Shown here: positions 1-64,000 of the stretch, piece by piece | Numbering within the stretch: position 1 is the first letter of the stretch | Layout of the letters: every line of letters starts with the position of its first letter | Position numbers and translations under genes: made by a program | The notes under the pieces: model-generated | Database searches by the model: none | What the model was told of the DNA's origin: nothing | The model's input: the letters and a program-made list of their open reading frames with translations, nothing else | Assembly (NCBI GenBank): GCA_041940205.1 | Contig: JBGTSP010000001.1 | Span: 245-64,244, forward strand | Reading direction: 5' to 3' | Source of the DNA: Alphaproteobacteria bacterium | GTDB taxonomy: Bacteria > Pseudomonadota > Alphaproteobacteria > GCA-2731375 | Length of the DNA stretch: 64,000 nt

Positions 1-2
1 AG

Positions 3-275
3 GTGGCGAGCCGCGGCGAGGAGACCCTCTCCAGGCAGGCTTCCGACGCGCTCTATCACGTCACCACCGCCGCCCTGCTGGCCGGCGAAGGCGCCCGGCT
101 GGGCGCGGCCGGCGGCGATGCCGGCCGCCTGCTGCTGGCCCGCATGGTGCTCGATCACCGTCTCCGGCCGCAGGATCCGCTGGCGGCCGAGGATGGCGAC
201 GGCGCCATGATCGACGCCCTGCTGTCGCCGGAGCCGGTGTCGCTGGATCAGGCCCAGGCGCTGGTCTCGCACTGA
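3..275 (+). CDS. C-terminal fragment of a protein whose gene starts upstream of the window; function not assignable
   Basis: Open frame running from window edge to a stop at 275; no in-window start context. Confidence 0.3.
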   Translation: MASRGEETLSRQASDALYHVTTAALLAGEGARLGAAGGDAGRLLLARMVLDHRLRPQDPLAAEDGDGAMIDALLSPEPVSLDQAQALVSH

Positions 276-396
276 GACCCCGCGCCGGCGGGCGGCTTGC
301 CCGGGGGCGGGGCAGGGAGTAAGCCTCTATTCGACGCGCCCGACGGGGCGGCGGCGCATCGGGCGTCGCCGCCCCGCTGCCGTTCGGGGGAATCCG

Positions 397-1263
397 ATGT
401 CCGCCTCGCCGTTGCTCGCGGCCGCCTGGATGAGCGGCGCCCTGGTCTCGTTCGCCTCCATGGCGATCGCGGGGCGCGAGCTGTCGGCCGAGATCTCCCT
501 GTTCCAGGTGCTGTTCCTGCGCAGTTCGGTCTGCCTGCTGATCCTCGCGGTGCCGCTGTGGCGGGCCGGCCGGTCGGCGCTGCGCACCCCGCATCTGCGC
601 CTGCACCTGTTTCGCAACAGCCTGCATTATGGCGCCAGCTACTGCTGGTATGTCGGCGTGATCTCCATCCCGCTGGCGGAAGTCTTCGCGATCGAGTTCA
701 CGGCGCCGATCTGGACGGCGCTGCTGGCCGCCCTGTTCCTGGGCGAGCCGTTTTCGCGCCGCCGCGTTCTCGCCATCGCGCTGGGATTCTCGGGCCTGAT
801 GGTGATCCTGCGGCCGGGCCTCGAGATCGTGCATCCCGCCTCGCTGGTGGTGCTGCTGGCGGCGGTCGGCTACGGCTCGGTCTATGTCATCACCAAGCGG
901 CTGACCCGCGAGGATTCGCCGCTGGTGATCCTGGGCTGGATGAACCTGATCCAGCTCGCCATCGGGGCCGGTCCGACCCTTGCCGACTGGGTCACGCCCT
1001 CGCCATCGCTGTGGCCCTGGGCCCTCGTCGTCGGCCTGTCCGGCCTGACCTCGCACTACTGCATTGCCCGGGCGATGGTGCATGCGGACGCCATGGTGGT
1101 GGCGCCGCTGGATTTCCTGCGCCTGCCGCTGATCGCCGTGGTCGGTTTCTTCGCCTATGGCGAACCGCTCGACGCCTTCGTCTTCGTCGGCGCGCTGCTG
1201 GTGGTCGGCGGCAACCTGGTGAACATCGTCGGCGAACGGCTGCGCCTGCGCCGGCCGTCCTGA
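397..1263 (+). CDS. DMT/EamA-family inner-membrane transporter
   Basis: 288 aa, about 10 hydrophobic helices; two tandem EamA-like halves typical of drug/metabolite transporter family. Confidence 0.7.
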   Translation: MSASPLLAAAWMSGALVSFASMAIAGRELSAEISLFQVLFLRSSVCLLILAVPLWRAGRSALRTPHLRLHLFRNSLHYGASYCWYVGVISIPLAEVFAIEFTAPIWTALLAALFLGEPFSRRRVLAIALGFSGLMVILRPGLEIVHPASLVVLLAAVGYGSVYVITKRLTREDSPLVILGWMNLIQLAIGAGPTLADWVTPSPSLWPWALVVGLSGLTSHYCIARAMVHADAMVVAPLDFLRLPLIAVVGFFAYGEPLDAFVFVGALLVVGGNLVNIVGERLRLRRPS

Positions 1264-1382
1264 ACCGGCGGCCCGAACGGCATGTGGGACCGTCGCCGCG
1301 CCGGCGCTAGACTGTCTGCCCGCGGGCCCGGCCGGGCCCGCGATTCCCGTCCGTTCCGCCACGCTGCCGGAGAGCCGAGCCC

Positions 1383-2612
1383 ATGACCGTGACCATCGAA
1401 ACCCCGCTGACCCTGCCTTGCGGGGCGGTGCTCCGGAACCGCCTGATCAAGGCGCCGATGACCGAAGGCCTGGCCGATCCCATGAACCGGGCGACGGCGC
1501 GCCACGAGGTGCTCTACCGGGCCTGGTCCGCCGGTGGCGCGGCGGCGCTGATCACCGGCAACGTGCAGGTCGACCGGCGCTATCTCGAGCGGCCGGGCAA
1601 CGTGGTCGTCGACGGCAATGGCGGCGAGGAGGCCCTGGCCGCCTTCGCGCATGCCGGTACCGCCAACGACACCCATCTGTGGATGCAGATCGGCCATGCC
1701 GGCCGGCAAACCCCGCGGCGGGTCAACCCCGAGCCCGTGGCCCCTTCCGCGGTGCCGCTGGCGCTGCCGGAGAGCGCCTTCGGCGCACCCCGGGCCCTGA
1801 CCGGCGCGGAAGTCGAGGATGTCGTCGCCCGCTTCGCCCATGTCGCGGGGAAGGCCCGCCAGGCCGGCTTTACCGGCTTGCAGGTGCATGCGGCGCACGG
1901 CTACCTGATCTCCGAGTTCCTCTCGCCGCTGGCCAACCGGCGCGAGGACAAGTGGGGCGGGCCGCTGGAGAACCGGGCCCGGCTGCTGCGCGAGGTCGTG
2001 CGGGCCTGCCGGCACGCGGTCGGCGCCGATTTCCCGGTGACGGTGAAGCTCAATTCCTCGGACTTCCAGAAGGGCGGCTTCAGCCACGAGGACTGTCTGC
2101 AGGTGGTGCGCTGGCTCGAGGAGGACGGCGTCGACCTGCTGGAACTGTCCGGCGGCAACTACGAGAATCCGGCGATGATGGCGGGAACCCGCGGCGCGGA
2201 GGAGATCGCCGACAGCACGGTGGCGCGGGAGGCCTATTTCCTGCGCTATGCCCGCAGCGTGCGCGCCGCCACCACGGTGCCGCTGATGGTGACCGGCGGC
2301 TTCCGCAGCCGCGCGGCCATGGACCAGGCTCTGGCCGACGGCGACACCGATGCGATCGGCCTCGGGCGGCCGATGTGCGTGGAAACCGACCTGCCGAACC
2401 GGCTGCTGGCCTCGGCGGATGCGGAAGCGGTCTCCTGGGAGCGCGAGATCCGGCCGGCCAAGGGCGCGCTGGGCTGGTTCTGCCTGCAGCTCATCCGGAT
2501 CGCCGACGGCGCGGGCGCGGACCCGGCGATGAGCGGCGAGGACGCGATCCGCGACTATCTCGCGAACGAGGAGCGCACGGCGGCCGCGCTGGTCGAGCGG
2601 GCGCCGGCCTGA
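1383..2612 (+). CDS. NADH:flavin oxidoreductase, Old Yellow Enzyme family
   Basis: 409 aa; OYE signatures HAAHGYLISEFLSPLANRREDKWGG and TIM-barrel FMN-binding pattern. Confidence 0.8.
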   Translation: MTVTIETPLTLPCGAVLRNRLIKAPMTEGLADPMNRATARHEVLYRAWSAGGAAALITGNVQVDRRYLERPGNVVVDGNGGEEALAAFAHAGTANDTHLWMQIGHAGRQTPRRVNPEPVAPSAVPLALPESAFGAPRALTGAEVEDVVARFAHVAGKARQAGFTGLQVHAAHGYLISEFLSPLANRREDKWGGPLENRARLLREVVRACRHAVGADFPVTVKLNSSDFQKGGFSHEDCLQVVRWLEEDGVDLLELSGGNYENPAMMAGTRGAEEIADSTVAREAYFLRYARSVRAATTVPLMVTGGFRSRAAMDQALADGDTDAIGLGRPMCVETDLPNRLLASADAEAVSWEREIRPAKGALGWFCLQLIRIADGAGADPAMSGEDAIRDYLANEERTAAALVERAPA

Positions 2613-2800
2613 ACGGCGGGGCGCCCCGGCGGATCTGCCGCTTGGCCTGCGCGGGCAAGACTCCTATTCTGCCACCTTGTCGAGGGTTGGCACGGACTGC
2701 CCGCTTGGGTGGTCAGAAATTATGAGTTGCCTTATGTTTGTTCGCGAAGCACGTGTGCGGAGGCACCCCGAACAGTGCGCGTGATTGACGATCGGACGCG

Positions 2801-4030
2801 ATGAATCCGACGCTTGCCTTCCTGTCCCTGGCCGAGGAGGTCAAGTCGCTGCCGCGCGAGGCCGCGCTGGCGGCGATCCTCGCGCGCTGTGTGGAACTGG
2901 CCGGCGCCCGGGGCGGCGCGATCTACATGCTTTCGACCGAGGAAGAGAACCTGCTGGTCTGTACCGCCCAGCAGGGACCGGCGCTCGACCAGGACGGCCT
3001 GAACGCCATCGCCGAGGTCTGGCAGAGCGGCGGCGCGACGGCGACGGCGACGGCGCGGCTGTTCGCGGCGGGCGCCGAGGGCCAGCCGCCGAGCGCGATC
3101 GTCGCGGTGATCGAACCGGCCGCCGATGCCAAGGCGGATCTGGCCACGGCGATGCCGGTGCTCTCGACCATCATCGACCGGATCGCGGTCGACGCCGCAC
3201 CGCCGGTCGCCGGCGGGCCGGCCGAGGCGCCGCCGCCCTCGCCGGACGCGGACGCCGGCGATCTGCCCGACGGGGTCATGGACGTGCTCGTGGTCGAGGA
3301 CAACGTCATCAACCTGATGCTGGTCGAGACCGTGCTGAAGCGCGGCGGTCACAAGGTGACGTCGGTGGAGAACGGCCTGCTGGCGGTGAATACCGTGCGC
3401 GAGCATGTCTTCGACCTGATCCTGATGGACATCCACATGCCGGAAATGGACGGCCTGGAGGCAACCGCCCGGATTCGCGAGATGGAGGGCCCGCAGGCGG
3501 GCATACCGATAATCGCGGTCACCGCGAACGCCATGGAGGGCGACCGTGAGCGCTTCCTGGCCGGCGGCATGGACGACTATCTGCCGAAGCCGATCGACGC
3601 CGACAATCTGCTGCAGATGGTGCGCGACTACGGCCGCGGCGGCGCCCGTTCGGGCCCGTCGCCGCACGCCAGGAGCAATGGCGGCGGCGCGGTCGGCGTG
3701 CTGGACGAACGCGCGATCGGCGGCCTGATCGCCAAGGTCGGCGAGGCGGTGACCGGCAAGATGGTCGAAGCCTATGTCAACGACACGCCCCTGCGACTGC
3801 GCCGGCTGCTGGACGCGGTCTCGCGCAGCGATGCCGCGCGTGCGCGCAGCGAGGCGGAGGACCTGTCCTCGTCCTCGGCGGAACTTGGCGTGCCGGTCAT
3901 GCGCGATCTCGGCCTGAAGCTCTCGCAGGCCTGTGCCGGCAGCGACTGGGACGAGGCGCGCGCGCTGGGACCGCGCCTGCAGTCCAGCCTGGATGACGCC
4001 CTGGAAGCGCTACAGGCCCGGTTTTCCTGA
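2801..4030 (+). CDS. Response regulator with N-terminal GAF-like region, CheY-like receiver domain and C-terminal Hpt domain
   Basis: Receiver motif VLVVEDNVINLMLVE...DLILMDIHMPEMDGLE...IIAVTANAM...LPKPID; C-terminal Hpt-like helix bundle. Confidence 0.7.
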   Translation: MNPTLAFLSLAEEVKSLPREAALAAILARCVELAGARGGAIYMLSTEEENLLVCTAQQGPALDQDGLNAIAEVWQSGGATATATARLFAAGAEGQPPSAIVAVIEPAADAKADLATAMPVLSTIIDRIAVDAAPPVAGGPAEAPPPSPDADAGDLPDGVMDVLVVEDNVINLMLVETVLKRGGHKVTSVENGLLAVNTVREHVFDLILMDIHMPEMDGLEATARIREMEGPQAGIPIIAVTANAMEGDRERFLAGGMDDYLPKPIDADNLLQMVRDYGRGGARSGPSPHARSNGGGAVGVLDERAIGGLIAKVGEAVTGKMVEAYVNDTPLRLRRLLDAVSRSDAARARSEAEDLSSSSAELGVPVMRDLGLKLSQACAGSDWDEARALGPRLQSSLDDALEALQARFS

Positions 4031-4093
4031 AATCACGGGATTGGGGGACAGGCGGCCGGCCGGAAAGGCGGCCGGCGGCGACGAAGCCGTGCT

Positions 4094-4894
4094 TCAGTCC
4101 CGCGACGTGCGCAGGCGTTCGCGCTCCAGCCGCGCCTCGCGCAGCGCCTCGTAGCGTTTCTGCGCGGCCAGCCGGCGCTCGGTATAGACCCGGCGTCGCT
4201 CCTTGTGCCACAGGTCCATGATCTTCATGGCGTAGCTGCGTTTCCGGCTGCGGGTGGAGGAGTGATAGCGGCCCATGGCCTCGCTCCACGAGCGGGTCTC
4301 CTTGAACAGCCGGGTCAGCAGGTCGCCGGCATAGGCCACGTTCGAGGCCGGATCGAACGCGGTTTCGAGATCGTCGAAGGCATCGGGATGCCAGTGCAGG
4401 TTCACCTGCATGCAGCCGACGTCGATGTTGCGCACGCCCTTGCGCTTCAGCGCCCGGACTTCGCGGATGGCGCTCTGCTTGTCGCCGAAATAGCGCCCGC
4501 GCCCTTCGGCGTAGACCGTCCAGGGCCAGGGCCGGAGTTCCTTGCGTTTCTTGTCCCAGCGGCCCGACTCGGCGAGGCTGATGGCCGAGAGGAGCTGCGA
4601 GGGGATGCGCCGGGCGCGCTCTTCAAAGCTGATTGCGCTGCGGCACAGCAGGCCGTCATCGCCGGGCTTGCCGCCCTCGGTCGATGCCGCGGCGGGCAGG
4701 CCGGTCAGCAGGGCGGAAACGGCGATGGCGGCGAAGAGCGGGCCCGCCCGCGCGGCGGCGCGTGCCAGCATGGAACGCATCCGTTCGATCGCTTGCGTCA
4801 GCATGGCACGCATCATCCGGCCAGGCCCTTTCCACCGGGTTAACCATCTTCGCTTTCCGGTCGATTCCAGCATCATTCGTGCCAGCAGGGCCAC
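4094..4894 (-). CDS. Lytic transglycosylase (SLT-domain) protein with signal peptide
   Basis: N-terminal hydrophobic signal; SLT motif IPSQLLSAISLAESGR and conserved downstream AYN/Y region. Confidence 0.6.
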   Translation of the reverse strand: MALLARMMLESTGKRRWLTRWKGPGRMMRAMLTQAIERMRSMLARAAARAGPLFAAIAVSALLTGLPAAASTEGGKPGDDGLLCRSAISFEERARRIPSQLLSAISLAESGRWDKKRKELRPWPWTVYAEGRGRYFGDKQSAIREVRALKRKGVRNIDVGCMQVNLHWHPDAFDDLETAFDPASNVAYAGDLLTRLFKETRSWSEAMGRYHSSTRSRKRSYAMKIMDLWHKERRRVYTERRLAAQKRYEALREARLERERLRTSRD

Positions 4895-4910
4895 AATCCG
4901 GCCCGATGCC

Positions 4911-5798
4911 CTACTGGGCGGCCAGCGGCAGGCCCAGGTCGAGCGCGATCACCGTGTCGATCACCCGGGTCGCGTCCGCCACCACCAGGTCGAAGTCCGA
5001 GCGTTTCCTATAGCGGGTCTCTTCCATGTAGATCGCCCGGTTGATCTCGATCTGCAGGCTGTGCAGGCCCTCGCGCGGCTGGCCGTAATGGTAGGTCGAG
5101 AACCCGCCGGCATAGGGCACGTTGCGGGCCACCCGGTAGCCCAGCTGTCGCCAGGTCTGTTCGACCGCGTCGATCAGTTCTTCCGCGCAGGTGGTGCCGA
5201 AGCGGTTACCCAGCACGATGTCGGCGCGGCCGTCCGGCTCGTCCCGGCCGTTGGGCAGCGGCCGCGAGGGCATGGAATGGCAATCGATCAGCACGGCATG
5301 GCCGAACACCGTCATCGCCCGGTTGAGCAGGCCCCGGAGGGCACCGTGATAGGGCCGGTATAGCCCGCGAATCCGCGCCTCGGCCTCGGCCACGCGCAGC
5401 TTTCGCCGGTAGATCTCGAAGCCGTCGCCGACCAGCCGCGGCACCGTGCCCAGGCCGGCCGCGACCCGCAGCGAGGTCGTGTTGGCGTAGGCCGGCAGCC
5501 GGTCGGCGAACATCGCCGGATCGAGTTCGTAGGGTTCGCGATTGACGTCGAGCCAGATCCGCGCGTGCGTGGCCGAAAGCAGCGGCACGCCAAGCGCGGG
5601 CGCGGCGGCGAAGATCTCGTCGACGAAACTGTCCTCGGCCCGGCGCAGCTGGTCGCGCTTCAGGCGGCTGTCGCGGAACAGGGTGTCGGGATAGTGCTGG
5701 CCGGAATGCGGCGAGGCGAACACCGCCGGCGCCCGCAGATGCGCCGGCTCGCGCACCGTGAACGCCTCGGTTGCCGTTGCCTCGGGGCCTTCCGCCAT
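4911..5798 (-). CDS. N-formylglutamate amidohydrolase family protein
   Basis: Conserved FASPHSG...HARIWLDVNREPYELDP motif; start trimmed to internal Met (MAEGPE) from the longer ORF 4911..5912. Confidence 0.7.
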   Translation of the reverse strand: MAEGPEATATEAFTVREPAHLRAPAVFASPHSGQHYPDTLFRDSRLKRDQLRRAEDSFVDEIFAAAPALGVPLLSATHARIWLDVNREPYELDPAMFADRLPAYANTTSLRVAAGLGTVPRLVGDGFEIYRRKLRVAEAEARIRGLYRPYHGALRGLLNRAMTVFGHAVLIDCHSMPSRPLPNGRDEPDGRADIVLGNRFGTTCAEELIDAVEQTWRQLGYRVARNVPYAGGFSTYHYGQPREGLHSLQIEINRAIYMEETRYRKRSDFDLVVADATRVIDTVIALDLGLPLAAQ

Positions 5799-6019
5799 GC
5801 GCTGTCGATCCCTTTCCGTCGATCCCGGTTGACCGCGATGGTGCGCGGCGCGGCCCCCCGCGTCAATCGGCGGCGTCCCGCCGCGGCCGGGCCGATATGG
5901 CGAACAAGGCATTAACGATTTGAAAGAAACCGGCCACTATAGTTCCACTCTCCGGACGCGAAGGGCGGCCCGGGAACGGGATCGCCGGCGGCGAACCGGC
6001 GGCAGCGAGCGGGAGAACG

Positions 6020-6379
6020 ATGGCGCATATCCTTCTGGCCGAAGACGACGATTCGATGCGGAATTTCCTGCGCCGCGCGCTCGAACGCGCGGGCCACGTG
6101 GTGTTCGCCGTGGGCAGCGGCGCCGACGCCCTGCCGCTGCTGGCCGAGGGCGACTTCGACCTGCTGCTGGCGGACATCGTGATGCCGGAAATGGACGGAA
6201 TCGAGCTGGCGCGCCGCGCCGTCGCCGTCGACGCCGGCCTGCGGGTCATGTTCATCACCGGTTTCGCCGCGGTCGCGCTGGCCGGGCGGCACGCGGCGCC
6301 GCGCGACGCCCGCGTGCTCTCCAAGCCCTTCCACCTGCGCGAGCTGGTGGGCGAGATCGACCGGCTTCTGGCCGCCTGA
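6020..6379 (+). CDS. cpdR: Single-domain CheY-like response regulator, CpdR-like (ClpXP adaptor type)
   Basis: 119 aa; near-colinear with Caulobacter CpdR (ILLAEDDDSMR...LLLADIVMPEMDGIELARRA...VMFITGFAAVAL...RVLSKPFHLRELV). Confidence 0.65.
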   Translation: MAHILLAEDDDSMRNFLRRALERAGHVVFAVGSGADALPLLAEGDFDLLLADIVMPEMDGIELARRAVAVDAGLRVMFITGFAAVALAGRHAAPRDARVLSKPFHLRELVGEIDRLLAA

Positions 6380-6395
6380 AGGCGGAACCGCCGCT

Positions 6396-6983
6396 TCAGG
6401 ATCCCGTGTGCGCGAAGGCCTCGGCCGGGACGTAGTCGAACACTTCCTCGCCCGGTTTCTGCCAGTAGAGTTCCAGCGTGTTGGTGCCCTTGCGCTGGAA
6501 GTACAGCAGGTAGAGCGGGTACCAGCCGGGCGTCTCGACCTTCACGTGGGCATATTCCGAATAGCGGTCCTTGTGCACGTCGGGATCGTCGGCGATCACC
6601 TGCTCGCCGACGGTCAGCCGGATGCCGTCGTTGGAATTCATGGTCATGACGTAGGTGCCGGCCTGGGGAAACCTGAGGAAACCGGTGATGCGCGCCGCCA
6701 CGCCCTCGGTGTAGCTGCTGGTCAGCACTTCCTGGTCGCTGTTCGGCCAGTCGAGCGCCTCGATCGGCTCGCCACGCTTGCCCTTGCCCGCGATCTCGAT
6801 CTCGTCGACATGGCGGATGAAGATGTTGAGATATTCCACCGCCAATCCGGGCTTCAGCGTTTCGGCCGCCGGTTGCGGCGAGGCGGGCTTCAGGCCGCTG
6901 ACTTCAACCACGGCATGAGCCGGCGTCACCGCCAGCCCGAGCATCAGCCCCATCGCGGCCGCAAGGCCGGTCCATCGCATCAT
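6396..6983 (-). CDS. Secreted protein, PA14-like beta-sandwich domain (putative)
   Basis: Signal peptide MMRWTGLAAAMGLMLGLAVTPAHA then about 170 aa beta-rich domain; start trimmed to MMRW. Confidence 0.4.
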   Translation of the reverse strand: MMRWTGLAAAMGLMLGLAVTPAHAVVEVSGLKPASPQPAAETLKPGLAVEYLNIFIRHVDEIEIAGKGKRGEPIEALDWPNSDQEVLTSSYTEGVAARITGFLRFPQAGTYVMTMNSNDGIRLTVGEQVIADDPDVHKDRYSEYAHVKVETPGWYPLYLLYFQRKGTNTLELYWQKPGEEVFDYVPAEAFAHTGS

Positions 6984-7123
6984 CCGGGTCTCCCTTCTGG
7001 TACTGCGCATTCGCGTCGTTGTGCCCCGGGGCCGGACCTTAACGCGGACCGGCGACATTGGTGAGAAAAGTTGTAGGCGCTTGCTTGCCCCCGCGCCGCG
7101 ATTCGCCTATATCGGCGCGCTCC

Positions 7124-7200
7124 GGGTCCGTAGCTCAGTTGGTTAGAGCGCTGTCTTGACATGGCAGAGGTCACTGGTTCAAATCCAGTCGGACCCACCA
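7124..7200 (+). tRNA. tRNA-Val, anticodon GAC
   Basis: Cloverleaf folds by hand: acceptor GGGTCCG/CGGACCC, D-arm AGCTCAGTTGGTTAGAGC, anticodon stem CTGTC/GGCAG with loop TTGACAT, T-loop TTCAAAT, 3' CCA encoded. Confidence 0.9.
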
Positions 7201-7207
7201 CGTTTTT
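7152..7207 (+). repeat. attL: prophage attachment-site core (3' part of tRNA-Val plus about 8 nt)
   Basis: 56-bp stretch tgtcttgacatggcagaggtcactggttcaaatccagtcggacccaccacgttttt repeated at 47107-47162. Confidence 0.8.
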
Positions 7208-7280
7208 TCCCTGAATTCCGCCCTTTTCGACGCCTCGGTCGGTGGCTATGACACTGACTTGTGGGTCAAATCGTGGTTCA

Positions 7281-8420
7281 TCAGCCCTCGAGCGCGGCCG
7301 CGGCCGAGCGCAGGTAATCCGGGTGGTGGTGGCCATAGACCCGCTCGACCAGGCGGGTGTCGCGATGGCCGAGAAAGCCGGCGACGTCCCACAGGTTGAC
7401 GCCGCGCTGAGCCATCCAGGTCGCGGCCGTGTGGCGCAGCACGTGCGGCGAGACGCCCTCGAGGCCGGCCGCCGCGGCCGCACCGCGGATCCCCGTCTTG
7501 ACGTCCCGGATCGGCCGGCCGGCATACTCGATCACGTGATCGCTGATCGCGCCGCGCAGGGCTTCCTCGAGATGCCGGCGGGCGGTGTCCGTCATCGGCA
7601 CCAGCGACCGTCGCTTCGCGCCGAGGCGTCGCACCGGCGGCTGCAAGTCGATCCGGCCGGCCGTGAAGTCCACGCGGTCCCAGGTCAGCTCCAGCAGGGC
7701 TTCCTTGCGCGCGGCCGTGTGCAACGCCAGCACGATGAACAGCCGGACATGCGGGCTGCGGGCGGCCGCGACCAGGCGATCGGCCTCCTCGCGGGTGAGC
7801 CAGCGATCACGCGCCGCCGACTCGGGCGGGAGCTGCAGGGGGTCGACCCGGTCGTACAAGGGCGTGCCGTCGGGGTTCCTGAGAGCGCCTCCCAGGGCGA
7901 TCGCGGCGTTCAGGGTGGCGAGCTCCTTCCGGATGCTGCCATCGGCTCTGCCGATGCGCCTGCGGGCCGCCAGGTAAGCATCGCCGCGCTCGGGGGTGAC
8001 CTGGGTCGGCCGCAGGGCCGCGAAGGTTTTCTCGAGCGCACGGAAGGCATAGTCGATCCGCTGCACGGCCCGGATCGGCTGCTCGCGTCGCCGGCGGACA
8101 AGGGTCAGCAGCGCGAGGGCGCGGTCCGTGCGCGCGCTGCCGTAGACCTTGCGCATGTCGGCGGTCACGGTCTCGACCTGGCCGGGGTCGCGGCCGGCCA
8201 GCGAGCGCTCGAGGCGGTAGAGGGCGATCAGCTCTCCGACGGTGGGGACGGGCGCCTGATCTGCCTGAAGGTCGGAAACTGCGTCACAGAATTCGGCGAA
8301 CCGCCGTTCGGCTTCCTCCCTGGCGGCGGCGTCGACGCCGAGGCTTCGGCGGACGGTGCGTCCTTCGACGGTGTCGGTGGCGCACCAGGCGCCGCGGTAG
8401 AGCTTGAGCCGCCAGGCCAT
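7281..8420 (-). CDS. int: Phage tyrosine integrase
   Basis: 379 aa; C-terminal catalytic region HVLRHTAATWMAQRGVNLWDVAGFLGHRDTRLVERVYGH; adjacent to tRNA/attL. Confidence 0.9.
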   Translation of the reverse strand: MAWRLKLYRGAWCATDTVEGRTVRRSLGVDAAAREEAERRFAEFCDAVSDLQADQAPVPTVGELIALYRLERSLAGRDPGQVETVTADMRKVYGSARTDRALALLTLVRRRREQPIRAVQRIDYAFRALEKTFAALRPTQVTPERGDAYLAARRRIGRADGSIRKELATLNAAIALGGALRNPDGTPLYDRVDPLQLPPESAARDRWLTREEADRLVAAARSPHVRLFIVLALHTAARKEALLELTWDRVDFTAGRIDLQPPVRRLGAKRRSLVPMTDTARRHLEEALRGAISDHVIEYAGRPIRDVKTGIRGAAAAAGLEGVSPHVLRHTAATWMAQRGVNLWDVAGFLGHRDTRLVERVYGHHHPDYLRSAAAALEG

Positions 8421-8677
8421 CCTTCCCTCTCCTCGCTGTCGGGCGCCGGATCGGCCGGCGCGGTTTTCTCCGCGCGGTCCTCGCGCGCGGTCCCGGCGGC
8501 CGCCAGACCATCCTCGTACTCGGCGACGGCCTCGACCGGGATCCGGATCATCCGACCGATCGTGAAGTGCCGCAACGTGCCCGCCCGGCAGCGGGCCAGC
8601 ACGGCGGATTTCGAGCAGGCCCAGCGCTCGGCGAGCAGCTCCGGGGTATAGGGGCGAGGCGGGAGGGCCATGGTCAT
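8228..8677 (-). CDS. xis: Excisionase / AlpA-like HTH DNA-binding protein (putative xis)
   Basis: N-terminal HTH LLAERWACSKSAVLARCRAGTLRHFTIGRMIRI; directly upstream of int; low-complexity C-terminal tail overlaps int 5' end by about 190 bp, so its true extent is uncertain. Confidence 0.5.
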   Translation of the reverse strand: MTMALPPRPYTPELLAERWACSKSAVLARCRAGTLRHFTIGRMIRIPVEAVAEYEDGLAAAGTAREDRAEKTAPADPAPDSEEREGWPGGSSSTAAPGAPPTPSKDAPSAEASASTPPPGRKPNGGSPNSVTQFPTFRQIRRPSPPSES

Positions 8678-9930
8678 GATTTCAGGCGAACGGCGTTCGT
8701 CGGGAACGCGTCGTGCAGGACGCCATCAAGCAGCCGTCCGGCCGCTCTCTTGCCGACCCGCTGGAAAGTCGCGTGGCTCTCGTCACTGGCGACAAAGGAC
8801 AGGCCGTCCTCCCATCTTGGATCGGCGTCGAAGTCCGCGGGGAACAGGTTGTGCTTGTCCTCGACGCGGCCGTTCTGGCTCTTCCAGTAGGGGGCGGCAT
8901 CCGGCTCCCACGGCAGCCACTCGCCGATCTGTTTCAGCAGAAACGGGATTCCGGCGCTGGCGCACTGGTCGCGAATCCCGCGCGGCCAGTCGGGATGCAT
9001 CGGCCGGGCGTTGCGCCCGCTCTCGCCGCCGGCGACGACCCAATGCAGGCCTTTGCCCGGTGCCTTGCGGAAGGTGCGGCAATCGCACTCGTGGCAGCTT
9101 TGCGACACCCCGCCTGTGTTCGGGCAGCGGGTAAAGCCGTGACCGTGGCCGCACTGGCAACCGGCCGGATAGCCCGCACGCACCCCTAGCAGATAGCGGT
9201 GCATGTCCACCGGCCCCAGCAACGGCTCAGCCGAAATCCAGCGAACGGATGCCGGCGTCGCCAGCAGTTCGGGGATGCGCAGATCGGCCGTCTTCTGATC
9301 CTCGACCGACGTGCCGAGCCAGACGTTCGGGAGCGGCCAGTCCCAGCCCATCGCCTTGCACCGACCGGCCTCGGTCCAGAGCTTTTCGTTTGAAGGATCG
9401 GCAAGACCAAACGCATCGAGGAAAGGCTCACAGGCCTCCTCAATACGGACCCGGCGGCCCGTCTCTTTGCCGGCGGGAATGTGAATGCGGCAGACTTCAC
9501 GGGCCGGCGTCCCCTGCCACTTTTCCTCAAACCATGAGCGCATCCGTTCCGGCCGTTTCGTCAGCACCTGGAACGTGTGCTGCGGACAGAGCGCCATCAT
9601 CGCGAAGATCCGGTCGATCCACTCGTCCTCGACCCAATCGCCGAAAAGGTCGGTCATCGAACACACGAAAACCCTCCGGGGCCGGCGCCAGCGAAGCGGC
9701 TGGGTGAGCGCCTTCTCGTCGAGGAACAGGTCCACCTTGGCCCTGTCCTGGGCGGCGAAGCGGATCGGGTTCTGGAAGCGCGCCTGCCAGTCCTCGGAGT
9801 AGCAGTTCCGACAGGCCTCGGACGCGTGAACGCAGTAGTGACCTACTTTGCCGGTTGCGCGGTTGCGTGCTCGGAGTGGGTTCCAGGTGGCGTCCGTCCA
9901 TTCGATCTTCGATCGTTCAGCCATCGGCAT
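8674..9930 (-). CDS. Phage Gp37/Gp68-family protein (DUF5131, radical-SAM-related) with C-terminal extension
   Basis: Signature N-terminus MAERSKIEWTDATWNPLRA, Cys cluster CVHASEACRNC, later CQCGHGHGF...CHECDC; start trimmed to MPMAERS (RBS-less internal Met of ORF 8674..10182). ATGA overlap with xis. Confidence 0.7.
   Translation of the reverse strand: MPMAERSKIEWTDATWNPLRARNRATGKVGHYCVHASEACRNCYSEDWQARFQNPIRFAAQDRAKVDLFLDEKALTQPLRWRRPRRVFVCSMTDLFGDWVEDEWIDRIFAMMALCPQHTFQVLTKRPERMRSWFEEKWQGTPAREVCRIHIPAGKETGRRVRIEEACEPFLDAFGLADPSNEKLWTEAGRCKAMGWDWPLPNVWLGTSVEDQKTADLRIPELLATPASVRWISAEPLLGPVDMHRYLLGVRAGYPAGCQCGHGHGFTRCPNTGGVSQSCHECDCRTFRKAPGKGLHWVVAGGESGRNARPMHPDWPRGIRDQCASAGIPFLLKQIGEWLPWEPDAAPYWKSQNGRVEDKHNLFPADFDADPRWEDGLSFVASDESHATFQRVGKRAAGRLLDGVLHDAFPTNAVRLKS
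8686..8700. repeat. GC palindrome family copy 1 (gGCGAACGGCGTTCGt)
   Basis: Perfect 13-bp core CGAACGGCGTTCG; 9 bp upstream of xis start / just past Gp37-like stop. Confidence 0.6.
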
Positions 9931-10525
9931 CGCCTCGCATTTCGACCGGTACCTTGATGGCGTCGAGGTGGGCGAACTCGCGAGGGTGCGGCAGGATGAT
10001 GAGCGTTTTTTCCGAGAACCATACGCCCGCGTTGGCGAACACACCCCAGTGCGCTTTGTAAATTGGTGCGCCCCTGGTGTGGCGGACCCAGATCTTTGTT
10101 CCGTCCCGCGGCGCTGCCTGGATAGGTTGCCAAGGTAAGCCGCTTCTATCGTCCTTCCCCTGTTCCGAGTGTCGATGCGCAACGGCCTCGCTCGCGAGCT
10201 GGTTGTTCTTGGCCGTCAAGCGATTCTCGACGGCCCTTTGAAGGTCGATCTGGCCTTCGGGACACGTGGTGGCCATCCGAAGTGCGCAGATCACCATGTC
10301 GGCAACGTATTTCTCGACGTCGCCGCGTACCGTGAGATTGGCCCAGTCCACGCCCCCGTGTTCGGCATCGTTGAGGATCGAGGCCAGTTTTCCACCAGCC
10401 TTGTGGACGTGCAGAAGAGCGTGCGCGAAGTCCTTGTGGGTCATGGGCGTCGCCCTGAAGTCCCGGTGATAGTGGCCCGTCCAGGGCAGGCCGCTCTGCA
10501 GCTCGCGGATGGTCCTGTCGCTCAT
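9917..10525 (-). CDS. Hypothetical phage protein, C-terminal DUF551-like domain
   Basis: 202 aa; C-terminus LPWQPIQAAPRDGTKIWVRHTRGAPIYKAHW resembles DUF551 of prophage proteins; overlaps neighbours. Confidence 0.4.
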   Translation of the reverse strand: MSDRTIRELQSGLPWTGHYHRDFRATPMTHKDFAHALLHVHKAGGKLASILNDAEHGGVDWANLTVRGDVEKYVADMVICALRMATTCPEGQIDLQRAVENRLTAKNNQLASEAVAHRHSEQGKDDRSGLPWQPIQAAPRDGTKIWVRHTRGAPIYKAHWGVFANAGVWFSEKTLIILPHPREFAHLDAIKVPVEMRGDADG

Positions 10526-12465
10526 TCTGATACCTCCTCGTTCTTAATCTCCCCGAGCCGGGCCCGAACCGTCTTTTCGTCGGCGAAGTGCAGCTCCGGC
10601 GGGATCCAGCCCTGGCGGCGGTCGGGGTGGTCGAGGATCCACTTGACCGCGTCGCCCTTCTTCATCGCGTCGATCTCCGCCTTGGTGGTGGCGGGATCGA
10701 GGCCGTCGATCGCCTGGATGGCGACGCGGGCGAGCTGGGGCTTCGTCAGGGCCTTGAGATAGGCCTCCTCTAGAGTCCAGTCCCCGGGCTGCACCGCGGT
10801 GTCCGCCACGCGGGCGATCGCCGGGATCAGCGGATGGTCGCCCAGGCCCGTGTCGTGGCCGTTCCAGCTGCCGACCTGGGTGGCGATCAGTGCCGCGAAG
10901 ATCCTGTGCAGGCGCTCCTCGTCTTCCAGCAGCCAGTCGAGGCAGGCGCTCCAGTCGAAGCCGCTCTTGAAGTCACCGTGATAGCGATCCGCATCGAGCC
11001 GGCAGGCCTCCGGCATCTGCTCGAGGAGGTCGATCAGGATCTGCTGCTGCAGCAGTGTGGGCTGGTGGTCGAAGCCGCCGATCGGGTCTTTCAGCAGCCG
11101 CACCGGGCTGCGGCGCAGCAGGCCGATCACCACCAGGGCCACCGGCAGCGCGCGGTTTTCGGTGCGGGCGAGTTCGAGCTGCAGGGTCCAGGTCTTGGTG
11201 TTGCGGGCCTGCTTCTGCAGGGCCTTGGGGATCGGATCCTTCGGCCTTGCGTCCGCCTTGACGGTGGCGGTGGCGTCGGCGCGCTTCGGCTTGATCAGGC
11301 CGGTGTGGACCTTCAGCATTCGGAAGCGGTTCAGCTCGATGATGACGCCGGCACCATCGGCCTTCTTGCCCTTCTCGAATTCTCCTGCCCAAAACGTCGA
11401 GTATGTCTCGGCGCCGTCGCGGATCTCCACCCAGGCCCAGCCCGCCGCGCGAAGCTCGCCGGCCTGTCGTTCGGCCTCGGCGACCTGTGCCAGTTTGAAG
11501 GCGTCGGCGTCCTGAAAATACTCGTTGCCGTCGCCGTCGTTGAAGATCTCCAGGCCGGATTCAATGACGTCGAAGGCCGCGCGATCGACGGGGATCATGT
11601 CTCCGGTGATCATCTCGGTGACATCCTTCTCGTCGACGTTCTGGCCCCACTCCCTTTGGGTCACGATCCGGTCGAGCACATCCGCCTGTCGCGTCTCGGG
11701 TGCTCGCGCGAGGGCGCGGGCCTGGGCCAGGTTGATCTCTCCGGTCGCTAGGGCCTGCTTCGCCGGATCGGACAGGCCGCGGCAGAGCTGCACGCGCTGC
11801 TGTACCCAGCGACGGGTGCGGCCGATCTTCCTGGCGAGGTCCTCGGTGTCGACGCCGGCGTCGACCGCCGCCGCGAGCGCCGCGGCCTCCTCCAGCGGGG
11901 GCACTTCCTCGCGCTGCAGGTTCTCCACGATCGCCATCATCACGACGTCCTGATCGCTCAGGTCCTCGATCCGGGCAGGCACCGGCCAGGTCTCGTCGAC
12001 CGTCTCGCCACGGACGTCGCCGGCGGCCTCGGCCAGGAAGCACAGGGCGCGGAAGCGCCTGGCGCCGGCGACGATCTCGAAACGCCCGGGCTCGGCCGCG
12101 GGGCGCAACAGCAGGTTCTGCAGCAGGCCTTGGGCCGCGATGCTGGCGGCGAGCTGCTCGATGCTGTCCGGATCGAAGCTCTTGCGGGGATTGAGCGGGC
12201 ACTCGACCAGGTCCCGCAGTATCACGCCGGCCGTCCCGTCCGCGGTCGCGGCGGGGACGGCCGGCGTTGGATCCACGCCGATCAGGGCGGCCGCGGTGAT
12301 GTCGAGCGCACCGGCGAGCTTCTCGACCTGTTCCAGGGTGGGGGAGACTGCGCCATCGCGGATCCGTCGGATCGTGTCCCGCGAGACGCCGGATGTTTTC
12401 TCGAGCGCGCGGTTGCTGAGGCTCTGCGCGTCCATCGTGCCGGCGAGGGTTGTGGCGATCGTCAT
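10522..12465 (-). CDS. HTH(XRE)-ParB/Srx N-domain fusion protein with about 350-aa uncharacterised C-terminal region
   Basis: Start chosen at ATG 12465 preceded by GGAGG; HTH LSNRALEKTSGVSRDTIRRIRDG...; ParB box FDPDSIEQLAASIAAQGLLQNLLLRP...FEIVAGARRFRA. Confidence 0.7.
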   Translation of the reverse strand: MTIATTLAGTMDAQSLSNRALEKTSGVSRDTIRRIRDGAVSPTLEQVEKLAGALDITAAALIGVDPTPAVPAATADGTAGVILRDLVECPLNPRKSFDPDSIEQLAASIAAQGLLQNLLLRPAAEPGRFEIVAGARRFRALCFLAEAAGDVRGETVDETWPVPARIEDLSDQDVVMMAIVENLQREEVPPLEEAAALAAAVDAGVDTEDLARKIGRTRRWVQQRVQLCRGLSDPAKQALATGEINLAQARALARAPETRQADVLDRIVTQREWGQNVDEKDVTEMITGDMIPVDRAAFDVIESGLEIFNDGDGNEYFQDADAFKLAQVAEAERQAGELRAAGWAWVEIRDGAETYSTFWAGEFEKGKKADGAGVIIELNRFRMLKVHTGLIKPKRADATATVKADARPKDPIPKALQKQARNTKTWTLQLELARTENRALPVALVVIGLLRRSPVRLLKDPIGGFDHQPTLLQQQILIDLLEQMPEACRLDADRYHGDFKSGFDWSACLDWLLEDEERLHRIFAALIATQVGSWNGHDTGLGDHPLIPAIARVADTAVQPGDWTLEEAYLKALTKPQLARVAIQAIDGLDPATTKAEIDAMKKGDAVKWILDHPDRRQGWIPPELHFADEKTVRARLGEIKNEEVSE

Positions 12466-12869
12466 CGGGTGTCCTCCAGGCTGGTGGTGTCCGGCATCCG
12501 GATCTGTTGCTGGAAAATCCGCACGGCGCTGCACCCGTGCCTGGTGATCCGCACGAGGGTGCGGTCGGTCCGCGCGAACGGGCCGCCACCGATCCGGGCG
12601 GCCCAGCCGCGCCGCTCGCAGGCGGCCAGGGCGTCGGGATCGCAGGTCGCCAGCGGCAGCGGACCCATCCAGAGGGCGTCGAGCAGGTCCTCGACGCCGG
12701 GATCGGGCTGTTCGCCCGGCCAGGGCAGGTGCGGGACCGGCGCGGGCGGGCGAAACAGGCGAACGGTGTTCGCCAGGGACGGCCGCCCGCTCACGCGCCT
12801 GGTTCCGCATTGCCGGGCGGCAGGCCGCCCAGGCCGAGGTCGATGCGCACCCGGGAAGCGCCGGGCCAC
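12462..12869 (-). CDS. Hypothetical protein, GTG start with AGGAGG SD
   Basis: 135-aa frame; strong SD 10 nt upstream of GTG at 12869; stop overlaps ParB-like start (ATGA); overlaps 3' end of upstream gene by 79 bp so uncertain. Confidence 0.3.
   Translation of the reverse strand: MARRFPGAHRPRPGRPAARQCGTRRVSGRPSLANTVRLFRPPAPVPHLPWPGEQPDPGVEDLLDALWMGPLPLATCDPDALAACERRGWAARIGGGPFARTDRTLVRITRHGCSAVRIFQQQIRMPDTTSLEDTR
12768..12784. repeat. GC palindrome family copy 2, variant GGCGAACggtGTTCGCC
   Basis: 7-bp arms with 3-nt centre; at 3' end of 12791..13375 gene. Confidence 0.5.
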
Positions 12870-13375
12870 CTGGCCTCGACCTCCTCGAGGGTGTCGACGC
12901 TGTTGATCAGGGTGAGGCGGCGCTCGCGGGCGGTGTTGTACTTCTTCCGCTCGGCCTCGACGGCCTTGCGCAGGCGGCGAAGAGCGGTGCGGGCGCCGGT
13001 GTCGAGATGGTCATGCAGATCCCGGCCCTTCAAGTCGTGGGGGATCGCGTACTCGATGTGCCATTCCTTCGGCAGCTTGATCTGGTGGTTCGGACTGTAC
13101 GACCGTTCGGGATCGAAGCTGATCTCCTTCATCGTCCGGGTGGCGCCGAACCGGCGCAGGACGCCAAGATCCCTGGGCCTGCAGAGCGTTTTGGCCAGGC
13201 GGTCCAGTTCGATGGCGGCATCCAGCACAAGCGCCATGATCGTCGGCGGCGGATCGCCGGCGCGGATCGCCAGGTCGAGAGCCTCCGGCTCCGCCTTCGC
13301 CATGTCCGCCAGCTTCCGCCGCAGCTTCTGGGTGAGGCGGACGGGACGGCGGGTGGTCGATTTCTTCGCGGTCAT
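12791..13375 (-). CDS. Hypothetical phage early protein
   Basis: Start trimmed to MTAKKSTTRRP; charged/helical; no recognisable domain. Confidence 0.45.
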   Translation of the reverse strand: MTAKKSTTRRPVRLTQKLRRKLADMAKAEPEALDLAIRAGDPPPTIMALVLDAAIELDRLAKTLCRPRDLGVLRRFGATRTMKEISFDPERSYSPNHQIKLPKEWHIEYAIPHDLKGRDLHDHLDTGARTALRRLRKAVEAERKKYNTARERRLTLINSVDTLEEVEARWPGASRVRIDLGLGGLPPGNAEPGA

Positions 13376-13729
13376 CGCGGGTTCACCAGCCGGAGAGGCG
13401 GGATCCGCGTTGCCGACGGATCCCGCCCCGGTACGAATAGCCCCGCAAGGAGCTTTGCCGCTGGTGCCTCTTGTGCCCGTGGGCCCAGGGCCCCGGGGTG
13501 CGGCCGATGCCCGGCCGCGGGCTGGGCGTCGATCGCCCGTCACCGCCCCGCGCTCAGGTGGGACGGGAAGGGGCGATCGGCTGATCTGAGTCGGCCTCCG
13601 GATCCGGGTGATCAGACCCATTGACGCTCCAGTCTCGGTAGACGTTCTCCGGGACAGCGCGGATCTCTTCGACATTCCGGACCCGGCCGAGGACCGGTGG
13701 CTTGGGCCTTCCGGATACGTCACCGGTCA

Positions 13730-14077
13730 TCACGCGGCCTCGCTGGCCGGGCCGTGGCCCAGCAGCTCGGCCGCGCGGGCGACGGCCGCGTCGCCCTGGG
13801 CGGTGAGCTCCTCGGGGCTGAAGCCGTCCAGCAGCAGGTCGGCCTTGGTGACGCACCGCGCGCCGAGGCGGACGCGCCGCTCGATCGCCTGGGCCATGCG
13901 CTCGACGAGGGCCGGCCCGCGCCAGCGGCGCACGCGCAGCCGGCAGTGCGCCGGGGCGGGCATCGCCTTCGGGGGCTGCGGCATCATCTTGCGCACCGCG
14001 GCATAGACCTCGGGCGGGATGCGGCTGTCGGTGGAGAGCTGTAGGAGATCGATCGGGTCGGGACGGGTGAGGGACAT
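13730..14077 (-). CDS. Hypothetical phage early protein
   Basis: 115-aa ORF, first gene of leftward operon; no recognisable domain. Confidence 0.4.
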   Translation of the reverse strand: MSLTRPDPIDLLQLSTDSRIPPEVYAAVRKMMPQPPKAMPAPAHCRLRVRRWRGPALVERMAQAIERRVRLGARCVTKADLLLDGFSPEELTAQGDAAVARAAELLGHGPASEAA

Positions 14078-14681
14078 GCGGGCCTCCGGTGATTGGGAGG
14101 CGAAAAATTTCCACAGAAGATATTTCTAAGTCAACTTATTATTTTTCCGTAGGGGACACACTGCTGCGCCATGGCGTGTAGTGATCAGCGAAATCCTTTC
14201 CGCTACGGAACGATTCACACCGCTCAACAGCCATTCTTTTTCGCGGAAAACTGCGGCATTGACTCCACTGCCGGCTTTGGGAAGGGTGATCGACGGTGGC
14301 GACGGTGTTCGCCCTTCCTCCGCCTCCGGCCAGGTCGCGTCCTGATAGCCGGCGGGGCGCGTTCTGCGCTTCGGAGTGCCGGCCTCTTGCCGGTTTCGTG
14401 GAGGAAGTCATGGCCGGCCCGAAGATCGTCTTCGTGCGATCCTACATCCGGTTCCGGTGGGGGAAGTGGGAGCATGTCTGCGCCCACTTCCGTAGTCCAC
14501 CGAGGCAACTGAGTTTGCCGTTCTGACAGTGTTCACGCGCTTCGGAACGGTGACTCAGTAGCAGCGAACGCCGTCGCCACTGCCGCCATCCTGACCATTC
14601 CACTGGCGCGGTCAAGCGCATGCATCGCGGTGCCAGCGCGCCGGCCCGTCGCGCACCGGGTGCGCGGAAATCGCGATCGTC

Positions 14682-14698
14682 GGCGAACGCCGTTCGCC
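14682..14698. repeat. GC palindrome family copy 3 GGCGAACGCCGTTCGCC
   Basis: Perfect 17-bp palindrome abutting cI stop codon. Confidence 0.6.
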
Positions 14699-15408
14699 TA
14701 GTCGGCCGATGTCATCGGGCCCAGGGGACGCTCCGGCCGGTAGGAGGCGATCACCAGGGCGATCACGTGGATGTCTTCAATCGTTGAAAAACCGCCGTTT
14801 TCGTCGTGGTTGGGATCCGGCCGGGGCAGCCGGATCGGCACCCGGTGCTCTGGATTCGATGATCGCGGGGAGAGCCAGAACTTGCCGTACTTGTCGACCA
14901 CGAACTCCTTCACCGTGGCCTCGTATTCGCCCAGGTTGTTGCGGCGCTGCACGATCACCCGCTCGCCCGGTTCGGGCCAGCGCTCCAGCTCCACCATCGG
15001 CACGACGATCAGGATCGTGCCGTCGGGATACACCTCGTCCATCGAATCGCCGCGCACGAGGAAGCCGGAGACCGTGTGGTGCGCCCAGCGATCGTCCACC
15101 GGGGCGGCGATCGCAAAGCGCTCGAGCACCGGCCATTCCACGGCCTCGGCCCAGTGGCCGGCCTGGACGGCGCCGCGCACGGTGATCGATCTCATCCCCG
15201 GCAAGTCGTAAACCGGGTCCTCCTCCTTCAGGAGGTCCGCCTGACGGACGCCCAAGGCAGGAGCGATTCGTTTCAGCCAGTCGACGCTGAGTCGAATCGC
15301 GCCCGTTTCGAGCTTTTGAATTTGCGCATCGGTCGTTCCGACGGCTTCGGCCAGTTTGGCAAGCGTGAGGCCGCGTTCCTTGCGCCACTCGCGGATTCGG
15401 TTGTCCAT
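14698..15408 (-). CDS. cI: CI-like prophage repressor: XRE HTH plus S24 (LexA/UmuD-like) self-cleaving peptidase domain
   Basis: MDNRIREWRKERGLTLAKLAEAVGTTDAQIQKLETG HTH; C-terminal S24 fold with Ser (GDSM) and Lys (KEFVV...K) dyad region; start trimmed from ORF 14698..15621. Confidence 0.85.
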   Translation of the reverse strand: MDNRIREWRKERGLTLAKLAEAVGTTDAQIQKLETGAIRLSVDWLKRIAPALGVRQADLLKEEDPVYDLPGMRSITVRGAVQAGHWAEAVEWPVLERFAIAAPVDDRWAHHTVSGFLVRGDSMDEVYPDGTILIVVPMVELERWPEPGERVIVQRRNNLGEYEATVKEFVVDKYGKFWLSPRSSNPEHRVPIRLPRPDPNHDENGGFSTIEDIHVIALVIASYRPERPLGPMTSAD

Positions 15409-15502
15409 TTCGGCATTATTTCCGACATGGAAATCAATGGGATACGCCCGGAAAACATTTTCTCCTTGACTTAAAATGTCTTGAGAGGAAATTTTTTGAG
15501 CC
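15409..15502. promoter_or_regulatory. Divergent cI/cro switch region with AT-rich inverted repeats (candidate operators) and -35-like TTGACT
   Basis: atttccGACATggaaat, gGAAAAcaTTTTCtcc, TTGACTtaaaatgtcTTGAGAgg between divergent cI and cro starts; GC far below flanks. Confidence 0.5.
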
Positions 15503-15760
15503 ATGACGTTACGCGACTGGCTCTCCGCCCGCTCCTGGAAACAGGTCGACCTCCGGCGCGCGCTCGCCGACGGGGGCTGCACCCTTTCAGCATCAACCAT
15601 CAATCGCCTCGTTGCCGGCACCCGTCTGCCGAACCTGGATACGGCGGCGGCGATCGCGCGGGTGACCCGGGGTGCGGTGATGCCGAACGATTTCTACGGC
15701 CTGCAGCCGGCCGGCCGGCCGGTCGCGCAACCCCCGACCCGAAACGAGGAGGCCGCCTGA
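15503..15760 (+). CDS. cro: Cro/YdaS-like HTH regulator
   Basis: 85 aa, divergent from cI; YdaS/Cro-like pattern QVDLRRALADGGCTLSASTINRLVAGTRLPNLDTAAAIARVTRGAV. Confidence 0.6.
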   Translation: MTLRDWLSARSWKQVDLRRALADGGCTLSASTINRLVAGTRLPNLDTAAAIARVTRGAVMPNDFYGLQPAGRPVAQPPTRNEEAA

Positions 15761-16311
15761 TGGGCAAGGTCACATCCATGCCGACACCTTCGCGCGCAAA
15801 GGCGGGTGGTGTCTCCCGGAACGGTGGCGGCGGGTTCCGGGGGCAGAAGCCCCGCGATCCCGGCGTGCCGAAAGACGCGATCGCCCGCCTGGTCGATGCC
15901 TGCGGCGGCGTCGGCCCGGTGCAGCGCATCCTGGGCAGCGGCAAGACGGTGACCTACGCCTGGACCGACCAGCAGGCGCCGGACGAGATCAGCTTCGCGC
16001 GCGTCGCCGCGCTCGAGGAAGCCTGCCGCACGGGGATCGCCGCGGCCTACCTGGCGCAGCTCGCCGGCGGGATCTACGTGCCGGCCGCGCCGGGCAATGC
16101 CGAGGGCGCGCTGCCGGCCTGCCTCGCCAGCCTGGGCAAGGAGATCGCGGACGTGTTCGCCCGCGGGGCGGAGGCCCTGGCGGACGGCGTGTGCGAACCG
16201 CACGAGGCCCGCGCCCTGCTGCGCGAGGTGCTGGAGGCGAACGGCGCACTCGGCGCGCTGATCGCCGCGCTCAACGAGATCGCCTATCCGGAAACGGAGG
16301 ACGCGGGATGA
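15760..16311 (+). CDS. CII-like phage regulatory protein (putative)
   Basis: Position after cro, start overlaps cro stop (TGATG); helical DNA-binding-like core DAIARLVDACGGVGPVQRILGSGKTVTYAW...ISFARVAALEEA. Confidence 0.4.
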   Translation: MGKVTSMPTPSRAKAGGVSRNGGGGFRGQKPRDPGVPKDAIARLVDACGGVGPVQRILGSGKTVTYAWTDQQAPDEISFARVAALEEACRTGIAAAYLAQLAGGIYVPAAPGNAEGALPACLASLGKEIADVFARGAEALADGVCEPHEARALLREVLEANGALGALIAALNEIAYPETEDAG

Positions 16312-16433
16312 AGCGAACCCCTGGCCTCCGCCAGCTGCTCGACTGGATCGGCTCGGCCGTCTTGTTTCTGCTGGCGGTCCTGATCCTGTGGGGCACCGAT
16401 TTCCGCCTCGCCGGCCTGGTGCTGCAGCCATGA
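16308..16433 (+). CDS. Small hydrophobic peptide (41 aa)
   Basis: ATGA-coupled to both neighbours; single TM LLDWIGSAVLFLLAVLILWG. Confidence 0.3.
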   Translation: MKRTPGLRQLLDWIGSAVLFLLAVLILWGTDFRLAGLVLQP

Positions 16434-17038
16434 GCGAGGCGCGGGCGCTCGACGCCTGGGATCGCGCCCTGATCGGCACGGCCACCGGCCGGCTGGTGCA
16501 TCCGCTCCGGCTTTGCGAGGACGACATCCAGCTTCAGGACATCGTTGTCGCCCTGTCCCACACCGGGCGGTTCGCGGGTCACACGCGGGTCTTCTGGTCC
16601 GTCCTGCAGCATTCGATCGAGGTGTCGATCGAGGTGGAGCGTCTCGGCGGCGATGCGACGGACCAGATATGGGCCCTGCTTCACGATGCCGGCGAGGCCT
16701 ACCTGCTGGACATCCCCAGCCCGATCAAGCCGTTGCTGATGTTTGCGGCGCCCGGGCAGGGGGTGCCGGTCGAGTATGTCGAAGCGGAATTCGGAATCCT
16801 GCAACGCGTCGCGGAGCGCTTCGGCTTGCCCTTCCCGCTGCCGGGCATCGTGCACGAGGCCGACCATGCCGTGACCCAGGCCGAGGCGCTGCAGTTCATG
16901 CCGGGGGCGGAACGCTGGGCGGATGCCCAGGCGGCCGAACCGATCCGGACGCTTGAAGCGGCCGATCCGGAGACCGTGCGGTATCGCTTCCGGGCCCGCA
17001 TGGAAGAGCTCGCCTACAAGCGGATGGGTGGCGAATGA
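16430..17038 (+). CDS. HD-domain phosphohydrolase (YfbR-like 5'-nucleotidase family)
   Basis: H...HD motif region HSIEVS...LLHDAGEAYLLDIPSPIK; ATGA overlap upstream. Confidence 0.6.
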   Translation: MSEARALDAWDRALIGTATGRLVHPLRLCEDDIQLQDIVVALSHTGRFAGHTRVFWSVLQHSIEVSIEVERLGGDATDQIWALLHDAGEAYLLDIPSPIKPLLMFAAPGQGVPVEYVEAEFGILQRVAERFGLPFPLPGIVHEADHAVTQAEALQFMPGAERWADAQAAEPIRTLEAADPETVRYRFRARMEELAYKRMGGE

Positions 17039-17247
17039 GCACGAAACCCTGGGCCGCCATCCTCAACGGGCAGTTCGTCGGCCGGGCCTCGACCCGGCAG
17101 GCGGCGATGAACCTGATCGATCGGCCGTACCAGGCCGGTGCCGGCCGGATCGAACGGTCGCGCACGGGCGAGACCTGGCGGCGGCGCGGCGGGAGCTGGT
17201 TCCGCGTGGCCGCGTCGGCCGGTGTGAAGACGGGGGTGGCGGCATGA
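17035..17247 (+). CDS. Hypothetical small phage protein
   Basis: 70 aa, ATGA-coupled on both sides. Confidence 0.35.
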   Translation: MSTKPWAAILNGQFVGRASTRQAAMNLIDRPYQAGAGRIERSRTGETWRRRGGSWFRVAASAGVKTGVAA

Positions 17248-18491
17248 AACACCTGCTCTGCCTGCTGGGCCTGCACGACTGGCGGCTGATTCCTCACGGG
17301 CATCCGGGCGAATGCCTGTTCCTGTGCCCCCGATGTGGCGAGGCAGTGCGATTGTCACCGCCGCTCGACACGGCGATCGACGCGTCGATGGCGGCCGTAC
17401 TGCCGGCGCCGGCGCCCGCGCGTCGCCGGCCGCGGCTGAGCGTGGCGGTCGAACGGTCGGGACTGCGGCCGGCGGTAACCGCGGCGATGCCGGATGCGAA
17501 GAGGGCGCGGGCGATCGCGGGTGTGGAAGATTTCGCGCAGGCATTTGGCGGGCCGGCTCGCGCGCCGGTGCGCGGGCGCGACGAAGATTCGCGGGCGGCG
17601 TCGTCCGGAGGGACAGGACCCTCTCCGGATGCGTCCGCGGAGGCGGCCGTATCCGGGACACCGCGTCCTTCCGACACGGATCCGGTCGCCTCGGACATGC
17701 CGCCGGAGCGGGATAGGCCGCTGCCGCCAAAGCGCGCGGCGCTGCTGCGGTTGCTGATCGAGGCGCGGGGGCCGGATGGTATCTGTCGGGCGACCAACCG
17801 CGAACTCGGCAATGCGCTCGGCTGCTCAAACGGCGGTGTTGTTAAGCCTCTGGCCAAGCTGGAAACCGACGGCTGGATCGCGCGGACAGGCTCGACGAAG
17901 GCGCGGGAGATCCGCGTACTGTACAGCCCGCAAGCCCAAGTGCCGGCATCGCCGCCTGCGGCAGAACCGGAGCCGGAACCCGCGATCGCCGGGAGTGATG
18001 ACGAGGACCCACACCCGGTCCCGCTGTCACCGATGCTAGAGAACCTGCTGAACGAGATCATCTCGTTGACGGACGAGTCAGGGACGGCCCGTCCGACGAA
18101 TGCTGCGCTTGCCTCGGCTTTGGAGATGGAAGCCAACGCCGTGTCGGCGCGTTTGAAAATTCTCGACGACCGGGGCTATGTGGGTCGATCGCACGATGGC
18201 GAAGGCCGCGCGATCCATGTTCTCAGGTGGCCTGACGGTGAGCCGTTCGTGGCCGACGCCGAAGACCAGGACGATGAAGCGGAAGACGTCGTCGCGGAAC
18301 CCGAGCCGGAAGACGAGACGGACGGTGCCGAGGAGCTTCAGGCGCCTTCGAAGGTACGCGATCGGAACTGCCTGACCTGTGGAAAGGTCTTTCGATCGGA
18401 AGGACCGCACAACCGCATGTGCGGATCGTGTCGCCACAAGTCCGAAGACTCCGCCGGCGATCCCCATGTTCTGCACGGTGGGCGGCGATGA
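17244..18491 (+). CDS. Hypothetical DNA-binding protein: N-terminal Cys4 cluster, two winged-helix-like modules, C-terminal zinc ribbon (candidate replication initiator/regulator)
   Basis: CLFLCPRCGEAV; repeats LLRLLIEARGPDGICRATNRELGNALGCSNGGVVKPLAKLETDGWI and LLNEIISLTDESGTARPTNAALASALEMEANAVSARLKILDDRGYV; CLTCGKVF...CGSCRHK. Confidence 0.5.
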   Translation: MKHLLCLLGLHDWRLIPHGHPGECLFLCPRCGEAVRLSPPLDTAIDASMAAVLPAPAPARRRPRLSVAVERSGLRPAVTAAMPDAKRARAIAGVEDFAQAFGGPARAPVRGRDEDSRAASSGGTGPSPDASAEAAVSGTPRPSDTDPVASDMPPERDRPLPPKRAALLRLLIEARGPDGICRATNRELGNALGCSNGGVVKPLAKLETDGWIARTGSTKAREIRVLYSPQAQVPASPPAAEPEPEPAIAGSDDEDPHPVPLSPMLENLLNEIISLTDESGTARPTNAALASALEMEANAVSARLKILDDRGYVGRSHDGEGRAIHVLRWPDGEPFVADAEDQDDEAEDVVAEPEPEDETDGAEELQAPSKVRDRNCLTCGKVFRSEGPHNRMCGSCRHKSEDSAGDPHVLHGGRR

Positions 18492-19162
18492 CCCGGCAGA
18501 CCCGATCGGGCCGCGGCCAGCCCAGCGAGCCGGGCAGGGGCGGCCGTCCGAAATCCGATTTCTACGCGACGGACCCGGCGTACAGCAGCGCGCTGTTCGA
18601 GGCGCTCGCCTGGCGAAACCGGTTGCCGAAGAGCCTGTGGGAACCGGCCTGCGGCGACGGTGCGCTCGCCCGGGTGGCGGAGGCCTATGGCGTGACTGTG
18701 ATCGCCAGCAACCTGTACGGCCAGGGCTACGGCGAGGTCGGCGTCGATTTCTTGAAAGTCGAGAGCCTGGCCTGGCGATCGACGACGATCATCACCAATC
18801 CGCCCTGGTCGGGCCGGCGGGACAAGAACTTGCCGCTGCGCTTCCTGGAGCATGCCCAGCGGCTGGGGGCGAAGGAGATCTGGCTGCTGCTGCCGCTGGG
18901 CTGGATTGCCAGCGACTTCCGGCGGGAGCGGGTGTTCCCGGGCCTGGCCGATGTCTGGATCGTCAACAGCCGCGCGCCGATGTGGCCCTATGGCGTGGCG
19001 CCGCCGGATGCGCGGCCGAACCCGACGATGACGGAAGACTGCGCCTGGTTCGGCTGGCACGCAGGCGCGCGGTTCAGCGGGCCGCGGCTGGCTCTGATCG
19101 ATCCCGCGCCGGCCTATCAGGGTCGCGCCGGCGAACGGCGTTCGTCGGTAGAGGGGGCGTGA
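18488..19162 (+). CDS. Orphan N6-adenine DNA methyltransferase
   Basis: SAM motif I EPACGDG and catalytic motif IV NPPW; no adjacent restriction enzyme. Confidence 0.7.
   Translation: MTRQTRSGRGQPSEPGRGGRPKSDFYATDPAYSSALFEALAWRNRLPKSLWEPACGDGALARVAEAYGVTVIASNLYGQGYGEVGVDFLKVESLAWRSTTIITNPPWSGRRDKNLPLRFLEHAQRLGAKEIWLLLPLGWIASDFRRERVFPGLADVWIVNSRAPMWPYGVAPPDARPNPTMTEDCAWFGWHAGARFSGPRLALIDPAPAYQGRAGERRSSVEGA
19129..19149. repeat. GC palindrome family copy 4 ccgGCGAACGGCGTTCGtcgg
   Basis: Near-perfect 21-bp palindrome inside MTase 3' end, about 15 bp before stop. Confidence 0.6.
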
Positions 19163-19365
19163 TGAGCGGGTCGGACGAAACCACCTGGCGCCCATGTCCT
19201 GGTTCTCCAACCTCGTTCGTCGAGGTTGAGCTTCTGCCGGCCGCGACGGCGCCATGGCGCGCGACACCCGAACCGATTGAGATCGTGACGGTCGATCTCG
19301 GCAGCCAGGGCCTGGTCGCGGTGAAGGTGCTTCACAGCCTTCCCCGAACGGAGCGTGCTCGATGA
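19162..19365 (+). CDS. Hypothetical small phage protein
   Basis: 68 aa; start overlaps MTase stop (TGATG). Confidence 0.3.
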   Translation: MSGSDETTWRPCPGSPTSFVEVELLPAATAPWRATPEPIEIVTVDLGSQGLVAVKVLHSLPRTERAR

Positions 19366-19367
19366 CG

Positions 19368-19802
19368 TCAGGCGGCCTCGAATGTCGGCACCAGGCGCCG
19401 ACCCAGAACGGCGAGCGCGTCCTCGAGGCTGCCGATCTTGGTGGCGTGCCGCGGATCCAGCATGCGCCGAACCAGGGCCTCGTCGATCTCGAGACGTGCG
19501 GCAAGCGCGACCTTGGACAGGCCGTCCTCGCGCATCGCTTCGTAGAGCGCCGCCTTGGCCGCGATCGTGGCGCCCGGCGAGACCGTCGGGCGGCCGTCCG
19601 CCGGCGAAGGATGGGGGATGTCCTGCCGGTCGGCGATGCGGCCGGCCAGCACCTCGGCCAGGCAATCGGCTGCCATGGCAAGCGCATGGGCTTCGTCGTC
19701 GCCACAGGTCACGCCTTCCGGCAGGTCCGGGAAGGTGACGGTGAAGCCGCCGTCATCGGGCTCCGGATGGAGGGTGACGGGATAGGTGAAGGTGCGGGTC
19801 AT
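19368..19802 (-). CDS. hicB: HicB-family antitoxin
   Basis: N-terminal RNase-H-like HicB fold (TFTYPVTLHPEPDDGGFTVTFPDLPEGVTCGDDEAHAL) plus C-terminal DNA-binding region (LSKVALAARLEIDEALVRRML). Confidence 0.8.
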   Translation of the reverse strand: MTRTFTYPVTLHPEPDDGGFTVTFPDLPEGVTCGDDEAHALAMAADCLAEVLAGRIADRQDIPHPSPADGRPTVSPGATIAAKAALYEAMREDGLSKVALAARLEIDEALVRRMLDPRHATKIGSLEDALAVLGRRLVPTFEAA

Positions 19803-19820
19803 GGTCTGGTCCTTCCGGGT

Positions 19821-20027
19821 CTAGAGGTCCGCGTCGTCAAGGCCAAGCTGGGCGAGGATCGCTTTCAGCGTACCGGTCTTCAGCTGGCCGGACGGCACGG
19901 TGGCCTTGCGGTCGTTCCATGTGAACGTCTCGTGCGAGCCCTTGCCCTGCTTCGTGGAGACGGAGAAGTCCGCCCCGGTCTTTCGGGCGATCTTGCGAAG
20001 GCGGCGCTTGAGCTGTTCCCTGTTCAT
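19821..20027 (-). CDS. hicA: HicA-family mRNA interferase toxin
   Basis: 68 aa; HicA core GADFSVSTKQGKGSHETFTW...TVPSGQLKTGTLKAILAQLGL; immediately upstream of hicB. Confidence 0.8.
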   Translation of the reverse strand: MNREQLKRRLRKIARKTGADFSVSTKQGKGSHETFTWNDRKATVPSGQLKTGTLKAILAQLGLDDADL

Positions 20028-20102
20028 GCATTCTATATCGGACGTTTTTGTCCGATTTCAAGGGACGGATCGGATTTTTTTATCCGATTTTTCGATCCCT
20101 GC

Positions 20103-20119
20103 GGCGAACGGCGTTCGCC
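20103..20119. repeat. GC palindrome family copy 5 GGCGAACGGCGTTCGCC
   Basis: Perfect 17-bp palindrome 12 bp upstream of CHC2 primase start. Confidence 0.6.
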
Positions 20120-20131
20120 GGCGGGGGCGCG

Positions 20132-21148
20132 ATGAACCGGATTCCCGTTGGCGTGATCGACCAGGCGCGTGCCGTCGACCTTGCGGCTCTCGTGAGCGAG
20201 CGCGTGGCCCTGAAACAGCGCGGCCGGGAATATTCCGGCCTCTGCCCGTTCCACGAGGAGCGAACGCCCAGCTTCACGGTGCGTCCTGACAAGGGCTTCT
20301 GGCACTGTTTCGGCTGCGGCGCGCATGGCGGGGCGATCGACTGGGTGATGCACTGGGAAGGCTTGTCCTTCCCGCAGGCGGTCGAGCGGCTGTCAGGCTG
20401 GCGTCCTGATCCGAACCGGCCCGTGCGGAAGGAGCGGGCCCGGCCGGTGCGCGATCGGGATCGCGAGAACCGGATGATCGCCCTCGCGCGGGAATTCGTG
20501 CGCGCCGCACGGCCGCTGCGATCGGGCGATCCGGTCTGGCTCTATCTGCAGGACCGGGGGCTCGACCCCGAACGGTCCGGAGCATCGGTGGCGCTGCGGC
20601 ACCTGCCGGTGATGAAGATCTACGATGGCGGCCGGGACACCGGTCGCCGGGCGCCGGCGATGATCGGACCGGTGCGGAATGGACAGAGCGGGCGGATCGT
20701 CGCCGTGCACGTCACCTTCCTGGCGCTCGAGGCCGGTCGGTGGGTCAAGGCCGGACCGGCGCGGGCGCCCTCGCCGCGGATCATCCTGGGCCCGAAGGCG
20801 GGGGGCGCGGTGCGCCTGGGCCCGCCGCTGAGCCGGATCGACTATGCCGAAGGTCTGGAAACCGCGCTGTCGATCGTCCAGGCCCATGGCGGGCCGGACC
20901 GGATCTCGCTGTGGGCCTGTCTGACGGCCGAGAACCTGATGAAACAACCCGTGCAGCCGGGGCAGCGCGAAAGCCGGTTCTGGATGGACCTGGACCGCCC
21001 GCAGGACCGCCTCGGCGGGATCGGCGCCGGCGAGTATCACGCGTGCCGCGCGGCCGAGGCGCATGCGGCGGAAGGCCTTGCCGCCTCGCTCTGCCGGCCG
21101 CCGCGGCGCGGCGACTTCAACGACGTACTGCAGGGGTCGGCGGCATGA
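20132..21148 (+). CDS. DNA primase, CHC2 zinc-finger type
   Basis: CPFHEERTPSF...WHCFGCGAHGGAIDWV zinc finger; start trimmed to MNRIPV from ORF 20048..21148. Confidence 0.8.
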   Translation: MNRIPVGVIDQARAVDLAALVSERVALKQRGREYSGLCPFHEERTPSFTVRPDKGFWHCFGCGAHGGAIDWVMHWEGLSFPQAVERLSGWRPDPNRPVRKERARPVRDRDRENRMIALAREFVRAARPLRSGDPVWLYLQDRGLDPERSGASVALRHLPVMKIYDGGRDTGRRAPAMIGPVRNGQSGRIVAVHVTFLALEAGRWVKAGPARAPSPRIILGPKAGGAVRLGPPLSRIDYAEGLETALSIVQAHGGPDRISLWACLTAENLMKQPVQPGQRESRFWMDLDRPQDRLGGIGAGEYHACRAAEAHAAEGLAASLCRPPRRGDFNDVLQGSAA

Positions 21149-22629
21149 GCGGAGAAGACGATATCCGCGCGGCCGGCGAGACGGGGACACCGATTGCCGC
21201 GCCCGAACCGCTGCCCGAGGACCTGGCGCAGCTGTCCCGCAACGATCTGGGTAATGCCGAGCGGCTGATCCAGCGGCGGGGGCGGGATCTGCTGCACAAC
21301 CACTCGCTGGGCTGGATCGTCTGGGACGGCCGCCGGTGGCAGATGGATTCCTCCGCCAAGGCCTTCTCTCCGGCGGCGCGACTGGTTGCGCACGACGTGG
21401 CCGAGAGAATCGGCGAGGAAGTCCAGCACGTCGACGAGAATCAGAGGCGGGCGCATGCCAAGTGGGCGCTCGACAGCGGCAACAATGGCCGGCTGAACAA
21501 CATGCTCGAGTGCGCCGCGCCGCGGCTGCAGGTGAAGCCGGACGAGCTCGACGTCTCGCCGGATCTGCTCAATGTCGAAAACGGTACCCTCGAGCTCGGC
21601 CTGGATGCCGACGATCGGGCCACGGTGCGCCTGGCGCCGCATGCTCGGGCTGACCGGATCACCCACGTCGCGCCCGTGCGATACGATCCCGATGCGCCGC
21701 GGCCGGAGCGGTTCTGGTCGTTCTACCAGGAGATCCTGCCCGACCACGAGATCGGCCTGTTCGTGCAGCGGTGGCTCGGCTACTGCCTGACCGGCCATGC
21801 CAGCGAGCAGAAGATCGCCTGCTTCTGGGGTGGCGGCGCCAACGGGAAGTCGACACTGCTGTCGATCGTGCGACGGCTGATGGGCGATTACACCCGGACG
21901 CTGGAGTTCAGCTCTCTTGCCGCCAACGATCGCCGGAACGGCAGCCAGCCGACCCCGGACCTGGCGCGCCTGCTGAACGCGCGGATCGTCACGGCCGCGG
22001 AGCCGGACAAGAACACGAAGCTCTCCGAGAGCATGATCAAGTCGCAGACCGGCGGCGAGCCGATCCTGGTGCGGCCGCTCTTCCTGGCACCGTTCGAGTT
22101 CGTGCCGACCTACAAGCTGATCCTCAGTTTCAACAACAAGCCGGAGATCCGGGCCCAGGATCACGGCACCTGGCGGCGCGTGCTGCTGGTGCCGTTCACC
22201 CAGACGATTCCCGAACACAAGCGCATCGAGGACCTCGACCTGCAGCTGGTGGCCGAGGAAGGGCCGGGAATCCTCAACTGGTTGCTGGAGGGGTGGCAGC
22301 TCTGGCGCGACTTTGGCCTCGATCCACCCGAGGCGGTGCGCGCAGCAACAGCCGAGTATCAGCGGGAGAGCGATCCCCTGGCCGACTGGATCGGCGATCG
22401 CCTGGTCGCTCGGCCCGGCGCCAACGCGCCGGCGAAGCAGCTGCGCGACGACTACGTCAACTGGGCCGGTGAGAACGGCCAGGAGCCGATCAACGCGACC
22501 CGGTGGGGCAAGCTGATGGCGGAGCGCTATCGCAAGTACCGCTCGAACGGGGTGAAGTACGAGGGCGTGGCGATCGCCGGCCTGTCGGCCGAGGGCGAGG
22601 CCCTGGCCCCCCGCGGCCCCCCGGTCTGA
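21145..22629 (+). CDS. Phage/plasmid primase P4-family C-terminal domain, D5-type NTPase/helicase
   Basis: Walker A FWGGGANGKST, Walker B-like region, P4 alpha/D5 architecture; ATGA overlap with CHC2 primase. Confidence 0.8.
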   Translation: MSGEDDIRAAGETGTPIAAPEPLPEDLAQLSRNDLGNAERLIQRRGRDLLHNHSLGWIVWDGRRWQMDSSAKAFSPAARLVAHDVAERIGEEVQHVDENQRRAHAKWALDSGNNGRLNNMLECAAPRLQVKPDELDVSPDLLNVENGTLELGLDADDRATVRLAPHARADRITHVAPVRYDPDAPRPERFWSFYQEILPDHEIGLFVQRWLGYCLTGHASEQKIACFWGGGANGKSTLLSIVRRLMGDYTRTLEFSSLAANDRRNGSQPTPDLARLLNARIVTAAEPDKNTKLSESMIKSQTGGEPILVRPLFLAPFEFVPTYKLILSFNNKPEIRAQDHGTWRRVLLVPFTQTIPEHKRIEDLDLQLVAEEGPGILNWLLEGWQLWRDFGLDPPEAVRAATAEYQRESDPLADWIGDRLVARPGANAPAKQLRDDYVNWAGENGQEPINATRWGKLMAERYRKYRSNGVKYEGVAIAGLSAEGEALAPRGPPV

Positions 22630-22639
22630 AGGCCTTCAG

Positions 22640-22800
22640 GGAAGAAGTCGTCCAACCCGTCCGCAACCCGTCCGTCTGGAATGGCAGAAATCTGCCGATC
22701 CGGACCAGTCCGGACCAGTTGGAACAGTTTTCGCCATACCTCACACATGCGCAGGCGGGTGTGTGAGTAACACAACAACTAGTCCAACTAGTCCAAGTGG
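22640..22800. repeat. Low-GC intergenic region with three short tandem duplications and an inverted repeat (candidate ori iterons / late promoter)
   Basis: caacccgtccg x2, ccggaccagt x2, caactagtcc x2 (approx), cacacaTGCGCAGGCGGGtgtgtg hairpin. Confidence 0.5.
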
Positions 22801-22809
22801 TCAGAACCC

Positions 22810-23448
22810 ATGAGATATCAGAGCCTTAAGCCCGGACCAGTCGCCTCCTCGGCCGTCCGTCAGGCGTCCGCCGATACCAGGCGGCCGATCGATATCGAGG
22901 ACCTGCTGATCTGGACCTATGCGGACCAGCGCGTCGCTGCATGCACGGCCTACGGGCTGTCACCGTCGATCACCAGCACGGCCGTGATCGAGCGCGTCGG
23001 CACCCTGGGCTGTCGTGTCGACGGTGGGGGAGCAGGCAGCGGCAAGGCGCATCCCGATGCGGTCACGATCGACTGCGCCCTGATGGCGACCGCCGCGCGC
23101 GGGCTGCTGATCCACTATGCCTGCCTCCGGGGGCGTCCGGACATTCTCCAGTGCCGGGTGATCCCGGACCGCTGTCCGCGAAGCGGCCGGGTGGGCAGGC
23201 TCTATGACGACAGTCGCCACTGGATCGGTTGTCATGTGCGCCTGACCGCGGCGCCGGAAGCTGTCGAGAGGTCGAAGCAGATCTATACCGACTGGTGGAC
23301 AGGACTTCGCTCGGCCCGCCTTCTGCTGGCCGATTCGCGTCTACGCGACTTCATGATTACCGGCCCCCGGGCATCTCGCACGCCATGGAGCCGGCCGGTA
23401 TCCCGCGTTTTGCCTACGCTTCAGGCCGATCAGATCATCGACGCTTGA
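22810..23448 (+). CDS. Hypothetical phage protein (position of late regulator / packaging accessory)
   Basis: 212-aa ORF after low-GC gap, upstream of terminase; no recognisable domain. Confidence 0.45.
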   Translation: MRYQSLKPGPVASSAVRQASADTRRPIDIEDLLIWTYADQRVAACTAYGLSPSITSTAVIERVGTLGCRVDGGGAGSGKAHPDAVTIDCALMATAARGLLIHYACLRGRPDILQCRVIPDRCPRSGRVGRLYDDSRHWIGCHVRLTAAPEAVERSKQIYTDWWTGLRSARLLLADSRLRDFMITGPRASRTPWSRPVSRVLPTLQADQIIDA

Positions 23449-23709
23449 CCGTTTGCGAAACGCTGCCTACGAATCTGCTACTGCTCACGCGAGGTGCGCC
23501 CGGACCGAGAAATCGGCCCGGGCGCTTTCGTTTGGACATGTGCACCACAGACCCCGGCGGCTGCTGTTCGTCAGTCGCCGGGGGCCAAGGCAAACGGGCC
23601 AACGGGTCCTTCCACGACCCTCGCGCGCGATACGGTGCGGTAGCGCGGCGCGTGCGTGTCACCCCGGGATTTTTCCCCCGCGGGATTGTTGTCATGAATG
23701 GGAATCGGA

Positions 23710-24271
23710 GATGTCGCGCGTCGTCAACATGACGGAGCTTTCGGAAGTCGTGGGCCTGAGCCCCAACACGCTCAGCGCGATTTTCCGGAAGCACGACGAC
23801 GCCCCGATCATTCAGCGGGGATCGAACGGGGTTCCCTACGAGATCGATCTCGACGCCTTCAGCACCTGGCTGCAGGCGAACCGGGAACGGGTCGACCAGG
23901 CCGAGGACGAGCGGCGCGAGCAGCTCTCGATGTGGGCGAAGGAATTCGCCGGCGCCGAGGAGGGTGAAGCGGCGGGCATGAAACCGGCTGAACGCCGGGC
24001 CCTCGCCGAGGCCGTTCGCGCCGAGGACTATGTCCGGCAGAAGCGCGGCCAGCTGGTCGATCGCGCCGCCCTGGAAGCCGACCTGCAGATGGCGATCATC
24101 GAGCTGCGCACCCAGCTGCTGCAGATGCCGGTGCAGCTGGCAAAGCGGTACGACCTGTCGCGGGAAGCGCGGCTGGAGCTGGAGCGGATGATCGCAGACC
24201 AGCTCAACGGCCTGGCGGACCGCCTTGGCACGGCCGGGTTCTACTCGGACGGCAATGCAGCCGCAGCCTGA
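23710..24271 (+). CDS. Terminase small subunit, lambda Nu1-like (N-terminal HTH)
   Basis: GGAG RBS; N-terminus MSRVVNMTELSEVVGLSPNTLSAIFRKHD...GSNGVPYEIDLDAFSTWL parallels Nu1; directly upstream of TerL. Confidence 0.6.
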
Positions 24272-26264
24272 ACCGGCTCCGTTCTATCCTGCCGCGGCGG
24301 TCGTGGCGGATGCGTTCGCTCTGCTCGAGGTGCCCGAGCGACTGAGCGTCAGCGAGGCGGCGGAGCGATACCGTGTCCTGGAGAACCGCGGCGGCGGCGT
24401 CTCCGGGCCCTGGACGTTCGACCTGCTGCCGTTCCTGCGGCGGCCGATGGACTGTCTTGGACCGGACAACAGCTACGCCACGGTGGCGGTGATCGGACCT
24501 GCCCAGACGGGCAAGTCGTCAATCGGCGACAACTGGCTGCTCTACTCGGCGATTTGCGATCCGGCGGACATGCTGATGCTGGGGCCGGACAAGGCGATCA
24601 TGCGGGACTACTCGGTCTCGCAGATCGACCGCATGGTGAGATCGTGCCCGGAGCTGCGCCGCCGTCTGCGGCCGGTGCCGAGCGCGGACAACATCTTCTC
24701 GAAGCTGTTCCAGGGGATGGCGTTCTTCATCGCCTGGCCGGTGGCGAGCCAGTTGCGGGCGCGACCGGTACCGCGGTGCCGGATCGATGATTACGACGCG
24801 GTGCCAGAGGACATCGATGGCGAGGGCAACGCCCTGGTGCTGATGTCCGGCCGACAGACGACGTTCGAGGGATTCGAGAAGACCTACGTGAACTCCTCGC
24901 CGGCGCTTGGCGCCGACCGGGGGATCGAGGCTGTCGTGGCCTCGGGCACGGACGAGCGATGGACGGTGCGCTGCCTGCAGTGCGATCACCCGTTCGCGCT
25001 CGACTGGGATCACGTGAGTTACCACGCAACCGGGACGCCGGAAGAGGCTGCCGAGAGCGTGTGCGTGGTCTGCCCGGACTGCGGTCACCCGCATGCACCG
25101 GGCGACAAGCGGAAGCTGATGGCCCGTGGCGCCTATGTCGGCGCCGGCCAGGAGATGCAGCCGGACGGCAGGATCGTCGGGGAACTTCGTCGCACGTCGA
25201 TCGCGTCGTTCCGCTGGGACGGCCTTATCGGTCTCGCAAGCTGGGGTCGCCTGGCCGAGCTGGCGCGTCGGGCCGAGCAGACGTTCGAGGCGACGCAGGA
25301 CGAGGACGAGCTGCGGGCCTTCATGACCGCGCGAGTCGGCCGGAACTTCGTCTCCCGCCTGGCGGGGGCGAAGCCGGTCACGTCGGATGCCCTGGTCGCC
25401 CGCGCCGAGGCGGGCGGTCATGTTCCGGGTGAGGTGCCGGATTGGGCGATCTGCCTGACGGCGGCCGTCGACGTCCAGGCCAACCGGTTCGAGGTCATGG
25501 TCATGGCCTGGGGACCGGGCCTGGAAGCGGCAATCGTCGATCGGTTTCCGATCCTGGCCCTCGAGGACGGAACGGAAGCGATGGATCCCGCCGGCCGGGT
25601 CGAGCACTGGGCGGTGCTGCTGCCCAAGGTGATGCTGAGGCGCTACCCGGTGGCCGGTCAGCCGCACCGGTCGCTCGCGATCGTCAACACGGCGATCGAC
25701 ACTGGCGGACTGGAAGGCGTGACCGACAACGCCTTCAGCTTCTGGCACACGGTCTATGGCAGCCGAGGGCGCGCCGGCCTGACCTCGCTGACGCTGGTGA
25801 AGGGCGGCAGCAATCCGAGGGGCCGGATGCTGCCGCCGCCGACCGTCGACACGAAGCGGCGACTGAAGGGGCATCCGGACCCCGAGCTGTTCGTGCCGAA
25901 CGTGAACCGGGTGAAGGACATGTTGAACGGCCGTCTCCACCGCGAGGAGCCGGGCCCGCTGTTCCTTCACCTGCCGCGGGGCATGGAGCCCACGCATATC
26001 GCGGAACTGACGGCCGAGCAGAAGGTGAACGGGCTCTGGGTCCGCAAACCGGGCGAGGCCAACGAGACATGGGATCTGTGGGTCTACAACGCCGTGGCGC
26101 TGATGCGCCATGGCGCGTCCGACCCGACTCTGAACTGGGTGCCTGACTGGGCCCGGCCGCAAGACAAGCCGGCCGGCGAACCGCGTTCGCCGGAAATCGA
26201 GGTCAAACAGGTGCGCGCGGGGCCGCGGCGGAAGCTGCGGACACGGGTGCGAGGGAGACGCTGA
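24255..26264 (+). CDS. Terminase large subunit, lambda gpA family
   Basis: 669 aa; gpA-family layout with ATPase Walker A GPAQTGKS and C-terminal nuclease; start trimmed to MQPQPE. Confidence 0.9.
   Translation: MQPQPEPAPFYPAAAVVADAFALLEVPERLSVSEAAERYRVLENRGGGVSGPWTFDLLPFLRRPMDCLGPDNSYATVAVIGPAQTGKSSIGDNWLLYSAICDPADMLMLGPDKAIMRDYSVSQIDRMVRSCPELRRRLRPVPSADNIFSKLFQGMAFFIAWPVASQLRARPVPRCRIDDYDAVPEDIDGEGNALVLMSGRQTTFEGFEKTYVNSSPALGADRGIEAVVASGTDERWTVRCLQCDHPFALDWDHVSYHATGTPEEAAESVCVVCPDCGHPHAPGDKRKLMARGAYVGAGQEMQPDGRIVGELRRTSIASFRWDGLIGLASWGRLAELARRAEQTFEATQDEDELRAFMTARVGRNFVSRLAGAKPVTSDALVARAEAGGHVPGEVPDWAICLTAAVDVQANRFEVMVMAWGPGLEAAIVDRFPILALEDGTEAMDPAGRVEHWAVLLPKVMLRRYPVAGQPHRSLAIVNTAIDTGGLEGVTDNAFSFWHTVYGSRGRAGLTSLTLVKGGSNPRGRMLPPPTVDTKRRLKGHPDPELFVPNVNRVKDMLNGRLHREEPGPLFLHLPRGMEPTHIAELTAEQKVNGLWVRKPGEANETWDLWVYNAVALMRHGASDPTLNWVPDWARPQDKPAGEPRSPEIEVKQVRAGPRRKLRTRVRGRR
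26174..26194. repeat. GC palindrome family copy 6, variant ccGGCGAACcgcGTTCGCCgg
   Basis: 9-bp arms around CGC; in TerL 3' end about 70 bp before stop. Confidence 0.55.
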
Positions 26265-26265
26265 C

Positions 26266-26487
26266 ATGGCGGGGATCACGCTGGCGGTGGCGGAGGCGAA
26301 GCTCACGACCTGGCTGAACGCCAACGACCGGATCGCCGCCGGCCAGTCCTACAGGATTGGCGAGCGGATTCTCACCCGCGCTGACCTCGGCGAGGTCCGC
26401 AAGGAGATCGAGTACTGGCAGAGCTGGGTCGAGAAGCTCAGCGCGAACCGCGGCCGGACCCGCGCCCGGCTGGCGAGGCCGATATGA
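26266..26487 (+). CDS. Head-tail joining protein, lambda gpW-like
   Basis: 73 aa between TerL and portal; gpW-like helical pattern LTTWLNA...AAGQSYRIGERILTRADLGEVRKEIEYWQSWV. Confidence 0.55.
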   Translation: MAGITLAVAEAKLTTWLNANDRIAAGQSYRIGERILTRADLGEVRKEIEYWQSWVEKLSANRGRTRARLARPI

Positions 26488-28103
26488 GCCGTCGCAAGCC
26501 GGCCCGTCCGACGCTGCTCGACCGTGCGATCGCCTGGGTCGACCCTGCCGCTGGCGCGCGCCGCCTTGCGGCCCGTACCACGTACAACGCGCTGTCCGGT
26601 GGCTACCAGGGCGCCCGACGAGACCGCCGCCAGACCGGTCGGTGGACGCCGGGCGGTGGCAGCGCGGACGCCGACATTCTGCCGGATCTTCCGGAACTTC
26701 GGGAGCGGACCCGGGACGCCGTTCGCAACACGCCGATCGCGACCGCAGCTCTTGGGCGGGCTACGACGCTGACGGTGGGGCAGGGGCTGACGGTGCTGCC
26801 ACAAATCGACCGCCTGGTGCTCGGCATCGAAGACGACGCCGCCGAAGCCTGGGAGGATCGCGCGCAGCGCGAGTTCCGGTTGTGGGCCGACAACCTGCGC
26901 TGCGACGCCAGCCGGGTGCAGGACTTCGCCGGCCTGCAGGATCTGATGTTCTTCTCGGCGCTGGAGTCGGGTGACGTGTTCGCCGTGTTCCGTCGCCTCG
27001 ACCAGCCGGGCTGGCCGTTCCGGCTCGCGCTGCAGATCTACGAGGGCGACCAGATCTCGCAACCGGGCAGCCTGCGCGACGGCGCCCGGCATGCTGAGAG
27101 CGGCAACCGGGTAGCCGGCGGCATCGAAACGGACGATCGCGGGGCGCCGTTGGCCGTGCACGTTCAGGCGGTGCACCCCGGCAACGTCGCCGGCGAAGCG
27201 GGTCGGCAATGGGTGCGTCTGCCTGTGTACGGCTCCGAGAGCGGCCGGCGCCAGGTGCTTCACGTGTTCCATCGTCGTCGCCCGGGCCAGACCCGTGGTG
27301 TGCCGTTCCTGGCGCCGGTCATCGAGCAGCTGAAGCAGCTCGCCGACTATACCGAGGCGGAGCTCTTCGCGGCTGTGATCAGCGCGATGATCACGGTGGT
27401 GCACAAGGGCGGCAGCGAGGACCTCGCGAACATCGACCCGGCGAACGAGATCTCATCGTCGGTTCCGGATCGCGAATACAAGATGCAGGCCGGCACGATC
27501 TACGAGATCGAAGGCGACGACGAGATCGAAGTGCCGCAGCTCGGCCGACCGAATCCGGCCTTCGATCCGTTCTTCGTCTCGATCGTCCGGCAGATCGGCG
27601 CGGCGATCGAAGTGCCCTTCGAGGTGCTGATCATGCACTTCACGGCCAGCTACTCGGCCAGTCGGGCGGCGCTCGAAATGGCTGCGCAGTTCGTGCGTGT
27701 TCGCCGCTCCTGGCTGGTACGGCAGTTCTGCCAGCCGGTCTACGAGGCGCTCATCACGGAAGCGGTCGCCCAGGGTCGACTGGATGCGCCCGGATTCTTC
27801 AACGACCCGCTGGTTCGCAAGGCCTGGCTGGGCGCGGAATGGATCGGCCCGGCGCGGATCTCGCTCGATCCGCTGAAGGAAAACAAGGCCGACGAGATCG
27901 CCGAGGACCGAGGCTGGAAGACGGCGTCGGAAATCACGGCCGAGCGCACCGGTGGCGACTGGGAGCGGAAGGCCAGGCAGCGTGGCCGAGAACAGACAAC
28001 GAGGGATCAGGCCGGCGTCGGTTCCCCGAACCGGTCGCCAGCTGAACCTGAAGAAAATCAGGACGGCTCCGACAAGGAGGAGGCAGACGATGCGAGGGCT
28101 TGA
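26484..28103 (+). CDS. Portal protein, lambda gpB family
   Basis: 539 aa; lambda-type portal N-terminus and order W-B-C. Confidence 0.85.
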   Translation: MSRRKPARPTLLDRAIAWVDPAAGARRLAARTTYNALSGGYQGARRDRRQTGRWTPGGGSADADILPDLPELRERTRDAVRNTPIATAALGRATTLTVGQGLTVLPQIDRLVLGIEDDAAEAWEDRAQREFRLWADNLRCDASRVQDFAGLQDLMFFSALESGDVFAVFRRLDQPGWPFRLALQIYEGDQISQPGSLRDGARHAESGNRVAGGIETDDRGAPLAVHVQAVHPGNVAGEAGRQWVRLPVYGSESGRRQVLHVFHRRRPGQTRGVPFLAPVIEQLKQLADYTEAELFAAVISAMITVVHKGGSEDLANIDPANEISSSVPDREYKMQAGTIYEIEGDDEIEVPQLGRPNPAFDPFFVSIVRQIGAAIEVPFEVLIMHFTASYSASRAALEMAAQFVRVRRSWLVRQFCQPVYEALITEAVAQGRLDAPGFFNDPLVRKAWLGAEWIGPARISLDPLKENKADEIAEDRGWKTASEITAERTGGDWERKARQRGREQTTRDQAGVGSPNRSPAEPEENQDGSDKEEADDARA

Positions 28104-29517
28104 TGCGATTCTGAGACAGCCTTGGGCAATCGTCCCGGAGTGGCTGCACACGATCGTCGAAGTCGCCCAGCGCCATGTCGACCTCGAGGTCGTGGCGGAG
28201 CGTCATGCAACAACGCCCGAAGCGTTGTCGGCCCGGATCGGCGCTCGCAACGAATGGGGCATCCAGGTGCGCGACGGTATCGCGATCGTCCCGGTGACCG
28301 GACCGATCTTTCCGCGCGCAAACCTGATGACCCAGTATTCCGGCGCGACGTCCCTCGACATGCTGGCGTATGGACTGCAGAGCGTGATCGATGACGACGC
28401 GGTGAAGGCGATCCTGCTGGATGTCGACAGCCCCGGCGGCGTCGCGTTCGGGATCGGCGAGATGGCCGAGATGATCCGGGGCGGAACCAAGCGCAAACCG
28501 ATCACGGCCTATGTCGCGGGGCTGGGCGCCTCTGCCGCCTACTGGATTGCCTCGGCGGCCAGCGAGATCGTCATGCATCCGACAGCGATGGTCGGAAGTA
28601 TCGGCGTCGTCACGGGCGTACCGGTGCAGGAGCAGCCGGACAATCAGGGCGTGCGGACGATCGAAGTGGTCTCGACGAACGCGCCGAACAAGCGACCCGA
28701 CCCTCGGACCGAGGAGGGGATCGAGGTCATTCGAAAGACTCTCGATGATCTCGAAGCGCAGTTCATCGACAACGTTGCCCGGCATCGCGAAGTCTCCCGC
28801 GACGTCGTTCTGGCCGACTTCGGGCAGGGGAGCCTGAAGGTGGGCGAGCAGGCCGTCGCTGTCGGCATGGCCGATCGGTTGGGCACGTTCGAGGAAACAC
28901 TCGCCGGACTGTCCGGCGGTGAGGATGCCGCGGAACCGTCGCGGCTCAGAGCCAGCAAAGGAAACGCCAAGATGACGCTGATCTCCGCAGAGACGATTGC
29001 CGCGGACCACCCCGAGGTGGCCGAGGCGCTGCGCAATGAAGGCCGTGCCGAAGCCCAGGAAGCGGCGCGCCAGGCCGGTCACGAGGCCGGCCGTGCCGAG
29101 GGCGAGAGGGCCGGCGCGGAAGCAGAGCGGTCGCGGATCGCCGCGCTCGAGTCGGCCGCGCTGCCGGGTTACGAGGCGATGCTCGAGGAGCACAAGGCCG
29201 ACGGGAGCAAGACGGACGTCGACCTGATGCGGGCCCAGACGGCCGCGCAGAAGAAGGCGGGCGTCACCGTGGCGGCGCAGCTCGCCGACGACGAGAAGGC
29301 GCTGACGGATCTGCCGGCACCGGGCGCCAGCGCCGCGGGCCCGGGCGCCTCGTCCGGCGGTTCGAACCCCCTGAAGCCGCCCGCGGGCCTGACCGGCGAC
29401 GATCTGAGGTCGTGGGCGCAGGAGCGCTGGGCCGCCAGCGAGGAGACGCGCGGCGAGTTCAAGCGGTTCGACGCCTACCTCGGCTACCTGAAGTCGCCGG
29501 CGGCCCAGGCCGCCTGA
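28090..29517 (+). CDS. Prohead protease (S49/ClpP-like, lambda gpC) fused to scaffold-like C-terminal region (Nu3-like)
   Basis: GGAGG RBS; S49 catalytic region LDVDSPGGVAFGIGEMAEMI...AYVAGLGASAAYWIASAASEIVMHPTAMVGSIGV; coiled-coil A/E-rich C-terminus. Confidence 0.8.
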   Translation: MRGLDAILRQPWAIVPEWLHTIVEVAQRHVDLEVVAERHATTPEALSARIGARNEWGIQVRDGIAIVPVTGPIFPRANLMTQYSGATSLDMLAYGLQSVIDDDAVKAILLDVDSPGGVAFGIGEMAEMIRGGTKRKPITAYVAGLGASAAYWIASAASEIVMHPTAMVGSIGVVTGVPVQEQPDNQGVRTIEVVSTNAPNKRPDPRTEEGIEVIRKTLDDLEAQFIDNVARHREVSRDVVLADFGQGSLKVGEQAVAVGMADRLGTFEETLAGLSGGEDAAEPSRLRASKGNAKMTLISAETIAADHPEVAEALRNEGRAEAQEAARQAGHEAGRAEGERAGAEAERSRIAALESAALPGYEAMLEEHKADGSKTDVDLMRAQTAAQKKAGVTVAAQLADDEKALTDLPAPGASAAGPGASSGGSNPLKPPAGLTGDDLRSWAQERWAASEETRGEFKRFDAYLGYLKSPAAQAA

Positions 29518-29619
29518 TCACCGGCGCCCTGGCGGCGCCGCCCACCGCGTACCCGCGTTTTCCCGACGGCCCGGCCCTAGCGCCGGGCCGATTTCGTTTC
29601 ACGCTCGAAGGAGACCATC

Positions 29620-30387
29620 ATGACCACACTCGCTGCCGACAAGCCGCGCAGCTTTCACGTCGGGGAATTCCTCGACCTGCCGGTGATCGCGTCCGACCGC
29701 ATCTACCAGGGCGCCGCCGTTGGCGACAACGGATCGGGCTACATGCGCCCGCTGCAGTCCGGCGATCCGTTCCGTGGCTTCGCCGACTTCGGTGTCGACA
29801 ACAGCTCCGGCTCGGCCGGCGACAAGGACGTTCGCCTGCGCCAGAAGGGGCTGGCGACGTTGTCCATCTCCGGTGTCGCGATCACCGACGTCGGCCGGCC
29901 GGTCTATGCGACGGACGACGACACCTTCGTCCTGACCGGCGCCGGTACCAAGGTTGGCCGTGTTGCCGCCTACGTGTCGTCCGGCGTCGCGCTGGTGGAA
30001 TTCGACGCCCGCGGCCTGGAGGAGGCGGTCAAGGAGTGGGTGATCCCGATCTCCCTGGCCACGATCACCGGCGCCGGCGACGTCCTCTCCGCCCATACCC
30101 CGGGCCACTGGGGTCGCGTCCTCTCGCTGGACTTCTTCGTCGGTACGCCGGTCACCACGGCCGCGAAGCTGGCGACGCTGAACGCGGAGATCGGCGCGAC
30201 CAACCTGACGGGCGGCACGGTCGCCCTGACGTCGGCCAACTGCACGCCGCTCGGCGCGAAGGTCGCCGGCGCGGCCGTGACCGCGGCCAACGTGTTCGGG
30301 CCCAGCGACACGATCTCGATCGAGGCCGCCAGCGTCACCGCGTTCGCCGAGGGCGACGGCGCGCTGATCGTTCGCCTGGGCTTCTGA
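29620..30387 (+). CDS. Head structural protein at decoration-protein (gpD) position
   Basis: 255 aa G/A/T/V-rich beta-type protein between protease/scaffold and major capsid; assignment by synteny only. Confidence 0.4.
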   Translation: MTTLAADKPRSFHVGEFLDLPVIASDRIYQGAAVGDNGSGYMRPLQSGDPFRGFADFGVDNSSGSAGDKDVRLRQKGLATLSISGVAITDVGRPVYATDDDTFVLTGAGTKVGRVAAYVSSGVALVEFDARGLEEAVKEWVIPISLATITGAGDVLSAHTPGHWGRVLSLDFFVGTPVTTAAKLATLNAEIGATNLTGGTVALTSANCTPLGAKVAGAAVTAANVFGPSDTISIEAASVTAFAEGDGALIVRLGF

Positions 30388-30402
30388 GCGAACGCCGTTC
30401 GC
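30388..30402. repeat. GC palindrome family copy 7 GCGAACGCCGTTCGC
   Basis: Perfect 15-bp palindrome starting 1 bp after stop of 29620..30387. Confidence 0.6.
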
Positions 30403-30473
30403 CACCCTTCCCGTGACCCCGGCGCCATGGAGCGCCTCATGGCCCGTCGGGCCGAGACAAGGAGACCCCCACA

Positions 30474-31463
30474 ATGACCGGAGCAAACCCCATCACCGAG
30501 CGTGCCGTGTTCGGCATGTTCTATGAGCGCCTGATGCAGGCGCAGGCGCAGAGCTGGCTGGACGCGATCTGCACACCGGCGTTCCGGTCCGACCAGGACA
30601 GCGAGGACTATGCCTGGCTGGGCCAGGTCCCGCAGATGTCCCAGCTGATCGGATCGAAGAAGTTCACCCAGCTTCGCCAGGTGCCGTGGACCGTCGTCAA
30701 CGAGATGTACCAGTCCGGCCTGTCGATCCCCGAGAAGCATGTTCTCTACGACAAGACGGACCAGATCGACATCCGCGTCTCCGAGCTCGCCGAGAGGACG
30801 ATGTCCCACTGGTGGAAACTGGTGGCCGATCTGATCGTCGCCGGACCGAGTGCGGCCTGCTACGACGGCCAGTACTTCTTCGATACCGATCACTCCGAGG
30901 GTGACTCGGGCGCCCAGGACAACGACATCTCGGTCGATATCTCGGCCCTGCCGGTCGATGCGCACGGATCGGTCTCGGCGCCGTCGGCGGGCGAGATGGT
31001 GCATTCGATCATGACCGGCATCAATCAGATGCTGGCGTTCAAGGACGACAGGGGCGAGTACGTCAACGAGAACCTGACGGACTTCCTGGTCATGGTTCCG
31101 ACGTCGCTCTCGATCGCCGCGATGTCCGCGCTCCGCGCGCGTTCGATCGACGGTGGCGACAGCAACATCCTGATCGAGCAGGACAGCTTCCGCCTCAGGC
31201 TGGCCTCGACGCCGCGGCTGTCGAGCTGGACCGACAAGCTGGCGATCTTCGCGATCAACGGCACGCAGAAGCCGTTCATCCGGCAGCAGCGGTTCCCGAA
31301 CCAGGCGGCCAGCGGGTTCGATGCCGAGGGGCTGCGCTACTGGTCCCTGTGGACGGACAGCGAGCACTGCAAGAAGGAAGCGGAGTGCCTCGTGAACGTC
31401 GAGAGCGAACGCGCCGCGGCCTACGGGGATTGGAAGAAGGCCTGTCTGATCACCCTCACCTGA
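30474..31463 (+). CDS. Major capsid protein
   Basis: 329 aa at the gpE position following protease/scaffold and decoration gene; strong RBS (aggagaccccc). Confidence 0.6.
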   Translation: MTGANPITERAVFGMFYERLMQAQAQSWLDAICTPAFRSDQDSEDYAWLGQVPQMSQLIGSKKFTQLRQVPWTVVNEMYQSGLSIPEKHVLYDKTDQIDIRVSELAERTMSHWWKLVADLIVAGPSAACYDGQYFFDTDHSEGDSGAQDNDISVDISALPVDAHGSVSAPSAGEMVHSIMTGINQMLAFKDDRGEYVNENLTDFLVMVPTSLSIAAMSALRARSIDGGDSNILIEQDSFRLRLASTPRLSSWTDKLAIFAINGTQKPFIRQQRFPNQAASGFDAEGLRYWSLWTDSEHCKKEAECLVNVESERAAAYGDWKKACLITLT

Positions 31464-31554
31464 CGCGGGCAACCGCGTTCCGAGCGTGACGGCCGGGCGG
31501 CTCTTGCTGCCCGGCCGGGTCACACCATCCCGAATCCAACCGAAGGAGGCAGCC

Positions 31555-32091
31555 ATGCAGATGGTTCGCGTGATCGCAGACTATTTCCCGGTGAACCCGG
31601 GCGAACTGGTGCAGCTCAATGGCGACCAGGCCGATGCCCGGGCGTTTGCCCTGAAAGTCCGGCCGGACATCGCCGACAACGTGTTCGAGGTCCTGCGCCG
31701 GACCGGCTTCAAGCGCGGAGAGACGTTCGGATATGGCAGTACGCCGGACAAGCAGCGCCTGGCGGCGATCGTCGATCCCGAAAGCGGCCGGGCGTTCGAC
31801 CTGGCGGCGTTCCGGGTAGAGGTCGCGGAGACGCCGGCGGAAGAGCTGGACGACGAACAGCTCGCGGCCGTCGCCCTCGCGATCGCCGGGATGGACCCCG
31901 ACGACGAGAGCCAGTTCACCAAGTCCGGCAAGCCGGATGCGAAGGTGTTGACCGAGGCCGTCGGGTTCACCGTGACGGCGAAAGCGCGGGATGCCCTCTG
32001 GGCGGCGCACCAGGCCGTAGTGAGCGCCACCACCGCCGCCGAGGGCGAAGGCGCCGACGGGAGTGACGGCGGACCGGGTTCGCTGGTCTGA
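31555..32091 (+). CDS. Hypothetical head-completion / DNA-packaging accessory protein (gpFI position)
   Basis: 178 aa; GAAGGAGG RBS; synteny only. Confidence 0.35.
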   Translation: MQMVRVIADYFPVNPGELVQLNGDQADARAFALKVRPDIADNVFEVLRRTGFKRGETFGYGSTPDKQRLAAIVDPESGRAFDLAAFRVEVAETPAEELDDEQLAAVALAIAGMDPDDESQFTKSGKPDAKVLTEAVGFTVTAKARDALWAAHQAVVSATTAAEGEGADGSDGGPGSLV

Positions 32092-32093
32092 AC

Positions 32094-32411
32094 ATGGCCC
32101 TGGATACGGCGGCCGACCTGGCCGGGTTCTTCGACACCGACGAGCACGGACAGGCCGCCAGCTATGACGACGGCGGTGGCGGCGTGTCGGTCACCGTGAT
32201 CCTGGATTACGATTCCGCGGCGACCGATGCCGGCGGCTTCGCCGTCGCGAGTGGTCAGCCGGTGGTGCGGATCCGGCAGAGCGAAGCCTCACGGCCGGTG
32301 CAGGGCCACGCTTTCACCATCGACGGAACGGTCTACACCGTCGTTTCGGCGATCCCTGACGCGAGCGGCGGTGTGTGGGTATGCCGTTGCCGCAAGTCGG
32401 CGCCGGCCTGA
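32094..32411 (+). CDS. Head-tail joining protein (gpFII-like)
   Basis: 105 aa at FII position; beta-rich. Confidence 0.4.
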   Translation: MALDTAADLAGFFDTDEHGQAASYDDGGGGVSVTVILDYDSAATDAGGFAVASGQPVVRIRQSEASRPVQGHAFTIDGTVYTVVSAIPDASGGVWVCRCRKSAPA

Positions 32412-33136
32412 TGACCGGGATCCGCGTCGATATCCTCGCGGTGGCCCGAAGGGGCATCGAACCGTTCAGCGGACGCGACGTTCGAGGCATCGCCACTGAA
32501 CGCGGGTTTCGCGCTGCGGGCCTGGGTCCGCTTGCGCAGCTGATGCAGGAAGACCTGCAGGCTTTCGACGAGGCGCGCCAGGCGGCCCTGATCGGCGAGG
32601 GCGAGGATCTGAAGCAGGAGATGCGCCGGCAGACCGTCGCCGGTGGGCTCGGCCGGAAGATGGCGCAGTCCTGGCAGCGCTCGAAGCCACGGGGGTCGAA
32701 CCAGCACAGGCAGCGCCCGGTGTCGTACATCCACGTGTTTACCCGGGCCCGCAAGGCGATGGCCCTGGCGGAGACCGGGGGAACGGTTCGGCCGCGCTCG
32801 GCTGGCCTGCTGGCGATCCCGACCAAGGCCGCGGGCACGAAACCGAACACCGCGTTCGGCGGTGGTGGTCGCGGCTCGCCGCGCCAGCGCAAGACGCTGG
32901 AGGACTACATCCGCCCGGGCCAGCCGCATGGCCCAGGCGGGAACATCCATTTCGTTCCGATCGCCGGCGGCCGGCGCTTCGTCGTCGTTCGCCGAACGAG
33001 GACCCGCTCCACGGTGCTTTTCATCCTGGCGCGCGCGACACGTCACCGTCGGCGCATTGACTTCGCGGGCGCCGCCGATCGGGCCCTGGCCTCGCTGCCG
33101 GGTCGCCTGGTGGTGGAATGGGAGAAGCGGACATGA
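32411..33136 (+). CDS. Tail completion / virion morphogenesis protein (gpZ position)
   Basis: ATGA-coupled; basic R/K-rich C-terminal half; synteny. Confidence 0.35.
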   Translation: MTGIRVDILAVARRGIEPFSGRDVRGIATERGFRAAGLGPLAQLMQEDLQAFDEARQAALIGEGEDLKQEMRRQTVAGGLGRKMAQSWQRSKPRGSNQHRQRPVSYIHVFTRARKAMALAETGGTVRPRSAGLLAIPTKAAGTKPNTAFGGGGRGSPRQRKTLEDYIRPGQPHGPGGNIHFVPIAGGRRFVVVRRTRTRSTVLFILARATRHRRRIDFAGAADRALASLPGRLVVEWEKRT

Positions 33137-33576
33137 CGACGACGCGACGCGAGCAGGTGCTGGCGGCCGTCGCCACCCAGCTCGATACGATCGCCGACCT
33201 CACCGTGCTCCGGGACCCGCAGTTCGATCCGAACAGCCAGGCGCTGCCTGCGGCGGTGATCGGCGATGCCGGTCATGTCCTGGCCGACGTGCAGAGCTCG
33301 GGCGGGGACCGCTTCGTCCTGTCGGTTGAGATCGTCTTGCTGCTGGCGGCGGACTCCGCCCCGGGCACGGCCGCGGATGCGGTCTACCGGGACGTGACCG
33401 GGGCCCTGCTGCCGGTGCCGTACTTCGGAGCGTCCGGTCTGATCGACCACGTGGCGGAGATCGAGCTGGGCCCGCTTGTCACCGACACGGCCGAGTACGG
33501 CTTTGTTCACCAGACCCTGGAGGTCGCGATCGAGTTCGAAACGGACGAGTTCGATCGCACCGCCGCCCCGTCCTGA
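33133..33576 (+). CDS. Tail terminator protein (gpU position)
   Basis: 148 aa, ATGA-coupled to Z-position gene, precedes major tail protein. Confidence 0.4.
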   Translation: MTTTRREQVLAAVATQLDTIADLTVLRDPQFDPNSQALPAAVIGDAGHVLADVQSSGGDRFVLSVEIVLLLAADSAPGTAADAVYRDVTGALLPVPYFGASGLIDHVAEIELGPLVTDTAEYGFVHQTLEVAIEFETDEFDRTAAPS

Positions 33577-33595
33577 CGACAGAGAGGAAAACATC

Positions 33596-33751
33596 ATGTC
33601 CAGCGAACGCCGTTCGCCGAAGAAGACGCTTGCCCGCCGCACCGGGGGCAGCACCACGATCGAGCAGCCGCCGCCGGCGCCGGTCGAGGCCGACGACGAC
33701 AAGCCGGCCGCGGCGCCGCCTCGCAAGCGCAAGGCCGCGGCGGCCGACTGA
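33596..33751 (+). CDS. Small basic protein (51 aa), uncertain
   Basis: GAGAGG RBS; palindrome GCGAACGCCGTTCGC sits at codons 3-7; may be non-coding. Confidence 0.25.
   Translation: MSSERRSPKKTLARRTGGSTTIEQPPPAPVEADDDKPAAAPPRKRKAAAAD
33603..33617. repeat. GC palindrome family copy 8 GCGAACGCCGTTCGC
   Basis: Perfect 15-bp palindrome 27 bp after gpU-position stop. Confidence 0.6.
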
Positions 33752-33797
33752 GCGGCAGAACCACCCCTTCGCATCACCCCATCGGGAGACCTGATCC

Positions 33798-34973
33798 ATG
33801 GCCGACTATCGCGAGCGCGCAAAGATCTTCGCCTTCGAAATCGAAGGCACGTCGGGAACCGAGGAGGCGCCGAGCGTCTCCGCCGACGCCATCCGGGCCG
33901 AAGGGCTCGGCTGGGACCCCCAGTTCGAGGTCGAGCAGACCAATGAACACACGGGCAGCCTGGACGGCGACGCTCCGATCGTCGGCGCTGGGTATGCGCA
34001 GGTCCGGGGCGAGTGCCTGCTGAAGGGCGACGGCGCCGGCGGCACGGCGCCGGAGTTCGGCGACCTGCTGCGCGCGGCCGCGATGTCCGAGACCCTGCTG
34101 GCTTCGGACGAGAGCGGTACCGCGCAGACTGGCACCAGCTCGACGATCACCCTCGCGGCGTCCGGTCCGAGTTCGACCGACGACGTCTACAACGGCGCAG
34201 TGATCGTCACGACCGGTGGCACCGGCAGCGGGCAGACCCGGGTGATCACCGACTACAACGGCACCTCGAAGGTGGCGACCGTTTCGCCGGACTGGGACAC
34301 CGATCCGGACAACACCACGACCTACACGATCTACGCGCACGCCAAGTACCAGCCCGTTTCCTCCGGGCTGGAAACCGGCACCGGCTACCTCTGGGACCAG
34401 CACACCGGCAGCGGCAGCTCGCGCCTGCGCAAGGTGATCGGCGCGGTTTGCGCGCCCCAGTTCCGGTTCCCGGCCGGTCGGGTGGGCCGTATGCCGTGGA
34501 CGGTGATGGGCAAGATCCCCGCCAACCCCACGGACGTCAGCGATCCCGGCGATCCGACCTACGACTCGGTGACCGCGGGGCCGTTCCTGGGCGCGACGAT
34601 CAAGATCGGCGGGGTCGACGTGAAGCCCACCGAGATCAGTTTCGACCTCGGCATCAACGGTGTGATGGACGTCGACCCGACCGAGTCCCTGGGCTACGAC
34701 GCCGCCAGCGTGGCCAGCCGGCGCATCACGGGCGAGATCAACCCGCGGCAAAGCGCGCTGTCGGGTCGCAACGCGTTCGCCGACTTCGTCGCCGGAACCG
34801 AACGGGACCTGTGGGTGAACTACGGCAGTACGGCGGGCAACCGCATCAGCATCTACTGCCCGGCGATCCGCTACACCGGCGCCCAGCCGACCAACAACGA
34901 CGGCATCCTGGCCGAGCGGCTGCCCTTCGAGGTGATCGGCCAGGACACCGGCATCATCGTCTGCTTCTACTGA
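33798..34973 (+). CDS. Major tail protein (tube) with extra central domain
   Basis: 391 aa at gpV position immediately upstream of G/GT chaperones and tape measure; Thr/Gly-rich beta protein. Confidence 0.55.
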   Translation: MADYRERAKIFAFEIEGTSGTEEAPSVSADAIRAEGLGWDPQFEVEQTNEHTGSLDGDAPIVGAGYAQVRGECLLKGDGAGGTAPEFGDLLRAAAMSETLLASDESGTAQTGTSSTITLAASGPSSTDDVYNGAVIVTTGGTGSGQTRVITDYNGTSKVATVSPDWDTDPDNTTTYTIYAHAKYQPVSSGLETGTGYLWDQHTGSGSSRLRKVIGAVCAPQFRFPAGRVGRMPWTVMGKIPANPTDVSDPGDPTYDSVTAGPFLGATIKIGGVDVKPTEISFDLGINGVMDVDPTESLGYDAASVASRRITGEINPRQSALSGRNAFADFVAGTERDLWVNYGSTAGNRISIYCPAIRYTGAQPTNNDGILAERLPFEVIGQDTGIIVCFY

Positions 34974-35590
34974 TGGCCCTGCTGACGCGCGCGGGCGCGA
35001 CCGAACGGGTGGAACCGGCCGACCAGGCCGAACTGCCCGAAGACGATCGGGTGTCCTACCTGATCGCGCATCCGACCGAAGCCCTCCGGGACGCCTGGCA
35101 GCGGGACATCGCCAGGCGGACCGCCCGGCTGACGGCCGAGCTGGGAATCGACGAGGGCCTGAAGGTTCGCCTGCAGGGTGATCTCGTCTCGTTGGCGCGG
35201 GAAGAGATCGGCCGCCTGGTCGACCCCTCCCAGCATGGAACGCTGTTCGAGGTGCTGGATGCCTGGGCCGAGCATCTCGAGGAAAACCCCGACGGGGCGG
35301 CGTTGCCCGAGGACCTGTCCGAGGAGATCGGCCAGGTGCAGTCGTTCCTGCGCCGGAACTCCGACATCTGGCAGGACGCCGAGGAGGACAACGGCCTGAT
35401 GGTCGGGGTGATGATCGACTCGGCTGTCGCGCGGTTCGTGCTGGAGATCGAAAATGGTCCGCCGGCGAACCGCGTTCGCGGGCGTCTCACGGCCGAGACG
35501 CTTGATGCGATCCCCGACGCGCACAAGGGCGAGATCTACGCCGCCGCGATGCGGCTTCTCCGGCCCACGGAGCAAGAGGCAAAAAACTGA
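34973..35590 (+). CDS. Tail assembly chaperone (gpG analogue)
   Basis: Acidic 205-aa protein between major tail and TMP ending at slippery A_AAA_AAC. Confidence 0.65.
   Translation: MALLTRAGATERVEPADQAELPEDDRVSYLIAHPTEALRDAWQRDIARRTARLTAELGIDEGLKVRLQGDLVSLAREEIGRLVDPSQHGTLFEVLDAWAEHLEENPDGAALPEDLSEEIGQVQSFLRRNSDIWQDAEEDNGLMVGVMIDSAVARFVLEIENGPPANRVRGRLTAETLDAIPDAHKGEIYAAAMRLLRPTEQEAKN
35465..35479. repeat. GC palindrome family copy 9, variant GCGAACcgcGTTCGC
   Basis: Inside gpG-analogue, about 100 bp upstream of slippery site. Confidence 0.5.
35581..35587 (+). promoter_or_regulatory. Programmed -1 ribosomal frameshift slippery heptamer A_AAA_AAC
   Basis: X_XXY_YYZ heptamer in G frame 3 nt before its stop; the -1 frame continues open to 35940. 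Confidence 0.6.
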
Positions 35591-35940
35591 TCCTCGCCGT
35601 GTGGTGGGTGCTCCGCCCGGCGGAGTTCGCCCACGGCGAGGATTACACGCCGGACAGCCCTGTCCCGGCGAATCAGCCCGATGAAGGCTGGTCGCCGGGC
35701 CTGCTGTTCCCGCAGCACTGGCGCGAGGGCGAGATCGTCCGCGTGCATCCGCAATACACGCTGCCGCCCGATTTCTGGCAGGCCCTCGAGGTCTGGCGGT
35801 GGTGCCACAACGACACCGGCATGGCCCGGTCGCCCGATCCGGGCGGCTTCTGGGACCAGGCCTCGGCAACGCTCGCGACGCTTCGGATCATTTCCGACGT
35901 CCGGACCAGGGTGAACAGGCAGGACGATGGCGGCGCGTAA
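35587..35940 (+). CDS. Frameshift extension of tail assembly chaperone (gpT analogue; made as G-T fusion 34973..35940)
   Basis: ORF 35599..35940 lacks its own ATG/RBS and lies in -1 frame relative to G. Confidence 0.55.
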   Translation: MILAVWWVLRPAEFAHGEDYTPDSPVPANQPDEGWSPGLLFPQHWREGEIVRVHPQYTLPPDFWQALEVWRWCHNDTGMARSPDPGGFWDQASATLATLRIISDVRTRVNRQDDGGA

Positions 35941-38900
35941 TCTCAACATCCGGCTGGCGGTCGATAACACCGGGCAGGTCGTGGGCGAGTTTCGCCGGAT
36001 CGGCGAAGCCGGCGAAAAGAACCTGGACCGAATCCGCCGCAAGTCGGGCGAGACGTCGAAACAGCTCGAGGCGGCGTCGCGCCAGGCGGCGATCCTTCGG
36101 GCCCGGTTCCTGGCCCTGGCCGCCGTCGCGGCGGCGGTGGCGACGGCAATGGCGTTCGACCGGGCCGTCCGCGACGCGGCGAACTTCGCTGCGGCGATCG
36201 GCGAAACCGCCGACAAGCTGGGCATCGCTGCCGATCGCCTGCAGGAGTACCGCTTCGCGGCGGCGTCAGTCGACGTCAGCCAACAGACGCTGGATCTCAG
36301 CCTTCAGCGCTTCATCCGCCGGGTGGGCGAGGCTGGCGCCGGCACGGGCGAGCTGAAGGGCACGCTTGAGCAGTACGGGATCGCGGTGCGCGACTCGAAC
36401 GGCCGGATGCGCGAGAGCTCGGACATCCTGGCGGATCTTGCCGAAGCGACGAAGGGCGCAGGCAGCCAGCAGGAGAAGCTGCGTATCGCGGTGAAGGCCT
36501 TCGACAGCGAAGGCGCCGGCATGGTGAAGCTGCTGGTACAGGGCGCCGATGGCATGCGGGCGCTGATGGAACAGGCCCGGGAGATGGGCGCTGTTCTGGA
36601 CGAGGGCGTGATCAAGCGCGCACAGGAAGCGCAGACGGTGCTGACCCAGCTTGCGCTGGTGCAGGAGACCAAGGTCAGCGCGGCGATGCTGAACTTCCTG
36701 CCCATCCTGGAGCGGCTCTCGGCGCGTTGGGTCGAGTTTCTCGAGAAGTCCGGTCACTTCATGCAGTTGGCGGAGTTCCTGATCGAGGGATTCGAGGACC
36801 TGGGCAAACGCAGCGACGTCCGGCTGCAGTTCGACTTCGACGAGATCATGGTCGAATTACAGGGTCTGAACGAGGAGTTGGCGAAGACGGAAGGGCAGCT
36901 TGCCCGGTTCGGATCGCGCGGTCAGACATCGACCTACTTCGCCGAGCGTGCGGCGAGGCTCCGACTCGATATCGCCGAACTCGAGAAGCAACTGGCCGAG
37001 ATCAATGCCGAGTTCGATCGTCGCCAGCGCGGTGCGGACGGCCGGACCCAGATCGAGATCGGGGCGCCTGCCGAGTCGGCGCAGCAGCGGCAGGCTCGCG
37101 AGAAGGCGGCCACGGCGCTGGCGCGTCTGCGCGGCGAACTGGAGCCCGCGACCGAGGCCACGCAGAAACTCGCCGAGGCCCGCAAGGTTCTGAACGAGGC
37201 CTTCGCCCAGAAGGTGATCGATGAAAGCGAGCTGGAGCTGCTGCGCGGCCTGGCGGAACTGGAGTTCACGCCGCCGGGCCAGGGATACGGTCCGATCGAG
37301 CTGCAGGTGGCGCAGGCCGCCCAGGCCGCCGCCGAGCTCGAAGCGACGCGCGGCGAGCAGCTCGATGCGCGGATCCGGAGCATGGAGCGCGAGGCCGACC
37401 TGGCGGGCCGGACAGTGCGCGAACAGGAACACCTCACGGACCTGACGGCGGCAGAGGCGGAGATCGGTCGGAGGCTGACGGCCGAGGAAGAGGCCCGCCT
37501 TCGCCTTGCCCGCGATCTCGTGACCGCGCGGACCCGTGAACGGGCGGCGCTCGACCAGCTCGAGTCAGACGTCAAGGCGCTCGCCCAGGGCACCAGCGGA
37601 GCGCTTCGGGACGCCTTCCGGGACGGGCTGGAGGATGGCGACTTCCTGACCGGCTTCCTGGACCGGATGCGCACCGGCCTGCTGGACGTGGCGGCGGACT
37701 TTGTCGAGGCGATGGTGATCCAGCCGGCCCTGGGATCCCTGGTGCAGGGCGTGGCCCCAGGCGTGTTCGGGGCGGGTGGATCCAGTCCGCTCAACCTGAT
37801 CGGCGCCGGCAGCAGCGTGGCGCAGCTCTTCGGTGCGCCCTCGCCGCTGGCCGGCGTGGGCCAGAAGATCATGGCGTCGATCGGTCTCGGCGGCGCCGCC
37901 ACGCCGGCGGCCGCCGCCGGCTATCTCGGCGCGGGCGAGACGATTGTCGCCCTGGGGGGCGGGTCGGCGGCGACGGGCGGCCTTGGCGCCGGCCTGGCCG
38001 CTGCCGCGCCTATCGCCCTGCCGCTTGCAGGTATTGCGCTCGCTGCCGGGAGCGGCCTGTTCGGCAAGGAGAAGACGCCTTCGGCCGGCGCGCGACTGGG
38101 GATCGCAAACGGCCGCGCCTTCATGAAGACGACGGGCGTCGCGGGCGCCGGCAATCTGTCTGGTGTGATGGCCGAGGTTGAATTCGCGATCGATGTCCTG
38201 AACAGCCTGGCGGACGCAGGGGCGCGACTTTCCCTGGACGGCATCCCGGGGGATTCGGTGCGCCTCGCCGTCGGCGAGGTCGCGGGAAACCGGGACAACA
38301 CGGGCGCCCAGATCGTCCGCGACCTGTTCCGGGTGGGCGGTATCCGCGGCATCGACGAGGGGGCGGTCGAGGCCGCCCTGACCGGTCGCGATATCGGCGA
38401 AGCGATGGCGTCGGCGATGCGCGAGGAACTGGCGCCGGCTCTCGACGAAGCGACGTCTGCCCTGGCGCTTTACACCCAGGGTGTGACGGACGCGAGCCGG
38501 GAGGCTTCGCGTGCGGCCGACCGCTATCGCGACGTGGGGCAGACCCTGCTGGCAGCGGCGTCGCGCTTGCCGATCGGTGATCTGTCGCCCCTGGATCCGG
38601 CCGCGCGGCTGACGGCCGCCCGTGGCCTGTTCACCAGCCAGGCCGCCAGTGCGCGCCAGGGCGACCTGGAAGCGCTGTCCGACCTGCCGTCCCTGGCGGA
38701 TGAGCTGCTGCAGGCTTCGGCGGCCTTCCACGGGGCCACGCCGCTCTATGCGCAAGATTTCGACGCCGTGGTCGCCGAGCTGGAAGCGCTCGGCGCGCTG
38801 TCCGGCACGCTGGCGTCCGAGGCGGATGCCCAAATGACTGCCCTGTCGGAACAGTCCGATCTGCTGGCCGGGATCCGGGCCCTGCTCGAAGCGCCGGAGG

Positions 38901-39496
38901 GGCCGAACGCCGATATTCTCCGGGCCCAGCTGCAGACCCTCGAGGCCATCGCCACGGGCGACGTCTCGGCCGTTGTCGCCGGCGTCGGTACCGTGGCGGA
39001 CCAGGCGGCGGCGATCGTGGCGGAGCGTGCCGCGGCCGCCGCAGGAGGCGGATCGAACCTGGTGCCCATGCCGACGATCGGCACGGCCAAGGACGCCTCG
39101 GCGGCGGTCTCCCGGGGGGCAGGTGGCAAGGTGTTCACGCCCGACGTGCTCAATACCTTCGGCAGCATCGAGGCGGCGGTGCAGAACGGTTACGACGTCC
39201 CGCTGTCGCTGCAGTTCGGTGGGCGTGCGGCCGCCAACTACCTGCCCGGATATGCCGAAGGTGGCATCACGGATGGACTGTCGATCGCCGGCGAGGCCGG
39301 GCCGGAGGCGGTTATCCCGCTCTCGGGCGGTCGACGCATCGGTGTGGCCCGGGTCCCGGGAATCGACGGGCTTCGCGCGGAGATGGCGGCCCTGCGCCGG
39401 CAGGTGCAGCACCTGACGGACCTGACGGCTGAGGGCGTCGAGGAGTCTCGACGGACCAGCCTGGCGACATCCCGCATGGCAAAGAGAGGGCGCTGA
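35927..39496 (+). CDS. Tail tape measure protein
   Basis: 1189 aa, extensive coiled-coil A/E/R/L-rich N-half, Gly-rich segment, downstream of G/GT. Confidence 0.9.
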   Translation: MAARNLNIRLAVDNTGQVVGEFRRIGEAGEKNLDRIRRKSGETSKQLEAASRQAAILRARFLALAAVAAAVATAMAFDRAVRDAANFAAAIGETADKLGIAADRLQEYRFAAASVDVSQQTLDLSLQRFIRRVGEAGAGTGELKGTLEQYGIAVRDSNGRMRESSDILADLAEATKGAGSQQEKLRIAVKAFDSEGAGMVKLLVQGADGMRALMEQAREMGAVLDEGVIKRAQEAQTVLTQLALVQETKVSAAMLNFLPILERLSARWVEFLEKSGHFMQLAEFLIEGFEDLGKRSDVRLQFDFDEIMVELQGLNEELAKTEGQLARFGSRGQTSTYFAERAARLRLDIAELEKQLAEINAEFDRRQRGADGRTQIEIGAPAESAQQRQAREKAATALARLRGELEPATEATQKLAEARKVLNEAFAQKVIDESELELLRGLAELEFTPPGQGYGPIELQVAQAAQAAAELEATRGEQLDARIRSMEREADLAGRTVREQEHLTDLTAAEAEIGRRLTAEEEARLRLARDLVTARTRERAALDQLESDVKALAQGTSGALRDAFRDGLEDGDFLTGFLDRMRTGLLDVAADFVEAMVIQPALGSLVQGVAPGVFGAGGSSPLNLIGAGSSVAQLFGAPSPLAGVGQKIMASIGLGGAATPAAAAGYLGAGETIVALGGGSAATGGLGAGLAAAAPIALPLAGIALAAGSGLFGKEKTPSAGARLGIANGRAFMKTTGVAGAGNLSGVMAEVEFAIDVLNSLADAGARLSLDGIPGDSVRLAVGEVAGNRDNTGAQIVRDLFRVGGIRGIDEGAVEAALTGRDIGEAMASAMREELAPALDEATSALALYTQGVTDASREASRAADRYRDVGQTLLAAASRLPIGDLSPLDPAARLTAARGLFTSQAASARQGDLEALSDLPSLADELLQASAAFHGATPLYAQDFDAVVAELEALGALSGTLASEADAQMTALSEQSDLLAGIRALLEAPEGPNADILRAQLQTLEAIATGDVSAVVAGVGTVADQAAAIVAERAAAAAGGGSNLVPMPTIGTAKDASAAVSRGAGGKVFTPDVLNTFGSIEAAVQNGYDVPLSLQFGGRAAANYLPGYAEGGITDGLSIAGEAGPEAVIPLSGGRRIGVARVPGIDGLRAEMAALRRQVQHLTDLTAEGVEESRRTSLATSRMAKRGR

Positions 39497-39499
39497 TCA

Positions 39500-40201
39500 G
39501 TGGGCGATATCGTCTGGGCCGACATGGTCGGCGAAACCACCGCCAAGGCCGGTACGGGGAACGACTACGACCTTGAGGGCACCTTTGCGGATTTCCGGAC
39601 TTTCGCGGATGGCGTCGGGGACACCTACGACTGCTACGTGCGGGTTTCCGACGGTATTGCCGACTGGGAGATCATGCGCGTCACTGTCGACGAAGGCGGC
39701 GGCGCGGGCGGGAAGGACCAGCTGGAGGTCGTTTCCCGGATCGCAACGACGAACGGCGGGTCGGCCGTCAACTGGGCGTCGTCCGGCACCCGCCAGGTGG
39801 TCGCCGTCACACCGGCCAGCATCGTCGAGGAACTGGCCGGGAAGGGCCAGTTCAAGATGGGGACCTTCTCCCGGAACATGACGACCGCCTCCGGCGATCA
39901 GGCGATCACAGGCGTGGGCTTCCAGCCGTCCGCGGTGCTGGTGATTGCCGCGGACGCCGGCACTGCCGCGTTCAGCATCGGCTTCAGTGACGGGTCCAGC
40001 GAGGGGCATCTCTTCGACGCGCACAACAACTCGGCCAACACCTGGGACGCCAGCTCGGGCTCGATCTACATGGCGACCGGCTCGAACAACGACTACAGCG
40101 GCAGCATCTCGTCCCTCGATAGCGACGGATTCACGATCACGTGGACCCGAACCAACACGCCGACGGGCACCATCGACGCCCGCTACTTCGCGTTCAGATA
40201 G
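39500..40201 (+). CDS. Minor tail protein (distal tail candidate)
   Basis: GTG start right after TMP stop; 233 aa beta-rich. Confidence 0.45.
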   Translation: MGDIVWADMVGETTAKAGTGNDYDLEGTFADFRTFADGVGDTYDCYVRVSDGIADWEIMRVTVDEGGGAGGKDQLEVVSRIATTNGGSAVNWASSGTRQVVAVTPASIVEELAGKGQFKMGTFSRNMTTASGDQAITGVGFQPSAVLVIAADAGTAAFSIGFSDGSSEGHLFDAHNNSANTWDASSGSIYMATGSNNDYSGSISSLDSDGFTITWTRTNTPTGTIDARYFAFR

Positions 40202-40211
40202 GGAGGGGAGA

Positions 40212-40745
40212 ATGCGGGTCTGCGTCGTCAAGGCGACCGGAGAGCTCATCGAGGCGCAGTCGGGCGATCAGGCGCCGCTGGACGTCCTGGTTCAGAACGC
40301 CCTCACTGCCGGTCATGCGCTCGAGGACATCGAGGCCAAGGTGGTCAGCTCGGCGGAATATGCCGCCTTGCGCACACCTTCGCTTGCGGACGCCAAGATC
40401 CGGGCGCGCCGCAGGATCGATACCGCGGCCGAGGCGGCGCGCCTCGCCTATGTCACCGATGGCGCCGCGATGGCCCTGGTGTACCGACAGAAGTACGCCG
40501 AGGCGCTGGCATGGCAGGCCGACAACGAACAGGTCGGCCCGCTGCTGCAGGCGGAGGCCGCGCGCACCGGCTCGGCGGCCGCCGACATCGTGGCAACCTG
40601 GTCGGCCAAGGCGTCGGCCTGGCTGTCGGCGGCGGCTGCGATCGAGACCATCCGCCACGACGCTCTGGATGCAATAGAAACGTCTGGTGATGTGCAGGCC
40701 GTGCAGGCCGTGCTTGACACCCTGCCGGCATGGCCGTCGCCATGA
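40212..40745 (+). CDS. Hypothetical tail protein
   Basis: GGAGGGGAG RBS; 177 aa helical. Confidence 0.45.
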   Translation: MRVCVVKATGELIEAQSGDQAPLDVLVQNALTAGHALEDIEAKVVSSAEYAALRTPSLADAKIRARRRIDTAAEAARLAYVTDGAAMALVYRQKYAEALAWQADNEQVGPLLQAEAARTGSAAADIVATWSAKASAWLSAAAAIETIRHDALDAIETSGDVQAVQAVLDTLPAWPSP

Positions 40746-42382
40746 TGGGACATGCGGCGGTCGGCGAGATCGCGATCTCCGGCTGGCGGGCGGCAGACGA
40801 TGTCACCGTGCCGAGCAACTACCAAGCTCTGCTGGCGGATCCTGATGCGCCGCGGATCTACCTGGTGGAGGCCTCACCCTACGATCCGGACACGGCCGGC
40901 GTGGTGACCAGGCGGTGGTCGACGTCGGGGTACGAGTCCGGACCATCGGACACGCCCGCGAACACGCACTTCCAGCCACGTGTGTCCCAGCCCCTGGCCT
41001 TTGGCCGGGAGATCAGTCGCGGCGGATTGCCGGACGGTCGCGCCCGATCGACCTCGGCCGAGATCGTGCTGACGAATGGCGACGGTGACCTCGATGCACT
41101 GCTCGATTGGGATTGGAAGGGCCGTGTGGTGACCGTGAAGATGGGGGCTCCCGGCTTTGCCTACGCGGACTTCGGGACCGTGTTCAGCGGCACGGCCGCC
41201 GGTGTGAGCGGTACCGAGGACGAGTTCACGATCCGGATCCGGGACTTCGCCGCGGCCCTGGAAACGCCGATCCAGTCGACCACCTATGCCGGCACCGGGG
41301 CCGAGGAAGGCGGCGATGACGTCAAGGGCTTGCCGAAGCCGCGCTGTTTCGGCCGGGTGCGCGAGGTGCCTGCGGTTCTGGTCGAGGCGGGCACGCTGCT
41401 CTACCAGGTGAACGACGGCGCCGTCTCGGCGATCACGGCCGTGTACGACAACTCGGCCTCGGGGATGACGGATGGCGGCGATCACGCCACGGTCGCGGCC
41501 CTGCGGGCGGCGAGCCTATCGGCCGGGACCTTCGAGACCTGCGAGGCCGAAGGGTATTTCCGGATCGCCGGCGTCGGTGGCAAGCCGACCGGTCAGATCA
41601 CGGCCGACGTCGACGGGGCGAAGTTCGGCGGTACCTTCTACAGCGACCCCGGGACGCTGATCCGGAAGATCGCCGTCACCTATGGCGGCCTGACGGATCC
41701 CGATGACTTCGACAGTGCGGCGTTCTCGAGCTTCGAAGCGGCCGTCACCGGCGTTGTGGGCCTGTGGGTTGGTCCGCAGGAAGTCACGACGGCCGAGGTC
41801 CTGGACAGGATCGCCGGCGGTGTCTTCGCCGCCTGGGGTGGCAACCGGCTTGGCGAACTGACAATCACCCGTTTCGCGAAGGCGACCGGCGCCGCTGCCC
41901 TGACGCTGACCGCGGCGGACATCCTCGAGGTCGAGCGGCTGGAGAGCGAGGAGCCGTACGACACGGCAGCAGAGGCGCTGCGGGTCGGCTACCGGCGTAT
42001 CTGGCATGTGCCGGATCAGCAGGCGATCGCCGGCAGCGTGTCGGCCGATCGGCAGGGATACCTGGCCCGGGAGTATCGACGGGTCGAATACACGGCCAGC
42101 CCGACCGGTGTGGCGGAGCCGGCGACGATCGAGGCGAACAGCATCTTCGACACGGAAGCCTCAGCGCAGGCGGAGGCCGACCGGCTGGGCCCGGTGTTCG
42201 CCGCCGGACCGGGCGCCTGGCGGATCGTCGCCAACGAGAGGCCCTTCAGTTTGGAAGCGGGCCAGGTGGTGTTCGTGACCTATAGCCGTCTCGGCCTCGC
42301 CGACGGCCATCGTCTGCGCGCGCTTGCGGTCGAGGACGACGGGGCCGAGGGGCGCATCGAGCTGATCGTCTGGGGAGAGTGA
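40730..42382 (+). CDS. Large tail-tip / host-specificity-type structural protein
   Basis: 550 aa beta-rich; in baseplate/tip position after TMP. Confidence 0.5.
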   Translation: MAVAMMGHAAVGEIAISGWRAADDVTVPSNYQALLADPDAPRIYLVEASPYDPDTAGVVTRRWSTSGYESGPSDTPANTHFQPRVSQPLAFGREISRGGLPDGRARSTSAEIVLTNGDGDLDALLDWDWKGRVVTVKMGAPGFAYADFGTVFSGTAAGVSGTEDEFTIRIRDFAAALETPIQSTTYAGTGAEEGGDDVKGLPKPRCFGRVREVPAVLVEAGTLLYQVNDGAVSAITAVYDNSASGMTDGGDHATVAALRAASLSAGTFETCEAEGYFRIAGVGGKPTGQITADVDGAKFGGTFYSDPGTLIRKIAVTYGGLTDPDDFDSAAFSSFEAAVTGVVGLWVGPQEVTTAEVLDRIAGGVFAAWGGNRLGELTITRFAKATGAAALTLTAADILEVERLESEEPYDTAAEALRVGYRRIWHVPDQQAIAGSVSADRQGYLAREYRRVEYTASPTGVAEPATIEANSIFDTEASAQAEADRLGPVFAAGPGAWRIVANERPFSLEAGQVVFVTYSRLGLADGHRLRALAVEDDGAEGRIELIVWGE

Positions 42383-43191
42383 TGGCGCGACACATCCTGC
42401 TGGGAAAGAGAAACCTGACGGACCTGTCGGCGGCGGCCTTCACTGCCAGCCACGAGTCTGGCGGCCTGGTGGTCGAGAACCTCCAGACGGTCGACGTGAC
42501 CGAACGCTGGCGGGCCGGCGCCGTATCGAGCGTCTCCCTGGAAACCGACCTTGGCGCGGCCTACGACGTCGGCCTGCTGGCCCTGATCAATTCGAACATC
42601 ACCAGCGCGGCAACGGGGCGGGTGCGCGGGGCGACCAGCCAGGCCAATCTGACCGCGGCTCCCGGCTATGACAGCGGCGCGGGGATCTCGCTCTGGCCGG
42701 CAGACACGTCCACGGCCATCCGCGGCTATGTCAACATCGTGCATATCCCCTCGACGGTTCAGAGCTACCGCTGGTGGCGTTGGGATCTCGACGACGCCGG
42801 CAATGGCGATGGCTACCTGACGGCGGGCCGGTCGGTGATCCAGGAGGTGGTGGAGCCCGACCGCAACTTCGCACGCGGAGCGATGCACGGTCACCGCGAT
42901 CCGTCGGTGGCGCGGCGCAGTCGTGGCGGCCAACCGACCTGGCGCACCGAAACGAAGTCGCGGATTCGCTCCTTCGAACTGCCGGCGCTGACGGCGGCCG
43001 AGGCGGATGCGTTGGACGACATCGATGCGCTGCACGGCCGGACGCTGGACCGGGCGATCTGCCTGCAGCCCGACGACACCGACCGGATGTACCGGCATTT
43101 CATGTGGGGTCCGGTGACCGAGCTCGCTCCCTTCGAGGACGTCCGGCACCAGAGGTCGGTGCGTCGGTTCAGCCAGGAGGAAAGACTGTGA
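42382..43191 (+). CDS. Hypothetical tail-tip protein
   Basis: 270 aa, ATGA-coupled to previous gene. Confidence 0.45.
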   Translation: MARHILLGKRNLTDLSAAAFTASHESGGLVVENLQTVDVTERWRAGAVSSVSLETDLGAAYDVGLLALINSNITSAATGRVRGATSQANLTAAPGYDSGAGISLWPADTSTAIRGYVNIVHIPSTVQSYRWWRWDLDDAGNGDGYLTAGRSVIQEVVEPDRNFARGAMHGHRDPSVARRSRGGQPTWRTETKSRIRSFELPALTAAEADALDDIDALHGRTLDRAICLQPDDTDRMYRHFMWGPVTELAPFEDVRHQRSVRRFSQEERL

Positions 43192-43574
43192 GATCCGGAA
43201 CGCTTCTTCCGATCGCGGCCGCCGTTCTGGCGGCCGTTTTCGTTTCGGGCTGCACCGGGCCCGGCCGGCCGGCGAACGTCGTCACCGAGCCGTTCCCGAA
43301 CAGGCTCGACTGCACCGGCCCGGGCGATGTCGCGGCCGTGATGCTGGCCCGCTGGCCCGACGCGACAGGCTATGTGCTGGGCCCGGCGATGCGGGAAGCC
43401 ATCCTCCAGGACATCGCGCTGTTCAGGGGCTTCCGTCCGGACGCGGACATGGTGGTCGCCTGGGCGGACGCCGCCCCGAATGTCGTGCCCCTGCACCTGT
43501 TCAAGGCCGGCTGCCACGTCTTCGCGACGGGCGTCGACCTTGAACGTATCCGTCCGGTCGGCGAGCCGACCTGA
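43188..43574 (+). CDS. Phage-encoded lipoprotein (GTG start)
   Basis: Signal peptide plus lipobox LAAVFVSGC; proline-rich mature N-terminus. Confidence 0.5.
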   Translation: MRSGTLLPIAAAVLAAVFVSGCTGPGRPANVVTEPFPNRLDCTGPGDVAAVMLARWPDATGYVLGPAMREAILQDIALFRGFRPDADMVVAWADAAPNVVPLHLFKAGCHVFATGVDLERIRPVGEPT

Positions 43575-43607
43575 CCCCACCGGCGAACGAAGTACCCGGG
43601 AGACACC

Positions 43608-43844
43608 ATGGAACATAGCAACGAGACGAGGATCGCGCTGCTCGAGCAGGAGCTCGCGAACACACGCCAGAGCCTGGCGAAAACCCAGGAGCAGGTCAGC
43701 CGGCATGACCAGGTCCTCCACATGGCCAGTGGCGGAAAGCGGTTGGTCATGCAGCTCCTCGGCGTCCTCGTCTCGATGACGGTGCTCGCCGGCGCCGTCT
43801 GGGCTTCGGTGAAGTACCTGGTGCAGCTCGGGGCTGGAAAATGA
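43608..43844 (+). CDS. Small membrane protein, N-terminal coiled coil plus C-terminal TM (lysis-region; holin/antiholin candidate)
   Basis: GAGACACC RBS-like; TM LVMQLLGVLVSMTVLAGAVWA. Confidence 0.4.
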   Translation: MEHSNETRIALLEQELANTRQSLAKTQEQVSRHDQVLHMASGGKRLVMQLLGVLVSMTVLAGAVWASVKYLVQLGAGK

Positions 43845-44368
43845 ACATCTCAACCGCTCGCGGGCTGTGGGCCGCGTTCAACCAGGCGGCCCTTCGGACG
43901 GCGGGCTGGGGGTTCCTCGCGATCTGCGCGGCAATCGCCTTCGGAGTCGGGACCGTGGGACCGGTTTTCACGATCGAGGCAGGCCTGGATCGGCCGGTTC
44001 GCGATGGACGACCTGTCGGCGTCGTGCGCCCGGGCGATCGGGTGTTCCGGCAGGTGACCTACGAGGTGCACTACCGTCATTGCGGCACGCTCAGGCACAC
44101 GCTGCATGCCGGCTCCGCGGTGATCTATCTGCCGGACATCGGCGCGGTCTGCTCGGATCCCGGACGCTACGAACGCCGCCTCTTCCCCATCCCGATCGAA
44201 GCGCTCGAAGGCGTGCCTGCGGGCCCGGTGATCTACGACAGCCGGATCGACTATCCGCCCCGCCACCCGGTGCTTCTCGGCCTGCGCCTGCCGCTGCGGA
44301 TCGCGCCGCCGGCGCCGGCGATTCCACCGGTGCGGTTCAGGTGGGAGCCGGAGGTCGACGCGCCATGA
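43841..44368 (+). CDS. Membrane-anchored protein with proline-rich C-terminus (spanin-like candidate)
   Basis: N-terminal TM WGFLAICAAIAFGVGTVGPVF; ATGA-coupled. Confidence 0.35.
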   Translation: MNISTARGLWAAFNQAALRTAGWGFLAICAAIAFGVGTVGPVFTIEAGLDRPVRDGRPVGVVRPGDRVFRQVTYEVHYRHCGTLRHTLHAGSAVIYLPDIGAVCSDPGRYERRLFPIPIEALEGVPAGPVIYDSRIDYPPRHPVLLGLRLPLRIAPPAPAIPPVRFRWEPEVDAP

Positions 44369-44574
44369 TCGAGAAGATTCCCCGCCCACGAGTTCCCGAG
44401 AAGCATGCCGGTACGGCCGCCGGCGTGATCACCACTGCCATCTTCGCCGCTCTCGACTGGCTCACCGATCTGCCGCCGGCGCCACCCGAGCTGGTCGGCT
44501 CGACCGTCGTCATCACCAGCTGGGCGGTGGGATGGCTGCGGGCCTGGTGGCGCAAAAGGACCCACTACCGATGA
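44365..44574 (+). CDS. Small hypothetical protein (69 aa)
   Basis: ATGA-coupled between membrane protein and endolysin. Confidence 0.3.
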   Translation: MIEKIPRPRVPEKHAGTAAGVITTAIFAALDWLTDLPPAPPELVGSTVVITSWAVGWLRAWWRKRTHYR

Positions 44575-45077
44575 ACGCTGCAATCGATGCCCTCGAGGCC
44601 CGCCGGGCCCTAGATCCCCACCGACGTCTCTCGAAGAACTTCACCCTGCGCGAGGCCATGCGCAGCCAGCTCGCACTGCGCCACGGGATCGACAACTGCC
44701 CCTCGGCCGAGCTGGTGCCGGCGCTCGAGGCCGTGGCCGCACACGTGTTGCAGCCGGTGCGGGACTTCTACGCCCGGCCCTTCACACCCTCGAGCTGGTA
44801 CCGGTGTCTCGACCTCAATCGCCGCCTCGGCAGCCGCGACAGCAGCCAGCACGTGCGCGGCCAGGCGGTGGATTTCGAGGTGCCGGGGATCTCAAACGTT
44901 GAGGTCGCCATGTGGTGTCGCGACCGTCTCGAGACCTTCGACCAGCTGATCCTCGAGTTCCACACGCCCGGCGATGCGACGAGCGGCTGGGTGCACTGCA
45001 GCTGGGTGAGCCCGGCCGACAACCGCGGCGAGGTTCTCACCATCTCGGCGAACGGCGTTCGCCGGGGATTGCCCTGA
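44571..45077 (+). CDS. Endolysin, peptidase M15 (zinc D-Ala-D-Ala carboxypeptidase-like) family
   Basis: Zn-binding motifs SQHVRGQAVDF and ...LILEFH plus D; start trimmed to MNAAIDAL. Confidence 0.75.
   Translation: MNAAIDALEARRALDPHRRLSKNFTLREAMRSQLALRHGIDNCPSAELVPALEAVAAHVLQPVRDFYARPFTPSSWYRCLDLNRRLGSRDSSQHVRGQAVDFEVPGISNVEVAMWCRDRLETFDQLILEFHTPGDATSGWVHCSWVSPADNRGEVLTISANGVRRGLP
45047..45063. repeat. GC palindrome family copy 10 GGCGAACGGCGTTCGCC
   Basis: Perfect 17-bp palindrome 15 bp before endolysin stop. Confidence 0.6.
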
Positions 45078-45090
45078 AGGAGACAACAGC

Positions 45091-45679
45091 GATGGACCAG
45101 GTCCTGCAATTCCTCGCGAAGGCCTCGCCGGTCATCGGAACGGCCCTGGGCGGTCCCGTCGGCGGACTCATCGGCTCCGGTGTGCGGGTGGCGGCGGAGA
45201 TGCTGACGGGTGAAAGCGAGCCCGAGGCCGTGATCGCCAACCTCACCGGCAACCCGGAGCTGCTCGCGCAGCTCGAGGAGAAGTCGATCGAGCTGGAGCG
45301 CACGAGGCTGATCGAGGAGACGAAGCGGCTGCAGTCGGTGAACGAGACCATGCGGGCCGAGACGCAGTCCGAGGATCCCTATGTCCGCCGGTGGCGGCCG
45401 ACCTGGGGCTACGTGACCTGCCTGGTCTGGGGGGCCCAAGGTCTGGCGCTGGCCTGGGTGATCGGTGACGCTCCGGAGAAGGCGCCGGCGGTGATCTCCG
45501 CGATGGCGGCCATGACCGGTATCTGGGCGATCGCTCTGGCGGTGCTGGGTGTGAGCATCTGGAAGCGTTCGGACGACAAGAAGGTGAAGGCCGGCCTGGT
45601 GGCCGGTACCGGAGGTGGCCTCGGGGAGGTGATCGGCCAGATCATCGGCAGGAAAGCGGGACTGCAGCCGCCAGGCTAA
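45091..45679 (+). CDS. Holin, 3-TM GTA-release type (putative)
   Basis: Gly-rich N-terminus LGGPVGGLIGSG, central helix, then RRWRPTWGYV followed by hydrophobic helices; immediately after endolysin. Confidence 0.5.
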
Positions 45680-45879
45680 GGCGAACCGGGTTCGCGCCAT
45701 CGGATCACCCTGCTAGTATGGGTGTCGGGCGATTTGCTCGGCGCCTTCCTGGTCGGAGTTGATACCGTCAGGGGAGTATCCCTGTTCACCGGCTTAGAAA
45801 CGGGGTCAGGGATTCTCGACGCCGCGTGTATCGAATCCGCCCAACGACATTTCCCGGCGTCGGCCGGGATGGAGGATAG

Positions 45880-46530
45880 ATGTCACAGGATCGAGGCGGC
45901 ATCATCCGTGCCTTTAGCGAGGACCAGGTGTCCCGCCTTGCCGGCTTGTCCAAGGGGCAGTTGCGGGCCTGGGACCGACGGGGTTTCTTCAGGCCAGATT
46001 ACGCTCATGAAGACAGGCGACTGCCATACAGTCGCGTGTACTCGTTCAAGGACGTCGTCGGCCTGCGAGCGATCTCGATACTGCTGAAAGATCACCGTAT
46101 CGCGCTCGCCAAGTTGCGGAAGGTGGCCGACGAGCTCGAGAAGCGCGGCTTCGAGCATTGGGCGGACGTCAAGCTCTACATTCTCAAGCGAGAAGTACAC
46201 TTCAGGCCCCCGCAGTCGAAAGACGTGGAAGGCGTCTGGTCTGGGCAGCTCGCCATGCTCGAGGTGGTGGACGTGATCAACGACATCAGCGAGCGAGTGG
46301 ACGAGTTGCAGAAGCGCAAACCGGATCAGGTTGGACAGGTGGAGCGCCACCGGTTCGTTGCCCGCAATGCCGCCGTGATCTCCGGAACGCGCATTCCCAC
46401 ATCCGCAATCCGCCGGTATCACGAGGCGGGATACTCGACTGCCCGGATCCTCGCCGAGTATCCGTCACTGACGAAAGACGATGTTCGCGCTGCAATCGAA
46501 TTCGAGGAAAGACTGACACGCACCGCGTGA
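45880..46530 (+). CDS. MerR-type HTH fused to DUF433 domain (putative antitoxin/regulator)
   Basis: N-terminus IIRAFSEDQVSRLAGLSKGQLRAWDRRGFFRP (MerR HTH); C-terminus AAVISGTRIPTSAIRRYHEAGYSTARILAEYPSLTKDDVRAAIEF (DUF433). Confidence 0.7.
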   Translation: MSQDRGGIIRAFSEDQVSRLAGLSKGQLRAWDRRGFFRPDYAHEDRRLPYSRVYSFKDVVGLRAISILLKDHRIALAKLRKVADELEKRGFEHWADVKLYILKREVHFRPPQSKDVEGVWSGQLAMLEVVDVINDISERVDELQKRKPDQVGQVERHRFVARNAAVISGTRIPTSAIRRYHEAGYSTARILAEYPSLTKDDVRAAIEFEERLTRTA

Positions 46531-46549
46531 GTGTCCATAATCCCCGTCC

Positions 46550-46930
46550 ATGCGTTTCCTGTTGGACGAGAATGTCCCGCATCCGGTGATTCAGGTCCTG
46601 AAGGATCGCGGGCATACCGTAGACACGGTACTGGATCACACTGTTCCAGGAACACCAGATCCCGTCGTTGCCGCTCTTGTCGAGGAACTGGAGGCAGTCC
46701 TTGTCACGTTCGATGGCGATTTCGAGAAGGCAAGGAAGTTCAGCAGAAGCGAGCGGCGGCGCATGCAGCGTATCGACTGCATTCTTATGAGTTGCTTTGA
46801 GGGAATCGCTGCGTCACGTCTCTCGGAAACTCTTTCGCTGATCGAGTTCGAGTACAAGCAGGCCCAGGCGCAGGGCGGCCGCCAGGTCAGGGTCTGGCTT
46901 ATGAAGGAATACATCCGATTTCAGCGATAG
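46550..46930 (+). CDS. DUF5615 (PIN-like / Mut7-C RNase-like) protein, putative toxin partner of DUF433
   Basis: MRFLLDENVPHPVIQVLKDRGHTVDTV...VLVTFDGDF; 19 bp downstream of DUF433 gene. Confidence 0.7.
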   Translation: MRFLLDENVPHPVIQVLKDRGHTVDTVLDHTVPGTPDPVVAALVEELEAVLVTFDGDFEKARKFSRSERRRMQRIDCILMSCFEGIAASRLSETLSLIEFEYKQAQAQGGRQVRVWLMKEYIRFQR

Positions 46931-47106
46931 CAGGCCGCCGTTCGTTGCCATGCCACCGGCGAGCCGGTTTCCCACAGTTGAGCTATGACAGTGCTTACTG
47001 GTTCATATGAACCAGATCGCCATGAACAGGCGGGGAACATCGCCCGTCGAAGGCAGTAAACCGGCGATTTCGATCCCTGAAAAACCGCAGAAAACCGCCA
47101 GTTTCG

Positions 47107-47162
47107 TGTCTTGACATGGCAGAGGTCACTGGTTCAAATCCAGTCGGACCCACCACGTTTTT
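47107..47162 (+). repeat. attR: duplicated 3' end of tRNA-Val (no 5' half)
   Basis: Identical 56 bp to 7152-7207; no acceptor 5' arm upstream. Confidence 0.8.
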
Positions 47163-47225
47163 CCCGAAAATCCGCGACTTTCGAAAGCCGGCAAGAGACC
47201 GTCGCCGCGGTCGCCGCGCCTGCCT

Positions 47226-48041
47226 TCAGGCGCCCGCAGACCAGGCCAGCGGGAATTCCGGACCGCCCATCGGCGCGCCGTCCGCGAGGGCCGGATCACA
47301 AAGCGGCTTGCTGGTGCCCGGCCGGGCGCTGTAGCGCGCGTCGTCGCCGGTATAGCGCACGGTGTAGCCGCGCCGGCGCAGGTCGTGGCGCCGGTTGCCG
47401 CCGGCGCCGTGCACCACCATGGCCTGGAAGGCGATCACGTCTCCGGGCTGCATGTCCCAGGCGACGATGTCGTAATCCCCGCGGGCGGCCTCGATGTCGG
47501 GAATCGGCTCGTAGTCCGGATTCTGCTCGTAGCCCGAGGCCGTGGTCTCGCCGAAGGGTTCGGGCTGGAACCAGCGGTCCCAGCGATGGCTGCCGCGGAC
47601 GAACTCCAGGCGGCCGTTGTCCTCGCCGACCGGGTCGAGCGCCAGCCAGAACGAGGCGACCTGCCAGCCGCTCACCGGCCAGTAGGGCTGGTCGTTGTGC
47701 CAGCGCGTCCGGTTGGTCGTGCCCGGCTCCTTGACGAAGAGCTGGTCGTAGAGCAGCCGAACCTCCCGCGTGCCGGCGAACAGTTCGGCGGCCAGCGCGG
47801 GCAGGGGCGATTCGAGGCAGAACTCCCGGAACACCGGATCGTTCTGCCAGATCTTCAGGTTGCCGTGAAAGCGACCTTCGCCGTTCTGCGGCACGTAGGC
47901 ATGACAGAACGGGCCGGGCGCCGCGATGTCCCGCTCGATCGCCGCGGCCAGCCGCTCCAGCCAGTCCGCCGAGACGACGCCCGGCAGCAGGACCGCGCCG
48001 TCGCGGTCATAGGCCTCGCGCTGTTCGCTCGTCAGCCCCAT
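47226..48041 (-). CDS. Phytanoyl-CoA dioxygenase (PhyH) family Fe(II)/2OG oxygenase
   Basis: 271 aa; PhyH-type HxD...H pattern (RWHNDQPYW ... VHGAGGN). Confidence 0.7.
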   Translation of the reverse strand: MGLTSEQREAYDRDGAVLLPGVVSADWLERLAAAIERDIAAPGPFCHAYVPQNGEGRFHGNLKIWQNDPVFREFCLESPLPALAAELFAGTREVRLLYDQLFVKEPGTTNRTRWHNDQPYWPVSGWQVASFWLALDPVGEDNGRLEFVRGSHRWDRWFQPEPFGETTASGYEQNPDYEPIPDIEAARGDYDIVAWDMQPGDVIAFQAMVVHGAGGNRRHDLRRRGYTVRYTGDDARYSARPGTSKPLCDPALADGAPMGGPEFPLAWSAGA

Positions 48042-48133
48042 GCTTGCCTCCCCTGTCTTGCGGTCGCAGCATATCGCGATCCCGCGTTCCGGGCAGCAGG
48101 TCCGGGCGCACCAGACCGCAGGAGAGATCGCGC

Positions 48134-48598
48134 GTGAGCCTGACCATTGCCCCGGAAGATCCCGAGACGCCGGACCTCGCGGAACTGATCCGCACCCACC
48201 TGTTCGTGATGTCGGACCAGTCGCCGGAGGAGAGCGTGCATGCGCTCGACATTGCCGGCCTGCAGGCGCCGTCGGTGACGGTCTGGAGCGTGCGCGACGG
48301 TCCGGACCTGCTGGGCTGCGGCGCGCTGAAGCAGATCGGCCCCGATCACGGCGAGATCAAGTCGATGCACACCGCGGCGGCGCATCGCGGCCGGGGCGTC
48401 GCCCGGCGGCTGCTCGAACATCTCCTGGACGAAGCCCGCCGCCGCGGCTACGCGCGTCTCAGCCTCGAGACCGGTTCGATGGACAGTTTCCGCCCCGCGC
48501 GGGCGCTGTATGCGGGCTATGGCTTCACCGCCTGTCCCCCGTTTGCCGAGTATGGCGAGGATCCCAACAGCGTGTTCATGACCCTGCGGCTTGCATAG
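48134..48598 (+). CDS. GNAT-family N-acetyltransferase
   Basis: Acetyl-CoA motif HRGRGVARRLLEHLLDEARRRGYARLSLET; probable GTG start VSLTIAPEDPE. Confidence 0.7.
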   Translation: MSLTIAPEDPETPDLAELIRTHLFVMSDQSPEESVHALDIAGLQAPSVTVWSVRDGPDLLGCGALKQIGPDHGEIKSMHTAAAHRGRGVARRLLEHLLDEARRRGYARLSLETGSMDSFRPARALYAGYGFTACPPFAEYGEDPNSVFMTLRLA

Positions 48599-48738
48599 GG
48601 CCGCCTCTCCGGCTTTTCTCTCGCCCGGCAGCGTGTATGATTATTCGTATGGTTTGGAGAAAGACTTGGTGTGCGCCAATGTGTTCAATAAGACTCATAA
48701 AATTGGAGTTTTTTCATTTGCAATTGACATTGAATTAG

Positions 48739-49224
48739 ATGGAATTTGACGAAAATCTCCTTGCGAAGTCGACCGCAAACCTGCGCTCGCTCTATGCCTA
48801 CTGGAAGGAGTGTTGCGGCGATCGGCGCATGCCGAGTCGCCGGGATTTCGATCCGATGCACCTTCCCCGGCTGCTGCCGGGGGTCCTGCTGATCGATGTC
48901 GAGGCTCCCGACGAAAGCGGGCGTCCGGTCTTCCGCTACCGGGTGGTCGGCGGCTGGGAAGTCGATGCACGCGGCCACAATCCCACCGGCAAGACCGTCG
49001 ACGAGGGCTTTCACGGGGAATCGCTCGAATCCGCGCGACGGGACTACGAGACGGTCTGCCGCATGCGCGCACCGCTGTACGGGCCGCTCGATTTCGTCGA
49101 CCGGCGCGGCGTCCGCTTCTTCCAGGATTCGATCGTCCTGCCGCTGTCCGAGGACGGCGAGACCGTGAGCCAGATCCTGGTCTATTCCGAACGCCGCGAC
49201 TGGCAGGATTCAACGCTCTACTGA
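48739..49224 (+). CDS. PAS-domain protein (alphaproteobacterial single-PAS family)
   Basis: 161 aa preceded by AT-rich promoter-like region (TTGACATTGAAT). Confidence 0.55.
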   Translation: MEFDENLLAKSTANLRSLYAYWKECCGDRRMPSRRDFDPMHLPRLLPGVLLIDVEAPDESGRPVFRYRVVGGWEVDARGHNPTGKTVDEGFHGESLESARRDYETVCRMRAPLYGPLDFVDRRGVRFFQDSIVLPLSEDGETVSQILVYSERRDWQDSTLY

Positions 49225-49349
49225 ACCGGTCACGAGGATGTTTCGCTGGCCCGGTTGAGTGGCGGGGCCCGGCGCGCCAGACTTGTGCCCCGGGCGCGCG
49301 CCGGCATGGCGGGACCCGCTTTCATCCGATCGAAAAGGATCTGCGCGAC

Positions 49350-50144
49350 ATGGCGAACGATATCGGCGCGACCTTCCGCGCGCTGCACGAGGCGGACGAG
49401 ATTTTCCTGATCCCCAATCCCTGGGATGCCGGCTCGGCGAAGATGCTGCACGGCATGGGTTTCAAGGCGCTGGCCACGACCAGCGCCGGTTTCGCCGCCG
49501 CGATCGCGAAAAAGGACGGCCGGACCAGCCGCGACGAGGCGCTGGAGAACTGCCGCCAGATCGCCCGGGCAACCCCGCTGCCGGTGAACGGCGATCTGGA
49601 GAAGGGCTATGGCGACAGCCCGGAGGATGCGGCCGAGACGGTGCGGCTTGCCGCCGAGGCCGGGCTCGCGGGCTGCTCGATCGAGGATTTTTCCGGCGAG
49701 GGGATCTACGACTTCGAGCACGCGGTCGAGCGGATCGCAGCCTCGGTGGAGGCGGCGCGGTCGCTGCCCGGCGATTTCGTGCTGACGGCCCGCTCGGAAA
49801 ACCTGATCCGCGGCCGCATCGACCTGGACGACACGATCCGGCGCCTGCAGGCCTTCGAGGCGGCGGGAGCCGACGTGCTCTACGCGCCGGGACTGCGCGA
49901 TCTGGACCAGGTTCGCTCGGTCACCGGCGCGGTCTCCCGGCCGGTCAACGTGCTGGTGGGCGGGACCAGCCCGATGACCCTGGACGAACTCGCCGCCGCC
50001 GGCGTCAAGCGTGTCAGTACCGGCGCCGGGCTCACCTGGGTTGCCTACGGTGCCATGCTGAAAGTCGCGCGGGGCATGCTGGAGGAAGGCCGGTTCGACT
50101 ACGGCGACACGCCGGGCATGCGCGGGATCGCCGAACTGCTGTAG
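49350..50144 (+). CDS. Isocitrate lyase/PEP mutase superfamily enzyme (2-methylisocitrate lyase / carboxyvinyl-carboxyphosphonate phosphorylmutase-like)
   Basis: PNPWDAGSA...ATTSAG...GDLEKGYGD...EDFSG family signatures. Confidence 0.75.
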   Translation: MANDIGATFRALHEADEIFLIPNPWDAGSAKMLHGMGFKALATTSAGFAAAIAKKDGRTSRDEALENCRQIARATPLPVNGDLEKGYGDSPEDAAETVRLAAEAGLAGCSIEDFSGEGIYDFEHAVERIAASVEAARSLPGDFVLTARSENLIRGRIDLDDTIRRLQAFEAAGADVLYAPGLRDLDQVRSVTGAVSRPVNVLVGGTSPMTLDELAAAGVKRVSTGAGLTWVAYGAMLKVARGMLEEGRFDYGDTPGMRGIAELL

Positions 50145-50586
50145 CGGGAGGCGCGGGCGCGCCGGCGCCCGGGCGTCATCAGATCCGGTTGTCGGGACGC
50201 GGAAGGACGACGGGGAACGAACGCGACATGTGCGGGTGCGGGGAGCGGCTTTCGGCGCCGCGCAGGAACAGCAGCGCGGTCATCAGCGCCATGGCAAGGC
50301 CGGCGATGCCCAGGGGGCCCAGGGCGCCGAGGGCGTCGATCAGCCAGTTCACCGCATGTTCCATCGTTCTGCATCCCGTTCTGGCACAGTCTCGAAACGA
50401 TTAAGCTTTTATTAGCAAGAACGGTTCCAGTTGGGCCGATCGATCGGTTTCACCCTCCGGCGGCGGGCGAACGGCCTGAAACCGCGCGGTTTTCGCACCC
50501 GAATGACGCCCGGGTCCGGCCCGCGCGAACGCCGGGCGCGGCGGGACATGCGCCCCGGGGCGTATCGACACGGGATTCGAAGCGGC

Positions 50587-51783
50587 TCAGACGATCTGCT
50601 GGCCCCTGTCGTCGACCCCGGCGTAGAGCCACTCCACGCCCTGGTAGGGACCTTGCGGGTTGGGCCGCGAGAACATCTGCCGCCGCAGGTCCGCGGTGGC
50701 GCCTTCGGCGTGATAGACATCGCCATAGAGCCGGGCCGTGAGCTGCACCCGCGCGGTCCGCAGGTAGCGCAGGCGCTGGTAGGCCTGGAAGGCGGCGCCG
50801 AAGTCGTCGCCCGCGGCCTCGACCTGGTTGGCGAGACAGACCGCGTCCTCGATCGCCATGCAGGCGCCCTGGGCGAGATATTGCAGCATGGGGTGCGCGG
50901 CATCACCCAGCAGGGTGAGCGCGCCGCGGCTCCATTCGCGGATCGGTTCGCGATCGCACAGCACCCACATGCGCCAGGATTCGATGCGCGAAAGCAGTTC
51001 CAGCACGTCGGGATGCTCCCCGCGGAAGCGCAGGTTCAGTTCCTCGGGATCGCCGAATTCGTTCCAGCCCTCCTCGTAGCGGTCGGAATGGAACACCGCG
51101 ACCAGGTTGAAGATCTCGCCGCGGTGCAGCGGGTACTGCACCAGGTGGGTCTTCGGGCCGGCCCACAGCACGACCCGGGGCAAGCGCAGATGTTCCGGCA
51201 TCTCCGACGTCGGCAGCACGGCCCGGTAGGCGATGTGACCCGACACCCGGGGCGCGCCGTCGCCGACCATCCAGTTGCGCACCCGCGACCACAGGCCGTC
51301 GGCGCCGATCAGCGCCGGGCCCTCGAGGCGACGCCCGTCGGCGGTTTCCGCCCAGGCGCCGCCGTTCGCGCCTTCGCCCACCGCGGTGATCGCGACGCCG
51401 GTCTCGAGCCGGACGGCGGGCTCCGCCTCGACCGCCCGCAACAGGGCGGCATGCAGTTCGGGCCGGTAGATCACGGCATAGGGGAAGCCGAAATGGGTCT
51501 CGAACGGCGTCCCCAGCGGCACCGTGACGATGCTCGAGCCGTCGAGCGCATCGCGCATCTCCAGCGCCTCGGGCCGGACCGCGACGGCATCGATGGCCTC
51601 CGTCAGGCCCAGCGTGGCGAACATCCGGAAGACGTTGGGTCCCAGCTGGATGCCGGCGCCCACCTCGCCGAACGCGTCCGCCTGCTCCAGCACGTGCACG
51701 GCCCGTCCCTTGCGCGCCAGCGCCAGGGCGGCGGCGATCCCGCCGATGCCGCCGCCGGCCACAAGTATCGGATCGTCGCTCAT
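50587..51783 (-). CDS. FAD-dependent aromatic monooxygenase (salicylate/3-hydroxybenzoate hydroxylase-like)
   Basis: GGGIGG dinucleotide fold, GADGLWS, GDAAHPM motifs; start trimmed to MSDDPILV. Confidence 0.8.
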   Translation of the reverse strand: MSDDPILVAGGGIGGIAAALALARKGRAVHVLEQADAFGEVGAGIQLGPNVFRMFATLGLTEAIDAVAVRPEALEMRDALDGSSIVTVPLGTPFETHFGFPYAVIYRPELHAALLRAVEAEPAVRLETGVAITAVGEGANGGAWAETADGRRLEGPALIGADGLWSRVRNWMVGDGAPRVSGHIAYRAVLPTSEMPEHLRLPRVVLWAGPKTHLVQYPLHRGEIFNLVAVFHSDRYEEGWNEFGDPEELNLRFRGEHPDVLELLSRIESWRMWVLCDREPIREWSRGALTLLGDAAHPMLQYLAQGACMAIEDAVCLANQVEAAGDDFGAAFQAYQRLRYLRTARVQLTARLYGDVYHAEGATADLRRQMFSRPNPQGPYQGVEWLYAGVDDRGQQIV

Positions 51784-51887
51784 CGTCGCCTCTCTCCGCT
51801 CGCCTCTTCCGGTCGTATTCGTGCCACACTCGCTTGGCAAGCCGGCGAACGTCCGGCCCGCGAAGGCCGCCAGCAATCGGGTGTTTC

Positions 51888-52613
51888 ATGCGACCGCGTC
51901 ACTTTCTTTCCGCCTTCCTCGTCTTCGCGATCGGCCTCGCCGCCGCCTCGGCCGCCCATGCCGAGCGTCCGGAGCGCCGGGCGATCCTGACCGTTACCGG
52001 CAGCGGCGAGGTCAGCGCGGTGCCCGACCAGGCCCGGATCGGGGCCGGCGTCGTGCGCGAGGCCCCGAGCGCCGGCGCGGCGCTTGCGGCCAACAGCCAG
52101 GCGCTGGGCAACGTCCTCGCGGCATTGCGCCAGGCCGGGATCGAGGATCGCGACATCCGCACCCGCCAGGTCAGCCTCTCGCCGGTCTACGATCCCAAGC
52201 CGACGCGCGGACAGCCGCGGGCCATCGTGGCCTACCGGGCCAGCAACCAGCTCTCGATCCGGGCCCGCAAGCTGGAGGATCTGGGCGCGCTGATGGATGC
52301 GCTGGTGGTCGCCGGGGCGACCAATCTGAACGGCCCGCATTTCATGCATGGGGAACCCCGGCCGCTTCGCGACGAGGCGCGCCGCCGGGCGGTCGCCGAT
52401 GCGCGCGACAAGGCGGCGCTCTACGCCGAGGCCGCGGGAGTCGAGCTGGTCCGGGTGTTGCGGATCGACGAGGGCGCCGTGTCCGCGCCCCGGCCGCAGC
52501 GGATGATGGCCGTGCGCCTGGAGGCGGCGGATGCCGGCCGCGCGCCGGTCCCGATCGCGGCCGGCGAGGACACGATCGCGGCGAGCGTGACCCTGGTCTG
52601 GGAGATCCGCTGA
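51888..52613 (+). CDS. SIMPL-domain (DUF541) periplasmic protein
   Basis: Signal peptide then SIMPL pattern ...TVTGSGEVSAVPDQARIG...; start trimmed to MRPRHF. Confidence 0.65.
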   Translation: MRPRHFLSAFLVFAIGLAAASAAHAERPERRAILTVTGSGEVSAVPDQARIGAGVVREAPSAGAALAANSQALGNVLAALRQAGIEDRDIRTRQVSLSPVYDPKPTRGQPRAIVAYRASNQLSIRARKLEDLGALMDALVVAGATNLNGPHFMHGEPRPLRDEARRRAVADARDKAALYAEAAGVELVRVLRIDEGAVSAPRPQRMMAVRLEAADAGRAPVPIAAGEDTIAASVTLVWEIR

Positions 52614-52634
52614 ACCGGCGCCGGCCGCGCCGGC

Positions 52635-54500
52635 CTACAGCGCGCGGGTAATCACCGCAGACAGCCGGCGGGCGAAGGCGGCGGGGTCGTGGACGGCTTC
52701 GCCTTCGAGAATGCGCGCCTGGTCGAGCAGCAGGTGCGCCGCGTCCTCGATCGCGTCCGCCCCGCCGCCGTCCTTCAGCCGGCCGGCGAGGCCGCGGATC
52801 AGGTCGTGGCGGGGATTGAGCTCCAGGATCGGCGCGCTGGCGGTGCCGAGCTGGTTGTGCGCCTTCAGCATGCGCTGCAGGTGCATGTCCATTTCCCCCT
52901 CGTCCACGACCAGGCAGACCGGGGATTCGCGCAGCCGCGCGGATTCGCGCACGTCCTTGACCGCTTCGCCCAGATGCTGGCGGACCGCCGCGATCAGGGT
53001 GGCGAGCTCGGCGTCGCGCACCGGCGGGTTGTCCCCGTCCTCGCCGGTGTCGGCATCCTCCGCGGCGATCGCGTCGAGATCGGCGGCGCCGCGGCTGACC
53101 GAACGGAACGGCTTGCCGTCGAAGGCGTCGACGGAAGACAGCCAGAAATCGTCGACCGCGTCGGTCATCAGCAGCACCTCGACGCCGCGGGCGCGATAGC
53201 CCTCCAGCAGCGGGCTGCGCAGCAGCGCCTCGCGGGATTCGCCGGTCAGGTAGTAGATCGCCTCCTGGCCGTCCTTCATGCGTCCGACATAGTCGGCAAG
53301 CGCGGTCCGGCTTTTGCCGGCCGACGTGTGGAAACGGGCGAGCTTCAGCAGCTCGTCGCGCCGCTCGGTATCCTCGTAGATCCCTTCCTTGATGACGGCG
53401 CCGAAGGCGTCCCAGAAGGTGGCGAAGGCCTCGGGCTCCTTCTCGGCCTTGCGCGCCAGCTCGCGCACGACCCGTCCGGCGACTGCCTGGCGGATCCGCG
53501 CCAGCACCGGGCTCGACTGCAGCATCTCGCGGGAGATGTTGAGATCGATGTCCTCGGAATCGACGACGCCGCGCAGGAAGCGCAGCCAGGGCGGGATCAG
53601 GCCCTCGCAATTGTCGGTGATGAAGACCCGCTTCACGTAGAGCTTCACTCCGTGCGCGCGGGCCGGATCGAACAGGTCGAATGGACGCATCGTCGGCACG
53701 AACAGCAGGGCCGAATACTCGATCTTGCCCTCGGCCCGGAAGTGCAGGGTCAGCCAGGGATCGTCAAAGCCGCGGCCGACATGGCGGTAGAACTCCCGGT
53801 ACTGTTCCTCGCTGACGTCGCTCTTCGCGCGCATCCACAGGGCCGAAGCCTCGTTGACCGCGGCCTCGTCCTCGCCCAGCCGGATCGGCAGGGCGATGTG
53901 ATCGGAGTAGGTCTTGATCACCTGGCGCAGGCGGGCTTCGTCGAGCCATTCGTCCTCGCCCTCGCGCAGGTGCAGGGTGATCGCGGTGCCGCGCGCGGCG
54001 TCTTCCTGCTCGGCGACGGTGAAGGCGCCCTTGCCGTCCGAGCGCCACAGCCAGCCCTGCTCCTCGCCGGCCTTGCGGGTCACGACATCGACCCTGTCGG
54101 CAACCATGAATACGGCATAGAAGCCCACGCCGAACTGGCCGATCAGGTCGACATCGCCGTTCTCGCGGGCCTGTTTCGCCTGCTCGAGGAAGCGGGCCGT
54201 GCCCGAGCGGGCGATGGTTCCCAGGTCGTTGACCAGGTCTTCCCGGTTCATGCCGATACCGTTGTCGGCAATGGTGAGGGTACGGGCCTCGCGGTCGATG
54301 GCGATATGCACCCGAAGGTCGCCGTCGCCGTCGGTCAGTTCGGGGCGGGTGATGGCTTCGTAGCGCAGCTTGTCGCAGGCGTCGGAGGCGTTCGAGATCA
54401 GTTCCCGCAGGAAGACTTCCTTGTCGGAATAGACCGCGTTGACCATCAGGTCGAGCAGCCGGGACACCTCCGCCTGGAATGTCAGCGTTTCTTCAGCCAT
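52635..54500 (-). CDS. htpG: Molecular chaperone HtpG (Hsp90)
   Basis: GHKL ATPase N-terminus ...FLRELISNASDACDKLRY...ADNGIGM...GQFGVGFYA; about 621 aa after trimming from 799-aa ORF. Confidence 0.9.
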   Translation of the reverse strand: MAEETLTFQAEVSRLLDLMVNAVYSDKEVFLRELISNASDACDKLRYEAITRPELTDGDGDLRVHIAIDREARTLTIADNGIGMNREDLVNDLGTIARSGTARFLEQAKQARENGDVDLIGQFGVGFYAVFMVADRVDVVTRKAGEEQGWLWRSDGKGAFTVAEQEDAARGTAITLHLREGEDEWLDEARLRQVIKTYSDHIALPIRLGEDEAAVNEASALWMRAKSDVSEEQYREFYRHVGRGFDDPWLTLHFRAEGKIEYSALLFVPTMRPFDLFDPARAHGVKLYVKRVFITDNCEGLIPPWLRFLRGVVDSEDIDLNISREMLQSSPVLARIRQAVAGRVVRELARKAEKEPEAFATFWDAFGAVIKEGIYEDTERRDELLKLARFHTSAGKSRTALADYVGRMKDGQEAIYYLTGESREALLRSPLLEGYRARGVEVLLMTDAVDDFWLSSVDAFDGKPFRSVSRGAADLDAIAAEDADTGEDGDNPPVRDAELATLIAAVRQHLGEAVKDVRESARLRESPVCLVVDEGEMDMHLQRMLKAHNQLGTASAPILELNPRHDLIRGLAGRLKDGGGADAIEDAAHLLLDQARILEGEAVHDPAAFARRLSAVITRAL

Positions 54501-54609
54501 CGTTGTCCTTCTCGCCAGCGTGATAAGCGGATGCGGTGGCGATATAGGAGCGGGCGCGAGCGGGTCAAGGCCGACCCGGGCCGGCCGCCGCCGCAATCGG
54601 GGGAAGTTC

Positions 54610-55350
54610 ATGAGCAAGCCGCACACCGCCTTTGTTTCCGGCGCGGGCCAGAATATCGGCCGCGCCATCGCGCTCCGCCTGGCCGCTGCCGGCTGCCGCG
54701 TCGTCGTCAACGGATCGCGCGACCAGCAGGCGATCGACAGGGTGGCGGGCGAGATCACGCAAGCCGGCGGCGAGGCGCTGGCGCTGAAGGGCGACGTCGG
54801 CCGCCCGGCCGACATCACGGCCATGGCGGAGGCCGCGCTGGCGCGCTTCGGGACGGTCGACATCGTCGTCAACAACGCCGCGATCCGACCCGCCACGCCG
54901 TTTCTGGAGATGAGCGACGAGGAATGCCGGCGGGTGCTGGACATCGACCTGATGAGCGCGATCTGGACGGCGCGGGCCTTCCTGCCCGGCATGGTCGCGA
55001 ACGGCTGGGGCCGGATCGTCAACCTGACCGGCATGAACGCGATCCACGGCTATGCCGGCCGGGCGCCGGTCTCGGTCGCCAAGCACGGCCTGTGGGGTCT
55101 CAGCAAGTCCCTGGCCAAGGAGTTCGGGCCGCAGGGCGTGACGGTCAACGCGATCTCGCCCGGGCCGATCGCCGCGGACGATCCCGACAGCGCGGTGGGT
55201 CGCCATGCCAGCGAACAGCTCGCCCGCATCCCCGTCGGCCGCCTCGGCCGGCCCGACGACATCGCCGCCATGGTCGCCCTGCTGGCCTCCGAGGACGGTG
55301 GTTTCGTGAACGGCCAGATGATCGCGGTGAACGGCGGCGCCCAGACCTGA
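54610..55350 (+). CDS. SDR-family oxidoreductase
   Basis: TGAGQNIGRAIA Rossmann motif, NNAA, catalytic YxxxK-like region. Confidence 0.8.
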   Translation: MSKPHTAFVSGAGQNIGRAIALRLAAAGCRVVVNGSRDQQAIDRVAGEITQAGGEALALKGDVGRPADITAMAEAALARFGTVDIVVNNAAIRPATPFLEMSDEECRRVLDIDLMSAIWTARAFLPGMVANGWGRIVNLTGMNAIHGYAGRAPVSVAKHGLWGLSKSLAKEFGPQGVTVNAISPGPIAADDPDSAVGRHASEQLARIPVGRLGRPDDIAAMVALLASEDGGFVNGQMIAVNGGAQT

Positions 55351-55418
55351 GCGGCTTGTCGGCGGGGTGACGGCGTGTTAATTCAAGTGAATTAGACGGG
55401 TGGCGCCGGGAGGGCGAG

Positions 55419-56264
55419 ATGGGTGATGCGGGGGTGAACGTACGGCCGACCGACGGTGGCGTGGGGGCCTTCGTCGAGGGCATCGATCTGGCCGCGGGCG
55501 TCGGCGACAATACCGCGGGCCTGCTGCGCGAGGCGCTGGGGGCGCACGGCGTGCTGTTCTTCCGCGACCAGGCGATCACGCCGCAGCAGCACATCGCCTT
55601 CGCCGAGCGCTTCGGCGCGATCAACGTCAATCGTTTCTTCGCCGCCGTCGACGGCCATCCGCAGATCGCCGAAGTGCGCAAGGAGGCCGACCAGAAGGCC
55701 AATATCGGCGGCGACTGGCACACCGACCATTCCTACGACACCGAGCCGGCGCTGGGTTCGGTCCTGCTGGCGCGGGACGTGCCGCCGCGTGGCGGCGATA
55801 CCGTGTTCGCCAACATGTACGCCGCCTACGAGGCGCTTTCCGATGGCCTGAAGACGACCCTCGAGGGCCTGTCGGCGGTGCACAGCAGCCGCCGCGCCTT
55901 CGGCGGCGAGTCGCAATATGCCGCGGACCTGAAAGGGCGCATCGGCAATCCCGAGGCGGCGACCCAGGACGCCGTGCATCCCGCGGTGATCCGGCATCCG
56001 ATCAGCGGTCGCAAGGCGCTCTACGTCAATCGCGCCTTCACCCTGCGTTTCGAGGGCTGGAGCGAGGCCGAGAGCGTGCCGCTGCTGCAGTATCTCTACC
56101 AGCATGCGACCCGCCCGGAATTCACCTACCGTTTCCAGTGGGCGCCGAATTCGATCGCCTTCTGGGACAACCGGGCGACCTGGCACTATGCCGTCAACGA
56201 CTATCACGGCGCCCGCCGGCTGATGCACCGCATCACGATCGAAGGCGGCCCGCTCGCCGCTTAG
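55419..56264 (+). CDS. TauD/TfdA-family Fe(II)/2-oxoglutarate dioxygenase
   Basis: WHTDHSYDTEPALGSVL...HxD...H...R pattern. Confidence 0.8.
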   Translation: MGDAGVNVRPTDGGVGAFVEGIDLAAGVGDNTAGLLREALGAHGVLFFRDQAITPQQHIAFAERFGAINVNRFFAAVDGHPQIAEVRKEADQKANIGGDWHTDHSYDTEPALGSVLLARDVPPRGGDTVFANMYAAYEALSDGLKTTLEGLSAVHSSRRAFGGESQYAADLKGRIGNPEAATQDAVHPAVIRHPISGRKALYVNRAFTLRFEGWSEAESVPLLQYLYQHATRPEFTYRFQWAPNSIAFWDNRATWHYAVNDYHGARRLMHRITIEGGPLAA

Positions 56265-56274
56265 AGCATGTGGT

Positions 56275-57324
56275 TTAGCGGGCCAGCAGCTCGTCGATCG
56301 TCGCGCTGCCGCCCAGCAGCACCCTGAGAACGATGCCCGCGCGCCGCCACTGCCGGCGGCGCAGGCGGTTGAGCAGCGTCGCCAGCAGCGCCAGCCAGGC
56401 CGCCGGCAGGAACCAGGGAAAGTGGCGGGCGGTGAAGCGCAGCCGGTTCTTGGCGATGTAGTACTCGGCCACCGGGCTGCGCTCGCGGCGGCCGGCATGC
56501 ACGCCGATGGTCGCGCCGTGCTTGTGGAAGACGGTGCTGTCCGCGGCATAGGTCAGGGCGATGCCCGCCTTGCGGGCGCGCACGCCCCAGTCGGCTTCCT
56601 CGTAGTACAGGAAATAGCCCTCGTGCATCAGGCCGACCGTTTCCAGGAAACGGCGGCTGGCAAGCGCGGCGGCGCCGGCGACATAGTCGAGTTCCGCGCG
56701 GATCTCCGCTTCGGGGCGCAGGTCGGCGGCGGGCCGGTCGGCGCCCAGGTTACGGGTCTGGCCGGCGAAGGCCAGCAGTCGGCCGCCGCCCTGCATCTGC
56801 ACCGTGGCGGGATCGTCATAGTAGCGCAGCGTGCTGCCGCACAGGCCGGCGCCGGAATCCGCCTCCAGCGCGGCGACCGCGCGGGCGAGCGCATCGGCCG
56901 CCACCACGGTGTCGTTGTTCAGCACCCACGCGTAGCGCATGTCGGGGCGGGCGAGGGCATAGCGCAGGCCGACATTGTTGCCGCCGGCATAGCCCAGGTT
57001 GCCGCCGGTGCGGACCAGCACCAGCGGCGTGGCCGGGCCCTCTCCGCGCTCGGCGGCCGCGCGATCGAGCAGGGTGCAGGCCACCGGTTTGGCAAGCGGC
57101 GGCTGCACCAGCGCGGCCAGCGCCGGGTCGTCCGGAACCGGCGCGGCCTCGCGTCCTTCGGCCCAGTCGCGGATGCGCTCCAGCGAGCCGTCGCCCGAGT
57201 CGTTGTCGCAGACCACGACGGTGAGTTCGACATTCTCGCTGCGCAGCACGCTTTCCAGGCATTCCAGCGTGTCGGCCCAGCCGTTGAAGTTCAGCAGGAC
57301 GACGTAGACCCGGCCGTCGGCCAT
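56275..57324 (-). CDS. Glycosyltransferase family 2
   Basis: VLLNFNGWADTLECLESV...VVCDNDSGDGS and DXD region. Confidence 0.75.
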   Translation of the reverse strand: MADGRVYVVLLNFNGWADTLECLESVLRSENVELTVVVCDNDSGDGSLERIRDWAEGREAAPVPDDPALAALVQPPLAKPVACTLLDRAAAERGEGPATPLVLVRTGGNLGYAGGNNVGLRYALARPDMRYAWVLNNDTVVAADALARAVAALEADSGAGLCGSTLRYYDDPATVQMQGGGRLLAFAGQTRNLGADRPAADLRPEAEIRAELDYVAGAAALASRRFLETVGLMHEGYFLYYEEADWGVRARKAGIALTYAADSTVFHKHGATIGVHAGRRERSPVAEYYIAKNRLRFTARHFPWFLPAAWLALLATLLNRLRRRQWRRAGIVLRVLLGGSATIDELLAR

Positions 57325-57326
57325 GG

Positions 57327-59066
57327 TCAGGCGGACAGGGCCCCGGGCAGGTCCAGGCCCGCCGGTGCGGCGCGCGCGCCGCGAATGAGCCGGCCGGGCA
57401 GGGTGCCGGTGAAGACGCCGTCCGCCATCACCTCCTGGCCGGCGACGAAGGTGTGGCGGTAGCCGTCGGCCCGCTGGATCAGGCGCCGCCCGCCCGCCGG
57501 CAGGTCGTGCACGACCTCGGGCAGCCGCAGGGCCAGCGCGTCGAAGTCGATGACGTTGAGGTCCGCGCGCAGCCCCGCCAGCAGGGCGCCGCGATCGCCG
57601 AGCCCGTAGACCCGCGCCGTCGCCCGCGTCTGCTTGTGCACCAGGAAGGGCAGGGGCAGGCGCGGCCCGCGGGTCCGGTCCCGGCCCCAGTGGGTCAGCA
57701 GGCTGGTCGGTGCGCTGGCATCGCAGATCAGGCCGACATGGGCGCCCGCGTCGGCCACGCCGCAGACCGCGTTGGGATCCTCCAGCATGCGCTGCACCAC
57801 GTTCAGGTTGCCCTCGAAATAGTTCTCGAAGGGATGCAGCAGCAGGGTACGCCCGCCATTCGCCAGCATCATCTCCAGCGCCAGATCGACGGGATCGCGC
57901 CCGGCCGCGCGGGCCCGCGCGGCGATCGCGTCCCCGGGATCGGGTTCGTAGTCGACCGGATCGACCAGCGCGAAGGTGCGCTCGAGCACCGCGTCCATCC
58001 AGCGGCCGTGACCGTCCTTCGGCCGCTCGGCAACCAGGGCGCGGCGCAGCGCCGGGTCGTTCTCGATGCGGGCGATGCGCGCCGCGTGCGACAGGTCCGA
58101 CAGCGCCGTCCAGGCCGGATGGGTCAGGAAGGGATGGATCGAGGCCTCGAGGCCGATCAGGATGCCGATCGGCCGGGAACCGACCTGGGCGGTGCAGTCG
58201 AGGCCCGCGGCGGCGGCCTCGCCGACCTGCGCCAGGGTCTCGGCCCAGAGATCGGGATGCTTGTCGACCTGCACCAGCAGCACCGACAGCGGTCGGCCGG
58301 CCAGTTCGGCCACTTCCCGCATGATCTCGAACTCGCCGGGTCCGAAATCGGAATTGACTTCGATCACGCCGCGCCCGGCGCGGCGCATCGCCCGGGCGAG
58401 GCCGGCCAGTTCCGGTTCGCGGGCGCTCAGGCTGGGCGTGAGCCGGCCGTCGGCGGCGCGATGCTTGATCGTGCGCGACGTGGTGAAGCCCAGCGCGCCG
58501 GCCGCCAGGGCGTCTTTCAGTTCCCGCCCCATCGCCGCGATCTCGTCTTCCGTGGGCAGCGATTCATGGTCGGCGCCGCGCGCGCCCATGGCGAAGAAGC
58601 GCAGCGCGGCATGCGGCACCTGGGCGCCGATGTCCATGATCCGGGGCGTGCTGTCGAGCAGGTCGAGATATTCGGCGAAATTCTCCCAGCTGAAGTCGAT
58701 GCCTTCCGACAGCACGCTTTCGGGGATGTCCTCGACGCCTTCCATCAGGTTGATCAGGTAGCGCTCGCTGCCGGCACGCACCGGGGCGAATCCGACGCCG
58801 CAATTGCCGAACACGGCCGTGGTCACGCCGTGCCAGGAGGACGGCGTGAGATAGGGATCCCAGGTGGCCTGGCCGTCGTAGTGGGTATGGATGTCGACCC
58901 AGCCCGGGGTCACGAGAGCGCCGTCGGCGTCGATCTCCCGCCTGGCCGGACCGGCGCGGCCGTCGGCCGAGACGATCAGGCCGTCGTCGACGGCAATATC
59001 GGCCGTGCGCTCCGGCGCGCCCGTCCCGTCGACCACCCGGCCGCCGCGGATTACCAGATCATGCAT
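57327..59066 (-). CDS. D-aminoacylase / N-acyl-D-amino-acid deacylase family amidohydrolase
   Basis: MHDLVIRGGRVVDGTG...PGWVDIHTHYDGQ; start trimmed from 700-aa ORF. Confidence 0.8.
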   Translation of the reverse strand: MHDLVIRGGRVVDGTGAPERTADIAVDDGLIVSADGRAGPARREIDADGALVTPGWVDIHTHYDGQATWDPYLTPSSWHGVTTAVFGNCGVGFAPVRAGSERYLINLMEGVEDIPESVLSEGIDFSWENFAEYLDLLDSTPRIMDIGAQVPHAALRFFAMGARGADHESLPTEDEIAAMGRELKDALAAGALGFTTSRTIKHRAADGRLTPSLSAREPELAGLARAMRRAGRGVIEVNSDFGPGEFEIMREVAELAGRPLSVLLVQVDKHPDLWAETLAQVGEAAAAGLDCTAQVGSRPIGILIGLEASIHPFLTHPAWTALSDLSHAARIARIENDPALRRALVAERPKDGHGRWMDAVLERTFALVDPVDYEPDPGDAIAARARAAGRDPVDLALEMMLANGGRTLLLHPFENYFEGNLNVVQRMLEDPNAVCGVADAGAHVGLICDASAPTSLLTHWGRDRTRGPRLPLPFLVHKQTRATARVYGLGDRGALLAGLRADLNVIDFDALALRLPEVVHDLPAGGRRLIQRADGYRHTFVAGQEVMADGVFTGTLPGRLIRGARAAPAGLDLPGALSA

Positions 59067-59137
59067 GTTCGAAGCCCTCCCGGGCGCAGGATGCCACCGC
59101 CGCCCGCGCCCTGCCAAGCGGCGCGGCGCGGCCGATG

Positions 59138-60325
59138 TCAGCCCGCGATCACGCCCTCGGCGCGCAGCTGGCCGCGTTCCTCGGACGAGAATCCGGCTTC
59201 CTCCAGAATCTCGTCGCTGTGCTGGCCCAGCTGCGGCGCCCCGAAGCGGTGTTCCGGCGTCGTGGCGCTGTAGCGCGCCGCGGCGCGGGCCTGGCGCAGT
59301 CGGCCGGCGACGGGATGATCGTTCTCGGTGACGATGCCGCTGGCGACGATCTGCGGGTGCTCGATCATCGCGGAGCGGGTCAGTACCGGGGCGCAGGGCA
59401 CGCCATGGTCGGTCAGGATCTCCATCCATTCATCCGTTGTCCGCGTCCGCAGCACCGACTGGATCAGTTCGAGGCGGGCATCGATGTTGAGATCGCGCAG
59501 CTCGGTTGTCTTGAAGCGCTCGTCCTCCAGCCATTCCGGCGTGCCGAAGGCCCGGGTGAGCGCCTGCCACTGCGCGTCGGTCATCACCGCGACGCTCATG
59601 TGTCCGTCGGCGGTCTCGTAGATCAGGTCGATGAAGCTGGCCGCGCGCTGCTGGCTGACCTGCTTGCCGACATAGGTCTGCCCGCCCATGTCGGAGGACC
59701 ACAGAAAGGCGGTCACGGCGTCCAGCATCGACAGGCGGACGTGCTGGCCCTCGCCGCTGCGCTCGCGCGCCAGCAGCGCCGCCGTGATCGCCTGCGAGGC
59801 GGTGATCGCCGTGACCTTGTCGGGCACGATGGTGCGGATCAGCCGCGGCCGGTTCCGGTCCGAGCCGCCCTGGACCGAGGCCAGGCCCGAGAGCGCCTGG
59901 ACGATGGGATCGTAAACCGGCTTGTCGGCGAACGGTCCGGTCTCGCCGAAACCGCTGATCGAGACATAGACGATGTCCTCGCGGACGGCCCGCAGGTCGG
60001 CTTCGCCGATCCCCATGCGCTCGACCACGCCCGGCCGGAAATTCTGCACCACGCAGTCGCAGGTCGCGGCCAGCCGCTTGAGCACGGCGATGCCCTGCGG
60101 GTTCTTCAGGTCGAGGCAGATCGAGCGCTTGTTCCGGTTGTTGTTCAGGAACGAGGCCGACATCCCGTTGCTCTTGTTGCCGGCCGCCCGGGTGAAGTCG
60201 CCCCGGCCCGGCGGCTCGACCTTGATGACGTCGGCACCCTGGTCGGCGAGGATCATGGTGGCGAAGGGGCCTGAGATGACGGCACTCAGGTCGAGGATGC
60301 GAAATCCGTGCAGGGGACCGGGCAT
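59138..60325 (-). CDS. CoA-transferase family III (CaiB/BaiF)
   Basis: LHGFRILDLSAVISGPFATMILADQGADVIKVEPP N-terminal signature. Confidence 0.8.
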   Translation of the reverse strand: MPGPLHGFRILDLSAVISGPFATMILADQGADVIKVEPPGRGDFTRAAGNKSNGMSASFLNNNRNKRSICLDLKNPQGIAVLKRLAATCDCVVQNFRPGVVERMGIGEADLRAVREDIVYVSISGFGETGPFADKPVYDPIVQALSGLASVQGGSDRNRPRLIRTIVPDKVTAITASQAITAALLARERSGEGQHVRLSMLDAVTAFLWSSDMGGQTYVGKQVSQQRAASFIDLIYETADGHMSVAVMTDAQWQALTRAFGTPEWLEDERFKTTELRDLNIDARLELIQSVLRTRTTDEWMEILTDHGVPCAPVLTRSAMIEHPQIVASGIVTENDHPVAGRLRQARAAARYSATTPEHRFGAPQLGQHSDEILEEAGFSSEERGQLRAEGVIAG

Positions 60326-60441
60326 GGCGGGCTCGTGCTGACAGGCCGGCTGCACGTCTGGAGACGGGCGCCGACGGTGAACGGGCCCGCTATCCTGCCG
60401 TCTTGTCCGGATTCCGCAAGGCGCGGTGTCTGCCGGCGTTC

Positions 60442-61680
60442 TCAGACCGCGTGTCGGCGCTTGTCCCGTCCGGCATCGAGGAAGGCGCGGGCGTCCTCGA
60501 AGGCAAGCGGCCTGGCGAAATGGTAGCCCTGGCCCAGGCCGCAGCCCAGGCGGTGCAGGATTTCCGCCTGGCTGGCTTCCTCGATCCCCTCGGCGACCAG
60601 CGACAGGCCGAGGTCGTTGCCGAGATTGACCAGCGAGCGCACGATGCTGGCCGACAGCGTGTCCTGCTCCATCGCCATGACGAAGGAACGGTCGATCTTC
60701 ATCGCGTCGATCGGGAAGCGGTGCAGGTAGCTGAGACTGGAATAGCCCGTGCCGAAATCGTCCAGCGCGATGCTGGCGCCGAGGCCGCGGCAGTCGTTCA
60801 GGGCCTGCACCACCTTGCCCTGGTCGGCGACGAAGGCGGATTCCGTGATCTCGATCTTCATCGCTTCGGGCGAGATGCCGGCGCGTGCGCAGGAATCCCG
60901 GAACTGGTCGACGAATCCCGGATCGGCGAGATCCTTGGGCGAGCAGTTGACGGCGACGAACGGCGGCGCCTCGGGGAGCTCGTCGCGGAAGCGCGCGGCC
61001 GCGCAGCAGGCGGTGCGCATCACCCAGGAATCGAGCTTCTTGATCAGGCCGGAATTCTCGGCCAGTGGAATGAACACGTTGGGCGGGACCATGCCGCGAT
61101 CGGGGTGGCGCCAGCGCACCAGGGCCTCGAAGCCGGCCGGGCGATGGTCGTCGAGCCGCACGATCGGCTGGTAGGCGAGTTCCAGCGCATCCTGCTCGAT
61201 CGCCAGGCTGAGTTCCTGTTCCAGGCGCACCTCGCCCATCGCGGCGATGGCGGCGCGGCGGGTATAGGCCGGCCGCTCGGCGACGAGCGGCAGCGGGATC
61301 GGCTCGTCCGAAGTATCGCTGCCGACGCCGAAACCGGTCTTCATGATGTCGCGAAAGCGTTCCATCAGCACATCGACGCACAGCCGCAGCACCGGATCGG
61401 CCTGCTTGAGACGGCCGGCGATCTGCTGGCGGGTGATCACCAGGAGTTCGCAATCGCCCACGGCCCGGGCGGTGGCGGAACGCGGCTTGTCGTCGAGGAT
61501 GGCCATCTCGCCGACCATCTCGCCCTTGCCCGGGCGGGCCAGAACAATGTTCACCCCGTCGCGCACCACCGATATCTCCACCTCGCCACGCTCGATGGCG
61601 TAGGCGTGGTGGCCGGAATCACCTTCCTGGAAGATCACTTCACCGTCCCGGTAAAGCACGGTGCCGAGCTGCGACGGCAT
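60442..61680 (-). CDS. Cyclic-nucleotide-binding domain plus EAL phosphodiesterase protein
   Basis: cNMP-binding fold (FQEGDSGHHAYAIERGEVE...GEMAILD...RSATARA) then EAL motifs EALVRW, DDFGTGYSS, QGY. Confidence 0.8.
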   Translation of the reverse strand: MPSQLGTVLYRDGEVIFQEGDSGHHAYAIERGEVEISVVRDGVNIVLARPGKGEMVGEMAILDDKPRSATARAVGDCELLVITRQQIAGRLKQADPVLRLCVDVLMERFRDIMKTGFGVGSDTSDEPIPLPLVAERPAYTRRAAIAAMGEVRLEQELSLAIEQDALELAYQPIVRLDDHRPAGFEALVRWRHPDRGMVPPNVFIPLAENSGLIKKLDSWVMRTACCAAARFRDELPEAPPFVAVNCSPKDLADPGFVDQFRDSCARAGISPEAMKIEITESAFVADQGKVVQALNDCRGLGASIALDDFGTGYSSLSYLHRFPIDAMKIDRSFVMAMEQDTLSASIVRSLVNLGNDLGLSLVAEGIEEASQAEILHRLGCGLGQGYHFARPLAFEDARAFLDAGRDKRRHAV

Positions 61681-61918
61681 GACCGGATCTCCGCTCTGGT
61701 CTGCGGGGGGCTGTTCAACGCTCAAGTGTCCCTCACGCGGGTTAAAGTTTCGCCAATGCCCTCGCTTTGTGCTTTTCTTTGGAGAAGTCGGGCGCCTGCA
61801 CACGGCCACCCGCCCGTGTTTACGCGAACATTCTCATTTTAGATGACCACCGGAGATTGTGACAGGGCCGATTTGCCCGCTTCGCGGCGAACCGCGGGCG
61901 CTCCTGTTCGGCTCCGCG

Positions 61919-63559
61919 TCAGACCGGCGCCGCCTCCGGCGGTTCCCGGCCCAGGATCAGGTCGGCGGCCTTTTCCGCGATCATCATGGTCGCGGCGTTG
62001 GTGTTTGCCGACGGCATCGTCGGCATGATCGAGGCATCCGCGATGTGCAGGCCGTCCAGTCCGTGCAGGCGCAGGCGGTCGTCGACGACGGCCGACGGAT
62101 CGCTGGCGGGTCCCATGCGGCAGGTGCCCATCAGGTGGAACATGGTGGTGCCGCGCCGGCGGGCGAAGTCGAGCACCTCGTCGTCGCTTTCCACCCCCGG
62201 ACCGGGCAGTTCCTCGCCCGCGTAATAGGGCGCGAGCGCGGGCGTCGACAGCAGCCGGCGGGCGAGGCGGACCCCGCCGATTGTCGTCTGCCGGTCGCTC
62301 TCGTGGGCCAGGTAGTTGGGCTGGATCTCCGGCGCCTCGCGCGGATCGGCGGCGCGAATGCGCACATGTCCGGTGCTTTCGGGGCGGTGCGGCCAGGGCG
62401 CGCAGGTCATGCCGGGAAAGTCGTCGAGCCGGGCCTGCACGCCCTCCTTGTAGCTCGCGGGCGTGAAGGTCATTTGCAGGTCCGCCTGGTCGAGGCCCTC
62501 GCGCGATTTCCAGAAACAGAACACCAGGGACGGCTGCAGGGTCAGGATGCTTTGCGCGCCGAGAAAATACTTGCCGATCTCGGCCGCCAGCGCGAGACCG
62601 CGGGCGCGTTCGTTGAGGGTTTTCTGATCGCGCACCCGCGCGACCACGCGGGGACCGAAATGGTCGCGCAGGTTCTCGCCCACGCCCGAGAGCGCATGGC
62701 GCACCGGGATGCCGCGCTCGCGCAGCAGCGCCTCCGGGCCGATGCCCGAAAGCTGCAGCAGTTGCGGCGAGTTCACGGCGCCGCCGCTCAGCACGACCGA
62801 GCGTCGCGCCGTCACCGTCTCCTCGCGGCCGCCCCGCAGATAGCGCACGCCGGTGACGCGGCCCTCGTCGATCTCCAGCGCGCCCGCCAGCGCGTGGGTA
62901 CGGATTTCCAGGTTGGCGCGGCCGCGCGCCGGCGCGAGGAAGGCGGTGGCGGCGCTGATCCGCCGGCGACCGTGGATCGCCCGCTGGAAATAGCCGACGC
63001 CGTCCTGGTGGCCGCTGTTGTAGTCGGGATTGCGCGGGATGCCCGCCGCGACAGCGCCCGCGATGAAGGCCTCGCACAGGGGATGATGCCATTCCAGGTC
63101 GGTGACCGGCAGCTCGCCGTCCGATCCGCGCAGTTGCGGGTCCGCAGCGGCTTCGCCGGCGCCGACGATGCGCCGTTCGAAGCGCCTGAAATAGGGCACC
63201 ACGTCGGCGAAACCCCAGCCGCGATTGCCGCGCTGGGCCCAGCCGTCGAAATCCAGCCGCTGTCCGCGATTGATGATGTGTCCGTTGATGGCGCTGGAGC
63301 CGCCCAGCACCTTGCCGCGCGGCGCGTGGATCGAGCGGCCCGCGATCCCGGCGCCGGGTTCCGTGGCATAGAGCCAGTTCATGGAGGTGCCGGTCAGGGT
63401 CTTCATGAAGCCCGCCGGAATGTGCAGGTAGGGATGCCAGTTCGAGCCGCCGGCCTCCAGCAGGCAGACGGTGTGCCGGCCGTCGGCGCTCAACCGGTTG
63501 GCCAGGATGCAGCCGGCTGTGCAGGCGCCGACGATGACGTAATCGAAACTCTCGGACAT
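61919..63559 (-). CDS. GMC-family oxidoreductase (choline dehydrogenase-like)
   Basis: FDYVIVGACTAGCILANRLS FAD fold, GMC signatures, C-terminal catalytic H. Confidence 0.85.
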   Translation of the reverse strand: MSESFDYVIVGACTAGCILANRLSADGRHTVCLLEAGGSNWHPYLHIPAGFMKTLTGTSMNWLYATEPGAGIAGRSIHAPRGKVLGGSSAINGHIINRGQRLDFDGWAQRGNRGWGFADVVPYFRRFERRIVGAGEAAADPQLRGSDGELPVTDLEWHHPLCEAFIAGAVAAGIPRNPDYNSGHQDGVGYFQRAIHGRRRISAATAFLAPARGRANLEIRTHALAGALEIDEGRVTGVRYLRGGREETVTARRSVVLSGGAVNSPQLLQLSGIGPEALLRERGIPVRHALSGVGENLRDHFGPRVVARVRDQKTLNERARGLALAAEIGKYFLGAQSILTLQPSLVFCFWKSREGLDQADLQMTFTPASYKEGVQARLDDFPGMTCAPWPHRPESTGHVRIRAADPREAPEIQPNYLAHESDRQTTIGGVRLARRLLSTPALAPYYAGEELPGPGVESDDEVLDFARRRGTTMFHLMGTCRMGPASDPSAVVDDRLRLHGLDGLHIADASIMPTMPSANTNAATMMIAEKAADLILGREPPEAAPV

Positions 63560-63648
63560 GGCGGACCTCCCGGCCCTGACCTATCCGAGAATGACGGCGC
63601 TGTCTCGCCGTGTCGCCCGCGCGTCTGCGCGGACGGCCGGATGGCCGC

Positions 63649-64000
63649 TCAGGCGGCCGCCTGGCGCAGGTCCTGGACCACCCGGTCGACGCTGCCCTGC
63701 AGTTCGTTCAGCCGTTCGACCACGCTCTCGGTGGCCGAGCGCATCTCCTGCGTCAGGCTGGTCGTGTGGGCCGACTTGTCGACCACGGTGCGGATCGACT
63801 CGGTCATCGTGCGGTTGCCCTGGGTGACCACGCCGACCGCGCGGCCGATCTCGTCGGCGGCGCTGTTCTGTTCGTCCATCGCCTCGGCGATCGAGGTGGA
63901 GACGCTGTCCATGTCGGCGATCGTGCCGCTGATCGACTGAATCGCCTCGACGACGCTGGCGATCGTGTCCTGCACCTCGTTGATCTGGGTGCGGATGTCC
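63649..64000 (-). CDS. Methyl-accepting chemotaxis protein, C-terminal signalling domain (gene continues beyond window end)
   Basis: MCP signalling helices with EQNSAADEIGRAV-type highly conserved region; open to window edge. Confidence 0.6.
   Translation of the reverse strand, partial: DIRTQINEVQDTIASVVEAIQSISGTIADMDSVSTSIAEAMDEQNSAADEIGRAVGVVTQGNRTMTESIRTVVDKSAHTTSLTQEMRSATESVVERLNELQGSVDRVVQDLRQAAA

Follow-up and report, generated by a model that had tools for sequence, protein, structure and literature searches.

A prophage of 40 kb in an alphaproteobacterial genome carries, at its right end, two small genes, here called A and B, which raise the question of what kind of module they form and what it does for the element that carries it. 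The locus was analysed within a window of 64,000 nucleotides (contig JBGTSP010000001.1, assembly GCA_041940205.1), to which all coordinates below refer. With good confidence, the pair is best read as a type II toxin-antitoxin cassette. It would fall into the PIN-COG2442 (DUF433) class and have the winged-helix-fused form known from VapBC45 (Rv2018/Rv2019).

The attR-proximal cassette of a tRNA-Val prophage

Two exact 56-nt copies of the 3' part of a tRNA-Val gene (7124-7200, forward strand) delimit the prophage as direct repeats. The left copy (attL) spans 7152-7207 and the right copy (attR) 47107-47162, on the forward strand. Between them are found the genes for terminase, portal, and head, as well as a tyrosine integrase (7281-8420, reverse strand; Pfam Phage_integrase, 2.9e-22), so that the cargo slot next to attR, proposed in the initial annotation, is real. 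The cassette is placed between attR and the lysis genes (44532-45679), a forward-strand pair directly upstream encoding an M15 endolysin (44532-45077; Pfam Peptidase_M15_3) and a three-TM holin (45092-45679; Pfam GTA_holin_3TM). A 200-nt non-coding leader (45680-45879) separates the holin stop (45679) from gene A (45880-46530, 216 residues), which is followed by a 19-nt spacer (46531-46549) and gene B (46550-46930, 126 residues), all on the forward strand. Both reading frames encode the peptides originally quoted, and the two gaps were correctly measured. The GC drop that had been reported is also borne out: the content falls from 0.67-0.71 to 0.54-0.63 across ~45550-47200, then rises again to 0.70-0.74.

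A non-coding stretch (46931-47106) links B to attR. It contains a perfect palindrome of 18 nt, CTGGTTCATATGAACCAG (46998-47015), as well as a degenerate partial copy of the att core (19/24, 46985-47008), and probably represents either a recombinase site associated with attP or what is left of an old att site. The palindrome has a single match among viral sequences, probably fortuitous. A third att copy, which would make A-B a separate tandem mini-island, was looked for between the holin gene and A and not found (best local score 15, noise level), and no other direct repeats flank the pair within the window. A Logan contig of 39,959 nt was first taken for the excised phage genome and then rejected. 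It consists of the unique prophage sequence, extended on both sides by 30 nt of the repeat, and provides no evidence of excision because these ends reflect a k=31 assembly break.

Domain structure of A and B and related systems

Pfam searches confirm the MerR HTH, DUF433, and DUF5615 domains assigned at the outset. The putative toxin B matches DUF5615 (5.4e-14, 52.4 bits) and PIN_10 (2.1e-7, 31.4 bits, cut-off 26.2), and is tentatively placed in DUF5615/COG4634, the sister family of PIN_10, because its score is higher there (52 vs 31 bits). Its AlphaFold model (pLDDT 91.6) displays an α/β three-layer fold. By its domains, B is a predicted PIN-like nuclease of the Mut7-C group. B harbors the acidic residues D6, E7, D37, D55, and D57; an alignment of 67 family members, the check suggested for the PIN-type acidic residues, finds D6, D37, D55, and D57 conserved in 91-100% of them. 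No solved structure specifically related to B was found, and Mut7-C-type PIN toxins appear to be still without one.

The putative antitoxin and autoregulator A is composed of a CvkR-like winged helix (residues ~10-88), a region of β-strands with a helix (~89-150), and a C-terminal DUF433 domain (~159-212). The corresponding Pfam matches are MerR_1 (2.1e-9, residues 15-85) and DUF433 (PF04255; 2.8e-13, residues 165-208). Profile searches with A retrieve CvkR (Alr3614, PDB ID: 7xn2; E 2.6e-10, profile positions 9-142 on chain residues 9-152) and the DUF433 structure 2ga1 (E 1.1e-8), and in both profile and Foldseek searches many MerR structures align to residues 10-85. In the AlphaFold model (pLDDT 77.6), DUF433 is preceded by β-strands at 98-109 and by a helix of 13 residues at 132-144; the model superimposes on CvkR with a Foldseek TM-score of 0.58 on target. 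As judged from these profile alignments, the N-terminal ~140 residues of A, about two thirds of the protein, are homologous to CvkR, comprising its winged helix, its β-strand dimerisation domain, which corresponds to the residues following the winged helix of A, and the next helix.

This homology bears on the suggestion that A is a ligand- or stress-responsive MerR regulator, which finds no support. Canonical ligand-responsive MerR activators share the winged helix-turn-helix with A, but not their long antiparallel coiled-coil dimerisation helix and the effector-binding domain after it, which are absent from A according to both its model and the CvkR homology of the region. The coiled coil is missing from CvkR as well, and its authors describe it as devoid of a recognisable effector-binding site (PMC9938897). 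CvkR acts as a repressor of the transposition genes in type V-K CRISPR-associated transposons (PMC9938897). It differs from A in having neither a DUF433 domain nor a PIN partner and in controlling cas12k and tnsB; no CAST genes are found near A.

The pair had been presented as undescribed and without experimental characterisation. This is wrong, since its class has been described and tested (PMC2701414, PMC3834315, PMC5175181). Makarova et al. in 2009 predicted PIN-COG2442 pairs, explicitly including winged-HTH-COG2442 fusions such as Rv2018 with the PIN protein Rv2019 (PMC2701414). Ning et al. in 2013 established VapBC10 as a working toxin-antitoxin pair, co-transcribed, toxic, and neutralised, with a DUF433 antitoxin that ClpXP degrades and that binds to its own promoter (PMC3834315). 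Kim et al. in 2016 reported toxicity of Rv2019 in both E. coli and M. smegmatis, with rescue by Rv2018; Rv2019 is a divalent-metal-dependent RNase that cuts rRNA and mRNA, and the residues mutated in it are D4, E41, and D98 (PMC5175181). Such pairs, among which A and B are placed, were predicted in 2009 and confirmed by experiment in related systems. The genes are co-oriented and adjacent, with the DUF433 antitoxin first, a short gap, and a PIN-like acidic partner, and the toxin-antitoxin-like reading of the initial annotation fits these domains, this linkage, and these residues.

VapBC45 of Mycobacterium tuberculosis is also a two-gene operon with the antitoxin first, this antitoxin combining an N-terminal winged helix with a C-terminal DUF433/COG2442 domain, and its toxin is likewise small, PIN-like, and a member of the Mut7-C group. 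B clears the gathering cut-off of PIN_10, a family built by Matelska et al. around the partner of VapB45/Rv2018 (PMC5499597). Furthermore, the Rv2018 crystal structure (PDB ID: 5af3) is the best match of the full-length A model in a Foldseek search of the PDB (E 2.3e-4, 236 columns), although with a TM-score of only 0.33. In contrast, Rv2018 has no detectable sequence similarity to the A family, and 5af3 is found neither at E≤1 in profile searches nor at E≤10 with a broad profile. B is nearer to DUF5615/COG4634 than to PIN_10; Rv2019 counts 138 residues versus 126 in B, with a different spacing of acidic residues; and VapBC45 resides on an actinobacterial chromosome, not in a high-GC, prophage-bearing host as here, for which the taxa of the closest relatives also point to a probable alphaproteobacterium. 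The cyanobacterial short PIN-COG2442 pairs, among them VapBC10 (ssr2962/slr1767), share with A-B a DUF433 antitoxin located 5' of a PIN-type toxin. They differ in that VapB10 is a single-domain DUF433 protein of ~75 residues, while A has ~150 additional N-terminal residues.

Pairing and mobility of the module

The A family comprises at least 255 clusters at 50% identity (E≤1e-30). A search with A retrieved loci from 80 genomes of different species (species representatives), each encoding an A relative. All 80 carry B or a remnant of it directly after A, intact in 72 and truncated or frameshifted in eight, a pairing far beyond chance. The distance between the genes ranges from -4 to ~+35 nt, with 19 nt as the mode, followed by -4, 18, and -1; the recurring layouts are thus a spacing of 17-20 nt or an overlap of 1-4 nt. 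The divergence of A and that of B are correlated between loci (r = 0.71). Clustering of all flanking ORFs detects no recurrent third gene: apart from antisense shadows, it brings up IS1595 transposases at 6-8 loci and, at ~7 loci, a small divergent ORF. A and B form a tight, mobile two-gene module.

Two asymmetries exist between the partners. Decay affects B and not A, a result biased by the use of A as the query for the loci. A is also better conserved than B (mean identity 44% and 37%), the opposite of the usual toxin-antitoxin pattern, which counts against the toxin-antitoxin reading. The better conservation of A would suit another scheme, in which A acts above all as a CvkR-like repressor on the genes of mobile elements, regulating for instance the transfer, excision, or lysis-lysogeny of its carrier, and B is an accessory RNA-processing factor instead of a growth-arresting toxin. 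Residues 9-142 of A are indeed homologous to a repressor of transposition genes (PMC9938897), and in the transfer region of the Rhizobium etli plasmid pRet42a, mutation of a COG4634 gene increases conjugation ~10-fold (PMC4294206). The pair concerned, RHE_PA00163/RHE_PA00164, resembles A-B by its description: a COG4634 and DUF433 pair on an alphaproteobacterial mobile element, with a measurable effect on the behaviour of that element (PMC4294206). Its setting, however, is a plasmid cluster of conjugation genes that has a distinct XRE regulator, and a MerR fusion is not reported (PMC4294206). Against the repressor scheme, the cassette has in most genomes only unrelated chromosomal genes around it and no regulatory target in its vicinity; the strict A-B linkage, the decay of B, and the conservation of its catalytic acids suit a toxin; and the search for the CvkR operator AnnACATnATGTnnT in the leaders of A and its relatives (79 leaders) finds none. 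This scheme is judged improbable.

Under the toxin-antitoxin reading, the genomic settings are those expected. The cassette has a lower GC content than its flanks in 68/72 loci (54% vs 64%, Wilcoxon p = 3e-13). Its 136 immediate neighbours fall into 114 Pfam families, mainly metabolic or housekeeping, and in Rhodoplanes it is lodged between housekeeping genes. At four loci (L036, L081, L038, and L026), the cassette alone is enclosed by direct repeats of 20-45 nt, namely 45 nt of a tRNA-Pro, 29 nt of a tRNA-Tyr, ~43 nt of a gene 3' end, and 20 nt; the 45-nt repeats are those of L036, in Rhabdaerophilum sp. SD176. Low GC, a housekeeping-gene setting, repeat-flanked copies, and the decay of B are typical of mobile toxin-antitoxin systems. 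A jackhmmer search with the integrase of the window, a weak test, finds no integrase near the cassette elsewhere. Lying against att-type repeats, the ~1.2-1.4-kb cassette could conceivably be a minimal mobile unit devoid of an integrase, or else what obligatorily survives last when islands decay, and would then move with borrowed tyrosine recombinases; this is regarded as rather unlikely. As a mobile unit, it may have been picked up by the temperate phage next to attP, and the unusually conserved CvkR-like module of A might sense or regulate the carrier element, not its own promoter alone. In one genome the cassette lies inside an array of 30 tRNA genes. This single case hints that tRNA may be the substrate of the putative toxin B.

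Proposed regulation and role of the cassette

The leader (45680-45879) presumably holds the promoter and operator of the cassette. It contains inverted repeats at 45774-45784/45807-45817 and 45817-45824/45855-45862, and a repeat with 7-nt arms (TCCCGGC gtcg GCCGGGA) starting 28 nt 5' of the ATG of A, which is preceded at 4 nt by the Shine-Dalgarno sequence GGAGGA. Of 80 leaders, 59% have an inverted repeat whose arms measure 6 nt or more, compared with 31% of shuffles. No sigma-70-like promoter reaches the scan threshold in the 200 nt, no terminator follows the holin gene, and an Rfam scan of 45500-47400 returns sub-threshold noise only. The non-coding flanks in the window, leader included, have no DNA similarity to those of related loci. 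No shared operator was found in 79 leaders, where ACAT-N-ATGT and all 5-mer palindromes lack meaningful enrichment. The A-B spacer is devoid of a Shine-Dalgarno sequence and contains CATAAT, part of a promoter-like CTGACA-17-CATAAT (46513-46541) that crosses the junction. In relatives, a hairpin at this junction buries the AUG of B; the window copy has no such hairpin. The lack of sequence similarity between A and Rv2018, of a promoter or shared operator, and of this hairpin weakens the toxin-antitoxin reading.

The copy in the window might also be an inactive remnant, merely carried along by the prophage. The junction hairpin and palindrome of its closest relatives are missing, a promoter is not detected, and B has decayed in 8/80 related loci. 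But the reading frames of A and B are intact and full length, every invariant or near-invariant residue of both families is retained, and A has a good Shine-Dalgarno sequence. A remnant is considered very improbable.

The toxin-antitoxin reading combines the observed domain content, operon-like linkage, acidic-residue conservation, mobility, and prophage position of the pair with the toxicity, RNase activity, neutralisation, autoregulation, and biological role that we infer from its relatives. B would be a small PIN-like endoribonuclease that belongs to the Mut7-C/COG4634 group and requires Mg2+/Mn2+; its acidic cluster (D6, D37, D55, and D57) would cleave cellular RNA and stop growth. A would bind and neutralise B, most likely via DUF433, the domain that makes up nearly the whole protein in the short antitoxins of the PIN-COG2442 class. 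A would dimerise by its CvkR-like β-strand domain, and its MerR-type winged helix would repress the promoter of the cassette. B, having no ribosome-binding site of its own, would be translated by coupling to A. Loss of A through proteolysis, transcription shut-off, or DNA loss would then free B. As a foreign, lower-GC cargo at the attR-proximal end of the tRNA-Val prophage, the cassette would make its element hard to lose and probably stabilises it; the lysogen might in addition be protected from other phages.

Defence or superinfection exclusion had been proposed as the function of the pair. Stated as an alternative, the module would be primarily an abortive-infection or anti-phage system benefiting the lysogen: a second phage would remove, titrate, or shut off A, and B would destroy RNA before the invader finishes its cycle. 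This alternative overlaps with the toxin-antitoxin reading, and only the selected function differs. A cargo of foreign composition in the attR-proximal slot of a prophage is consistent with it, as are the many toxin-antitoxin systems lately shown in the general literature to act in phage defence. A DUF433-PIN_10 pair lies within a restriction-modification/GmrSD island (Matelska et al., PMC5499597), and a few neighbours of the cassette elsewhere match defence models (SspH, an AriA/PtuA-like ATPase, mad3/mad8, and a type IIG enzyme). Apparent matches to "DUF433" in two defence papers turned out to be DUF4338. Conversely, in PADLOC-DB 2.0, B has no match and A only a weak, HTH-level match to mad1 (2e-4), and the neighbours are, as described above, mostly metabolic or housekeeping. 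The module is, moreover, nearly absent from viruses: it is found in 0/50,697 phage genomes and as one partial match in 2.9 million IMG/VR contigs, and neither A nor B occurs in the 28 IMG/VR contigs with a related holin, these holins being only 29-46% identical. A primarily anti-phage role is possible yet doubtful, and less likely than the toxin-antitoxin reading given above.

Under that toxin-antitoxin reading, the pair is a prophage-borne addition to a class so far tested only in a cyanobacterium and in M. tuberculosis, which corrects the view of DUF433/DUF5615 pairs as uncharacterised. It also defines a coherent and widespread subfamily, a CvkR-like winged helix fused to DUF433 with a DUF5615 partner, in which CvkR offers a concrete homology handle on the DNA-binding and dimerisation part of the antitoxin. 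The att-flanked mini-cassettes may provide natural evidence of the way toxin-antitoxin pairs persist once the islands with which they arrived are gone.

The gene pair and its prophage

The pair consists of two genes on the forward strand. Gene A (45880-46530) encodes a 216-residue protein and starts 4 nt 3' of a GGAGGA motif; gene B (46550-46930), encoding 126 residues, follows 19 nt after A. An M15 endolysin (44532-45077) and a three-TM holin (45092-45679) lie directly 5' of the pair, with a 200-nt gap between the holin and A. Pfam analysis identifies in A a MerR_1 winged helix (residues 15-85, 2.1e-9) and a DUF433 domain (residues 165-208, 2.8e-13), and in B a DUF5615 domain (5.4e-14) that also passes the PIN_10 cut-off (31.4 bits vs 26.2). 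The reading frames, domains and gaps of the initial annotation are thereby confirmed.

The surrounding prophage is delineated by an exact 56-nt direct repeat (7152-7207 and 47107-47162), composed of the last 49 nt of a tRNA-Val gene (7124-7200) and 7 nt of its flank. The two copies enclose a tyrosine integrase (7281-8420, minus strand), ParB-like and D5-primase-like genes, a gpA-type large terminase, a lambda-type portal, a Mu gpT-like head protein and the lysis genes. The pair is the final coding unit 5' of attR, 176 nt away, and its first reading as toxin-antitoxin-like cargo at attR was right in kind. In the window, neither a third att copy between holin and A nor other direct repeats around the pair were found, and A-B therefore belongs to the prophage rather than to a separate tandem island. 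The same element also appears in NCBI assembly GCA_041940885.1, as well as in a Logan assembly contig seen in six samples. An excised phage was considered for this contig and rejected, its length being explained by a k-mer break at the repeat.

The interval between B and attR harbors a perfect 18-nt palindrome, CTGGTTCATATGAACCAG (46998-47015), overlapped by a degenerate copy (46985-47008; 19/24) of a segment (47116-47139) of the att core, the tRNA-Val 3' repeat shared by attL and attR. Together these features (46985-47015), 55-85 nt 3' of B and about 90 nt 5' of attR, are possibly an attP recombinase-binding site or an old att remnant.

Domain architecture and published relatives

In the model of A (pLDDT 77.6), a winged helix (about residues 10-88) is followed by β-strands with a helix (about 98-144) and finally by the helical bundle of DUF433. 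Among PDB entries, Foldseek ranks M. tuberculosis Rv2018 first (5af3, E 2.3e-4), with a TM-score of only 0.33; the alignment spans 236 columns, indicating that both proteins share the same domain order, winged helix then DUF433. By sequence, a broad A-family profile does not match Rv2018 at all. The same profile retrieves CvkR (7xn2, 2.6e-10; positions 9-142 of A) and 2ga1, a DUF433 structure (1.1e-8), which identifies A as a CvkR-like repressor module to which, in contrast to CvkR, a DUF433 domain is fused. CvkR, a MerR-type repressor, uses three β-strands rather than the MerR coiled coil for dimerisation, and its authors report no recognisable effector-binding site (PMC9938897). The ligand- or stress-responsive MerR proposed initially is thus without support, the N-terminal part of A being CvkR-like.

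The model of B reaches a pLDDT of 91.6. Four acidic residues are conserved among 67 full-length B sequences (D6, 94%; D37, 100%; D55, 91%; D57, 97%), and B of the window carries all four, in keeping with the PIN-like fold first assigned to it. In the model, they map to the C-terminus of strand 1, the beginning of helix 2 and the segment immediately after strand 3, the predicted placement being that expected for the PIN type.

The initial annotation considered such pairs undescribed and uncharacterised, which the literature contradicts. PIN-COG2442 was predicted as a toxin-antitoxin class by Makarova, Wolf and Koonin in 2009, who noted that COG2442-winged-helix fusions, Rv2018 for example, mostly accompany PIN genes, for example Rv2019 (PMC2701414). 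For VapBC10, the PIN-COG2442 pair of Synechocystis, co-transcription, toxicity and neutralisation have been demonstrated, with VapB10 binding to its own promoter and undergoing degradation by ClpXP2s (Ning et al. 2013, PMC3834315). In both E. coli and M. smegmatis, Rv2019 arrests growth, an effect that Rv2018 relieves (Kim et al. 2016, PMC5175181). [quoted passage not shown] On plasmid pRet42a, mutating the COG4634 gene of a COG4634/DUF433 pair alters conjugation frequency (PMC4294206). A-B is a new member, and its relatives a coherent subfamily, of this known and experimentally tested class, the activity of the subfamily itself being predicted.

Family spread and mobility

Several hundred full-length relatives of A are found at 55-68% identity, and an exhaustive profile search yields 255 clusters (50% identity) at E<=1e-30 and 725 at E<=1e-10. 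Linkage was surveyed in 80 loci (L handles below), one genome per species, fetched by searching with A; they stem mainly from Alphaproteobacteria, and also from Chloroflexota, Gemmatimonadota, Binataceae, Gemmataceae and Blastocatellia. In 72 of the 80, the gene after A is an intact DUF5615 gene, spaced at -4 to about +35 nt. Among the remaining eight, A is intact and B is either truncated to its first 23-31 codons (L003, L051, L066) or frameshifted or interrupted (L029, L032, L033, L041, L047). In L003, the ORF nearest to the truncated B on its 3' side (6751-7878) precedes an IS1595-like transposase ORF (7951-8919). Mean identity is 44% for A vs 37% for B, A being the more conserved in 87% of pairs.

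Clustering of all flanking ORFs reveals no recurrent third gene; it yields nothing beyond antisense shadows, IS1595 transposases in a few cases, and a small divergent ORF. The latter, with motif LKSGRLREFIAQEEARG, lies on the opposite strand just 5' of A in about seven loci (L014, L017/L018, L023, L027, L057, L064) and is absent from the window. In a Pfam census, the 136 immediate neighbours fall into 114 different families, mostly metabolic; in Rhodoplanes, glycolytic/Calvin-cycle genes and an inositol phosphatase flank the pair. A-B is thus a conserved, mobile two-gene module.

The GC drop reported at first is real, from about 0.69 to 0.54-0.63 over about 45550-47200 before a return to 0.70-0.74, yet it is family-wide. 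In 68 of 72 loci, the cassette has a lower GC content than the flanking DNA (54% vs 64%, p = 3e-13), and the drop therefore characterises the family rather than this prophage; across hosts, the cassette keeps its own composition, averaging 10 GC points under the genomic flanks. A second sharp dip, down to 0.51, occurs in the chromosomal flank of the window (48550-48850), between an acetyltransferase gene and a PAS_5 gene.

Four genomes carry the cassette as the sole content between long direct repeats, spanning 1.15-1.4 kb without a recombinase. The repeats comprise 45 nt of a tRNA-Pro 3' end, 1379 nt apart, in L036 (5777-5821/7156-7200), 29 nt of a tRNA-Tyr, 90% identical, in L081 (5771-5799/7174-7202), about 43 nt of a gene's 3' end in L038 (about 5844-5886/7084-7126), and 20 nt in L026 (5888-5907/7038-7057); the longest match in 740 shuffles was 14 nt. 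These cassettes look like remains of integrated elements stripped of all but the pair, or cis-mobilisable mini-elements. Furthermore, of 60 loci scanned, four (L036, L037, L060, L081) have a co-oriented tRNA gene that ends 170-210 nt 5' of A, against about 0.4 expected by our own estimate from typical tRNA density. In Roseivivax halodurans JCM 10272 (L074 1-12609, NZ_JALZ01000021.1), 30 tRNA genes occupy one strand within 12.6 kb, and the pair (5986-7004) sits mid-array between tRNA-Trp and tRNA-Tyr. This array could hint at tRNA as the toxin substrate, or at a mere mobile tRNA island.

Expression and biological role

The cassette fits a type II toxin-antitoxin system, its most likely assignment. 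In the window, B is devoid of a Shine-Dalgarno sequence, and across the family A and B are recurrently spaced by 17-20 nt (mode 19 nt) or overlap by 1-4 nt; translation of B would be coupled to that of A. In several relatives (L004, L005, L010, L014, L017, L020, L023), the end of A, an 18-20-nt spacer and the start of B form a hairpin burying the B AUG (z = -2.6 to -6.6), the spacer being palindromic in some of them (e.g. L017, L023; consensus CCATAATTATGG). The window junction (46513-46549) does not fold (z = +0.6), keeps only CATAAT, and carries a promoter-like CTGACA-17-CATAAT. The leaders, the non-coding stretches 5' of A, contain inverted repeats about twice as often as shuffles do; no motif shared among leaders was found, nor was a promoter called 5' of A in the window (leader 45680-45879). 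Autoregulation by A is plausible.

A defence role is possible, but nothing in the analysis points to it: neither A nor B has PADLOC matches, apart from a weak HTH-level hit of A to mad1 (2e-4), and defence genes are few among the cassette neighbours. The module is, moreover, near-absent from viruses, with no occurrence in 50,697 phage genomes, one partial IMG/VR match, and none in 28 viral contigs with a related holin, so that its occurrence in this prophage represents a recent and atypical acquisition. The favoured role is addiction or stabilisation of the carrier, because the cassette alone fills the repeat-bracketed intervals of four genomes, because tRNA genes closely precede A in four loci, and because the partner that decays is B, a count biased by the retrieval of loci with A.
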